64,000 nt of DNA from NCBI RefSeq assembly GCF_006345805.1, contig NC_043000.1:82212001-82276000 (forward strand), read 5' to 3'. Positions 1-64,000 of this stretch are shown piece by piece (position 1 is the first letter of the stretch; each line of letters begins with the position of its first letter). A program made the position numbers and the translations under genes. Source of the stretch: Octopus sinensis. Lineage: Eukaryota. The notes beneath the pieces were generated by a model. That model was given only the letters and a program-made list of their open reading frames with translations, made no database searches and was not told the DNA's origin.

Positions 1-1160
1 TTTTGCTTATGCGCCCCGAAATAAAACAAAAACATTGTTTACAAAGAAATATTCACTCTTAATGCAACATGAATACTTCAATAACTTAACGTGTATGACA
101 TCGATCTTTTTTCTACTTCAATTATTACATGTTTTCTCTTATAAAATATACACATACAGGCGAAGTAAATCTAAATCTGTAGGGGTAGTCTCACCCTGGT
201 TCAGATTCAAAACTGAATATTTCAATTCTCCTTGGCCATATAGCCTATTCAAATTCCAAAAGAAACTGTGACAAATGGGTGTTCTACTCACCTGTGACCT
301 TTTCAGTGCCGTCGCACTGTCACCTGCATTCTGTAAAGCTATTCTTCTATATGATATAGCTATTTTCTACCTTCATTCACGTTGAAACTGAATCTTTCCA
401 TTCTCCTTCTTCAATTATTACATGTTTTTAAGAACCATGCTTTTCTCATGGCCTACTTCACGTAGGAGCACCACGAGTGGTAGCAAAAGCAAATCTTTTT
501 GCTTATGCATCCCGAAATAAAACAAAAATCATTGTTTATAAAGAAATATTCACTCTAAATGCAACATGAATACTTCAGTAACTTCATTTGCCGTAACTGT
601 CATTACATTCAAGAATTACTAAATTACCTATTTAAATGAACTGCATTATATAATTGCCATTACTCCATTGATAAATAAAATAATACGTACAGCTCATTTA
701 TTATTATCATATAATAAACAAAAAGAAGTTCGTGTATGAAATCCATCTTTTTCTACTTAAATTATTACATGTTTTTCTCATAAAACACACACATACAGGA
801 GGAGTAAATCTAAATCTGTAGTGGTAGTCTCACTCAGTCTCAGATTCGAAACTTTATGTAGGAGCATCTCGCGTGGGAGCAAAAGCAAATCGTTTTGCTT
901 ATGCACCCCGAAATAAAACGAAAACCCATTGTTTATAAAGAAATATTCACTCTTAATGCGACATGAATACTTCAGTAACTTAATTTGCCATTACTATCAT
1001 TACATTCAAGAATGAAATCGATCTTTTTTCAACTGTATTACATGTCTTTCTCTTATAAAATACACACATGCTGAAGGTTCATATATGAAATTGATCTGTT
1101 TTTTACTTCAGCTATTACATATTTCTCTCTTATAAAAATACACACATACAGGTGGAGTAT
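1..1160. repeat. Diverged tandem repeat (satellite-like), ~400-500 bp units with shuffled sub-blocks
   Basis: Block TTTTGCTTATGC..CCCGAAATAAAAC..AAAGAAATATTCACTCT.AATGC.ACATGAATACTTCA recurs at 1, 497 and 893; sub-block ATCTTTTT.CTACTT.AATTATTACATG recurs near 104, 745, 1020 and 1093. Confidence 0.85.
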
Positions 1161-1247
1161 ATTATATATATAATAATACTTGAATGTATCTCCAGAGAAA
1201 CAGTAAAAGTAATTACCTGATCAGCGACGGATATTACTGCTCGTATA

Positions 1248-1387
<140 letters not shown>

Positions 1388-1905
1388 CACGAATCTTGTT
1401 AAATAGCGGTAGCCAGGATTTCCTCGTCTAAAAAATGTTGTCAAGGAAGAACCAGGACGGATACAACTTAGCACCAGTGTTGTTACAGAAGTTGCCGGAA
1501 CAAATACAATGTTGAGTTTCCTTAAAGACATAGTTCATGATTTATAGTAGGTGTACCGACAAAAATGTCCTCTCCATTCGGAATTTTGTTTCCTCGTAAT
1601 TTTCAGAAAAACGAGTAATTTTTAATGAGATTTTCGACGACTGCTATTCAGATAGTGTAGGTTTTGATAAAATCGGAATTTGTTTAAACGTTATCTGTTC
1701 AAAAGACAACTGACAAATTGCCTCGTTCTCAGCTTGCAAAATGGCAAAATAAATCATTATTATTTCAACCAGGAAAACCTGGATAGCTGTATTTTAAAAG
1801 ATTTGTGGGTTTTTTCTTTATAATAACATTATCTTTACTCTCTTAGCTGATCGAGTGTTCTTCTACTTGGTGAAACAGTTCCACGTTGTGTGTGTGTGTG
1901 TGTGT

Positions 1906-1939
<34 letters not shown>

Positions 1940-2189
1940 CGTGCCTGTGTTTGTATCTGTGTGCGTGTGTATGTTTGTGGATAGATATAGATATATAGTT
2001 AAATGTACATACACACCAATACACACACACAAACACAAACATATTCACATACACACTTATGTATATACTCTTATCCTTTTGTCGCCTACATGATCATATT
2101 AAGCAAGAAAGCTCTGAGAGTAGTGACAGAATAAATCCTAACTTGTAACGAATAAACATAACATGCGTATGTACTTTCCCCACGTTGTT

Positions 2190-2223
<34 letters not shown>

Positions 2224-2237
2224 ATATATATATATGT

Positions 2238-2269
<32 letters not shown>

Positions 2270-2490
2270 TGTATGTATGTATATGTATGTATGTGTATAT
2301 ATATACAGTTCTGGTATATTCTGTTAAGAACATCGTAGTGTACAGTATAAAACTCGCCCACCTTCAGATTTCACGCTTTGCTATCCAGTAGTAGTATCAT
2401 ACGTACTTCCAGGTTTGCGTTTGGACATCAGTAGTTTGCGAATAGATAATTGAAAAAAATTGGAGCCATTAATGAGTACGGTTGGATATT

Positions 2491-2780
2491 TATTTTCTAT
2501 CACTACAATTGTCTCTACGCTACGTAGTTCTCCAGGCGTGCAAGTACTTTCCCTGCATTATGAGGTCTAGTTGTGTTTCCTCAGGCGATATGTAAATATT
2601 GTCTCTGTAAGTTCAAATTTTCGGCTTCAAGAACATCTTTTGTCTGTCGTGGCCTGAATTTAGTAGTAGTCATTGAGTTTATCAAGGTGATCTCATAATG
2701 CAGGGAAACGGTTGCATAATCAAGTACCTGCACGGCTGGAGAACTACGTTGCATTGAACCAATTGTTGTGATTGAAAATA
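2491..2780. mobile_element. Fold-back / MITE-like element with ~75-90 bp inverted arms
   Basis: 2491-2564 (..ACGTAGTTCTCCAGGCGTGCAAGTACTTTCCCTGCATTATGAG) is the reverse complement of 2692-2780 (CTCATAATGCAGGGAAA..AAGTACCTGCACGGCTGGAGAACTACGT..GAAAATA). Confidence 0.7.
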
Positions 2781-2937
2781 ATGATTTTATTCAATATATT
2801 CTCCTCTCAGATTCACACAATTACTGCAGCGGTTCTTCAGTTTTTCCAGGCCCTGTAAATGAATTCAGAAGACTGGGCCTACCACCAGGCTTTTCACAAT
2901 AGCCTTAAAGGTAGCAACATTTTAGCACACCCTCGTA
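2781..2937 (-). mobile_element. Mariner-derived MITE, partial copy
   Basis: Ends in ..TAGCACACCCTCGTA; body matches 12095-12314 and 37854-38063. Confidence 0.7.
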
Positions 2938-2962
2938 TATGCGGGTGTATATATATATATAT

Positions 2963-3271
2963 TACGGAGATGTATTTGCATAGCAAGTGACCTGATCTGA
3001 GATCGTGTGCTGAAACAAAAGCAATTGCAGCGTGGAAAGTGTTTATAAGCCATTTAAATACACACACACAAAACCGTTAGATTCGCTTCAACATTTAAAT
3101 TTAATTTGCCAAAATATTTTCGTCGCTACATCACGGAATTTTGTCAGTGAACAGGTCGTGGTCTCAAAAGTGACCAAAATACTTTGGCAAATTAAATTTA
3201 AATATTGAAGCGAATCTAACGGTTTTTGTGTGTTTTTGAATGGCTTATAAGCACTTTCCACGCTGCAATTG
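2963..3271. mobile_element. Fold-back element between (TA)n tracts (Penelope pLTR-like inversion)
   Basis: Inverted arms 3022-3127 and 3169-3271 (~105 bp), ~40 bp spacer, TA repeats on both sides. Confidence 0.7.
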
Positions 3272-3273
3272 TA

Positions 3274-3355
<82 letters not shown>

Positions 3356-3359
<4 letters not shown>

Positions 3360-3525
3360 GAAATTTACAGAAAAACAAAAGATGAAGACAAGTGTATAAA
3401 ACAACAAGCAGGTGTATTAGTTTGGCGCTCGGGACGGGGAGAAAAGAAAGTCTTTTACGTTTCGAGCCTACGGTCTTCACAGAAAGGAACACGATGAAGT
3501 AAATAGAGAGAGAATAAAAAGAAAA
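3356..3525 (-). mobile_element. Short interspersed repeat with variant hammerhead-like motif
   Basis: Minus strand reads CTTTCTGTGAAGACCGTAGGCTCGAAACGTAAAAG..; a homologous copy is at 28855-29005 (+); abuts (TA)n. Confidence 0.6.
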
Positions 3526-4623
3526 CAAAACTTGTGGATTTTGCGGTCAGTATATGTATGCATGTGTGTATGCGTAATTTAACTTATTCAACTCATCGCT
3601 ATTTCAAAGATTTCGAACTCCCATCAAATGCCTTTCACCTGGCCCAGTCAAAGACTACCAAGTCTTTCGTATGTTTAGACTACATTGTTTAATGGGTCCT
3701 TATGTTTGTAAGACAGAAGAATAATTTTAAGGGCGATCTAGCTAGAAGGTTGAACAAGCATGCAAAGGCTCCAATTTTCTACGTGACGCCTACAATGGAA
3801 TACTGCGCTCTACATCTTGAACGATGTTACCACTCCAGATTTAAACACACACCCAAGGAAAATCTACCCTACTGAAAATCATGTAGATATATATATTAAT
3901 ATAGCGTGTAAAGTTTAAGACAGTGTTACTCAGAGTTTCTTTCACGGATAAATATTCAAGTCTGTGAAGGGTACATACAATATCATTTCTTCAAACATGG
4001 AAAGCCAGATATTTTAAAGTATACAAAGACTACTTCAATGTGTGTGTGCGTATGTGTATTATGTGTGTGTATGTGTGTGTAGGTGTGTGTGTATATGTGT
4101 GTGTCTGTGTATATAGGATATAAGTCTTTTTCAAGTATCGTTGCAACAATAATTCACGAACAATGAGGTCAGTACAAGGTATATGAGGAAAAATTAGGAT
4201 GAGCAACTTAACAATTTATAAATAATAGAGGTTGTAAGGATTAGAAGTCATGATGCATATATTGTTTACAAAAGACTTGGAGGGATATGCACTAGTATTT
4301 AGGAGTAGAAATTACTCGTTTCAAAAAGTAACCCATATAGAATAGTTCCAAGTTCTAAACACCTTAAGCAATGTCTATTAAGTAATCGTAGTATGGAAAA
4401 ATTTCGTGTGACTCAGAAGTACAGGGCTGAATGTAATGCATAGCATATGATAGGATTTTTTCCCTTAAATTTGAAAGGTGTCAGAAGATATCAAATGCGA
4501 AATATGAGACGATGGAGCGGCAACTTATAAGGAATTATCTGATTCCTAAGTCTTCTTTTAAAGGGACTGACACTAACTTTAACAGAGAGAGAAAAAATTG
4601 GTATTTACTGTATTGCTTTAGAC

Positions 4624-5156
4624 CAGTGTTTTTCAACCATTTTTTACCTATGGACCACTTTCATTCTTATTTTACTCGGATGGACCTCCATAGTCATTCA
4701 ATGATTAAAAAATCCTATATTTTTATAAGTGAAGGTACATGGCCTAGTGGTTAGAGCAGCGGACTCGCTGGCGTTGTGTGCGTTTATGAGCGAAACACCC
4801 AAGCTCCGCGCGGCTCCGGCAGAAGGTAATGGCGAACTTCTGCTGACTCTTTCGCCACAACTTTCTCTCACTCTTTCCTCCTGCATCTTGCAACTCACCT
4901 GCGACGGACCGGCGTCCCGTCCAGGTGGGGAACCTATACGCCAATGAAATCGGGAAACCGGCCCTCATGAACCGGGTGTGGCTCGAGAAGGAACAAACAA
5001 ATATTTTTATAATCAAATATTAGGTATTGTATAAACAAAATTGGCAAAGTATTTTGTGCATTGTAGAAGTGAAACCAATTTATTGCAGATAGATTTTAAC
5101 AACAAAATCTTATATGAAACCCCAAGAGCCATACTAACCCCGGTTAAGAACCACTG
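4624..5156 (+). mobile_element. hAT/Charlie-like MITE interrupted by a SINE
   Basis: TIRs CAGTGTTTTTCAACC / GGTTAAGAACCACTG; degenerate 8-bp flanks CTTTAGAC / CTCTTGAT; same family in reverse at 49822-50061. Confidence 0.75.
4729..5000 (+). mobile_element. tRNA-derived SINE (family C here)
   Basis: A-box-like TGGCCTAGTGGTTAGAGC, central CTGCGACGGACCGGCGTCCCGTCCAGG, AACA tail; exact 12-bp TSD ATATTTTTATAA at 4717-4728 and 5001-5012. Confidence 0.9.
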
Positions 5157-6280
5157 CTCTTGATGATTTCTTTTGTTTAACGATTTCCTTGACCAGGACA
5201 AATTAATATTTGGGGTTTTTCGTTTTGAGAAGTTATATTATGAAATAGTTTAGAAAATTTTTACATCGTAGTATTGGAATATTTACCTTATTTTTGTTTA
5301 GCCGGTTGTGGTATTTATGGTTGTGTAGGAATTGTATATGCAAGCGTTTGAAGAAAAGTTGAGCTATAGAAGTAATAACGTGTAGGCTGAATGTTGGGTT
5401 AAATCAATCGATGTGTCTCTTTCTATGCTCTAGGGAAGGTATACGCACATCCGGGTTGCATTTAGCTCTTTCATAGAAACCACTTCTTCTAAGTGCTTCA
5501 TTATAGTATGTTGATGTAACATTTAATACCAGCTCGTTACAAGATAACGAGGAATGTCTTAAAGAAGAATTTTAAATTAAGTTGTTTATAACGGCAGACA
5601 TTATACTATCAACTTTATTTCTTAATATATGTGTGTGCATGCGTACGCGTGTATGTTTGCGTGAGTGAGTATGTGCATGTGTATGTACGTATGTTCATAT
5701 AGTTTCATGTATACGGAATTTATGCATATAGACATTATGTATATGACTTTTACATTTTACTCTTATACGTGAATATTCATACTTTGTATTAATTTTATGG
5801 TTGTGCTCATATACAAGATCTTCTCAGAGAACATGCTTTTAAGAGCATCGTTGTAATAAGATTAGGCCGTTGTGAAGGCGGTCTCGTTAACAAACAACAA
5901 AGAAATTTGCTTACCTATATTATGAGCTATATTCTTAAGGATCCCAGGTGGTTGGTTGGAGCTTTTATTAACATAGAATAACATTTCATTAAGCTTACGG
6001 TGAGGACAAAAACTGCTGATATGTAGACCTAAAGAAATTCTAAGAAAATGATACTTCTAAAGTTCATATCTAAAGTGATTCTTAAAGCCATACGATGGAA
6101 TAGTGTAATAGATTCCTTCCTAAACCTTTCCAGGCCATATCTATTTTTGAGAAATACAGGGTTCGATTCCCAATAGCCGCCTGCTGGCAATTTTTTTCTA
6201 TCTTCTTAGAGTATTTACCTAATTTTCTAGGCTGTTTTTACAGCTATCACGCGTTCGAAATTTACTTATATATATATAAC

Positions 6281-6429
6281 AGTGTGGTGAGTAGCTTGCT
6301 TACCAACCACAAGGTTCCGGGTTCAGTCCCACTGTGTGGCACCTTGGGCAAGTGTCTTCTACTATAGCCTCGGGCTGACCAAAGCCTTGTGAATGGATTT
6401 GGTAGACGGAAACTGAAAGAAGCCCGTCG

Positions 6430-6489
<60 letters not shown>

Positions 6490-6702
6490 GTGTGTGTGTG
6501 CGTGTGTTTGTCGCCCCACAATCGCTTGACAACCGATGTTGGTGTGTTCCCGTCCCCGTAACTTAACGGTTCGGTAAAAGAGACTGATAGAATAAGTACT
6601 ACGCTTACAAAGAAGAAGTCTTGGGGTCGATTGGTTCGACTAAAGGCGGTGCTCCAGCATGGCCACAGTCTAATGACTGAAGCAAGTAAAAGAATAAAAG
6701 AA
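6281..6702 (+). mobile_element. tRNA-derived SINE (family A here) with internal (TA)n(TG)n
   Basis: B-box-like GGTTCAGTCCC, CACCTTGGGCAAGT core, internal microsatellite, tail GTAAAAGAATAAAAG; homologous to the copies at 33418 and 47084. Confidence 0.85.
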
Positions 6703-7379
6703 TATATATATATATTTGTGTGTGTGTGCGTGTGGGTACGTGTGTGTCTGTTTGTATACAAATACATACATACACAGTGGTTGTCAACTTGTGTGTAAAT
6801 GGATGGGGTAGGGTGAAAGGTGACGAGAAAAGATGAAAAAGAGCGGGAGGGGGATGAGTAGGTGGTGGTATATAGCCAGCTTATGGAAGTGTATTATATG
6901 TATGTATGTGTGGTATTAGGTGTGAGAAAAAGCTCTTATGATTATAAAACAAGAAATTGAAAGAAGTGAATTGAAAGGAGAGTGATAAGGAGAAAGGTAG
7001 GGAGACGAAGGCTGGAAGAGAGTTTGTTATGAGAGAAGCGGGTAAGGAATAAAGAGCTATTGGGATGGCGGAGAAGAGAAAAATACGAGTCAGAGTATGA
7101 AAGAACGGATGAATATAGGAAGGAGGGGTAAAACTCCAAAAGGGGCAAAGACCAGTCTTAAATACAAGGTCGGACTTGACCAATTAACTAAAATGTAATT
7201 CCGTTGATAAGGGAGGGGAGAAAAAATCTTCGTTTTAAAAGTTTATGAAGGTGAATTAAATTCTCCAGAAATATTCTTTTTCTTACACTTCCCACTGTTG
7301 ACGTGTAGTCTGCACTTTTCTAGCAATCTCCAGTTGACTTTAAATAATGCAGTTTTTCTTCAATAACCATATGTTTTGT

Positions 7380-7620
7380 GCTAACGCTGTAGCGTCATGT
7401 CTTCCATGGATTTTAAATGAGGACTTCTGGTTGTTCAATCTGGTTTTTAGTGAGACTTCCGTTGCTCGATCGTTACTCTAGACCTACGCCATCCCTTTGG
7501 AGTCCTTTGACATTACCATCATCTCGTGCACAATAGCATTTATATCACAAGGTCCAACGGGTAGGTATGTGACGTTACTTTTGCAGAACAGGTTGCCTCT
7601 CTGTTTGGTTTGAGCCTGCT
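7380..7620 (-). pseudogene. Possible decayed Tc1/IS630-type transposase fragment
   Basis: Minus-strand translation includes YLPVGPCDINAI, resembling the LPxYxxxLNPIE motif; weak. Confidence 0.25.
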
Positions 7621-9179
7621 AAACTTTTTTTCATATTAGGTGCGCAGCTACAGAACTAAACAAGATATACCTGTTGAATATATTTTGAAGGGGAGAAAGG
7701 GGAAAACAGACGAAAAAGGAAAGTAAGAATGATAGAGAGAGACGAATAGTATATAATAAAATGCAAGTTGAGGAAAGGAGAAAATGGAGAGAGAGAAAAT
7801 AAATGAAAAAAATCCAAGGAAAACGGTTAACTTTAAAATAACAATGAAATGGTTATAAAAGAAATATTGATGGAATATTTCAAAAAATGAATACATAAAT
7901 ACACATGTATGCATACACACTTGCATTCATCCATTCTTACATACATGCATGCATCCACACATATACAGACATCTTAATAGTAAATAATATACATACATGT
8001 ATGTATGCATGTATACATACATACATGCATACATGCATGCATACATACATACATAAACGCATACATATATATACATATAAACATACATACATACATGCAT
8101 GCATGCCTACATACATGCATACATACATACATGCATACATACATACATACATACATACATACATACATACATACATACATACATACATACATACAAATAA
8201 TTCTGGTCATGCCGTGGTAAAAATCCACAATTAAAGAAAAATTCAGAGTTTAAAATCTTAGTAGATATATTTTATTCGCCATTTCGATAATGTTTCAAAT
8301 TTTATTTCTTTGGATGAAACTAACGGTTCTAACGAAACGGTAACATTATATCTTGTTATTGGGAGAGAGATAAAGTGATGGGAGGCAGACAGACAGACAG
8401 ACTGTATGTATGTGTGTGCAATTTAAAATGAAAGAATAGGAAATGAAAGAAAAAAGAATAAGATTAATGAAAAAGAGACGGCGAAAATTAATAAGAGTAT
8501 ATAGGCATATGAGGTAGATGTGAAGGAAAGAGAAAAATCGATCAGACTGAAAGAAAAAGAAGGGAGGGTGAATAGAGAGATAGTATGAGATAGTTAGGGA
8601 AGAAAGAGGTGAAAAGAAAATGAGAAAAAAAATAAAGAAGTAGAGAAAACGCAGTGTAAGTGAAGAGAAATGTGAGGAGGAGATAAAAAAAGAAGGGAAA
8701 AGGAAATAAAAAAGAGTATAAACGAAGAAGCACAAAAAATACAGACAAAAGTATATGGAGAGTAGATGAAGAGGAAAGGAGAAATGAGAGAGGGAAAGAG
8801 AGAGAGAGAGAGATAGAAGTAGGGGAGGGGTAAGTGAATAACATCGAAGAAAGATAGTTAACTTAAAAATAGCCATTATGATATTTGAAATTACTCTAAA
8901 AGAAATATTGATAGAATATTCTAAAAAATGATTATTTCAGTAAAAAAAATGGGTGAATAATGTATGGAAATTCACACATTAAAACTAGTTAATACAATTT
9001 AAAAATAATTTTAAACATTTCAGTTAAACTGTGCGTTAGAAATTTAAAAGATAAACAGTATGGAATTATGAAACACCAATAAGATATAATTGTAAAAAAA
9101 AAAAAAAAAATAAGACTACTAATGAGTTTCTTCAACTATCGATTTCCTACTTTCCCGTCTGCAATCTCATACTCGATGG

Positions 9180-9198
9180 TTATTATTATTATTATTAC

Positions 9199-9248
<50 letters not shown>

Positions 9249-9289
9249 TATTATTATTATTATTATCATCATCATCATCATCATCATCA

Positions 9290-9357
<68 letters not shown>

Positions 9358-9375
9358 ATTATTATTTATAATAAT
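9180..9375. repeat. (ATT)n/(ATC)n microsatellite
   Basis: Read directly from the sequence. Confidence 0.95.
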
Positions 9376-9685
9376 GATGATGGTGATGGTCACTCTCGCC
9401 CATTTCGACGTAGGGGAGGATATTTTCCTAAAGAAAAAAAAAGGAACAAAGATAAAAGAAGCTGCTTCTATTTGCGATAAATGCATGTATGTAATTTGAG
9501 TCCAGGTATGAATCTTGCTATGAAGTCAAAATGGGAACTGTGGTGATTTTGATTTTGCTGGAATTGGACCAATCTGCCTGTTGATTGCAGGATATAATTC
9601 TTTCATTGTTCCGTTTTTTCAGCTCAAATTATTTAGATACACCATAACACATTTTACGTCACTCAGATCGATCTACAGGAAGAAA

Positions 9686-9940
9686 GGCGACGAGCTGTCA
9701 GAATCATTAGCTTCTGGCTCATTACACTCTGAGCTCAAAATGTACCGAAATCAGTTTTGCCTTTCATCTTTTCGAGGTGGATAAAATAAAGTACGTTCCG
9801 AGTTCAAATGCCGCCGAAGTCGACTTCGCCTTTCATCCTTTCGGGGTTGATGAAATACATACCAGTCAAGTATTGGGGTCGAGATAATTTATTAGTCCTC
9901 TTCTCCAAATTTCATGCCTTGTGCCTATAGTAAAAAGCAT
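9686..9940 (+). mobile_element. SINE (family B here), internally duplicated and diverged
   Basis: GGCGACGAGCTGTCAGAATC head; GCCTTTCATCCTTTCGGGG..ATGAAAT domain present twice. Confidence 0.75.
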
Positions 9941-9984
9941 TACTTTCTTTTCATTTTCTTTCTTTTTTTCTTTTTTTTTTTTTG

Positions 9985-10400
9985 AGGATGAAAACTCTCA
10001 GCTTAGTTTGCTGGGTATGATAGAAACTTCCTACAGCCAACAAACGAAGGTGACACTTGTTTACTGATCATGCTTCAAGAATCCTGCAGAGAACTCTTGC
10101 AGTTACAAACAAATCTGATTTTTGTAAGTGCTCTATTTTTACATTTGTACCAATCTTTTTGAGCCACGTTTGTAGTTGAGTGCTAATACCTCCAAGCGCG
10201 CCAATTGCTGCTGGCATTTACCACTGACATCCCATCCACTCTCTTCATTACCCACAGCCTGCATATTTCCCACACCAATTCGCCTTAGTTGTTCATTTTT
10301 TCTTCTTTTTCTTCGATCCTGTTGTCACCAGGATATGCTATGTCGATTATCAGCTATGCTTTTTCTTTTCTGTTCACCAAAACAATGTCAGGTTTACAAT
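9985..10400 (-). mobile_element. RLE-type (R4/Dong-like) non-LTR retrotransposon 3' fragment
   Basis: Minus translation CKPDIVLVNRKEKA*LIIDIAYPGDNRIEEK (PD..D nuclease motif) and LQKSDLFVTARVLCRIL; 5' end abuts (ATT)n. Confidence 0.75.
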
Positions 10401-10476
10401 ATTATTATTATTATTATTGCCTTTGCACTGCTTCTAATGCTGAGATGTACTACAGTGTCAGCTATTATTATTATTA

Positions 10477-10535
<59 letters not shown>

Positions 10536-11954
10536 ATCATCATCATCATCATCATCATCATTATTATTATTTTCATATACACTCAACAGATTATTATTTA
10601 TTTATTTATAGAATTTAGCTAGCTTTACCATTGAAAAAAAAGCCACCACCTGTGACCTCTGCCATCCAAGAACTTCCGAATGAACATCACCACTTCTGAC
10701 AAGCTGGCTAGTCTCTCTGTTTTTCTAGTACCGTTGCGAGTACTAAAAAAATGTCTTTGTAGACGTACGGTTTTGATGATGCATAATGAAATATGTGCAC
10801 AGGTTCGTTCACGTTTTGCCAGGTCACCATAGTTTATCGAATTTTACGACTTATGCAAGAAATCAGCTTTTTGTTGGTCTTTCGCGAATTTTGCTTCTAG
10901 AAAGCCACTGCGGTTTTCTCTCAGAATTGTTAGTATAAAAATTTCAAAGACACTTTATCAGCTATAGATTGGCATCTAATCGAGGCGGAGAAATATAGTG
11001 TTCATCCACGTATCACTATTGAACATTAAGCTGTTGAAACCGCTAGCCCACAATCTTCCCAACCCCTGGGTTCAGTTACTCACGTGACTAAAGGAGACGC
11101 TATTTATTCACCGACATTTTCATTGCATCAATAGACAGTCTCTATTGAAAATCCCACATGGCTGAACAGATCGATAAATGTCTGTCGCCTTACTGATTTG
11201 GCTAGAATGTCAATAAATCAACATGGCAGAATAGATCGATATGCAACCTTTTGTTGATTGGTCTATGTATGATATTCAAGAAAATACATAACTTATATAG
11301 ACACACACGCACGCATGCACCCGTATACACGTGTGTGTGCACATATATATGTATGTACACACACACACACATACATATATATATAAGGATACGTATGTAC
11401 ATTTATAGAAAGTGAGTGTGTGCGTGCGTGCGTGTGTGTGTGTAAATGAGCAAGAGCGATAGAAAATGATAAAATCCAATAATATGAAATTATCAATTAA
11501 TCAGTTTCTTCAATATAGTGCGTGTGTACGGGTATGCGCGCGTGTGCGTGTGTGAGAGAGTATGTGCATGTGTAATTGCGCGTGCGTGTATGTGTGAGTG
11601 TGTGTTTCTGTGTCTTTGTGTATGAGTAAGTGTATGCGTGCATGCATATATAACAATACATAATGGGTTGACCGGAACTACATGTTTCGCTTATATCGGT
11701 TTCCTCCTCATCTTTGATGTCCTATTCAACCTAATACGTATAATACATTTCACTCTACTAAAACTATTGAGTCCTTTCATTAATAAATGTTTGTTATTTA
11801 CCGAACATTCTAATTTACCAGCCCTAACATACACGCACACGCACACGCACGCGTGCACACTCACATGCACGCACATCAGAAATACACATCAAAGAGAAAT
11901 AAATTGAGATAAAATCTGCATTATCTAGGTAGACTTCTTCTCTGTCAATCTATC

Positions 11955-11992
<38 letters not shown>

Positions 11993-12011
11993 GTGTGTGT
12001 GTGTGCGCGCG

Positions 12012-12043
<32 letters not shown>

Positions 12044-12094
12044 CGTGTGAGACATAGCTGCATTTAAACCGACCCCTGCATTGCCAACCCGAAC

Positions 12095-12314
12095 TATAAG
12101 GGTTGCTGAAAATTCCTGGCTTTGGGTAATGAGAGGACCAGGAAGACCAGTTAATTACGACTTCATTCAACATATTCCCCTCTCAGATTCACTCGCTTAT
12201 TGCAGCAGTCCTTTAGCTTTTCCTAATCCCTGTAAAAGAACTCAGAAGGTTGAGCCTCCAACCAGGTCTTCCGCGAAACCCTTAAAACCAGGAACTTTTC
12301 AGCACCTCCTCGTA
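12095..12314 (-). mobile_element. Complete mariner-derived MITE (~220 bp)
   Basis: TIRs TATAAGGGTTGCTGAAAATTCCTGGCTTT / AAAACCAGGAACTTTTCAGCACCTCCTCGTA; interior retains a mariner transposase C-terminus (LRGEYVE*). Confidence 0.8.
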
Positions 12315-12939
12315 TATCAAGCATGAGGAAAGTGAAACTAGAAAGAGAAGTGCTTCTCTCCAGTAAATGTAACAGTAAAAGTGCCTACAGTACTGAAGCT
12401 GGCGTAGCAAAAGAGACGCACATTAACGATATACCTGCAGGCTGGTAGTAAGAATTAGGGGCTGTGGATTTGACCTTTGGTGTGTCTGGATTATCAGAGA
12501 TTGAAAGTGGAGATACCCTGGAATTCCCCTATGTTGTTATACATCCCTCACACACTTTTGTTGACTCTTTCTTGCTAGGTTGGTGATTTTGCTATATGTT
12601 AGGTAAATTCCTTCATCACCATCTTGTTATTTTTGTCTTTTAACTGCCCTCAGCATCTTGGACTGATGTGGCCAATATAAGAAATTTATATATAATAAAC
12701 GAAAACATTAGTAACAGTTGAGTCGATGAATTTTACTAGCCCATTCCCACAAACTTTCAGGTCTTCTGCATATAACAAAAATAATAATAATAATTATTAT
12801 TATTATTATTATTATTGTTATTATATTTCTCGCTACTTTAGTTTACATCCGTTTGTGGACTTTTTTTCGTTTAAATATTGTTCCAGTTTGTTAATAGAAA
12901 CACTAGAGACCTGTCACAGGTTTCCTATGTTTCTTTAGC

Positions 12940-15900
12940 CTCTAGCGGGGCTGTATTCGGTCCCAAATAAATTCGGTGGCCGTTTTAATCCAATATAAAT
13001 AAGCAAGATGGCAGAAAGCATCTTGGAAAAGTTAAGGAAGAAAACTACCCCTCTTGAAAAAAAATTTTTTGAATGCTGAAGATTTCTCCTCTCTTCCCTC
13101 CGTTACTGATAACATTACAGAAGGAGAGAAGAAAAGGAAGGTCGGAAAAGTTCAAAGTAGTAGAGCAGTAGCGGCGGCAAGAGCAGTGGCGGCGGTGGCA
13201 GAGACAGCGGTGGAAGTAGTAGTAGTAGTGTTAGTAATAGCAACGCAGTTCAGAACGCAATGCATTTTAGCGGAGAAAATAATACTACAACTGAAGGGCG
13301 GTGATGGCGGTGTGGAGAGTGGCAATGGTGGAAGTGGCCACAACTACACCACCATCACCACCAACAACAACAACACCAGCAGCAGTAGCAGCAGTAACAA
13401 CAACAACAATAGTAACGTCGACAACATCAACAACAAAAACAATAACAAAAACAAGAGGTTTGCTGATGTAGCAAACACAAAGAAAGAAATGTTTACAATC
13501 CCTCTCGAGGACAAAATTCGAGAACTTTCAAAGGCAGAAGACATCATCAAAGTTTCGTACCTCCCGAAATAATAGAGGCAAAAGAAAAAAAGATAGTATA
13601 TTTTAAATGGGTATCACAGAAAAGTGGGAGATCCGAAATAGCTTCCATCAGTCACGTCGAGAAGGCCCTCGGCAAAATTTTAATAGATGTGGTTCACATA
13701 CAAAGAGGGAGGCAGTTTGCCAGCATTGAGGTTCTCTTTAAAAGTGAGGACCTCGTCCGAAGACACCCAATGTCATCCCGGTGGACCGAGGAGTGGGTCC
13801 TGTATCCCTGCTATCTCTCTCGAAGAGAACGATGAGAATTAGGGTAAACGGTGTGTCACCAGCTGTAAACGTCTAGTGGATCGTTGCCTGTGCAGTGCCG
13901 GACCCAGAGTCACTCCTGGAGGCAAAAAAGGAGTAACATGGAGACCTGGTGCGGAATCAGCTTGGAGATATTAATCCATGTGAAACCAGATATATCGTAA
14001 AGATCCCGGACCTGATCCAGATGCCCAGTGGGGTGTAACTGTCGTCGTGGAAGGCAGGATGCCCAGATGTGACACCTGTGGGGTCACAAGCCACCTCAGA
14101 GACTGCTGCCTCCAAAAATCGGGAGGTATGCGGTCAAACCTGCAGCCTGCAGGGTACCCCCAACAACAGAGACCTTTTAATAGAACTTCAGCTTCAACAC
14201 AACACCAACAACAACAGAGGCATGTGAGCCCCATACAATGGGGAAAACCCAGGGTATCTGCCAAACCAGCCCCTTCTCATCCCCTCTCTCAAGCATATAC
14301 TAACACAAGCACGCTTACACTATCACAGACACACTTACACTCTTCGAGACAGACCATGCAGACACTAGCCACTACTCATCCCGTAATGAAGACAAGGAAG
14401 ATCCCACAAAATAAAGAAAAAATGAAAATGGCAAAGGAAACAGAAAATAAAAGAACCTACACAAACACCCGAAAACAGAAAACTTTAACTCATTGAACAT
14501 AGACACAACAAAAACAACTACCATCCCCAAAACAACCACTACGCCAACCAAATCCACCAATGCACTAACAACCACACGTAGCCACTCCCCACAAAAAAAG
14601 CTAACAGTCAATACGGAAACACCGAGTTATGTGCTCGTGAGGAGAGTCAACAAAAATTTTTTGCGCTCATAGCCAAAAACAAGCAAATTGTGAGAGAAGG
14701 TGCAATTTATGACACCACCGCCCCTAGGGTTCCGGATCATTTAATGTTAATGCAGTTACCTCTCAGTGTATATAAAGAAATTCAGAGGGACTTCCTGCAT
14801 GACGTAGGAAGGAGAAACGTCTACACCACCAAGAGGCTTTTAGCTGATTTCTCAGACGAACCAGATCCGGAGCCCAGCTCCAGGAGGGTAAGTAACCCCG
14901 CATTTTTTCTTTTCCTCAACCATTTCGAACCGTCACGGCAATTGTCAGAGTGGGCTGCATAAATGTTCACGACGTGAGGTCACCCTGGAAGCAAAGTCGC
15001 TTGCTCAGTGACCTCAGGTGGCTAGGTTTGGATGTGATAGCAGCCAGAGAAACCAGGATTTCCGACACTCGCAATCTTGTACCCATTTTCGACGATTATG
15101 AGATCTACGCAACTCTTAGTTGGCCCGGAATGGGAGGCAGGGTGGCAGTGCTGTTTAGGAAAGTTCTGGATCTCGAAGTTCGGACAATCTTCCTGGACCC
15201 GGAGGTTAAGCTGGTGGTACTGGACGTGAGCGAAAGTGAAGGAGGGGCTTTTAGACTAGTCACCGTTTACCCCTCCACGGGAGTGGAGCAGCAACATTTC
15301 TTCAGACGTTTGGAGGTTTCCTAAGGACGTCACGCTCTTTAATGTTACTGGATAAAGTGGGGCTCGCAGATAGGGAAGGGGGAGTAAAAGTCCCACAACC
15401 CTGCTCAGCCGCTTCCAGTTGGCTGACAGGTACCGACTGGATTTCCCGGATGCGCCATTGTGGACATGGGCGAACTGCTTCGGATCTTCCAGATCGTATC
15501 TAGATAGAGTATTTTGTAGGCCTTTAGATAGAAGTAGTATAAGTTGTCCACGTTTCAAGGTCATCGGCTACACGGGCCATACATTTGTGATCTGTACGGT
15601 CGACATAGGAACCATGGACTGGGCCTCGGATACTGGAAGCTGAGCGCATCCTTCCCAGTGCACCAAGCTTTCAGAGACCGGGTTAGCAAGTTAGTCCATC
15701 GAAAGTTGGTGGGGATAATTGTCATCAGCCGTTGGTGGATAGCTTTGAAAAGGGCTATTAGAGTTGAGGCGGTAGATTTTAGAAAGGAAATAGCGTTAGA
15801 GGAATATAAGATAGAGTTAGGAAGCTAGAATGGGCGCTTAGGAAAGGCATAGTGACCGATGTGCTAGCGGCGAGATTGGTTCTTGGTCAATTCTTCAATG

Positions 15901-17397
15901 CCAAGCACGAACATTGCCTTGTCAAAACTAAGGCATGTGCACTGAGACGGAAGGAACGAAATGCGTTCGATGGGCCCTGGTGACAGAAGCGCTTTGTGCG
16001 AGCTGTGATGGGCGCATGATAACCGAGTCCAAGCAGATGTGTGCGGAATTTCAGCGGTACTTCGCCGAACTATATAAGGCGTGCGGTGGCTCTGGGATGG
16101 TGGTGGATTTTACCTCCTATCTCAGTGGCATGCCATGTCTCTTGGCCAGGGTTGCAGAGTTCTGCAAAATGCCGATAACAGCCGAAGATATAAGGGACGC
16201 GATGAAGGCCTGCGCAAGAGAGAAGTCTCCGGGGTGGGATGGTCTACCCTTCTAGCTTTATTTTCGTATGCCAGACTTGTTCGGTGGTCTCTTGGCAGAC
16301 GTCTACCACAACTGGATAGAATGACCAGTTAAATTGCTCGGTATCTGGTTTGGTTCAGACCTCCAGGTGGACAAAAACTGGTGGGGGGGGACGAGCAGGG
16401 TAGCCAATCTTACCCAGAAATGGGCAGAGAGGAAGCTGGCCTTGGTGGATCGGGTGGAGGTGGCGAATGCGTACATCGTTTCCGTCATCTACTAACGCCT
16501 GACCGTGGTCCCTCACTCTTCCACTTCCTATGAAACGGACGTTTTCCGCTCGTCAGACAGTCCATCTGCTATCAACAGCCGCTGAGTGGAGGACGTGGCT
16601 AATGATGCGTAGATATGGTCTCTTCCGGGGGACTTTTGGACCAGGGCCTATGGATAACTTCCAGAAATCCCTGGCTTGGCAGTGCTACCAGAGAGCTCTG
16701 CCGGTCCCAGAAAGCTCTACAGACAAGGAAGTGCTGTCAGACGGACCTGTCCGAGATGTGCGCAGGACGATGAAACCGTCCTACATGTACTCGTCCAGTG
16801 TCCGTGCATTACTGACCTGTGGAGCTTTGTCGAACAGCTGTTGTCACGTGAAGGACGGATCCGGTTATCAGCCGCGTTCATTGTGAGGATCGCCGCACAG
16901 CCTTCTTTTGGCTGGGAGGGAACGGCAGTTTTCCTCTACGTAGTGGCTATAACGAAATAAGTAGTGTGTTGGACGAGGTTGAAAGGACTGAAGACTTTCC
17001 TCTTCGAATGAGCCCTCATTGACATTTACAAGTTCCACTTCAGAAGGAAAGTGAAGGTATAGAGGGAAGTACCCCACACCAGTAAGTTTGTTGAAAGGTG
17101 GGTGAATGCTGCGAAAATGGCACGTGTGAAAGGGCCTAACCCGAATATTCGTCTGTAAGCCGAAGCAGTGAGGGGAAGAGCGGTGCCTACCTGGGGTATC
17201 CTTGGTAGTTGGGGTGACCAGGTTGTGTGGGGTACTCTGGTTGCCCCTAGGTGGATCTACCCCATTGGGGAATTTTGTTGTTTAAATTTTGTTTTAACTG
17301 TTTTGTTTTTATTGTTTACACGTTTTTCTTTTTTAACCCCCACCCGTCCCTTGTTTATAATTGTCCCTAATTGTTTTTATGTTCGGCTTTTGTAGCC
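12940..17397 (+). mobile_element. Near full-length decayed L1/Tx1-clade LINE
   Basis: ORF1 remnants from ATG ~13008 with a CX2CX4HX4C knuckle (14068-14109); ORF2 remnants: APE endonuclease (GCINV.., GGRVAVLF, YLDRVF, GYWKL), KSPGWDGLP, LLGIWFG, C-terminal CPRCAQDDETVLHVLVQC; many stops and frameshifts. Confidence 0.88.
14950..17157 (+). pseudogene. Tx1 ORF2 (APE-RT) pseudogene lacking the RT core
   Basis: ORF fragments 14950-15324, 15419-15828, 15935-16255 and 16676-16960; the sequence jumps from the pre-RT region to LLGIWFG at ~16320. Confidence 0.8.
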
Positions 17398-17402
17398 AGA
17401 GG

Positions 17403-17803
17403 GTAAGCTGGCAGAATCGTTAGCACGCTGAGCCATTTCGTCTGTTCTTACGTTCTGATTTTGCCTTTCATTCTTTCAGTATCGATGAAATAAGTACCAG
17501 TTGAAAATGGGGATCGATGTAATCAACTCATCCCCTCGCGACAAAAATTGCTGCCCTTGTGGCAAAATTTGAAACTATTTTTATTATTATTAGGCCGACG
17601 AGCTGGCAGAATCGTTAGCGAGCCGGACTAAATGCCTAACGGCATTTCGCCAGTCTTTGCGTTCTAGGTTCAAATGCCGGCGGTGTCGACTTTACCTTTC
17701 ATCCTTTCAGGGTCGATAAATTAAGTGCCTATGAAACACTGGGATCGATGTAATCGACCTACTCCTCCTTCAAATTTCAGGCTTGGGACCTATAGTAGAA
17801 AGG

Positions 17804-17805
<2 letters not shown>
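17403..17805 (+). mobile_element. Two tandem SINE family B copies
   Basis: AGCTGGCAGAATCGTTAGC heads near 17406 and 17601; CCTTTCAT.CTTTC..TCGAT.AA.TAAGT domain in both. Confidence 0.85.
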
Positions 17806-17850
<45 letters not shown>

Positions 17851-17892
17851 TACTACTACTACTACTACTACTATTATTATTATTATTATTAT

Positions 17893-18448
17893 TGAGTGAG
17901 AGAGCAGTGCATGCCATCAAAGTGACACTGGGGTAAAATATACGAAGCCCAGTATACCCATCATGACTACCCGTCTGATAAGGGTACACCAGGCACATGC
18001 ATCACAACCATATGTGCGCGACATGGTGATCTCATATCAAGATAAACAGCACATGACCTTGCAGGTTGGGCCCAGTTAGAATTTTCTTCAGGTTGAGTAA
18101 CCCATCCCGCTCAAAAGGTCCCTGAATAAGGGTTGTTTAAGGATGTTGAAAGAACCACCCATGTTTCCAGAGGTGAATTATTCAAACCCCAAAGAATCCC
18201 TCTCAACACATGGCTTTGATGCTCCCCCACTACTTCTGCTCGTGATCAGAGATGCACATATCGTCAGCCACTAAGGGACATGCTCAACTGGTTAAAGTTA
18301 AACAACTGACAAGCAAATCTGTGGTATTGAGCAGAATATTTGCTGTAGCCCATCTTTTATACCAAGACAAAACAATGTACATGATAACACTTCCAATCAG
18401 TTAAGATCAGAAGCCATGAGAGCCTCTGCCTGGTACTGCATCAGGGCA

Positions 18449-18449
<1 letters not shown>
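17893..18449. mobile_element. ~555 bp non-coding insertion bounded by (ATT)n on both sides
   Basis: Complex sequence sharply bounded by ATT repeats at 17804-17892 and 18450-18512; no ORF of note. Confidence 0.6.
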
Positions 18450-18508
<59 letters not shown>

Positions 18509-18512
18509 TATT

Positions 18513-20066
18513 TTTGACTTTTGCTTTACATTTGTACAAGTTGGCTCCAAGTCTCACCCAGGGACTTCAAGAGACAACAAGTTGGAAGTTCATGTTGGTA
18601 TTATGCTTAGGGTACCATATATTTGGTTTTGTACATAGTGTTGTTCTAGAGAATGTTTTAGAAACCATAAGAAAATTATGTTTGTTTCAAAACTTGAGAT
18701 TACATAGAAAATATTTTGCGTAGAATATGAGCAGTTCCCATGAGCACTATCTTTTGAATTTCTGTCATTTTGGGGTTTCCTGGTATCTGAGCTGGGTAGC
18801 AATCAGCCCCTTTTGCTATCATTCCCAGGGCACCTATGACAATAGGTATTGTTTTAGTCTTCAGGTTCCACGTTTTGCTGATTTCTATTTCAAGATCTTT
18901 ATATTTGCTCAGTTTTTGGTAGGTCTTGACAGATACGTTTATATCGATTGGGACAGTCATATCAATGAGGAGGCATGTTCTTTGTTTGAAGTCTTTCAAT
19001 ATGATGTCTGGCCTATTCGCATCTATCTTTCTGTCAGTTTGATTGGTGAAGTTCCAGAGGAGTGAGATGTGGTCATTTTCAAGCACTGGGGGTGGATTGT
19101 GTTCCCACCAGTTTTTTTCATGGGGCAAATCCAGGTTTTTGCAGATTACCCAGTGAATATATTGTGCAGCTCTATCGTGTCTGTTGAGATACTCTGTAGG
19201 CGCTAGAAGACTGCACTTGGAGACCACATGGTCAATGGTTTCATTTTGTTGCTGGCATACACGACATGTTGGACTGCTTCTGATCTTTAATATGTTGGCC
19301 TGGTTGTTTCTTGTTGGTAGGCATTGATCTTGAGCTGCTATGATAAACCCTTCTGTTTCAGATTTTAAGCCAGAGGCCATTAGCCATTGATGGGTCAGGG
19401 CTTTGTCAACATCTGCATTATTTGCTCTCTTTGGGTATTTGCCATAGAGAGGTTTTCCTTGCCATTTATCATTCAGAATATCTAAGGCCGCAGATTTAGC
19501 ACGGGTTTTCATGCGCTTAGCTTTTTCTGTGCTTGTTTCTTGTATGTCTATCTCTAATTCCGAAATTTGTTGTATTCGGAATTCACTTAGATATTCCTTT
19601 GCCTGTTTTGTTACTGAGTATGATGCTTTCTTGTTTTCATGTTTTGAGACAAGTTTTAACATCCAGTCCTCAGACTTTTTCAGGTAGGCGTCTAGGCCAA
19701 TTGTAGCAATCTTCATTGTTATTGCCAGTTGTAAAAGTCCACGGCCTCCCTCTTTTCTTGGCAGATAAAGTCGTTCTGTATCTGCCTTAGGGTGGTGCAT
19801 TCTATGCATTGTCAACAGTTTTCGTATTTTTCTGTCAAGATTACATATTTCAGTAATTGACCAGTTAACGATATTGAAACTGTAAGTCACGACTGGTATG
19901 GCTAATGCATTGATCGCTTCGATCCTGTTTCTCGCATTCAGCTCTGTCTTGAGTATTGCTCTTACTCTGCGATAACATTCTCTCCTGATCCTTTCTTTCA
20001 TCTCTGAATGCCTCATTCCTTCTCCTTCAATTACTCCTAGATACTTGTAGTTCTCTGCTGGGTCTG
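18513..20066 (-). mobile_element. 5'-truncated R4/Dong-like RLE non-LTR retrotransposon in (ATT)n
   Basis: YKYLG (end of RT), open ORF to the stop at 18700, ~190 bp 3' UTR, ATT repeats at both ends. Confidence 0.92.
18700..20016 (-). CDS. C-terminal half of non-LTR RT-RLE polyprotein (thumb, CCHC finger, restriction-like endonuclease)
   Basis: 438 aa uninterrupted: LYLPRKEGGRGL, CRVCQQQNETIDHVVSKC, RHD, RPDII..LIDMTVP, KLSKY, IGALG, QKIVLMGTAHILR; frame extends upstream to DPAENYKYLG; N-terminus lost by truncation. Confidence 0.9.
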   Translation of the reverse strand: MRHSEMKERIRRECYRRVRAILKTELNARNRIEAINALAIPVVTYSFNIVNWSITEICNLDRKIRKLLTMHRMHHPKADTERLYLPRKEGGRGLLQLAITMKIATIGLDAYLKKSEDWMLKLVSKHENKKASYSVTKQAKEYLSEFRIQQISELEIDIQETSTEKAKRMKTRAKSAALDILNDKWQGKPLYGKYPKRANNADVDKALTHQWLMASGLKSETEGFIIAAQDQCLPTRNNQANILKIRSSPTCRVCQQQNETIDHVVSKCSLLAPTEYLNRHDRAAQYIHWVICKNLDLPHEKNWWEHNPPPVLENDHISLLWNFTNQTDRKIDANRPDIILKDFKQRTCLLIDMTVPIDINVSVKTYQKLSKYKDLEIEISKTWNLKTKTIPIVIGALGMIAKGADCYPAQIPGNPKMTEIQKIVLMGTAHILRKIFSM

Positions 20067-20086
20067 TTCTTCTTATTATTATTCTC

Positions 20087-20148
<62 letters not shown>

Positions 20149-20174
20149 TATTATTATTATTATTATTATTATTT

Positions 20175-20695
20175 TCATAAACACTCAATAGATTAGACTA
20201 TTGGAAAAGAAAAATCGTAACATCGGGCTACAAGTAACCTTAGATGCCAAGAAACCCCTTAAGTATCCTAGCTGTCCCTAATAACACTGTTTTCTGGATC
20301 TGTACTAAACTGGGTCTTATGCCTATTTCCTCTAGCCATCTATTCAAATCTTTAGGGATAGTTCCTAACGAACCTGTAAGAGATAGTTCCTAATGCACCT
20401 ATACATTTCACCCGCACTTTCCATAGCCTCTGTAACTCAATGGTTAGGTCCTGGTACTTTGGTATTTTTTCTATACCTCTCATATTGATTTTTCGTCATT
20501 TCGGACTGTGCAGTCAATTATTTGGCACTTTCTAATCTCTTCATCTACTGTTACCAAATTAGGCCTTCTGCTTCTATTGCTCTGTCTGTCTTAATGTTAA
20601 AGTCTCACAACGTCTTATACTTCTTACTTTCTAGTACTTTACTAGGTTCATGTTCATACCATTTACCAGTATGGTCAAATCCTAGCTTTCTACAT
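20175..20695 (-). mobile_element. Older RLE non-LTR 3' fragment
   Basis: Minus translation RRPNLV..QIIDCTV, KYQDLTIELQRLWK, IQKTVLLGTARIL; ATT repeats on both sides. Confidence 0.8.
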
Positions 20696-20700
20696 TATTA

Positions 20701-20895
20701 AGGCGATGAGCTCGAAGAATCGTTAGTATGCCGGATGAAATAATGGGCGGCATTTCGTCTGTGTTTACGATCTTAATTCAAATTCCGTCGAGGTTGCCTT
20801 TGCCTTTCATCCTATCAGAGTCGATAAAATAAGTAGCAATCAATCACTAGCCCACTCCCCCTTAAATTTTAGGCCTTGTGCCAATACTGGAAATC
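20701..20895 (+). mobile_element. SINE family B copy
   Basis: GGCGATGAGCTCGAAGAATCGTTAG head; GCCTTTCATCC..GTCGATAAAATAAGTA. Confidence 0.8.
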
Positions 20896-21512
20896 ATCAT
20901 CATCATCGTCATCATTATCATCGTTATTGCTATCATAATATTTAGGAAAAGTCTGAAATGTTACTGACAATGTACCTACATTTATATAATGAGTGTAACC
21001 AAATCAGATCTCATGACAATGACTTCAAATAATCACCTTTCACAGAGGTGCCTTTATCATTATTGCCAAGATGAATATGTCGCCACTAGCCAACTTTCAA
21101 ACCCCACCCATTTCGGGGGAGTCTATAGCTTCATTGATATCTTTAAAAAATATCCGACCTGTTGTATACAATGAAAGCGTTTGTTTTATTTTCTGGGTTT
21201 TAGCACACGCATATCTTTGCATGATTTTGCTTCTATCGTCTGACTGTGCATTCGTATTCTGAGTGCGCATGTGTGTGTGTGTGGTGTGTGTGTGTGGTGT
21301 GTATGTATGTGCATGTGTGTATGTGTATATGTGTGTGCGCATTCGTTGTCTGTAGCTTTACAGTCGTGCATGTATGTGTTTTCATACATATATATAACTT
21401 TGTGTCTCGCTCTATATGCATATGTTTTGATGTGTGTAAAAGGCATGGGTGTATATATGTTTATATGTATATATGTATACGTGTGTATGTATATATGTAT
21501 TTTTTATCCTTC

Positions 21513-21630
21513 TACAGCCATGCTAGGCCCATAAGGGCCGGTTTCCCGGTCTCATTGGCGAATATATTCCCCACCTGGACGGGACGCCGAGCCGTCGCTG
21601 GGTTACTAATATTTGCCAGCTGAGTGAACT
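21513..21630 (-). mobile_element. SINE family C-related 3' part
   Basis: Reverse complement of GGCGTCCCGTCCAGGTGGGGAA..CCGGGAAACCGGCCC. Confidence 0.7.
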
Positions 21631-21812
21631 GCTTTATCGATCGCATTCTCGCCTGGAATCGATTTTTGTCATTTTTGTCAAGACTCATACACGCCCTGAT
21701 AGCGTCGGTGTCTACATATTCAATTTGAACTCAATCGGATGGAGGATGCCCGAGATCCTAGAAGACACACACACACACACAGATAGACAGAACGGATTTT
21801 ATATAATAGATA
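21631..21812 (+). mobile_element. Possible non-autonomous Helitron/Helentron-like 3' end
   Basis: AATTTGAACTCAATCGGATG..(CA)n..AGACAGAACGGATTTTATATAATAGAT resembles DINE-1/Lep1-type ends. Confidence 0.35.
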
Positions 21813-22480
21813 TATAGAGGTATATGAGTGTAAGTCTGTGCGAGTAAATCTGGCGCTCAGACATATAAGAAAAGATATTAGAGAGTGTAATCATTAATAA
21901 TTTTCTTTTGCAAACTACAGCAACTGAGAATTTTCTGTCTCCAATTTAGTTTTCAGGCTCTCAATTTCATGTTTCTACCAATAATAGCACAAGTACATGG
22001 GTAGTTTTCATTTATTGAGTTTCCAAAATATAACATCTATATGATTTGTTGTTAGCAAAACCTAAATTGCGTTGTTGAACAATGATGGTAGAATCTATTA
22101 ACAAATTGTATGCAGAACAAATAGATACATTATTATTTATATTCTTGCTGTTTTGCCTGCTCCCAATGAATTATTACCGGTTTGACAGACATCAGCACGC
22201 ATTAGCAAATAATTTGTTTGTTGATTTCTAGAATCAAAAGCCGCTGCTCTCGTTTAGTTTATTGATCCATAGTACCTTTGATTGAAGAGAAACAGAACGA
22301 GGTCGAAAAAACGCGGTGTCTCAAAGTTTCTTTACGTCAATGAATCACAAGTATTATGAACAGTCTAAAGGGAGAAAACGCTCTCCGATGATGAAAATCA
22401 ACATCGACCAGCATATTCACGTTCAGATCTATAATGAACGGCAACCTATTAACAATGAATAGCTGTTTTATATACATACG

Positions 22481-22516
<36 letters not shown>

Positions 22517-22546
22517 CATGCTGACATACATACATACATACATACA

Positions 22547-22582
<36 letters not shown>

Positions 22583-22610
22583 TATGTATGTATGCATGTA
22601 TATAGGTGTA

Positions 22611-22901
22611 GAGGCACATGGCCTAGTGGTTAGAACAGCCGACTCGCGGTCGAAGAATAGTGGGTTCGAATCTCAGACCGGGCCATGTGTGTGTTTATGA
22701 GCGAAACACCATGCGACTCCGGCAGAAGGTGATGGCGAACATCTGCTGACTCTTTCGCCACAACTTTCTCTCATGCTTTCCTCCTGCATCTAGCAGCCCA
22801 CCTGCGACGGACCGGCGTCTCGTCCAGGTGAGAACCTATACGCCAATGAAACCGGGAAACCGGCCGTTATGAGCCAGGTATGGCTCGAGAAGGAACAAGC
22901 A
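22611..22901 (+). mobile_element. SINE family C, full length
   Basis: A box TGGCCTAGTGG, B box GGTTCGAATCT; colinear with 4729-5000. Confidence 0.88.
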
Positions 22902-22917
22902 AAACATATATATATAG

Positions 22918-23096
22918 GTGCTTCCCAAACACATAGTTCCGGCTTCAGTCCCACTGCGTGGTACTTTGGGCTGGTATCTTCTACTATAGCCTCGTGAGTA
23001 TGTTTGGGAGAAACAGAAGCTGAAAGTAGCCCGTCGTATGTGTGTGTGTGTCATTGTGTCTCTGTTTGTCCCTTCACCATTGCTTCACAACCGATG
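22918..23096 (+). mobile_element. SINE family A, partial
   Basis: TTCAGTCCCACTGCGTGG..CTTCTACTATAGCCTCG..GCCCGTCG(TG)n..CAACCGATG. Confidence 0.75.
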
Positions 23097-23129
23097 TATA
23101 AGTATGTATGTATATATATACATATATGA

Positions 23130-23450
23130 ATGCCGTCCACTCGTGACCGAGGAAGACCATTGCTAACCTTCAGGAACATTGTGCGCTCTAGGGCTAACTT
23201 ATATTTTGCATTTGCGGTTCCGTTGGTGGCTAATGAGCCCTACTCTTGACAAGCATACACAGCTGCAAACATTGAAAACCAAGCTTTCCCCATTCACTAC
23301 ACTAGCAGTGCGCTTTCGAGCAGCACGCTTAAGTTTTTCATGTAGAATACGTGCTCTCTCAAAAGTGTTGACCCCCTCCTTAACCTGCTTCCTCCATCTG
23401 TGGCGATGACAGGCATTGTCTTCCAGTCAGTTGATCTCAAGACTGCTCTA
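23130..23450 (-). mobile_element. RTE-clade LINE 3' end
   Basis: Minus translation EDNACHRHRWRKQVKEGVNTFERAR..KRAARK..CSCVCLSRVGLISHQR matches the RTE C-terminal WR..KR..RK..SRxGLxSH signature. Confidence 0.8.
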
Positions 23451-24166
23451 ATCTGGCTGGCCCCTAGGAAATCTTAGCTAAGAGTACTAGATTCTTCGGA
23501 AGAAAGCAAGCGAATGTATACGAAACAAGGACAAAAAGGAAGCAAACGGAGAAATGGTACACAATTACAAATAAAAAACAACAGGTGTCATTCGACTAAG
23601 GACGAATTAAATTAAGCTGGCGTGTGTGGAAATGAAGCCTTACGGCAGGAACATAGCAGATGAATGTCATGGGAAGAAATACGAGAGATGCTGCACGGAT
23701 GGTAGTCGAACCAAGAAAGAAAGGTCAGGCTTGGCCGAACACCGGTCATGTGGAAGGAGAGGAGAGAGGTAGTGGATAGAAGGATTGAAGAATTAGGGAG
23801 GGACGAGAATGAGAGAAAAAAGGAAAGCGATAGACTGAGGTAAAGGAGGAGGGAAAATGATGAGAATGAAGGAAATGCCAAGAAATGTGAGAGAGGGTGG
23901 GAGTGACAAAAAGGAACGAAGAAAGTGTGAAAGGGGCCAAAGTAAAGAGAGTCGTACAGAATTTATACATATATATATATGAATAACAGCTGCGTTTAAT
24001 TCCATTTATTTATTTATCTATTTTATACAAAACATTTCACCTAAACCTGGAGCCTCTACCTTTATAAAAAGAATATTACATGCTTGTTACTAGTATGGAT
24101 TATTGCTCCCTGGTAACTGTTTATTTTTTTTTTCTGTGTTATTTGTAAACACTGGAAAAAACACGC

Positions 24167-24226
<60 letters not shown>

Positions 24227-25459
24227 TATATATATATTATATATATATTCTCCTACGACTGTTCCGAGCCATAGGTGAAACAAAATATATTTTGTCGAAC
24301 CAGTGATTATAGATTAAATGTTCGTACAAACGCACACTAACATACACAAGCATATATATAGTATGCATCTATGTATGTATGGATATATGTATATGTATTT
24401 AGGCTCACTTATATACATGTCTAGATATCTACATATGTGTGCGAATATATGTACAATGCGCATGTTTGTAAATGTGTCATTATTAACAGCAACAGCAGCA
24501 GCAGTATCAGACAAGCAGTTATGTTTCCTCTAGAGAAGACTGTAAAACTTCGATAAGACTTCAAATACCGAAGAATTCTCCAAGACTTGGTCATTTCCTT
24601 AAGAACGCACCCATATTCTTTGTTCTTGTTTTCTTCTTGTCTTTCATTTTTTGGCTTTCCGTTTATAGATATTTGTTTGTTGTTGCAGTTAATATCATTG
24701 TTGGTATGGTTGTTGTTGGCGGGCGTAGTGATGTGGTAGAAGCTGTTGTTGTTGTTGTTTTCGTGGTGGTGGTTATAATTATCGTTGTTACTGTTGTAAA
24801 ATGTTTTTCATTTTTTTCTTTTTCTTTCTTTTTTTATTGGTTGTTTAAAGGAACATTTTCGAATGGATCAATCGATAAATCGGTTAGTTTTTGACATAAA
24901 GAGAGAAAAGGAAGAGATGAGAGGACAGACGGTGAAGGAGAGAAAAGAGAAAGAGAGAGAGAGTGCAGAAAGGAGAGTGTGAATGGGGGTCTGATTGCTG
25001 TTCTAGATTAACTGATCCCTTTATTTGTTTTATTATTCATTCTTTCATTCCAGAATGGACCCGTGAGTTTGAAGTGTATTCGGATGAAGAACTACAAAGA
25101 ATAGGACATCGCCACTATCTCCATCATAAACACACACTTCCTTCACCAAACACGTCTTCTTCTTACACCCCACTCTCACTACTACCAACGCCATCACCTC
25201 CATATAACCTCACTCCAACTGTCAACCCCACTCCTAGTTTCACTTCCAACACGAAAGCCATACAGAAATAGAAAGCAGAAACAAAACCACCACCAATAAC
25301 AAAACAACAGCAACAAAAACAAAAACACCGATGAAGCCAAAACAGAAAATGGCGTCGTTATGACAAAGGACAAATATTTTCTTTGTCCCGATTCTGAAAT
25401 CTTCATTTTTTCCCATTATATTTATTTATTTATTTATCATTAACATCATCATCATCATC

Positions 25460-25521
<62 letters not shown>

Positions 25522-26179
25522 CATCATCATCATCGTCATCTATCAATTATCATCATCATTATCGTCATCACCATCATCATCATCAATACCGTTGTTGTAG
25601 TTGTTTAATCTGATGAGGGAGTCTCGTCAAATTGTATCGTTTTATCTCCACATTTTTTGAAAAAATAAAAAGGAAAAAGATAACAAAGAAAAAATTGGAT
25701 GAGAATATCAACAAAATGTCTCCCACCAACATAATTATGAAAAAAATGGCGCCATATACATGTATAGACACACACACACGTATATCTCATAAATATATGG
25801 GCATGTGTGTGTATGTGTTTGTGTGTGTCTGTGTGTGTGCGTGTTTATTTGTATGTGTTTCTTCGTAATATTCTTTCATTTTTTTATTACTTTCAGCCAG
25901 TGCACGGTGACCATGCTGGAGTGTTGCTTTCAAATATAATTTAATCGATTATATTGACTAAAATACTTTGACTAGTACTTATTTTATTGATCTCGTAATA
26001 ACGTGATGGAAAATGCTCCAGCTGGACTTAGATATTGCAAAGCATTTCTGTTCAGTGTACCGGTTGTCACACCAGACGGATATAAACGGCCACACACACA
26101 CACACACACAACACACACACACACACACACACACGTACACACATGTATGTATATATACGTGTGTGGTGGGGCTGGTTGA

Positions 26180-26330
26180 CGGTTCGATCTCCGTCATTCG
26201 ATGATGAAGGCTCATTTATTCGGTCAACTGAATTATTTATTCTTGAATTGAAGTGTAAGTGGCTGAGTATCCCATGCCCGTGTACCCTCAACTTAACTCT
26301 GAAACAGAATTCAGTGTGACACAGTGCATG
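26180..26330 (-). mobile_element. SINE family D, diverged 3' part
   Basis: Similar to 47535-47706 (AAGTGGCTGAGTA..ATTCAGTGTGACACAG). Confidence 0.55.
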
Positions 26331-27590
26331 ATACTGTATGAAAAAACAAAGGAGTGAAGCTTGAAATATTGCCCCACCCCCACTCGCCCATTTTCTTTTT
26401 TCTTTCCTCGTTAAATTCCCGCCTAGTCGTAATCTACGCCACCCGAAAGGTATTTGCAGAAAATTTCATTTAAAAATTAGCAGCTTTTCTAAAGGTAATG
26501 AGGAAACAAGGCAAACTCGTGCGAATTATCCAAAACTCTCCATTCCGAAAACGTTTATCAAAAATAATTACGATGTAATCGTAATTTTCAAAAACTGAAA
26601 CGTATATGTAGACATTTTCGTGAAATGCATCCATATTTCATAAAGATATGAGGAAACAAAATCAGCCATAATAAAATTTTTGTAATTATTGAATGAGTGA
26701 ATACTAATAGGCGATTAAAGGATACAAAGGAAAATTAGACATAACACGTAAAAGAAATTACTGAAATTGGGAATCAAATATGTAAATTCCATTTAGCGAG
26801 TAGCAGGAAACCGCCTGGAGGGCAGTCTGCTAATATATATTTATATATATATAACCAAAGTAAAAATACCGTGACAACGATGTCTGGCTACATTGAGCCT
26901 ATGTTCAGACTTGTATGTTTATTAAGAGTACATCCAGCCCTCTCTGTAATTAGATCTTCGTTCCCTCAGTAGGAATAAACGAACAGACACTACCGGCAAT
27001 ACGCTAGTAACTAATCAAAATTAGTTGAGCTCCTCTTAGATTCGTCCTGCAGAGAAGCCTCTGGTTTGATCACGACGTGTATTGACATAACTATACTGAA
27101 TGTTTGTTTATTAACTATAAATATATGGTGTTAGGCACAGTTTTTACGTACACGCGCAAACACATGTACACACACATACATCATGTATTTGTATATGAAT
27201 ATTTTAATTATATATATATGTACATGTGTGTTCGTGGTTATGTGTATACATGTGTACGTATGTATATGTATATATGAGTATATATGTATATATATGGATG
27301 TATATCACTGTAGAGATGTATATATATATATATATATAAATATACATATATATACACATGTGTGTGTATGTGTGTGTGTATGTTTCATAGCTTGCGAATC
27401 TTCCGTGTATACATTCATATACATACATACATATATACATACATATAAGAATTATGTATAACAAGGGTACTATTGATGCACCAGCTCTGCTAGAAATATG
27501 AGTCTAAGTACTCCGAAGCCACAAAAATTAACACAGACATGGTTGGAAAAAGACTAAGTGAATGAGGATTGCAAGGAGGAATGCCAGTTA

Positions 27591-27649
27591 ACCTGATATC
27601 ATGATTTCGAATTTAGCGCCAAAAGACACTTGATTTTCTTCAGCCAAGT
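27591..27649 (-). ncRNA. Type I hammerhead ribozyme motif
   Basis: Minus strand: ACTTGG-CTGAAGA-AAAT..ATTC-GAAA-TCATGA-TA-TCAGGT; 6-bp helix I (two G-U), palindromic helix III ATCATGAT, AUA site; mismatch at the first helix II pair. Confidence 0.72.
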
Positions 27650-27788
27650 CTACTAGTAACAAACCCATATGCTAATGCCTGTATTCGTTTCAATGCCCAA
27701 GCTGCATTGAGAAAAACGAACTAAGTGAATAAAATTTCTTTAAAAATATATAAAGAACATTAATACTCATTACTCATATATATATATA

Positions 27789-28261
27789 TATATAAATACA
27801 TTAAAAGGCCTCCAAATAAAGAAGCGAATGCTAGATACACAAAAAGGGGATAAATTCATGAAATGGAATGAAATTCAAAAACGTTTACCATCTCAGCTAA
27901 TCCTGTACTGCAGTTTCATCTTTTTTTTTAGCAAATGAATAGAATTTTACCGGCATCCTCTCTGTTCGCCGGGTATAATTTGCGTCTGCGCACTGGTCTG
28001 AAAAGTTAGAGTATACAGATCGTTGGATTTGCACGTACTTCCAACGGTATGTACAGCTCGGATTATAAAGGCTTCCTGCTGACGATTCTGGCCTTGGCAG
28101 ATAAATTCTATTCATTTGCAAAAAAAAAAAGATGAAACTGCAGTACAGGATTAGCTGAGAGAATAAACGTTTTTGATTTCCATTCCATTTCATGAATTTA
28201 CCCCCATTTTGTGTATCTAGCACTCGCTTCTTTATTTGGAGGCTTTTAATGTATTTATATA
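27789..28261 (+). mobile_element. HHR-bearing fold-back element (Penelope pLTR / retrozyme-like)
   Basis: Inverted arms 27789-27947 and 28103-28261 (~159 bp), 155-bp spacer, (TA)n at the left end. Confidence 0.8.
28074..28150 (+). ncRNA. Type I hammerhead ribozyme motif
   Basis: TCCTG-CTGACGA-TTCT..AGAT-GAAA-CTGCAG-TA-CAGGA; helix I 5 bp, palindrome ACTGCAGT, GUA site (cut after 28145); mismatch at the first helix II pair. Confidence 0.8.
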
Positions 28262-28370
28262 TGAATAACGCATAGTCTAATGACTAATTCGTCTTTTGTG
28301 CTGGGTCACTGGTGATAATTATTTAGTTTTATTACCCTATTTACTATGTTTTTATATACATATATATATA

Positions 28371-28437
28371 TCACGTGATCACGTGACCGACCAGACCATC
28401 AGATGTTGCAAGACATCGCTGGTATATATATATAATT

Positions 28438-28498
<61 letters not shown>

Positions 28499-28573
28499 TA
28501 TATATATATTATATATATATACCAGCGATGTGTTGCAATATCTGATGGTCTGGTCGGTCACGTGATCACGTGA
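28371..28573. repeat. 52-bp inverted repeat enclosing a (TA)n tract
   Basis: TCACGTGATCACGTGACCGACCAGACCATCAGAT..CATCGCTGG (28371-28422) is inverted at 28522-28573. Confidence 0.9.
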
Positions 28574-28575
28574 TA

Positions 28576-28675
<100 letters not shown>

Positions 28676-28707
28676 ATAGATATATATATATATATAGATA
28701 GATAGAT

Positions 28708-28820
<113 letters not shown>

Positions 28821-28854
28821 TTCGGAACGTGAAACCGTTAATCCAGATACATTT

Positions 28855-29005
28855 TTCCTCTCTCCGTTGTCTGTCTTCATTCCTTTCTGTCAAAGAACGT
28901 AGGCGCGAAACATCGAAGACTTTACCATTTTTGGGGCGTTGAAATCATACACTGCATTTGTTGTTGCCTCACCTGTCTTTGTCTTTTGTTTTTGTACATT
29001 GAACC
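28855..29005 (+). mobile_element. Second, diverged copy of the 3356-3525 repeat
   Basis: CCTTTCTGTCAAAGAACGTAGGCGCGAAAC..AAGACTTT..CACCTGTCTTTGTCTTTTGTTTT. Confidence 0.65.
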
Positions 29006-29559
29006 CTTCATATATATAAGCTGTGATCCAGCATAGTCACAATCTTTAGACTGACATATATAAAGAAATATTTATATTTATATGTTCACACACACCTACA
29101 TATATTCGGGTATAAGAGCACATCCGTACTCTACGCACAATTCATTGCAATTTGTATTAGTGAAGTACTTTTCTTAAAGAGTGTGAATTATTTCGGTACT
29201 ATGTCACAAGTACTCTGATAAGTAATAAATGATTAGAGTTCAATACTGGTACACAGTATCAAGAGAAAGCGTGGTCTTCTCTCACAGCAAGCCTACATCT
29301 AAACATCGATCAGTTTCGAGGACTGTGCATTTTATCAGGCGAAGTAAAATGACAGAATCCCTTTTTCACTAGTATTAACATGAGGTTGAGTACACAACTT
29401 TTCGGAACGGACAACTGTACGGAAAACTTTTATATCCAGCCAGAGAAAACTGCCTCAAGACAAAACAAACTGAAAGAGTAATGATTATAGTATATTATTC
29501 TTATAAATAATGAATTATTTTGAGGCTGAGACTATTAGATTATGAGACTATAGAGGGAA

Positions 29560-29880
29560 AAAATACGCTGAAAGAATTAACTTCTCCAACATTGGCAGAT
29601 TGTATGACGTTTGTATGAAAGTGTGATGTTCGCACGGTAGTGAAATGGGAGCCTTTAATACGGCAGTGGTATTGCGATAGCTGCATATAAAGAAACGAGA
29701 CGAGCATGGTCTATAGGATTATGAAAGTTAGAGTCCATGGACAACAGGGCACAAATTAGATGAGAAAGAAGAGAGATATAAGGGGAATTACATGCTGCGT
29801 ACAAGAAAGAAAACTTCGTTGGTGTTGTCTTGTGGTACTTATGGAGGCTAGCAGCTGTTTAAAGAGGTGCCGAGTGCTTG
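29560..29880 (+). pseudogene. RTE LINE ORF fragment
   Basis: Translates in pieces to HGSE..RNETSMV..IRGITCCVQERKLRW..V.LME, matching RTE YGSExW..RLRWxGHVxRM. Confidence 0.6.
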
Positions 29881-31047
29881 AAATTGTTGGAACTTGGTGG
29901 TAATGGTGGTGGTGGTGGTGGTGGTGGTGGTGGCGGTGGTGGTGGCGGTGGCGGTGGCGGTGGCGTTTGTGGTGGGAAAGACTCTTACTGGCGGAAGCAT
30001 GGTGTAACAGTTGTTAAAATAATGGTGGAGACAATGGCGATTGGGATGTGTCTCAGCTCTATCTCCCGCCCCTTAAATTCTTTCTAAATTTCTAACTACT
30101 ACCTTCTTTGTTGCCCTCTCATCTGTCACCCACTCTCTATTGTAGCCTGCCATTTCTCTATCAAGGGATAGCGTTTAATCTGCTTACATACAGTCCTCAC
30201 CACCAACACACATTATTAATCTTCCTCTTCTCCGTCATCATCCCTTTATCATTCTACCGTTCTTTCCTCACAGTACTCATGTAACAAGGGTTAATATCGG
30301 ATATATCCACATCCAGCAGTCCCTGCTGTCATCCTTCTCTGCCAGTAGTTATGCCACGTTTTATTGACCTCTGCTGTTCTTACCACAGATTATTTCTATT
30401 TCCATCCCTCACTCAGTCTGTTACTACGATCCGTCCTTGCTGCTATACATATACGCAGACCACACTATTTTCTATTCAATCTCTTTACCAATAACCGTCA
30501 TGTATCTGCCACATTGTCTCTTCTTCCCCTAACATACAATCATATTGCACTTACTCTCTCTCACCCTCTCTCTCTCTCTCTCTCTCTCCCTCTCTCTACC
30601 TTTACTCTCGTTATTCTCTCCTATTCACACTCTCAACCATACTTGCTTCGAAAGATTGGAAACAACGCAGTGAGGTCTGTTTAGTTTTGAAGAGAGTGCC
30701 ACGTTAAAACAATGAACGAAGTACCCTCTGTAGAATGGTTGGCGAATAGACGGTGACAACATTAAATAGTGAGGGCTGTTAAGAAACTGCCAATGTCTCT
30801 TATATTAGTACCACGTTAAAATGTATCCAGTGCACACTGTAACGTTGATATAGCATTAAAAATGGGATCCATTTGCAGAAACTATTCCAAAACTGGAACA
30901 CACAAGATACTTATTGTCCTCCGATCCATACAGGTGCGTAGCAACTAAATAGGAACTGACTAAACACGTGACAACTCGTCCAAACCTTGCCAACATGGTA
31001 AGCGAATGGTGGTGGTGGTAATGATGATGATGATGATAATGATGATT

Positions 31048-31079
<32 letters not shown>

Positions 31080-31542
31080 GGTGGTGATGATGATGATGAT
31101 GATGATGATGATAGTGTTGACGTATATTTATATGTGTATGTGTGTGTGTGTGTAAGACGGTATGTGTGAGCGTGGGTTTCTTTGATGATCATTGTGATGC
31201 ATTAGAACGTAACTGCAATAAACAACATGCATACACACAGAGACATACACTGACACACACACACACACAGTGACATACAGATACACAGGTACACACGCAC
31301 ACGCATACTCAAACACTCACACGCACACACACCACACACACGCAAACACATACACAAAACATACAACATATATATAAACTTTAAGACGATGTGTGTATGC
31401 AGTTTACGCTGATGTAATCTCCATTAATACATCCACAGTACATATATAATCAACACAATACACTCACGCGCATAAATATTTGAACATATATGTGTCTCTA
31501 TGTATACATATATACACACACACACACACATATATATATGTA

Positions 31543-31623
<81 letters not shown>

Positions 31624-31934
31624 GCATGCATAATTTTCTCTTGAGTTTTTTTTAAATTCTTCTTATGAGAGTTCAAGCTGATCACTAACAAAGCGATAAA
31701 ACTTTTTAAGTTAAGAGAGTTCCCGGGGTTTGTAAATATATAGACAAGCTTCGGTATTGAGTGAGCTGTCGATACATACAGCCAAGTGTGTGCATCTGTT
31801 CACATAATCTCAGATGGTTAATTTTGGGAATGTCATGCAAATCTTCATGTATGTATATATGTATGTATATGTATATATGTATATGTATATATGTATGCAT
31901 ATGAATATGTATATATATATATAAATTTATCTGC

Positions 31935-32003
<69 letters not shown>

Positions 32004-32438
32004 ATCTATAATATATTATGTGTGGTGTGTGTGTGTGTGTTGTGTTGTGTGTATGTATGTATATGTGTGAGTATATATGCATGTATGTGTGTATGTGTAT
32101 ATATATATATATATGTATATATATGTATATGTGTGAGTGTATATGCATGTATGTGAGTGCGTACCCACACGCACTCGAGACATGTGTATATTGCTGTTTA
32201 CTTTTGATGTAATCTTTCGTTAATATATCAACAACAAATATATAATAATAAACATAACAACAACTTTTCAAGTATTGTCAACTTCAAACTGGAATAGTCC
32301 GTATAATTAGATTCAACTAAAAGTCAATTATATTTAATTCAATTATTACAATTTGTTTAAGTATTTACATACATTTCTTAAGGATGTTCTCCATTGTCTC
32401 ATTTAATAGATGTTAAATACGGATTGCAGAGAGAAAGG

Positions 32439-32473
<35 letters not shown>

Positions 32474-33344
32474 TAGAAAGAGTAAGACTGAGATGGGAGA
32501 GGGTAATTAGTAAAAGTTTGTTGGTGAAAGGGGGAAAGAGAGAGGGAGTTGTGTAGCGAGTGGGGGAGAACATGTGTGTGTATGTGTGTATGTGTGTATA
32601 TGTATTTGTGTGTGTGTGTGTGTGTTATTGCTAAGGGTTGTAAAATCAGAATTGTAAATGCGTTGCGGCAAAACACACACAAGCGTTCATACACACTTAT
32701 GCACACTTGCACACACGAATACACGCATATACACATATACATACATGCACATATTACATGAATGTGTATGTGTGTGTGTGTGTGTGAGTGAGTGTGCGTA
32801 TGCATGTGCGCACGCGCTTGTGGAACATTTTTTGTTTTCATCGTTTGATATGCATATATGTAGTATGTATATTTGGGTATATATGTGTGTGTAAGTGTGT
32901 GTTTGCGTGTGTATATACAATACATGCATATACACCTACCATACACACACACATATACAAACAGACAAATAGATAGATAATTAGATATGTGGTAAATAGA
33001 TGTGTTTGTGTGTGTGTTTGTGTGTGTCTGTGTGTGTGTGTGTGTGCGTGTTAATGTTTGTTTTTAGATCGGGTTATATATAAAATAATCTGACATTAAC
33101 TTATTATTACTTTTAGTGGTGCATATGTCTATTAAACCATTACAAAGTGAATGGTAATAGTAACTTCGAAGTCTTTCTCTGTATTTCGTGAGTGTATGTT
33201 AAGAAGTTTCCGAACGACATGGTTCAGAACCACTTGGGCAAGTGTCCTCCACTAGCCTCAGGCCAACCAAATCTGTGTGGGTAAATTTACTAGACGGAAA
33301 CTGGAAGAAACCCATTGTATAGACCACTTTCAGTCAGTGTGTGC

Positions 33345-33396
<52 letters not shown>

Positions 33397-33417
33397 TATA
33401 TATCTCTCTCTCTCTTT

Positions 33418-33738
33418 CTCTTTTCTCTTTTACTTGTTTCAGTCATTTGACTGCGGCCATGCTGGAGCACCGCCTTTAATCGAGCAACTCGACCCCGGGA
33501 CTTATACTTTTGTAAGCCCAGTACTTATTCTATCGGTCTCTTTTGCCGAACCACTAAGTGACGGGGACGTAAACACACCAGCATCGGTTGTCAAGCAATG
33601 CTAGGGGGACAAACACAGACACACAAACGCATATATTTATATATACGACGGGCTTCTTTCAGTTTCTGTCTACCAAATCCACTCACAAGGCTTTGGTCGG
33701 CCCGAGGCTATAGTAGAAGACACTTGCCCAAGGTGCCA
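33418..33738 (-). mobile_element. SINE family A, 5'-truncated
   Basis: Reverse complement of the 6281-6702 body and tail; a diverged + strand head fragment lies at ~33195-33320. Confidence 0.85.
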
Positions 33739-33755
33739 TATATATATATATATAT

Positions 33756-33786
<31 letters not shown>

Positions 33787-33787
33787 C

Positions 33788-34493
33788 ATACATAAAAGTA
33801 AATAAATGGCACAACGAAGTACCGATATTTACTGGAAATAGCGACGTAATAAATACGACGCTAATGTATAGCTTCACTGCGTATGTACTAGCAAAAATGC
33901 GTGTGTGCAACATACGCAGTGAAGCTATACATTAGCGTCGTATTTATTACGTTCGCTATTTTCCAGTAAATATCGGTACTTCGTTGTGCCATTTATTTAC
34001 TTTTATGTATAATTTTACCCTCATGGGCTATCCTTTACTGGAAAGCAATACTTTCGTATTGCATTACTATTTTCATAGAAACTTCTTCACTGTTCTCGTT
34101 CTGTCAACGTTTTGGCGTCCAGTCGAGTGTATTGGCATGGATGTGGCAACATTTGAAATATTGTCGAGGTATATGTGGCTGATGAAGATAAATCAAATAT
34201 ATGTGGGCAGACATATTTTGAAGAATCTGAAACCGGTACCACATTATCCCTTTCTAGGTATTTCATTTTTCAGATGTTCTTCCTAGAGGTAAGACAATTT
34301 TTTTCATATTTGTTGCACACACGCATTTTTGCTAGTACATACGCAATGAAGCTATACATTAGCGTCGTATTTATTACGTTCGCTATTTTCCAGTAAATAT
34401 CGGTACTTCGTTGTGCCATTTATTTACTTTTATGTATAATTTTACCCTCACGGGCTATCCTTTAATGGAAAGCAATACTCTCGTATTGCATTA

Positions 34494-34499
<6 letters not shown>
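33788..34499 (+). mobile_element. HHR-bearing 427-bp unit as a partial tandem with 5' inversion, inserted in (TA)n
   Basis: 33910-34072 is directly repeated at 34337-34499 (period 427); 33788-33912 is an inverted copy of the unit; (TA)n on both sides. Confidence 0.9.
34173..34244 (+). ncRNA. Canonical type I hammerhead ribozyme
   Basis: ATGTGG-CTGATGA-AGAT-(hairpin loop)-ATCT-GAAA-CCGG-TA-CCACAT: perfect 6-bp helix I, 4-bp helix II, full core, palindrome ACCGGT, GUA site (cut after 34238). Confidence 0.92.
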
Positions 34500-34538
<39 letters not shown>

Positions 34539-34941
34539 AGCTCAAAAGCCGTACTCCGTGCGGACTTTTAGGCTACCTCTTGCGGAGAGCTAATTGGGCC
34601 TGCGGCTCAAAACTAATGAAAGCAATAATAATAAAGCAGTATTCGTACTTTTCCAAAATGGTACTACTTTAAATGAAAAACATAGGACATACATATACGA
34701 TCCTGTCGTGTTGATCCACTATGCCTTTACAACAAATACCCTGCTATTGTTGAACATTTCATTCAATTTTTTGTATTATTTGTGAACGTTTTTCTCATAT
34801 TTAGTGAGAAAGGTATCACTTATAGTAAATTGGTTAAAATGCTTATTCTTTAGTGATAGTACGAAACTATATTTATAGGCATATTTGTTTGTGGGCTTGG
34901 TTACGTTACATAGAAATTATATTTATAGTCATATGTATTAT

Positions 34942-35803
34942 TATTGGGTTGTTCGGAAAATACTGTCCAATTTTTCAAAATCATTTTTTAAAATTCGATT
35001 TAAGATGTTATTTATGAGGTATTTCAGACGAAATTTTACGTGCTTAATAACTGATGTGTACTCTTTAATAAATTTTTATTGATTTCTTTTAGAATGTAAT
35101 TTTGAAGCGTAGAAATCCTTAAGTTCCTGGAGGAAAAAAAATGCGTTTACTTTTTTGCATGAAAGCTTGGACATAATGCTTCTCAAACAGCCACCAATAT
35201 CACAGAGCATGTGATGAAGGATCCACTAGTGACTAGACGGTACGACGGTGGTTTGAGAGATTCTGTAGTGGGGATGAGAGCCTTGAAGATTGAGAAGGTA
35301 GAGGACGTCCATCTACCCTTGATGATAAGAATTTGAAAGATATACAGCTTTCTGGAACCTAACCGGAACATTACATCGAAAGTTTATTGTGAGCAACTGA
35401 AAGAAATGCATGTTTACTGGAGCATAATGAGACCTGCACTCGTTAACCGACCTGATCCAATTCTGCTCCACGACAATGATCGACTGCACGTTTCCAGGAT
35501 GACACTGCAGAAACTCACAGACTTGGGATACGAGACTTTACCACAACTTCCATATTCTCCTTGTCTTTCACCCACTGACTACCGCTTTTTCATGCATCTA
35601 GACAATGTTTTAAAACCGAGGTCGAAACTGAATTCAAGGATTTCTTGGCATCAAAACCATTGGATTTTTATCGAAGAGGCATAAATGACCTTGTTAATCG
35701 ATGGGAGAAATGCATAGCTGCTCAGGGATCATATTTTGAATAATTAAACATTTGTATAAGTTCAGTTTCTCAAGAACATAGGCTTATTTTTAAAATCGGA
35801 CAT
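34942..35803 (+). mobile_element. Decayed mariner transposon
   Basis: TIR-like TATTGGGTTGTTCGGAAA; translation LLHDNDRLH..LPYSPCLSPTDYRFF (HDNA and YSPDLAPxD motifs); internally deleted. Confidence 0.85.
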
Positions 35804-35894
35804 CAGGAACATGTACCATATAAATCCAGCCTTTAAGTGGAACAGTAAAAATGTATAAGACTTTTCTATGTAACGCTTTAGTGTTGATATTCGA

Positions 35895-36400
35895 GTGAGA
35901 TATTTAAACATAATAGACCTGACATGATAATTTTGGATAGAGAAGAGAAACTATGTACAGTTGTGTAAATCAGCTGCCCAGCAGATGTTAACATAAAGCT
36001 AAAGATTAGCGAAAAAGAAAATACCTACGCTGAACTATTGAGGAATCTACAGCTGCTCTATCGAGAATACGAATCCAGGTTTATACCTGTAATTATGGGG
36101 GTACTGGGATATGTAACACACTGCCTAAATGCCAGTCTTGAAAAATTAGGATTCTTAAAACCAGAAAGGAGAAAGCTGATTCGAAGGCTACAGATCCAAG
36201 ACATCATTGAAACAATAAAAATCTGGAAAACTTTCCAGAAGTTTATCATTTAAGTATATATGAGCATGTCTAGACATGCCACTATATGCATGAGGATACA
36301 TACATAACGCATACAAATCTGCACACATGCACACACGCATACGCACACATACATACACACACATACATACATGCATGCATACATACATACATACATACAT
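35895..36400 (+). mobile_element. RLE non-LTR 3' end (second family) ending in (CATA)n
   Basis: KHNRPDMIILDRE..ISCPADVN..KENTY..FIPVIMGVLG; stop at ~36251, short UTR, then CATA repeats. Confidence 0.8.
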
Positions 36401-36407
36401 ACATACA

Positions 36408-37178
36408 TAAGGCTGATAACACCGTAAGACTTATAAGGCAGCTCCTTGAGCAACATTCTTTATCTGATAAACTAGAATACATGCCCAAAGAAGTCGCACG
36501 ACTCTACCGCAACGTATCATCAGATCAAAGAATAAGCCTCTATGAGCAGAAGATTATGCATGGATATGTTAGCAGAAAGCTCCGTGATGATAGTAACATC
36601 GATCATCAAAGCAGTTTATCATGACCAAAAGTCGGATTACTAACTCGCGCTTTGAAGAGTATGCGTTTGCAATCCAGGAACAGGAAATATTAACCAAGTA
36701 ACTGATACACAAAAGGGATAAGGATGCCGGAAAAGTAGTAAAATGTGACAACCGATGCAGACTTTATGGATTTAACACCGAAGATATCACCCACATCATA
36801 AGAAGTTGTCCGAAAATGTCATCACGCTATTATCTACCGATGAGACATGATGTTGTAACTAGCATACTTTATAACGAAATCCGTTGGAAGGATGACCTCA
36901 AGGACAAAGATATAAAAACGCACAGTATGGTAGAAGCCATAGACACACATAAAAAGGAGGACTGGTGCAACTGCCCAGCGGCTGTTAGCATAAAGCTGAA
37001 GATCAGCTATTGAGGAATCTGCAGTTACCCTATCCAGATTACAAGTTCAGATTATACCTGTAATTATTGGTGCACTTGGATATGTAACACACTGCCTAAA
37101 TACCAATCCTGAGAAAACTAGACTTCTGAAAACCAGAAAGGAGAAAATTAATTCGAAAATTACAGATCCAATCCATCA
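36408..37178 (+). mobile_element. RLE non-LTR fragment of the same family, bounded by (CATA)n
   Basis: MHGY, FAIQEQEI, CRL..EDITHIIRSC, MRHD; 36970-37178 is homologous to 35970-36205. Confidence 0.8.
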
Positions 37179-37792
37179 CATACATACATACATACATACA
37201 TGCATGCACACATACATACATACATACATACATACATACATACGTACATGCATACATACATACATACATACATACATGCATGCACACATACATACATACA
37301 TACATACATACATACATACGTACATGCATACATACATACATACATACATACAACATACATACTTACCATACATACATACATACATACATACATACATACA
37401 TACATACATACATGCTTGTTTTGTTTTACTTTGTTTTGTTTGCTCTTGTCCCTAATTCTCTCAAGAAAAAATTTTTTTGCGGGAACCGCCAATTAGGAAG
37501 CATTCAGTCTTATCATTAAATGTGTGAAACTGAATATTACCAATAACTGATGAAGAATTACGGATCTTCTGTTTGTCTCCCTTTCGCTTTTACATTCAGT
37601 ATACGTTACGTAGGTTGTTTATACATTTTTTCATTTATTAAATATACATATGTATGTATGTGTAGATATGTATGCATGTATGTTTGTATGAATATATGTA
37701 TGTATGTATGTATGTATGTGTGTGTTTGTATGTACGTATATATACACACACACATACATATACATGTATGTATGTGAATCTCACTCTCTCCT

Positions 37793-37837
<45 letters not shown>

Positions 37838-37853
37838 TTCATACATGTGTATG

Positions 37854-38063
37854 TACGAGGGAGTGCTGAAAGGTTCCTCGCTTTAAGGGATTCACAAAAA
37901 AGCCTGCTTAGATGCCCAACCTTACGAGTTCATTTACAGGGCTTAGAAAAACTGAAGGACCGCTGCAATGAGTGTAGAAATCTGAGAGAGGAATATGTTG
38001 AATAAAATCACAATTACTGATTCTCCTGTATTTTCTTTTACCCCAAACCAGGAAATTCTCTCG
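37854..38063 (+). mobile_element. Mariner-derived MITE
   Basis: TACGAGGGAGTGCTGAAAGGTTCC head; ..GAGAGGAATATGTTGAATAA..; homologous to 12095-12314. Confidence 0.8.
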
Positions 38064-38075
38064 TGTGTGTGTATG

Positions 38076-38120
<45 letters not shown>

Positions 38121-38159
38121 TATGGAGAGAGAGAGAGAGAGACCGAGAGCGAGAGAGAG

Positions 38160-38195
<36 letters not shown>

Positions 38196-38747
38196 AGTAC
38201 AGATGTATCAATTACCATGCAGTATAAAGTCTTGATTTATTAAAATTAACTCTATCTTTATATGTTGCGTTACCATTAACAAATGGTATTAACCAATCAA
38301 GAATTTCTGTTGTATAATATTTGATGTACCTGTATTTAGTCTGTGTTGCTTATTCTGAGTTTTTAGTTTCGCTTTTTTCTCTTAGTTCACTTATGTTCAA
38401 TACATGCAAAGTACCTTAGGCAATCAATGTGCTTTTCTCTTCGTGTATATGTCTATGTCATTTGGCCTGTAAGAGATACGTAAGAATTGTCGTGCTGATG
38501 TCGACACTTGAAGCAGAAACACGTGTCCTTTATCTTAATGGCATGTCAACTTCGGAGAAGATAGTATATCGATTTTACAGAAGAGATAAGCTCATGAATC
38601 AACAATGATCGACCCCTCTCATATGGCACTGGTGTCAATTGTCATTTAGTAATTGTGACACATCCTCTTGAAGGGAGATTAAATTCAATAAACAAGAATT
38701 TATGTTGTATGATATTTGGTTATTTCTCTTAGCTCATTTATGCGCAA

Positions 38748-38830
<83 letters not shown>

Positions 38831-38863
38831 CGTCTATTTATCTGTCTATTCACACACACACAC

Positions 38864-38894
<31 letters not shown>

Positions 38895-39699
38895 TCGTTT
38901 TGCAAGATTCCTGATATGAACTCTTGTGTTGAAACAGTTGTTGTATATGGGGAGGGTCATGTTGCCAATATAGTCAATGAAAACACACGCACTATATATT
39001 TGGCGTTCATTGCTTCAGCTTTATTTCATATTAATTGTATTTCGGTAAAAGTTCTTTCGTTACACTTCTGTGGCCTCATCAGTTGTCCTTTGCTTTCTTT
39101 CTTTTTTGTGTCTCTCCTTCCAAACGGTCTGTCATTTTGTGTTCCTATTGTATGTGACTTTAATTGCGCATGCGTTTATCCCTGTCTATGTGTATGCTAT
39201 ATGTGGGGGAAAGTATGATTATTCCCACACCAAAATCCCAAATATAGCAATACATATATTCATATATGTGTGTGTGTGTGTGTGTGCATGTATATATGTG
39301 TGTGTATATGTATATATCTATATATTATATATACAAATGTGTGTATATATATATATATATGTATATATTTATATATGTGTGTGTGTGTGTGTATGTAGTG
39401 GTTGTGTGTATATGTGTATGTATAAAAATACTTTACAAGCATGTATATAGAGAGGGATATATGTGTGTATGTGTCTGTGAGTGAATCTATGTACACGTGT
39501 GCGTGCATGTGGAGTGAAGGGACTAGAAATTGTGGCGCCCTCTATTCCACTCTAGTCTACCTCCTCCTGAGGTAGTTTCTTCTGATGTCAATTAAGGTTC
39601 CGGTAAAAGGAGGAACTATTGGAACAACTGTAACCGTGTGGTGTGTGCATTATAACGTAGTGGAGCTAATGTGGGTTGCAACGGTGAGGACGGGAGTTG

Positions 39700-40287
39700 T
39701 AGGTCGTGCTTAATGGCGGTTGTGTTGGTTGAGGTAATGGTAATGGTGGAGGTGGTGGTGGTGAAGCGATGGTGGTGGAGGCGGTGGCGGTAGAGATGAT
39801 GGTGGTGTTGGCGGTGGCGGCGGCTATGGCGGTGGTGGTGGAGTGTTGTGTTTATGGGGGTATGGTAGGGTGCGATGGTGGTGGCTAGGGTGATGTGGTT
39901 AGTGATAGTGGTATTGGATGAGATGGTAGTGGCGGTGGTGATATAGCTACTGATAGTGGTACTGGAAGGTATGGTGGTGGTGGCAATGATGGGTAGTGGT
40001 GGGGTCGGTAGTAGCCATGCTGATGATGACAAAGACGATGACGAAAACGATGATGGCATTGACGACAATGACAATGATTATGGCAACGTCGACGACGAAT
40101 ATGATGAAGATGATGACGCGGATGATGACGAAGATGATGACAATGATGATGATGTACATTATGGCGAGGATGATGATGATGGTTTAGTATGATGATTACG
40201 ACAACAACGATGTTGATGGTGATTATGATGATGATGGTGATGATGATGGTGATAATGCTGATGATGATGTTGATTGTGATGATGATG

Positions 40288-40353
<66 letters not shown>

Positions 40354-40577
40354 TTACCAGTGATGGTGTCCATGATAAAGTGTAGTAGAGATGATATCAG
40401 TAACAATAGCCCTCCCAGCATCACTACTACTGCTACTACCATTACCACTACTACTACTACCGCACCACCTCCACTACTACTACCGCCACCACCACCACCA
40501 CAACAACTACCGCCGCCGCCACCACTACCATCACAACCAACACCACCACCACCGCCACCACCACCACCACCACCACC

Positions 40578-40624
<47 letters not shown>

Positions 40625-40650
40625 CACTACTACTACTACTGCTGCTGGCT
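39700..40650. repeat. Compound trinucleotide tract (GGT/GGC)-(GAT)-(CCA/CTA)
   Basis: Read directly; generates spurious poly-G/P/M/H ORFs. Confidence 0.9.
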
Positions 40651-41653
40651 TTTCCAGACGCTGCTCTCAACAGGCTGTAGAGTAAACCAACTACGATGGA
40701 AGACAGTAACCATGGTGATGGTGGAAATAAATTGTGTTAGACGCTACGCATATTCAGTTCCTATGGATACGACAGAGTGCACAGATGATGCAGAGCCGCG
40801 TAGAGGTTGTTGGTGGAGTTGGCTATCGAGAAACAAACAAATATACATGCATATATAGATATATACACATACACACATATATACATACATTTATACGTAC
40901 ATACATACGTACATACATACACACAGACAGACAAACATAAACACACATACATACAGGCAGACAGATGTAAGCATGCATACATGTATGTATGCATGCATAC
41001 ATGTATGTATGCATGCATACATGTATGTATGCATGCATACATACATACACACATACAGACATACACACACAGACTTATACATACAGACATATTTACATAC
41101 ATAATACACGCACATATGCATGCAGACACATACACACACATATATTTGTGTGTCTGTCTCTGTGTGTATGGGAGCAATACCTACCTACATAGCTACAAGC
41201 ATACATACCTACATGCATAATACATATATACATACACATACAACACGTGTGTATGTGTATATGAATGTGTGGTAGTGATACCTACATACATACATACATA
41301 CATTTTTACATACATACATACATGCATGCATACAAACATACATACATGCATGCATACAAACATACATACATACATACACATACATACATACATACATACA
41401 TACATACATACATACATACATACATACATACATGCACACTCATCTATATGTATGTGTTGGGTATGTTTTATTTTTTTTATTTTGCAAGGAAAAGGTTGAT
41501 AGGGACTTCGAAGTATCTGTTTAATCAATCGAAGATTACTAAACCGAAATTTCGAAATAAATGTCAAACCTTTTTGTAAAAAATAAAGCAGATATGAAAT
41601 CTACTTAAAAGTATGGAATGGTACTTTACTTTGTGGCTGACTGTCGTTATATA

Positions 41654-41891
41654 CAGCAATCCCTCGCCATATCGCGGTTCACCTATTGCGCACTCAGTAC
41701 ATCGCGGTTTCCCTATCGCTCACTCAGAACATTGCGAATTTTTCTGGCTAATATATGTAAATTTATATATCGGACTTCTCAATATATCCGATGTTTCTGC
41801 GGCCTATAAGTATTTATAGTTTTTTTTAGATTTTAATGATTTCTGCGGGAGGTTTTGGAACGTAACACCCGCGATAGTCAAGAGGCTGCTG
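41654..41891 (+). mobile_element. Tigger/pogo-like MITE
   Basis: TA-CAGCAATCCCTCGCCATATCGCGG..CCGCGATAGTCAAGAGGCTGCTG-TA (TIRs with TA TSD). Confidence 0.75.
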
Positions 41892-41947
41892 TATAAATAC
41901 ACTTGTAAGTGAACACATGCACACACATACGCACAAGCAGACCGACA

Positions 41948-41997
<50 letters not shown>

Positions 41998-42289
41998 GGT
42001 TGGATGGATGGATGGATGGATGGATAGATGGATGGATGGATGGACGGACGGCTTGATGGGTGGATACTCAGCTAGCTAGCTAGATAGATAGATAGGTAAA
42101 TAGATAAAGAGAGAGGGTGAGACAGACAAACAGACAGACAGATAGACATGCAGATAGACAGACAAACAAACAGACAGACAGACAAACTGACAGACAGACA
42201 AATAGATAGATAGATATACATATATACATGTACACACAAGCATATACACACATGTATTTAAAGTAAAATTGAAAAACAAGATTCATATA

Positions 42290-43425
42290 TTATAGTTAGA
42301 CACCTTTATTGAACCACACATTTTTTTAAAACCATTACCTTTCGCCATCTTTGAGGCAGCTTCATGATCATTGGTCGATGTGGTTTTTACAGTTTTCCAA
42401 TGAATTTAAGAGAATTTGGTAAGGATCGAAATAAATGGTGTTCTGAAAGAGCAAGGTCAGGTGTTATGGTGGATGTCATAGGACATCCTAACCAAGCTGT
42501 ATTGACTTCTGTCGGGTCTGCTAGGAAGCATGAGGTCTAGCGTTTGCCAATTTTGGACGATTTTCATCGACTGCCTCCTTTAATCAGTCTAATTAAGGCC
42601 AATAATTGTCTGAGTTTAACGTTTGATTTTGTGGAAAGAGCTCGTAGAGCCGAATGACTTTCCAGCCCCACCAGATACAGAACATCACCCTCTTTGAAAA
42701 CTGATTGGCTTTTGAAATTATTGAAGATATTTCGTTTCGCTTTCTCCAGGGAATTTTTCACTCCACATTGTTGTAAACAATCCATTTTGCCTCATCTGTG
42801 AATAGCTCTTGTCAGAAATGGGTCGTTCTTGTTGCGTTTGAAAAGTGAACCGCAGACGGAAATGCGGTCTATTAATATTTTTTTTCCGTTAAATAACGTT
42901 GCATACGAACATTCAATTCCTGTACCCATGTGTTTTAAACGACATAGAACATTCATATGAAATATGTGGAGCGTCTCAGCGCTGTCTTGTTGTTTTACCT
43001 GAATTATTTTTGTTAGCGTTTTTATTTGGTCATCATCAACGATTGTGAGTCTGCCGGAGCGTTCACGGTATTCCAGATAAAAAAATTTTACTCCTAAACC
43101 TAGCGAGCCACTTATGAACGACCTTCTCCACTATGGCACCTTCTCTTTAAACTACACATATTGTTTTTGCTTCTTGTACAGCGTTTTTGCCTTTTCGGAA
43201 ATAAAAGATCATCAAACGAAGAAAAAGTGTATCTCATTTTCTTGCATATTCACTTTTAAAGTAAAAACACAATAAATGAGTTAACCACACAGTAATCGTA
43301 TAGAAAGACGTCTTCAAATGTCTTTCAGAAAATATGAGTTATATGCTTCAGTTATGTGAAAAATGAAATCACGCGTTTAAACGCCACTGATTGAAAAATG
43401 GTACGAACTTTTGTTTCAATCCCTA
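42290..43425 (-). mobile_element. Decayed mariner transposon
   Basis: Minus strand has a TIR-like TAGGGATTGAAACAAAAGTTCG, DNxRPH-like and HPP..DLA.SEHHLFRS-like remnants; frameshifted. Confidence 0.75.
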
Positions 43426-43518
43426 CATACATATACACACACATACATACATGCATGCATGCATGCATACATACATACACACGCGCACATATGTATATAC
43501 TAATGTATGTATAGATAA

Positions 43519-43599
<81 letters not shown>

Positions 43600-45189
43600 G
43601 TCTATGTGTGCGTGTGCGTGAATGTGTTTGTGTGTGTGTAAGCGTGTCTGTGTACATGTAGGGAGAGTGTTTTCACAACCCTTGAATATTTTCTCTACAA
43701 TCTTACCTAATAAGAACCGGTTACAATCCACCAGTTTTTAATTTTAATCTGTACACAAATTTTATCTTGAAGTCTTTAACTGTAAGGTATCATCTTCAAT
43801 ACTTAAGGAGGGATCATACAATTGTGTTAAGAATTTCACTTCTTTACTTCATCACTCATAATTTCTTCTGTCCTTTAATTTTAGTTCTTACACATAAACT
43901 TTAGGTTTTTTCACGTTTTGTCTTTATTGTTAAATTTTTGAGTTTCATTTCTAAATTTCTATTAAGTGGCTGGAATGGTGGGTAGGGGGTGCATTAGCCC
44001 CTTAACTAATAATTCTTGACATGGCTTCATTCATTTCCGACTACACGGCATGTCAAGTTCTGCTTTTAAGGTTCAAGTTACATAACGGAATCGCCACCCC
44101 CATACATTTTATTTTTTTCACTAATTACTTTTTTGTTCCCTTATTACTTACCTTGAGTTTGGTAAGTAGAGCTACATACTGCTTGAAGCGCTTCATTGAA
44201 GGATTTCTCGAGCGGTTGAGTGTCCATCATTGGCAAGACCCAGGAAGGTTGAAATCACGTGAACTGGTGATCTCGGCACTGGAGATGGCAAGTGTTTATC
44301 TCCCTGCTAGTGATATAAACAAGTGTTCATTTTGCACTGCAAGCCAACATGAAAGTTTTTTCTCATAGTAACTACCGCAATATAGTTTGTCCTAGCACAA
44401 CGTCCACGTTTAAGTGGGGATAAATATTACCTTTCGATATTATTACTGCCACCTTCGCTAATATATATTTATATCTAAGAAGGATTTCATGTCTCCTGAT
44501 CAGAATAACGTTGCGTTTTCTCAGCAAGTGCTGCCTGCGAACTGTTCTGTATCTTCCGCGGTTTTCACCGGAGAAACTGCGGCGGGTGAGAAACGCCAAA
44601 GAAGAAAAGAGTCATCGTTATGAGCCCCATCAAGCCAAAGCTTACATATTTGCGCCAAGTGTGTGATAGCCAGTCATTCAAGGATCGGTTTACATTGTCA
44701 TTTAATGGCTTACTGTTCTACCTCGTGATCTTTAGACACGGAGAACGACCATTGTCATCATCATCGTCGTCGTTGTCGTCGTCGTCGTCGTCGTCATCAT
44801 CAGCATCATCATCTTCACCATTACTTACCTTCGTCTACTTAAATTAGTTATTGTTCTAATTTCTGCCTAATACCTTATTTCATACATTTTTACATAATAT
44901 ACCTTATATACAGAGGTCCGTTCCAGTTTTTTACTCGTATCCATCATTACAGTCTTGTCTAGCGTTCTCCCATCTACCCTTAAATTACAACCATAATTTG
45001 CCTTATTGCTTTTTTGTTTTCGTTTCATTTCATTCCTACCTTAACCCTAATAAACTGACACGCCATTATCATCATCATCCTATGTAATTGACTTAGCCCC
45101 TTCACCTTGTGCCAAAATTAGACTTCAATATTTCATCTTGCAAAATAAAACGTGGAAAGTGTAATGACAGCTGCTTCTGACTGGACTCT

Positions 45190-45372
45190 ATGGAAGAGGT
45201 GCCTGAGGAGCCTAACCTCAAAACCCTCCCAGATTTGGGTGGAGACAAAATTACACAATTACGTCACATTGCGGACACATTACTCTAACCACAAGATGAA
45301 CTTCCAACAATTTATACGCTTTGGAAAACTACTTTGCAATTCGATGAGGGTTAATAAGCCGAAACTTCGAAA
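45190..45372 (+). pseudogene. Possible RTE RT fragment
   Basis: LGGDKITQLRHIADTLL resembles RTE IxGxxINNLRYADDTTL; weak. Confidence 0.35.
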
Positions 45373-45375
45373 CGT

Positions 45376-45426
<51 letters not shown>

Positions 45427-45429
45427 AGG

Positions 45430-45464
<35 letters not shown>

Positions 45465-45502
45465 AAGAAAGAAAGAAAAAAGAAAGAAAGAAAGAGAGAG
45501 AG

Positions 45503-45545
<43 letters not shown>

Positions 45546-45656
45546 AAGAAAAAAAGAAAGAAAGAAAGAAAGAAAGAGGAAGGAAGGAAGGAAGAAAGAG
45601 AGAAAGAGAGAGAGAGAGAGAGAAAGAAAGAAATAAAGGAAGGAAGGAAGGAAGAA

Positions 45657-45691
<35 letters not shown>

Positions 45692-45729
45692 AAGAAAGAA
45701 AGAAAGTGAGAAAGAAAGAGAGAGAGAGA

Positions 45730-45807
<78 letters not shown>

Positions 45808-46365
45808 GAAAGAAGGAAGGAAGGAAGAAAGAGAGAAAGAAAGAAAGGAAGGAGGAAGGAAGGAAGGAAGGAAGGAAGGAAGGAAGGAAGGGAAGAAGGA
45901 AGGAAGGAAGGAGGGCAGAAAGAAAAAAGAGTAAGAGAGAGAAAGAGAGAAAACGTGAAAGTAAGGAAGAAAGAGAACAAAAGCGAGAGAAAGGAAGAAA
46001 GAGACAGAGAGTAAGAACGAGAGAGAGAGAAAGAGAATGAGAGAGAGAGAAAGACAGTGAGAAGAAGCGAGAGAAAGAGAGAAAAAAACGGAGACGTGAA
46101 AGAGTAAGGAAGAAAGAGAACCAAAGCGAGAGAAAGGAAGAAAAGACAGAGAGTAAGAACGAGAGAGAGAGAAAGAGAATGAGAGATAGAGAAAGACAGT
46201 GAGATAAGGCGAGAGAAAGAGAGAGAAGAGAGAGAGTGAAAGAGAGAGAAAGTGAGAGAGAGAAAAGTGTGTTCTGTGAGAGAGAGAGAGAGGAAAAGAG
46301 AAAAAGAGAGAGAAGAAAAGAGAAAGAGAGAGAGAGAGAGGAAATTAGAAAGAGAGAGAGAGAGG

Positions 46366-46407
<42 letters not shown>
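45376..46407 (+). repeat. ~1 kb polypurine (GAAA/GA/GGAA) tract with an internal ~130 bp duplication
   Basis: Almost pyrimidine-free; ~45955-46082 is repeated at ~46095-46225. Confidence 0.92.
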
Positions 46408-46408
<1 letters not shown>

Positions 46409-46824
46409 TGACTGAAGGATAGGATTTGACCAGTAATAACTTAGAAATACCACAAGGTTAATGATAATTTCTCTGTCACTTAAATAATAAAAGAATTAGC
46501 TTGTAACAAGGCATCATATACGGTTGTTTGATACTTTTCACATAAATTTGAAAATATCAAAGTTTATAGAAACAAATCGAATAGAAGAATGTGCACTGTT
46601 TCTTTTGTTTGTTTGAGGTCCTAGATTGCATTAAAACGGTAACGCTTTAAAGAATTTGACCAGTCAAGCGTACCCGAATCAGTTAACAGATCAACACTAA
46701 GTATGAATCGCTGAGAAGCAAACTCAACACCGACACACAGACACACAAACCCTTACATACAGATATTAACATGCACACACACTTATATGTGTGTGTATTC
46801 ATGTATGTACATATAAGGTTTATA

Positions 46825-47071
46825 CAGTAACGCTTCCCTTTACGAGGACCCGCTTTACGAGCCTCGAGCTTACGAGTTTTATTTTATAATAACTGTGTAG
46901 CAACGTCGCAACATGTGACAACACTGGTTCTGACGCGTCTACACAGCGACGGAGTAAATTGACGGCATAAAATTTCATTGCTACCATGGGTAATTATTGC
47001 TCCGCTTTATGAGTTTTCGCTTTACGAGAGATCTCCAGGAACAAATTAACTCGTATATGGAGGCATTACCG
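46825..47071 (+). mobile_element. Tigger/pogo-like MITE
   Basis: TA-CAGTAACGCTTCCCTTTACGAG..CTCGTATATGGAGGCATTACCG-TA; internal TTACGAG repeats. Confidence 0.75.
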
Positions 47072-47083
47072 TATTTGCATATA

Positions 47084-47235
47084 CAGGAGTGGCTATATGG
47101 TAATTAGCATGCTTACCAACCATATAGCTCCTGGTTCAGTTCCACTGCGTGGCACCTTGAACAAGTGTCTTCTTGCCTCAGGCCGATCAAAGCCTTGTGA
47201 GTGGCTTTGTTAGACGGAAACTGAAAGAAGCCCGT

Positions 47236-47320
<85 letters not shown>

Positions 47321-47523
47321 GTGTTTGTCCCCTCAGCATCGCTTGACAACCGATGCTGGTGTGTTTACGTCCCCGTAACTTAGCGGTTCGGCAAAAGAGA
47401 CCAATAGAATAAGTATTAGGCTTACAAAGAATAAGTCCCGGGGTCGATTTGCTCGACTAAAGACGGTGCTCCAGCATGGCCGCAGTCAAATGACTGAAAC
47501 AAGTAAAAGAGTAAAGAGTAAAG
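47084..47523 (+). mobile_element. SINE family A, near full length
   Basis: CAGGAGTGGCTATATGG head, internal (TA)n(TG)n, GTAAAAGAGTAAAGAG tail. Confidence 0.88.
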
Positions 47524-47534
47524 TGTATATGTCC

Positions 47535-47706
47535 CTGGCTCTCCGTCGGTTACGACGACGAGTATTCCAGTTGTTTCGATCAACGGAACAGCTTGCTCGT
47601 GAAATTAACGTCCAAGCTACTGAGTACTCCACAGACACGCGTACTCGTAACATAATTCTCAGAGGGATTCAGCGTGACACAGAATATGACAAGACTGACC
47701 CTTTGA
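47535..47706 (-). mobile_element. SINE family D 3' part
   Basis: Reverse complement of 53535-53681. Confidence 0.8.
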
Positions 47707-48535
47707 ATCGCAATCATCCACATGGCTCCATGTTTACCTCCAATCTGCATAATATGATGTGACTGAGAGACAAATCTCCCCTTGGAAGATGCGAGTTTAT
47801 CACTGTTAATGTTTCCCACAAGAATAATTTAACATTACGTAAGCTAGTTAAACTCGTTAACTAAACTGTCTGGCTACCGTTTGCTACCTTTTTACCGTTA
47901 TTTGGACTAAGTTGTTGGTCGTGTTATTGGCCAACATTATGCATATATATGATGAAAACTTTTCCGGCAGAGAACATTCGGTCTATTTTCGAGATACATT
48001 ACATCTAAGATTACATTATCTTCGTTGTTTAAGGCGGTAAGGTGTTATTGGAGGGATATTTGGATACTATTTCTAGATGGAGTGAGCTATTTGAGCGGAA
48101 TATGTTTGGGTCACACTCGAAGCGAGGTGCCTAGGACATGATACGAACCGTTGCTGTCTAAGTTATTTTCTATTTACCCTTCTGTGCGGTCACGTTAATA
48201 GCTGACATCATACAGGTAAATGTAACATTGAAGCTACTACTTTAATCAAGATGATATGCATGTGGAGAGAAACACACACATTTATGTAAGCAGGTGTGCG
48301 TGTATGTTTTATATGTATATATGTATATGTATGTATGAATGTATGTATTTATTAGAAGAGAAAGAAGGAGGTCGAAAAGGAGAAAATGTCTTTGTCTTTG
48401 ATAAGATGGAACATCTCAAATAATGATATGTACACAAAATGGTGGCGTGAGAGCTAACCAGAATGTCTCTTGGCAATCCGTGCTGAGTAATGACGTAACT
48501 GCTTCTAATTGGTCGTAAATATACGTATGTTAGAA

Positions 48536-48589
<54 letters not shown>

Positions 48590-48703
48590 GGAATTATATG
48601 TATGTGCGTGAGCATGCATTTACTGACATATACTACATACACTGCACCTACCCCTGACATATGAATGTGCGTATATATCTATGAATGTATGCATGCATGC
48701 ATG

Positions 48704-48745
<42 letters not shown>

Positions 48746-49138
48746 GTGTGTGTGTGTGTATGTGTGTGTGTGTGTGTATGTATGAGAAACCCTTCTCATT
48801 ATCAGCTATTTTCAACAGATTCATGCGAGTTTCTTCTGCACCACCAGGTGTATCTCCATATTCTTTGGGTAGGTGTGCAGTATTATTTTGGGTCGAAGTA
48901 GGATTGTATGTGTATATCATATTTGTTTTGCTTATATGGTTTTTTTTTGCGTTATTATTAGTGTCTCTTCTGCTTTTTGATGTAGTGTATGTGCAATGTA
49001 AGTTGTGTGACAATGTTGGGTGGTGTTTGTGTTTCGTATATGTTATGTGGGTTGTATTATGGAAACTCACGTACCAGACATGCAAACATGTTGAATTTAA
49101 CTATTTCCCCGCAGAGTGAAAAAAAAAATGGTGAAGAT

Positions 49139-49179
49139 CCTTAATCGATTTTCGTCTCTTACTGATGTGTCATCAGAGG
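49139..49179 (-). ncRNA. Type I hammerhead motif (helix II decayed)
   Basis: Minus strand: CCT-CTGATGA-CACATCAGTAAGAGAC-GAAA-ATCGAT-TA-AGG. Confidence 0.7.
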
Positions 49180-49415
49180 TGGCTAAATCACTTACCAATC
49201 CCAGAGAAAGAAATATCCAGTTCATATATATATACATCAAATCTATTAACTCTAGAGAACTGGTGCTTCTAATTTGCATATTTAACAATTTATTTTCTAT
49301 CAGAGGCCAGTCAAGAAAAACGCAGTCACACAGTACCAAGGTATAATATAATATATGTAAACCCACGTAGCAGATACACAAACATGACCAATGTTACTTT
49401 TGATAAAATGAATAG

Positions 49416-49456
49416 CCTTAATCGACTTTCGATCCTTATCGGGATCTCATCAGACG
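49416..49456 (-). ncRNA. Type I hammerhead motif (helix I decayed)
   Basis: Minus strand: CGT-CTGATGA-GATCC-CGATAA-GGATC-GAAA-GTCGAT-TA-AGG; perfect 5-bp helix II. Confidence 0.8.
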
Positions 49457-49821
49457 TGTCTATATCATTTGGCCAACACCAATGAAGCAAGAAGTCAATC
49501 CGTTTATATACATACCAAATCTAATCGCCCCAGAGAGCTACGGTTACTAATTTGCATGCTTTGAATGCTCAATACTTTAGTTAACGTCAGAGGCTTGTGA
49601 ACAGGGAACCCAGTCTGCACATTATCAAGAAACTGTAAAATATATATAAATCTATATAGTAGGCATAAAAGCATGGTAAATTTATCTTAACTTTTTCTCC
49701 GTAGAACAGAAGAGAAAATTACGAACAGTCTCAATCGATCTCCAAACCTTAGCGGCGTCTCATCGAAGCTATTGACATTGCTTGGCCAATCAACAGGAAC
49801 AAGTAGCTAATCCGTTTATAT

Positions 49822-50061
49822 CAGTTGTTCTCAACCGGGGTCCATATGAGATCCGTATAAGATTTTGTTGTTAAAATTTATGAGTAATAAACTTGCTTAT
49901 ATTTCTACAATGCACAACATTCTATAGCAATTTTCTTCTATGCAATTCCTAACAATATTCAATAGTAAAAATATGATTTTAAAAACATCGAATGGCTATG
50001 AGGGTTCATCCAAGCAAAAAAGGAATCAAAGGGGTCTATAAGTAAAAAAGGGTTAGCAACT
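49822..50061 (-). mobile_element. hAT/Charlie-like MITE
   Basis: CAGTTGTTCTCAACC..GGTTAGCAACTC; reverse complement of 4624-5156 without the SINE. Confidence 0.75.
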
Positions 50062-50278
50062 CCAGAGAATTAACATACTGTGTTAACATTTTATTTACTA
50101 TCAGCGGCTTGGGCTCTGCTGTGTGGTACAATCTTATTTGGTACTTGTGAAGAACATGAGTTGTATTAGTTGTATTATATATGTATCTTTGCGTGTAAGG
50201 GTGGTGAATGTGTAGAGTAATGGTTGTTTAATGGGGTCCATAAGGGCCTTGATGTGGATTCCATGCGAGATTTGGTAC

Positions 50279-50420
50279 TCTCTTTTACTCTTTTACTTGT
50301 TTCAGTCATTTGACTGCGGCCATGCTGGAGCATTGCCTTTTTAGTCGAGCAAATCAACCCCAGGACTTATTCTTTGTAAGCTTAGTACTTATTCTATCGG
50401 TCTCTTTTGCCGAACCGCTT
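50279..50420 (-). mobile_element. SINE family A 3' tail
   Basis: CTCTTTTACTTGTTTCAGTCATTTGACTGCGGCCATGCTGGAGC..TTTTGCCGAACCGCT. Confidence 0.85.
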
Positions 50421-50989
50421 ATATGTGATCCAACCGGTCGATGATCAAAATCGTTTTTAACCAATGTTCTTTTCTCTGTTTAAGGCAGCAGGGTTTGATT
50501 TGAGGAATATTTAGTTGCTATTTTTAGCAACTCCAGCGACATGACAGAATTTTGCTGATTGACTCGTGAATGTGTGTGAGTGGCTGTAGGTTGTCAGTAG
50601 GAAGAACGGAAGTCTCGTGAATAGTTGGTGGAAACTATGAGCAGAGTGGAATCATGGGTAGTTCATTGGTGACGTGGTGAAGGAAAGGATTGAAGGAAAC
50701 ATTTTCCTTAGAGCAGTATCGAGATTTGACTAAGCCAAATCAGGATAGGCCAGGGCACACTAAGATCAGAAGAAAGTATATTAGAGCAAATCATATTTTT
50801 CATCAATGTTGCAGTCCAGGAAAAATAAACGGTCACGGGTGTTGCTCTCTTCTTCCTTTAAGTGATATATTAAAAGGATGTACGGTGAATGTGTGAGTCG
50901 GGGTTAAGGGTGTAGTATTATGATTGTTTCCTTGTCCTGTGGAGTGACTGTGTGTGCGTGTTTGTTGTTGGAGATATAGGTTGCTGTGG

Positions 50990-52093
<1,104 letters not shown>

Positions 52094-52542
52094 TTTCTTT
52101 ATTAACCACAAGGATTTAAACATCAACGACAACAACAATTGTTTGTTTGCTATTGCCATAATGTTGATGGATGAGGGCCACGTTACAAGGACAGGTTAGC
52201 AGAAGTAACAAATGTGACATTTAACCTCCTGATATTTTAGTTAGATTTTTAACAACAACAGCAGCAACAACAACGACATCAACAAAAACAACAATAAGTC
52301 GACTGTCATAACAGCAACATACGATAAAACCCGATCCCTAAGTTTTGAATTGTTTTGGGGTTTTTTTTTCTTTTGCTGTTGATGTTGTTGTACAACTATT
52401 GTTGTTGGCTTTAATTTTGAAACTGTTGTGACGTCAGTAGAAAGTAAACGTACACGAATAAGCGCGACAACAAACACAATAACAACAACAACGGAAATCA
52501 CAACAATAACCACAACAACAAAAGCAGCAGCAACAGCTGTAG

Positions 52543-52720
52543 TGGAGGCGCAATGGCCCAGTGGTTAGGTCGTAAGAGCGCAGTTTCGATTCCCAGACCG
52601 GGCATTGTGAGTGTTTATTGAGCAAAAGCACCTAAGCTCCATAAGGCTCCGGTGGGGGCGATGGTGAACCCCGCTGTACTCTTTCACCACAACTTTCTCT
52701 CACTCTTTCTTCCTACTTCT
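52543..52720 (+). mobile_element. SINE family C-related 5' part
   Basis: TGGCCCAGTGGTTAGG, TTCGATTCCCAGACC, CACAACTTTCTCTCACTCTTTC. Confidence 0.75.
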
Positions 52721-53366
52721 TCCACAAAGCAGAGGAACCATGGTGTAACCCACTATGGTGTGGTAAACTTTCAAACCCTAGTCTAGATTGCGAATCCTCT
52801 GTACTCCAAAATGGTTCAGCTCCCCACCCCTTAAAAGCCACCGTTTACGGAATGAGGATAACAACGTAGCTTTCGCGCCCCTGCAGCTGCCAGTCTATCG
52901 CAGTGGTGGGTGGATCTTCAAATTGCCACACGCTTTCTTAGTAGCTTAGAGTAGGCTCGAATTAGAGATTGTTCTTTGTGACTAATGGCGTGAGTTCTGA
53001 TTGGAAGAAGAAGAAGAAGAAGAAGAAGAAGAAGAAGAAGAAGAAGAAGAAGAAGAAGAAGAAGAAGAAGAAGAAGAAGAAGAAGAAGAAAGCAACAGCT
53101 GTAATGATGGTATTAGTTGTAGGAGTCGTAATAATATTGTTGCTTATAAGTAGTCATAGTAGTAGTATTACAACATTGGCGACAGTGTCATACATACATA
53201 CATACATACACACATATGTTTGTATGTATGTATGTATGTATGTATGTATGTATGTATGTATGTATGTATGTACGTACGTACGTACGTACGTACGTACGTA
53301 TGTATGTATGTATGTATGTATGTATGTATGTATGTATGTCTGTATGTATGTATGTATGAATGATTG

Positions 53367-53681
53367 TGAAGGCGCGAGGCTTGGTGGTTAAAATATTCGT
53401 CTCACGATCGTAAGGTCGTGATTTCGATCCCCGGTGACGTGCTATATCCTTGAGCAAGACACTTTACTTCACGTTGCTGCAGTCCATTTAGCTGGCAAAA
53501 ATGAGTTGTACCTGTAGGCCATTCTTCCTACATACTCTGTCATGCTGAATCTCCCTGAGAACTATGTTAAGGTTACGTGCGTCTTTAGCGTACCCAGCCA
53601 CTTGCATGTTAATTTCACGAGCAGGCTCTTCCATTGAAGGCCGTTCCTAGAACAGTCATCGTTGGAACAGACGGAGTGCCA
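53367..53681 (+). mobile_element. tRNA-derived SINE family D
   Basis: GGCTTGGTGG A box, TTCGATCCCC B box, CCTTGAGCAAGACACTT core. Confidence 0.8.
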
Positions 53682-55617
53682 GACATGTATATATTCTAAT
53701 GGCTAGGCTCACGTGAATCTCACAAGGTATATTTCAGTTCCAAGAATCTTGGCAAGTTTTCACTGAATGTATTTTAGGTTTAATTAGAAATTAGTTGGGT
53801 CTAAAACAAACGGCTGAGTTAATCCGAGTTTTTTTTTCAGTTCACCATTTTCTGTTGGAATGAACATGTTCCAACATGACAGACTGAAGACGCAATTTTC
53901 TTTCTGAGTAACAGGTACTATACTTTTCCTTTCGCTCTTTACCGCTGGTGCACTCTGTCTCTCCCTTTCTCTCTCTCACTCTCTCTATCTTCACACACAC
54001 AAACACACACACAAACATTCACACACTTATACATATGTACTTTGTGCATATGTATACAAATCATTTATCTTAAGTCGTTTGTTAAGTCGTTTGGGGAGGA
54101 AACCAACACACATGAAATGAATAATTTTTAAAGAAACTTTCCCCCAAATAGTCGCTTATATCCTATAGATTGAGTGTATGTAAAAATTTGTTGGAAAAAA
54201 AGTTTCCCAAGGGTTTGGGGAGAGGAGTTTCGGAAAAAAAATACAGGACTCGACGTTTTCCCTCTCATAACTTTGTGGAAAATAGGTATATTTTTAATGA
54301 AATTAAATACCTTCAAACGATTACAAAGAAATTTGTAGGCAAAATCTTTAGAAGGGAACGGGGGAAGGTGTTTCTGGAAAACGGAGTTTCGGATCAGACG
54401 GCTCACATAAGTTGGAATTTCTCCGTTTGGACGGAGATTTTTTCCAATGTTTTTCAGCAAAGTCTTCAGAATGATGGGAGGCATCTTTTCACGAAGAAAA
54501 GAAAAAGATTAGAAAAAATTTTTTTTCACTCCCGCTGCCTCTTCAACACCCCAGTCCGAAACGACTTTGGCCATTGTTTTTTTTTTATTTATTTGTTTGT
54601 TTTTTTATTTATTTATTATTTTTTTTTTCATTACGCACTTAAAACACATGAGAGAAACATTTTCGGTTTAAAAGGAAATTGTTAATAATTTCAGAGGGAA
54701 ATGTGTGATTTAAGGAAAATCTGGCTGTTGTTTCTTGTACATCCCCAAACCTTCCTCCTCTTTTCTTTCTCACTCACACACCTATTGATATTTTTCAATA
54801 TTTTTTCTCCCCATAAACAAATTTCATGGAATGATGATGTCAAAGTGTAGAAATAAATTATCCTCATATAATGGTTGTAATGTACGTATAATTTGACGCT
54901 AAATAACATTAATCAATTAGTTAGGGCCAGTCGGTCAGTACAACGATTCTACTGGTACCGAATTTTGTTTGATGGGTGAAAATCTATTTGACCACCAGAC
55001 GGCATTCACCAGCATCAGCAGAAACGGATAAAAACTATTAAATTGTTAACTTTGACAATTGCCAAGGAATCAAATAATAATGAACGATACACATGATGAT
55101 TGTGGTGGGGAAGTAGTGAGGTAAGCGGTAGGATAACATAAATCACCCCCAGGCTAGCAGACCTACTCTGTGACCTTAGAGTGTGTAAGCAAGGGAAAAA
55201 AGATGCGAGATGAAGAAGAGGGAAAAATCTAATAGGAGTAGTTGTGCCCTAAAGAGTTACAGAGGAAATTAAGAATTTAGAGTAAACTCTAAAAAGTGGT
55301 GAGGAGAACTATGTTAATTAGAACAAATATGGCTTAGGTGAATTGAAAATATATATGTGAAAAAAAAATGAGAAAATAAGGAAACAGAAACAAACCAAAG
55401 ACTATGAATAAATAAATAGATAGATCTTCTTCACTTCTTCTTCTTCTTCTTCTTCACTTTTACAATTTTTGATATCTTGGCATCTGAAGCAGCTGGAGAT
55501 ACAAAAGTTTGACCAAAAGAACCGGCTATTGCAAGCATAAGTAAATATTGTAATGAACGCACTTGGCCAAATTTGGACATACCGCAGCTTAACATAATAG
55601 CAACGCTATATATATAC

Positions 55618-55681
<64 letters not shown>

Positions 55682-55780
55682 ATATCGGTTCTTGACTGAA
55701 GATTAGAGGCTTCGAATGACTCGTCCGTTTTCGTATCGTCTATTTGAATATTTTGCGTTCTTTCCCATTTTATATATTAT

Positions 55781-55851
<71 letters not shown>

Positions 55852-57748
55852 TATCAAAGGTAAGATCCAAGGATCAAGTGCTGGGAGTATAGAAAATCAT
55901 TTGAAAAAACAACTTTCAGGAACAATAGTATTTTCTTGATGCAGAAGGTTGTGAATTTTTCCCATATTGAAGTACGATAAGCTGAAAAAGATATTTTATA
56001 GTTCACGGTTGGTAACCAGGGTTGTCGGGTATGCGAATAAAAATCCAGAATTTAAGGAATACAATAGATAAAATCCAGGCCACATATGTTTCATGGCGAG
56101 CGGAATCTCTCTGTATATATATATGTTTGTGTGTATGCATATACATACACTACACACAAATACTTATGCGCGCGCACGCACACACACGCGCGCGCGCGCG
56201 CACATAAATGTATATCAATCATCATCGTCATCATCTGGTATACTGAAGCAGGACGTCAAAATGGAACATTTGTTAAATTGCTTTTTAGCATTTCGGGACA
56301 ATAAAGTGCTAATCAACTACCAGGGTTTCGTTCTTTTGTCTCTCACGTTCTCTCTTGTTAACGAAAAGCCAGCTGTGTTCTGACCCGCCAGAGAAAAGAA
56401 GCTTCACCAGGTTGAAAAGTCCCTATGGTTACAGCGCACAGCACGATGAAGCCTCTTGCCATTCCATCAGGAGTTGAGGACGCAAGGAAGAAAAGATATA
56501 ATAACTGGGCTTTACAAGACCAACAAGGACATGGCTAATTAGAAAATTACAAATACAATCATTTGACTAGGTAAAAATATGCACATAAAAAAAAAACAGG
56601 AGTTTATGATCATGGCCGCAGTCAAATGACTGAAACAAGTAAAAGAATAAAGTAATGCAAATAGTACAAAGCGGGGTCTATGAGTGGGGTGCAGTGAGTG
56701 CATGGGTACTCGGGGGTCAGGTTTTGGTGGTGTCTCAAAAGCATTGGCATATACTGAATTCTAGAATTTACTTGAAATGAAGGAGATCCTAAAGAAACTT
56801 TGTGCTCACCCCACACAAAATTCTCACTGGGACGGCGCGTACTCATGCATGTACATCAGCATGCACATATGAACATATAAAGATGTAAATGTACAAGCAG
56901 GCATGTATATATATATATATGCCGGTGCACAAAAACATACATACATACATCCGCACACATACATATACACATCAATTAGAAGCGAACAGACGATAAACAA
57001 TAAATTTTGTAAACAACAGTTTTGACGTTTAGCACACATTTTACATACGTTAACACATATACTGACGATGTAGTACACATGATCCTAACACATGTATACA
57101 ATCACTGACCGAGATATGTGTCCTACAGAAAAAAAATACAGAAATAAAACTGCCACACGTTGAGGTGACCTATATAAATGGGTGCAAAGGATGGGGAGAG
57201 GTGCTAATGTGTGTGTGTGAGTGAGTGGTGTGTGTATGTGCGGGCGTGCATGTGAATGTCCTAGATAATGAGCTATAACGGGAGTGGGCGAGGATGTTTC
57301 TGAATGTGTTTGTAAGTTTGTATGCACGGTGTGTGTGTGTGTGTATGTGTATATATGTATGTGTACATGTGTGTGTGTGTGTGTGTGAGAGAGAGAAAGA
57401 GAGAGTGTATGGCGGGGACAAAATATAATTATCTGTATGCCAGCGATCCTCGACGTTTCTGTCTATGTTTGTGGACGTGTTTGTGTGTATGTATTTATGT
57501 GAGAATGTGGATGTGCGCGCGTATGTGTATGTGTGTGTGTGTGTGTGCGAGTGAGCGCGCGCACACGCATTTGTTCTAGTTAATGCGATGTGCTAGAAAA
57601 GAGGAAAAATGTTTTCGTGAATTCCTAGATGATATGTATATATATATATATATATTACATAACACACACACACACACACACATATATATACATATACATA
57701 CATATATATATATATATATATAATATATATTATATATATTATATATAT

Positions 57749-57789
<41 letters not shown>

Positions 57790-57816
57790 ATAATATATAT
57801 ATATATATACATACAA

Positions 57817-57848
<32 letters not shown>

Positions 57849-57881
57849 TATATACATATATATATTACATATATATATTAG

Positions 57882-57913
<32 letters not shown>

Positions 57914-57971
57914 TACATAACATATATGCATGAGTGTCCTGTGTTGTACGTTGTCTACGTGTTTTTTATGT

Positions 57972-58012
<41 letters not shown>

Positions 58013-58127
58013 TGCACTTGTGATAGTTGGCCCAATAGTGATGTTGAAAAGAAAGTCAAATACTATAGTCGGAAAAGTACTTATGCGGATGCAATCGAAT
58101 GTGTTTGTGTGTACTCGCGCGCGCATG

Positions 58128-58165
<38 letters not shown>

Positions 58166-58903
58166 GCATTCATACTTGTATACTATATACTAAATACTAT
58201 ACACAATCAATTCTGATTTTATTACTTTCCCTTTAGAACGGAAGAAAATGATAGAAAAACCTATTGAAATTTTCGTCACTCTAAATGAAAAAGGGAGATA
58301 ATTTAAAGAAATTTCGAATGTGCTACCTTGAAGAGGTCGAACAGCGGCCGACACACAGTGTCCATAGCTTTCCATCTTCTTCGACACGAGATGAAAATTA
58401 TCTTTCTTTCTAAGCAAATTAACTCGCTTGAATTAATTCTTTTTTTTTAAATTTATCTCTTCCTTTCTCGTTCAGATTTTACTAACAACACCCACTAGGT
58501 TGTTGATTTCTTTCTATATCAATAAGGAAATGTTCAGTTGGTTAAGAATTTATCGTATATAGGGCAATGGAGTTATTCAGTACACTTCACCGTGTTAATG
58601 AAATTCTGCCACTGGCCTCAAACACAAACACACACAGGCACACACACAGGCACACACACATACATACGTATAGAGAAACACATATAAATATGATTTCTCC
58701 TCGAATGACACACAGCACACGTACACACACCACACACATACATAATACCACGCATACACACAAGCAGTGGAGGGAGACAAACACAGTCACGTGCACACAC
58801 AACACACATAGCTCACACAAACAGACAGACAAACAGACAAAGAGACTAACAGACAGAGGGACAGACAGACAGACAGACAATCAGACAGACAGGCAGACAG
58901 ATA

Positions 58904-60789
58904 TGTTTCTTTATTAGCCACACAGGGCTGCACACAGATAGAACAAATTACAAGGTAGAGCTTTTCTTTTGAAGGTTTAAAAAAAAAAAAAGGAAGGGGG
59001 AGTTTCGATCAAAGGGGATCGTAAAAGGAGAGAAAGAGGACAAATAAAGGGGGGTTAAAAATAAAGGGGGGGAGGAAAAAAAAAATTGATATAGGGATCG
59101 TTATCACAGAAATGTCAATATGAAGTGTAAAGGGAGGACAGGTGAGGTTTACCCGTGGAAGGAAAAGCCTACGGAAAAGACCACGGTAACCTCGGTCAAT
59201 GGAGTCACATGTTATATTTCTTTTTTTTTTTTTTTGCGAATAAGCAACTCTCGTTTTCAATTTCTGGGTTCATAGGATCATGCTCAAGGTGGCTTCGTCA
59301 TTCATACGTGCCATTCTTGCTACATTCACCCATCTTTTTTAAAACATTCGCTAGACAAAACTTGCCTCTCTACTCTCACTTTCCTTTTCAAGTGGTACTT
59401 GAAGAAGTTGATGAGAGAGATGACCAGAGAGGAAAGTGTTTGTCTCCAATCCTTTCAGACGCGTCCACCAGATACATTCTTTCGCCATAGCCACAAGGAT
59501 GATGAAAATAGCTCTTCCTTCCGTTTGAAGGAAGGAGGCGTGACAATATTGACGATAGACTCAGCTGATAAACCTACTCGTCCCACACGTGACAGCAGTT
59601 GTTCGAATAAGCCCACAGGTCGAAATTGTTGGACACTGCACGAGTGCGTGCAGAACGGTTTCGTCGCTCTGACCGCATCTTGGGCAGGTCGGCCCCGTGT
59701 TTCTCGAGCCGTGTCTGTAGAGCTATCCCGAACGGGTAGCGCTTCTCGGTAGCACTGCCGGAAAGGGATCTTGGAAGTTGTCCATGGGCCCTGGCCCGAA
59801 AGTCGTCCTGAACAGGGGTCAGGTACTCCTCGTCGACGTCCAGGTTCACCCCGAGCTCGTCGTCGTACCTCCCCTCCACTAAACCCCTATAGAATGCTTT
59901 GGTTGTGTTGAAGTCACTCAAGGTCGACCCAGGACGGCAGAGTTGCTTGAGAGCAACGCGACACTCGCGGTGCCATTCGTCCTTCCTCGGCCTCTTTTTG
60001 ATCCACGACTGCAGTTCGGTCATGGAGACGAGCTGCGGGAAAGCGTGCCTCACAAACGGCGACCACACCTGTTCACCGTCGTCTACATAGAGCCAGAGAT
60101 GTCGCAGTCTCAGCGCGTGTCTGCGCATCATCAACCACGGCATGCCCAGCCCTCCTTTTAACGGGTGTTGACAGCAAATGGATCGCCTGACCATCGGGAC
60201 GCATCCTTTCCACAAGAAGCGAAAGAGAATGCGTTGTAGTTTGGTGATGGTAGGGTCGGGACAAGGTACGACGGTCAGGCGGTAGTAGATGACGGACGCG
60301 ATATACGTGTTCGCCACCTCCGCCCGACCTTTTAGGGACAGTTTCCTCTCGGCCCATTGCCGGGCGAGAGTGACCACCCTACTTGTTATCTCGTTCCAGT
60401 TCTTCTCCACTTGGAGGTCCGGACCAAACCAGACCCCGAGCAACGCAACCGGGCCGTCGGTCCAGCGTCCCACGACGGAGGCGCTGGTGGACGGCATGGG
60501 CTTGCTTCTCCAGGTGCCTAGTCGCAAGCCCACTGACTTTTCCCGGTTGATTTTCGCTCCTGTCACCGCTTCGTAGTTTTTCAGTGTCTCGCCGACCTGC
60601 TCGATGTGCTCGTGGCTAGACACTATGACGGTGACGTCGTCCGCGTATGCAGACACGCTCGTCCCGCATCCCAGTTCTCGCGGGATGCCTCTCAAGGTTG
60701 CCAGCTTCCGCAATAATGGCTCGAGAGTCAATACGTATAGAAGCGACGAGAGGGGGCATCGCTGACGGACCGAACGTGCGATGTCGAAG
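58904..60789 (-). mobile_element. 5'-truncated L1/Tx1 LINE with 16-bp TSD in a GACA/GATA repeat
   Basis: RT motifs SVRQRCPLSSLLY, AYADDVT, GAKINREKS, LLGVWFG, GGLGMP; AATAAA at the 3' end; TSD GACAGGCAGACAGATA at 58888-58903 and 60790-60805. Confidence 0.92.
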
Positions 60790-60800
60790 GACAGGCAGAC

Positions 60801-60836
<36 letters not shown>

Positions 60837-61094
60837 TAAGCAGGGACTTACGTATGTGTTTACGTGTATGTATGTGTATATGTGTGTGTAATTGTGTGCG
60901 TGTGTGAATGTGTGTGTGTGTGTGTGTGTAATTGTGTGCGTGTGTGAATGTGTGTGTGTGTGTATGTGCATGTGTGGAGTGTTGAAGTGGATCAGTTGTA
61001 CTGTAAGATATGCAAAACATATATAAGTTCTACAAACGTATATGTATTGAGCACATTTTAATGACAGAGGTAATATCTGTACAGATAAAACTGT

Positions 61095-61150
61095 ACATAC
61101 ATACACACATACATACATACATACATACATACATACATACATACATACAT

Positions 61151-61190
<40 letters not shown>

Positions 61191-61346
61191 ACATACATAC
61201 ATACATACATACATACATACATGCATGCATGCATGCATACATACATACATACATACATACATACATACATACATACATACATACATACATACATACATAC
61301 ATACATGCATGCATGCATGCATGCATACATACATACATACATACAT

Positions 61347-61377
<31 letters not shown>

Positions 61378-61444
61378 TACATACATACATACATACATAC
61401 ATACATACATACATACATACATACATACATACATACATACATAC
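61095..61444. repeat. (CATA)n microsatellite
   Basis: Read directly; similar tracts at 7990-8195, 37180-37412, 41283-41430 and 53190-53357. Confidence 0.95.
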
Positions 61445-62399
61445 GCTATGGCTGGATTTACAAGCGTGGGGAAAAAGTATTTTAATTTCAATGGTAGAGT
61501 TAAATACGTCTTTATAAAGTCCGAATAAACTACACATGTTGTGCCTGATGTGCTCATACCTCTTTCAGTCATAAACTCATCAAAGATCAAACCCACGCTG
61601 TTCAGTTTCCCCATTAAGTTTTCAGTCAATTTGGGTTTCTGAGTTTTTTCCTCTAACAATGTTTACAGAAATTATACGTAATTACAAATGTTTTGTTTAT
61701 GTGTTTTTTGTTGTATCCTATGTACATAGTTTTGCATTGCACTCAAAATTATTTTTAGTCTCCGCCTGTATCCACCTGTCCTCATCTTTTTTCTCTTGTC
61801 TTCGCCTACCTTCGCCTGCTTTCGCCTGTCATCAATATTTTGGAAAATATTTTTAGTTTTATATTTAATCGTCATAAAATGCAACCTTCACCTAGGGCTA
61901 GCTGTTGCCATGACTTTGATTCGTGTATAAAGAAGAAAATAAATCAATTTCCCGTTCAATTTACTCAAACATTTCTTAATAAATATATTTAGTATGCAAA
62001 ATAATTGACTAACATGGAATTTTATGTTTAATTTGCTTAAAATTTTCCAGATAAAAGTATCCAACAAATAAAATAATATGAAACATTTTAAAATTAAAAG
62101 TGCTTTCAGGATTGCATTTCACTTTTGTGAACGCAATCAACTTTTTTAATCAGAGACCATATCTAGTCTTTTATCACGATAGTATCCAGTTGGCTTTGCT
62201 ACCTTTCCCCGATTGTTGTAATCTTTTGATGAAACCTTCCATTGTGCTGGTCACTGATGTCTCCTAATTCATCGTTAAAAAAGAATTCACTCGTAGAGAC
62301 TTGCAACAATCTAAGTCTTTATAACTTTCAGTAAGCTATGATACTGGGTCCTTGGTTTCTAATAAATATATCTTGCTTTGCTTTGGCATCGGGAGGCTT

Positions 62400-63000
62400 C
62401 AGGAAATAGAAGTTGGTTGACCGGTTTTCCCTTAAGAAGCTTCTGTTCTGAAATCTAAGGCCCACCAGCCAGAATTACTAATCTCGATGTTGTGGGGTTA
62501 ACAAAACATTTTCATGTTCCATAACAGGACTCCTTACAACATTTAGCTTTTCTAGCTGCAATTCCTGACGTGGTAGGAAGGGCAGTGAATTTTCTAGTAA
62601 TAATCATCAACAACACCGCTATCCCTTAAAAAGAAACCATAAATATTTCGTAAATGAAGCATAAAGACTTAGCATCTGGAAATTTCCGCACATATCTCAC
62701 TTAAATTCTGCATTGTTGATTTTGACAAGTAGCCGTTCAATATTTTCATAGATTTCTTTCATTTATATCGAGTGTGCAAGATGCAAAGATTGATATCAGT
62801 TTCCATTGCAAAGAAAAACTGCTTTGAGGTTTTGAGTTAAGCTATGAACAATTGCCATTTCCATGAGGTTATATTTCAGCTCAACAGCAGTAAACAAAAC
62901 AGTCACGTCTTTTATGATGAGGCAGATTTCCACTAATTTCAAAATAAATAGCAAATTCTGCACGCCTTTTCCAGGACATAGTATTCCTACGGCCATCCTC
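62400..63000 (-). pseudogene. Possible highly decayed pogo/Tigger (DDE_1) transposase
   Basis: Minus-strand fragments KDVTVLFTA, LLLENS and NPTTS occur in the order of pogo KDRxTV, LLLDN and PNTTS motifs; weak. Confidence 0.3.
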
Positions 63001-64000
63001 TATTAGTCAGCACATGCAATCTTATTCTTGGTACGAATGCTTCTTCTATTTCTTGGCTGCTACTGTTTGCTGACTCTTCAGATGCAGAAGTAGCTGTATT
63101 ATATTTCGTATGTAATAACTATACAATACTATGACTTTTGTAACTATAACCAAAATATGATAGTAACTTAATAGTTGCTGAAAACTACTAGTAGTAGTTT
63201 TAGTTATTTAAACCTTGTAAACTCAACTTACAGGTCCTTAGAAACTCAGAGGACTATTTTCCTAGTGATGTAGTTACAAGTAATATTAATTAGATTTGTT
63301 AGAGGTTGTAATATTGGTAAGCTTTCGGCATGAGGAACAGGTGCTACAGAAGACAGTGTGTTTCAATGTGTTTGGATACTGAAGAGTTTGTCTTTCCTTA
63401 TTCTTCCTGGACTCTGTAATATCAGGTATGCAAAAATCGTAGTCACTGTAGTAAGCCTTCAGCATTCTCCATATTCTGGGAATAGCAAAGAGTATTCTAT
63501 CTTGCACTTTTTAGCTACTCTTCTATGGTAGATTCACATATTTCATGCATTGCATGATGGGTTCAAAGCTTCTTTTGGTCTATAAGCTATTTAGAATTTC
63601 AAACTACCGAAAATTTTATATCTTCTTGATTTTTTTAATAAGAAAGTCGCAAACAGGGCGAGAAGCCACTTAGTGTAAAGAACTATCAAGAAGAAATTAA
63701 GACGAAAGGAATGTATTTGTTTTGGACTTGAAAGTGTTCAGGTCATAAGAAGGAGGACAACAATGAGATGGGAGAGAGTTCCAGCCTGTCAATTCAAAAA
63801 GAAAAGTTACTACCGCAGAAAGACTTCCATGTTCGTGGGAGCAGAGCAGCATTTGAATGAAGACGATATGAGTTTCGAGTTAAACGAGATGGCACGAAGT
63901 AGTCTGGAGTTAACAGAGGAAGTTCATCAGTGTACTTCCTGTGGAAATCATGATAAAAAAGACTAAAACTGACAATGTTTGAAGATGTAATAAGGGTTGC

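Follow-up and report, generated by a model that had tools for sequence, protein, structure and literature searches.

A decayed hammerhead array in Octopus sinensis and the dispersed, retrozyme-like 306-bp family to which it belongs

Tandem hammerhead units at the locus

The window analysed here is a 64,000-nucleotide stretch of the Octopus sinensis genome (GCF_006345805.1, contig NC_043000.1, forward-strand positions 82,212,001 to 82,276,000), and positions are counted within it. Its minus strand carries three real hammerhead motifs, A, B and C (Table 1), whose cores start at 49176, 49453 and 49766, that is, 277 and 313 bp apart, as a first-pass annotation of the letters alone had noted. The motifs of A and B begin with CTGATGA at these positions, and that of C has the decayed form TCGATGA...GGAG. 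The annotation had also described A as keeping CCT/AGG and ATCGAT, B as keeping GATCC/GGATC, and C as decayed. Indeed, helix I and the AATCGATT palindrome are intact in A, where helix II retains only 2 of 5 pairs; in B helix II is perfect, the second pair of helix I is a G-G mismatch, and a C-A mismatch lies beyond it.

Table 1. Features of the array, in window positions.
Feature	Position	Strand	Basis or state
Main array body, ~2.6 units of the 306-bp family	49058..49821	-	local alignment, four old-subfamily consensus copies, positions 250-1035
3' tail, ~82 nt beyond the copy A cleavage position, the family's fixed 3' end	49058..49141	-	
Hammerhead copy A, predicted site UUA after 49142	49139..49179	-	core 11/11
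Octamer-like motif ATGCAAAT, candidate promoter element, upstream of copy A	49272..49279	-	sequence reading
Hammerhead copy B, predicted site UUA after 49419	49416..49456	-	core 11/11
Octamer-like motif ATGCAAAT, candidate promoter element, ~104 nt upstream of copy B	49550..49557	-	sequence reading, family position
Hammerhead copy C, decayed	49729..49769	-	core 7/11
High-copy insertion unrelated to the family, splitting the upstream unit	49822..~50065 (~245 bp)	+	DNA-transposon-like ends
5' remnant of the upstream unit past the insertion	50068..50111	-	consensus 162-211, 0/500 shuffles

Outside the motif the units align significantly. With the hammerhead removed, 157 of 231 spacer columns are identical (68%), and the alignment score of 95 compares with a maximum of -2 in shuffles, none of 1000 reaching it. 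The array had been called a tandem trimer of ~280-310 bp units. The tandem arrangement holds and the full trimer does not: alignment to the family consensus gives ~2.9 units in total, consisting of the main body (36% GC) and a 44-bp remnant of the last unit, which an insertion has split. The remnant scores 49 against a shuffle maximum of 36. The insertion aligns with another copy near window positions 4635-5156, the read depth over its ends is very high, and it has the look of a hAT element or MITE. About 38 bp of the upstream unit are missing next to it, and no target-site duplications were seen by eye at the array locus.

The fold z scores of the window copies are -1.4, 0.0 and +1.0 (0.0 being that of copy A), and that of an intact family copy is -3.4. 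In the native B-A transcript the pair probability of copy B is 0.8 for helix II and 0.0 for helix I. Rfam scans gave no hammerhead match at the array locus or at the loci of four intact relatives. It had been suggested that combining the copies gives a complete minimal hammerhead; the combination is complete on paper only, and it is not minimal, because the helix III of the family motif is neither absent nor vestigial and its helix I is extended. Nor would a dimer of neighbouring copies be a rescue. The topology of a dimer with swapped helix III implies that the 5' helix I strand, the core and helix II all come from one copy; therefore, in a B-A dimer, the G-G mismatch persists in B and the broken helix II in A. 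For the native array transcript, poor or no cleavage is predicted. Two consecutive units with complete hammerheads, by which Li, Clavereau and Pollet (2026; bioRxiv 10.64898/2026.07.22.740005) recognise an 'active' retrozyme, are not found here, because of the incomplete helix II in A, the helix I mismatch in B and the 7/11 core in C.

The dispersed 306-bp family

Searches of the 2.72-Gb genome returned dispersed copies, tandem units and subfamilies, which supports the proposal of the annotation that this is an old retrozyme array; the younger members looked for exist as a young subfamily with intact type I hammerheads. The B-A unit gave at least 43 matches (40 scored of 179 candidates) and a young unit at least 95 (40 scored of 2017 candidates). 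An intact 35-nt core occurs exactly 49 times and a looser core 191 times, compared with 0 for reversed controls, these core counts including some members of a ~20-copy composite element. From the 54 exact occurrences of a 32-nt tail, at ~91% per-base identity, we estimate that there are roughly 10^3 young copies. The consensus unit is 306 bp long, with 35-38% GC, and the longest stop-free frame in consensus trimers is 100 aa. When 88 unit rows were clustered, 38 fell into a young group (mostly 84-95% identical to their own consensus) and 50 into an old one (mostly 74-85%), and the window units, at 78-82%, belong to the old subfamily. The best pair among these rows reaches 93%, so that no recent activity is seen in the sampled copies. 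Most copies are monomers and dimers; where they are tandem, the previous unit stands upstream at a spacing of 265-327 bp.

Some arrangements are of another kind. At L027/L028 (G000:C10827) and at G000:C23:21473660/21475191, intact hammerheads lie 1.5-1.7 kb apart within larger local duplications, not unit-length tandems. The composite element (~20 copies, at least 1.6 kb, 85-98% identical; L061-L068, L171-L193, e.g. G000:C1:71229900-71231500) has a sharp, GC-rich, DNA-transposon-like start and contains an intact hammerhead with ~50 bp of family tail, and no frame of a Penelope-like element (PLE). It is likely a truncated family copy that was captured and re-amplified by a DNA transposon. A 1.6-kb 'group A' element was ruled out as an autonomous parent, as it holds no PLE frame.

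The consensus motif is of type I, with CUGAUGA, a 5-bp helix II with a CAAUAA loop, GAAA and UUA. Its helix III has 2 bp and a palindromic tetraloop, and its helix I is long, interrupted, and runs on into outer stems. In 54 copies these extended stems are 84-89% paired, and 32 named pairs are 86.6% paired compared with at most 52% in slid controls, the structure having been derived from the consensus itself, which favours it in these counts. Double changes are frequent at two pairs (12 and 11 cells); in the 54 copies, neither the number of covarying pairs nor that of pair types exceeded shuffles, and the 11-pair core behaved alike. At the subfamily level, compensatory changes occur in an outer stem (U-A/C-G) and in helix II (A-U/C-G/U-A), and the outer-stem pair splits the subfamilies, being U-A in 16 of 31 old rows and C-G in 35 of 60 young ones (rows with letters). 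Read from the sequence, the two compensatory changes would suggest that the RNA was folded while the lineage was active, and they are confounded by subfamily descent. Support from covariation, which comes from two pairs, is thin. RNAalifold returned no consensus structure for the 54 copies; this is expected for copies decaying after insertion, yet it counts against a strong covariation claim. A search for helix II covariation by exact pattern gave no clear signal, its 12 matches comprising 3 Watson-Crick, 2 wobble and 7 mismatched cases.

Metazoan non-LTR retrozymes were defined by Cervera and de la Pena (2020; PMC7229834). As the available part of that paper has it, they are tandem, GC-poor, non-coding units of 150-450 bp, each with a type I hammerhead, and PLEs, present in the same genomes, are proposed as their mobilisers; examples come from coral, mussel and axolotl, together with newt satellite 2 and Schistosoma Sm-alpha. 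The octopus family is alike in its unit length (306 bp in the consensus, 313 and 277 bp here, 265-327 bp elsewhere), in a GC content below 50%, in the lack of an encoded protein and in the presence of autonomous PLEs in the genome. A type I hammerhead is recognisable in 3/3 window copies, none having all helices intact. The 2-bp helix III with a tetraloop is also that of the invertebrate retrozyme motifs described there. Unlike those retrozymes, the family consists mostly of monomers and dimers, all decayed, and is known from DNA only. The alignments show no LTR-like pair. The main text of PMC7229834, in its available part, gives no cephalopod example, and its supplement may list some. Our search of the largely open-access literature found no published description of a cephalopod retrozyme or hammerhead family, and a search on retrozymes with target-primed truncation found none of the 306-bp family.

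Core decay and candidate promoter elements

The two intact cores had been taken as a hint of selection. This was not supported, since the cores decay like their flanks. In young copies from 40 of the 54 tail-picked loci, which were chosen without the motif, 365 of 400 core bases are kept (91.2%, against 90.8% expected), and intact cores were found in 14 of 37 tail-picked copies. All 11 core bases are kept in only 6 of 30 old copies, and two intact cores out of three would arise by chance with a probability of ~0.1, before ascertainment. Selection on the core was also considered from a small excess in old copies (86% versus 81%, p 0.01) and rejected; the best explanation for this excess is that the subfamilies differ outside the core, together with the way of picking copies.

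Upstream of the hammerhead, the ATGCAAAT octamer and a TATATAAA box stand at unit positions -104 and -57 from the core in both subfamily consensuses. From their sequence, it is possible that they formed an internal promoter. The octamer and TATA elements appeared strongly conserved in BLAST-picked copies, but among tail-picked copies they show no excess (p 0.14 and 0.63). Among the sequencing runs listed as containing the array, none is of RNA; contigs from a presumed RNA run have only short family-like or MITE matches, which weigh neither way. Three DNA runs cover the array, with 4-5 differences each in long contigs and 0 in the A and B cores, where there is almost no power to detect any.

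One could imagine that the array is still functional or has been co-opted, being transcribed so that copy B, alone or in a dimer, cleaves an RNA. Two cores are indeed complete, the octamer-like motif is kept in both spacers, the DNA runs agree within the A and B cores (at very low power), and B and A could still pair through an 8-bp helix III duplex of -6.2 kcal/mol. However, both motifs are defective, B in helix I and A in helix II, the cores are unprotected across the family, and the window units, 63-69% identical to each other, are no closer than unrelated old copies (mean 68.5%). We consider a present function very improbable, and treat the array below as a decayed and likely inactive insertion.

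Copy ends, Penelope-like elements and mobilisation

The copies share a 3' end. In a set of 77 loci, from which duplicates and PLE loci were dropped and in which the window locus and 8 group A loci were kept, 49 have 3' ends +60 to +100 nt from the cleavage site; 26 of 29 young dimers terminate at +65 to +90, and the window array at +82. Of 40 tail-picked loci, 34 stop immediately after the tail, and the 5' starts are scattered from +40 to -350. A strict microsatellite follows the tail directly in 17 of 34 loci, compared with 7% at random places. The fixed 3' end, 5' truncation and microsatellite targets of PLE-type insertion are thus all present. Moreover, every copy beyond one unit runs upstream into another unit. 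Because the copies end away from the cut site, the template must have extended across that site, being circular or uncut; the intact motif within the insertions is as compatible with an uncut linear multimer as with a circle.

Young Neptune-type PLEs, with copies 97-99% identical, are present in the genome (781-aa RT, CxxC linker, GIY-YIG); for their detection GIY-YIG, rather than the linker domain, served as the Pfam model. These elements terminate ~65-75 nt past a hammerhead-like motif, after which (TA)n follows, and a second PLE family terminates ~130 nt past its own hammerhead-like motif. The same end architecture in the 306-bp family would also be expected if its units were the pLTRs (3' terminal repeats) of an extinct autonomous PLE and its copies 5'-truncated insertions and partial tandems, with no separate non-autonomous element. 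Heavy 5' truncation, partial tandems and a microsatellite bias are reported for PLEs in the available text of PMC8557442, and most PLE hammerheads are lone motifs according to that of PMC4209133. However, where a copy is longer than one unit, it is always another unit that lies upstream, and in the family loci searched with PLE proteins no ORF end is joined to a unit, the protein hits lying downstream, antisense or beyond other repeats, and no ORF with RT and GIY-YIG is joined to the repeat. We therefore consider it unlikely that the units are pLTRs of an extinct autonomous PLE. The PLE fragments near L038 and L248 represent insertions of their own. In 50 GIY-YIG-picked loci (from 147 GIY-YIG matches, 5029 candidates), no autonomous PLE shares the unit, and the PLE termini gave only AT-rich, microsatellite-like matches to it.

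The textbook target-primed reverse transcription of LINEs would also suit a fixed 3' end with 5' truncation and a microsatellite tail, and LINE RT frames are common in the fetched loci, so that a SINE-like mobilisation of the retrozyme family by a LINE (e.g. RTE or CR1-type) rather than by a PLE has to be weighed. It appears improbable, since copies of more than one unit are permuted relative to the cleavage site, the PLE/retrozyme pattern in the accessible part of PMC4209133. In the window itself, a LINE-like reverse transcriptase frame fragment lies amid microsatellites at 59574-61445 on the minus strand.

We propose, with a probability of roughly 0.7, that the locus is a decayed, likely inactive non-LTR retrozyme insertion of ~2.9 units, whose family was likely spread by the RT/endonuclease of a Neptune-type PLE. 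We infer cleavage, circles and the PLE partner, the last from architecture only, since no autonomous PLE shares the unit in the 50 loci. The active ancestors would have been transcribed as oligomers, which the hammerheads would have cut, perhaps as dimers through the AAUCGAUU palindrome (for background on hammerhead dimers, see the available text of PMC6155905). The cut monomers would then have been ligated into ~306-nt circles; reverse transcription of the circles, primed at the target, would have begun at the fixed site and passed through the junction, lasting 0.3 to ~3 rounds. The array would be one long product of an older wave, with the DNA transposon splitting it later.

This explanation fits the available parts of PMC7229834, of PMC4209133, which treats PLE hammerheads with their dimer model, U3-A8 variant and low activity in vitro, as well as the idea of a circular template, and of Li et al. 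(bioRxiv 10.64898/2026.07.22.740005), in which retrozymes are tied to pLTRs and 1 of 9 tested dimers cleaved. The octopus family shares with the retrozymes of Li et al. the co-occurrence of Neptune PLEs and the mixture of monomers, dimers and multimers. In contrast, the Xenopus retrozymes have sequence homology to pLTRs, of which none was found for the octopus family in the 50 sampled PLE loci, and the evidence of fixed ends and truncation found here is absent from the available text of Li et al. A more specific scenario is tentative, with chances we would put somewhat below even: the retrozyme family would be new to the literature, probably one of cephalopods, and its ~10^3 dead copies would document its mobilisation, a Neptune RT/endonuclease priming at a microsatellite, starting at one fixed site ~80 nt past the junction of a ligated 306-nt circle and rolling for up to 3 rounds.

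The locus itself is a fossil repeat, and animal mobile elements of its kind are already known. Arguments about the mobiliser of animal retrozymes, and about a circular template, still draw on co-occurrence and on homology to pLTRs. The ends of the copies are an independent line of genomic support for target priming of the PLE type, at a site that lies apart from the ribozyme cut, and young enzymes that are candidate partners of the family are present in the genome. If a Neptune-primed circle were the true template, the near-identical young Neptune elements and the family would provide a matched enzyme-template pair for circular-template retrotransposition.

The family motif and PLE hammerheads have in common the type I topology, a palindromic helix III, a place near the element's 3' end and the dimer model. 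The family motif differs from PLE hammerheads in that its helix III is a real one of 2 bp, its helix I is long and interrupted, its 5-bp helix II lacks the bulged base, and no RT-EN frame is attached to it. At the 3' ends of the Neptune-type PLEs at L119, L121 and L124-L128, the hammerhead-like motif has a UUGAUAA core, the U3-A8 variant, and a weak helix I; its helix II differs in two subfamilies yet stays paired. The flanks of PLE loci contain two more hammerhead-like motifs, which belong to other sequence families (L119:70-130, plus strand; L122 near 987, minus strand), and from these the genome likely holds several hammerhead-like families.
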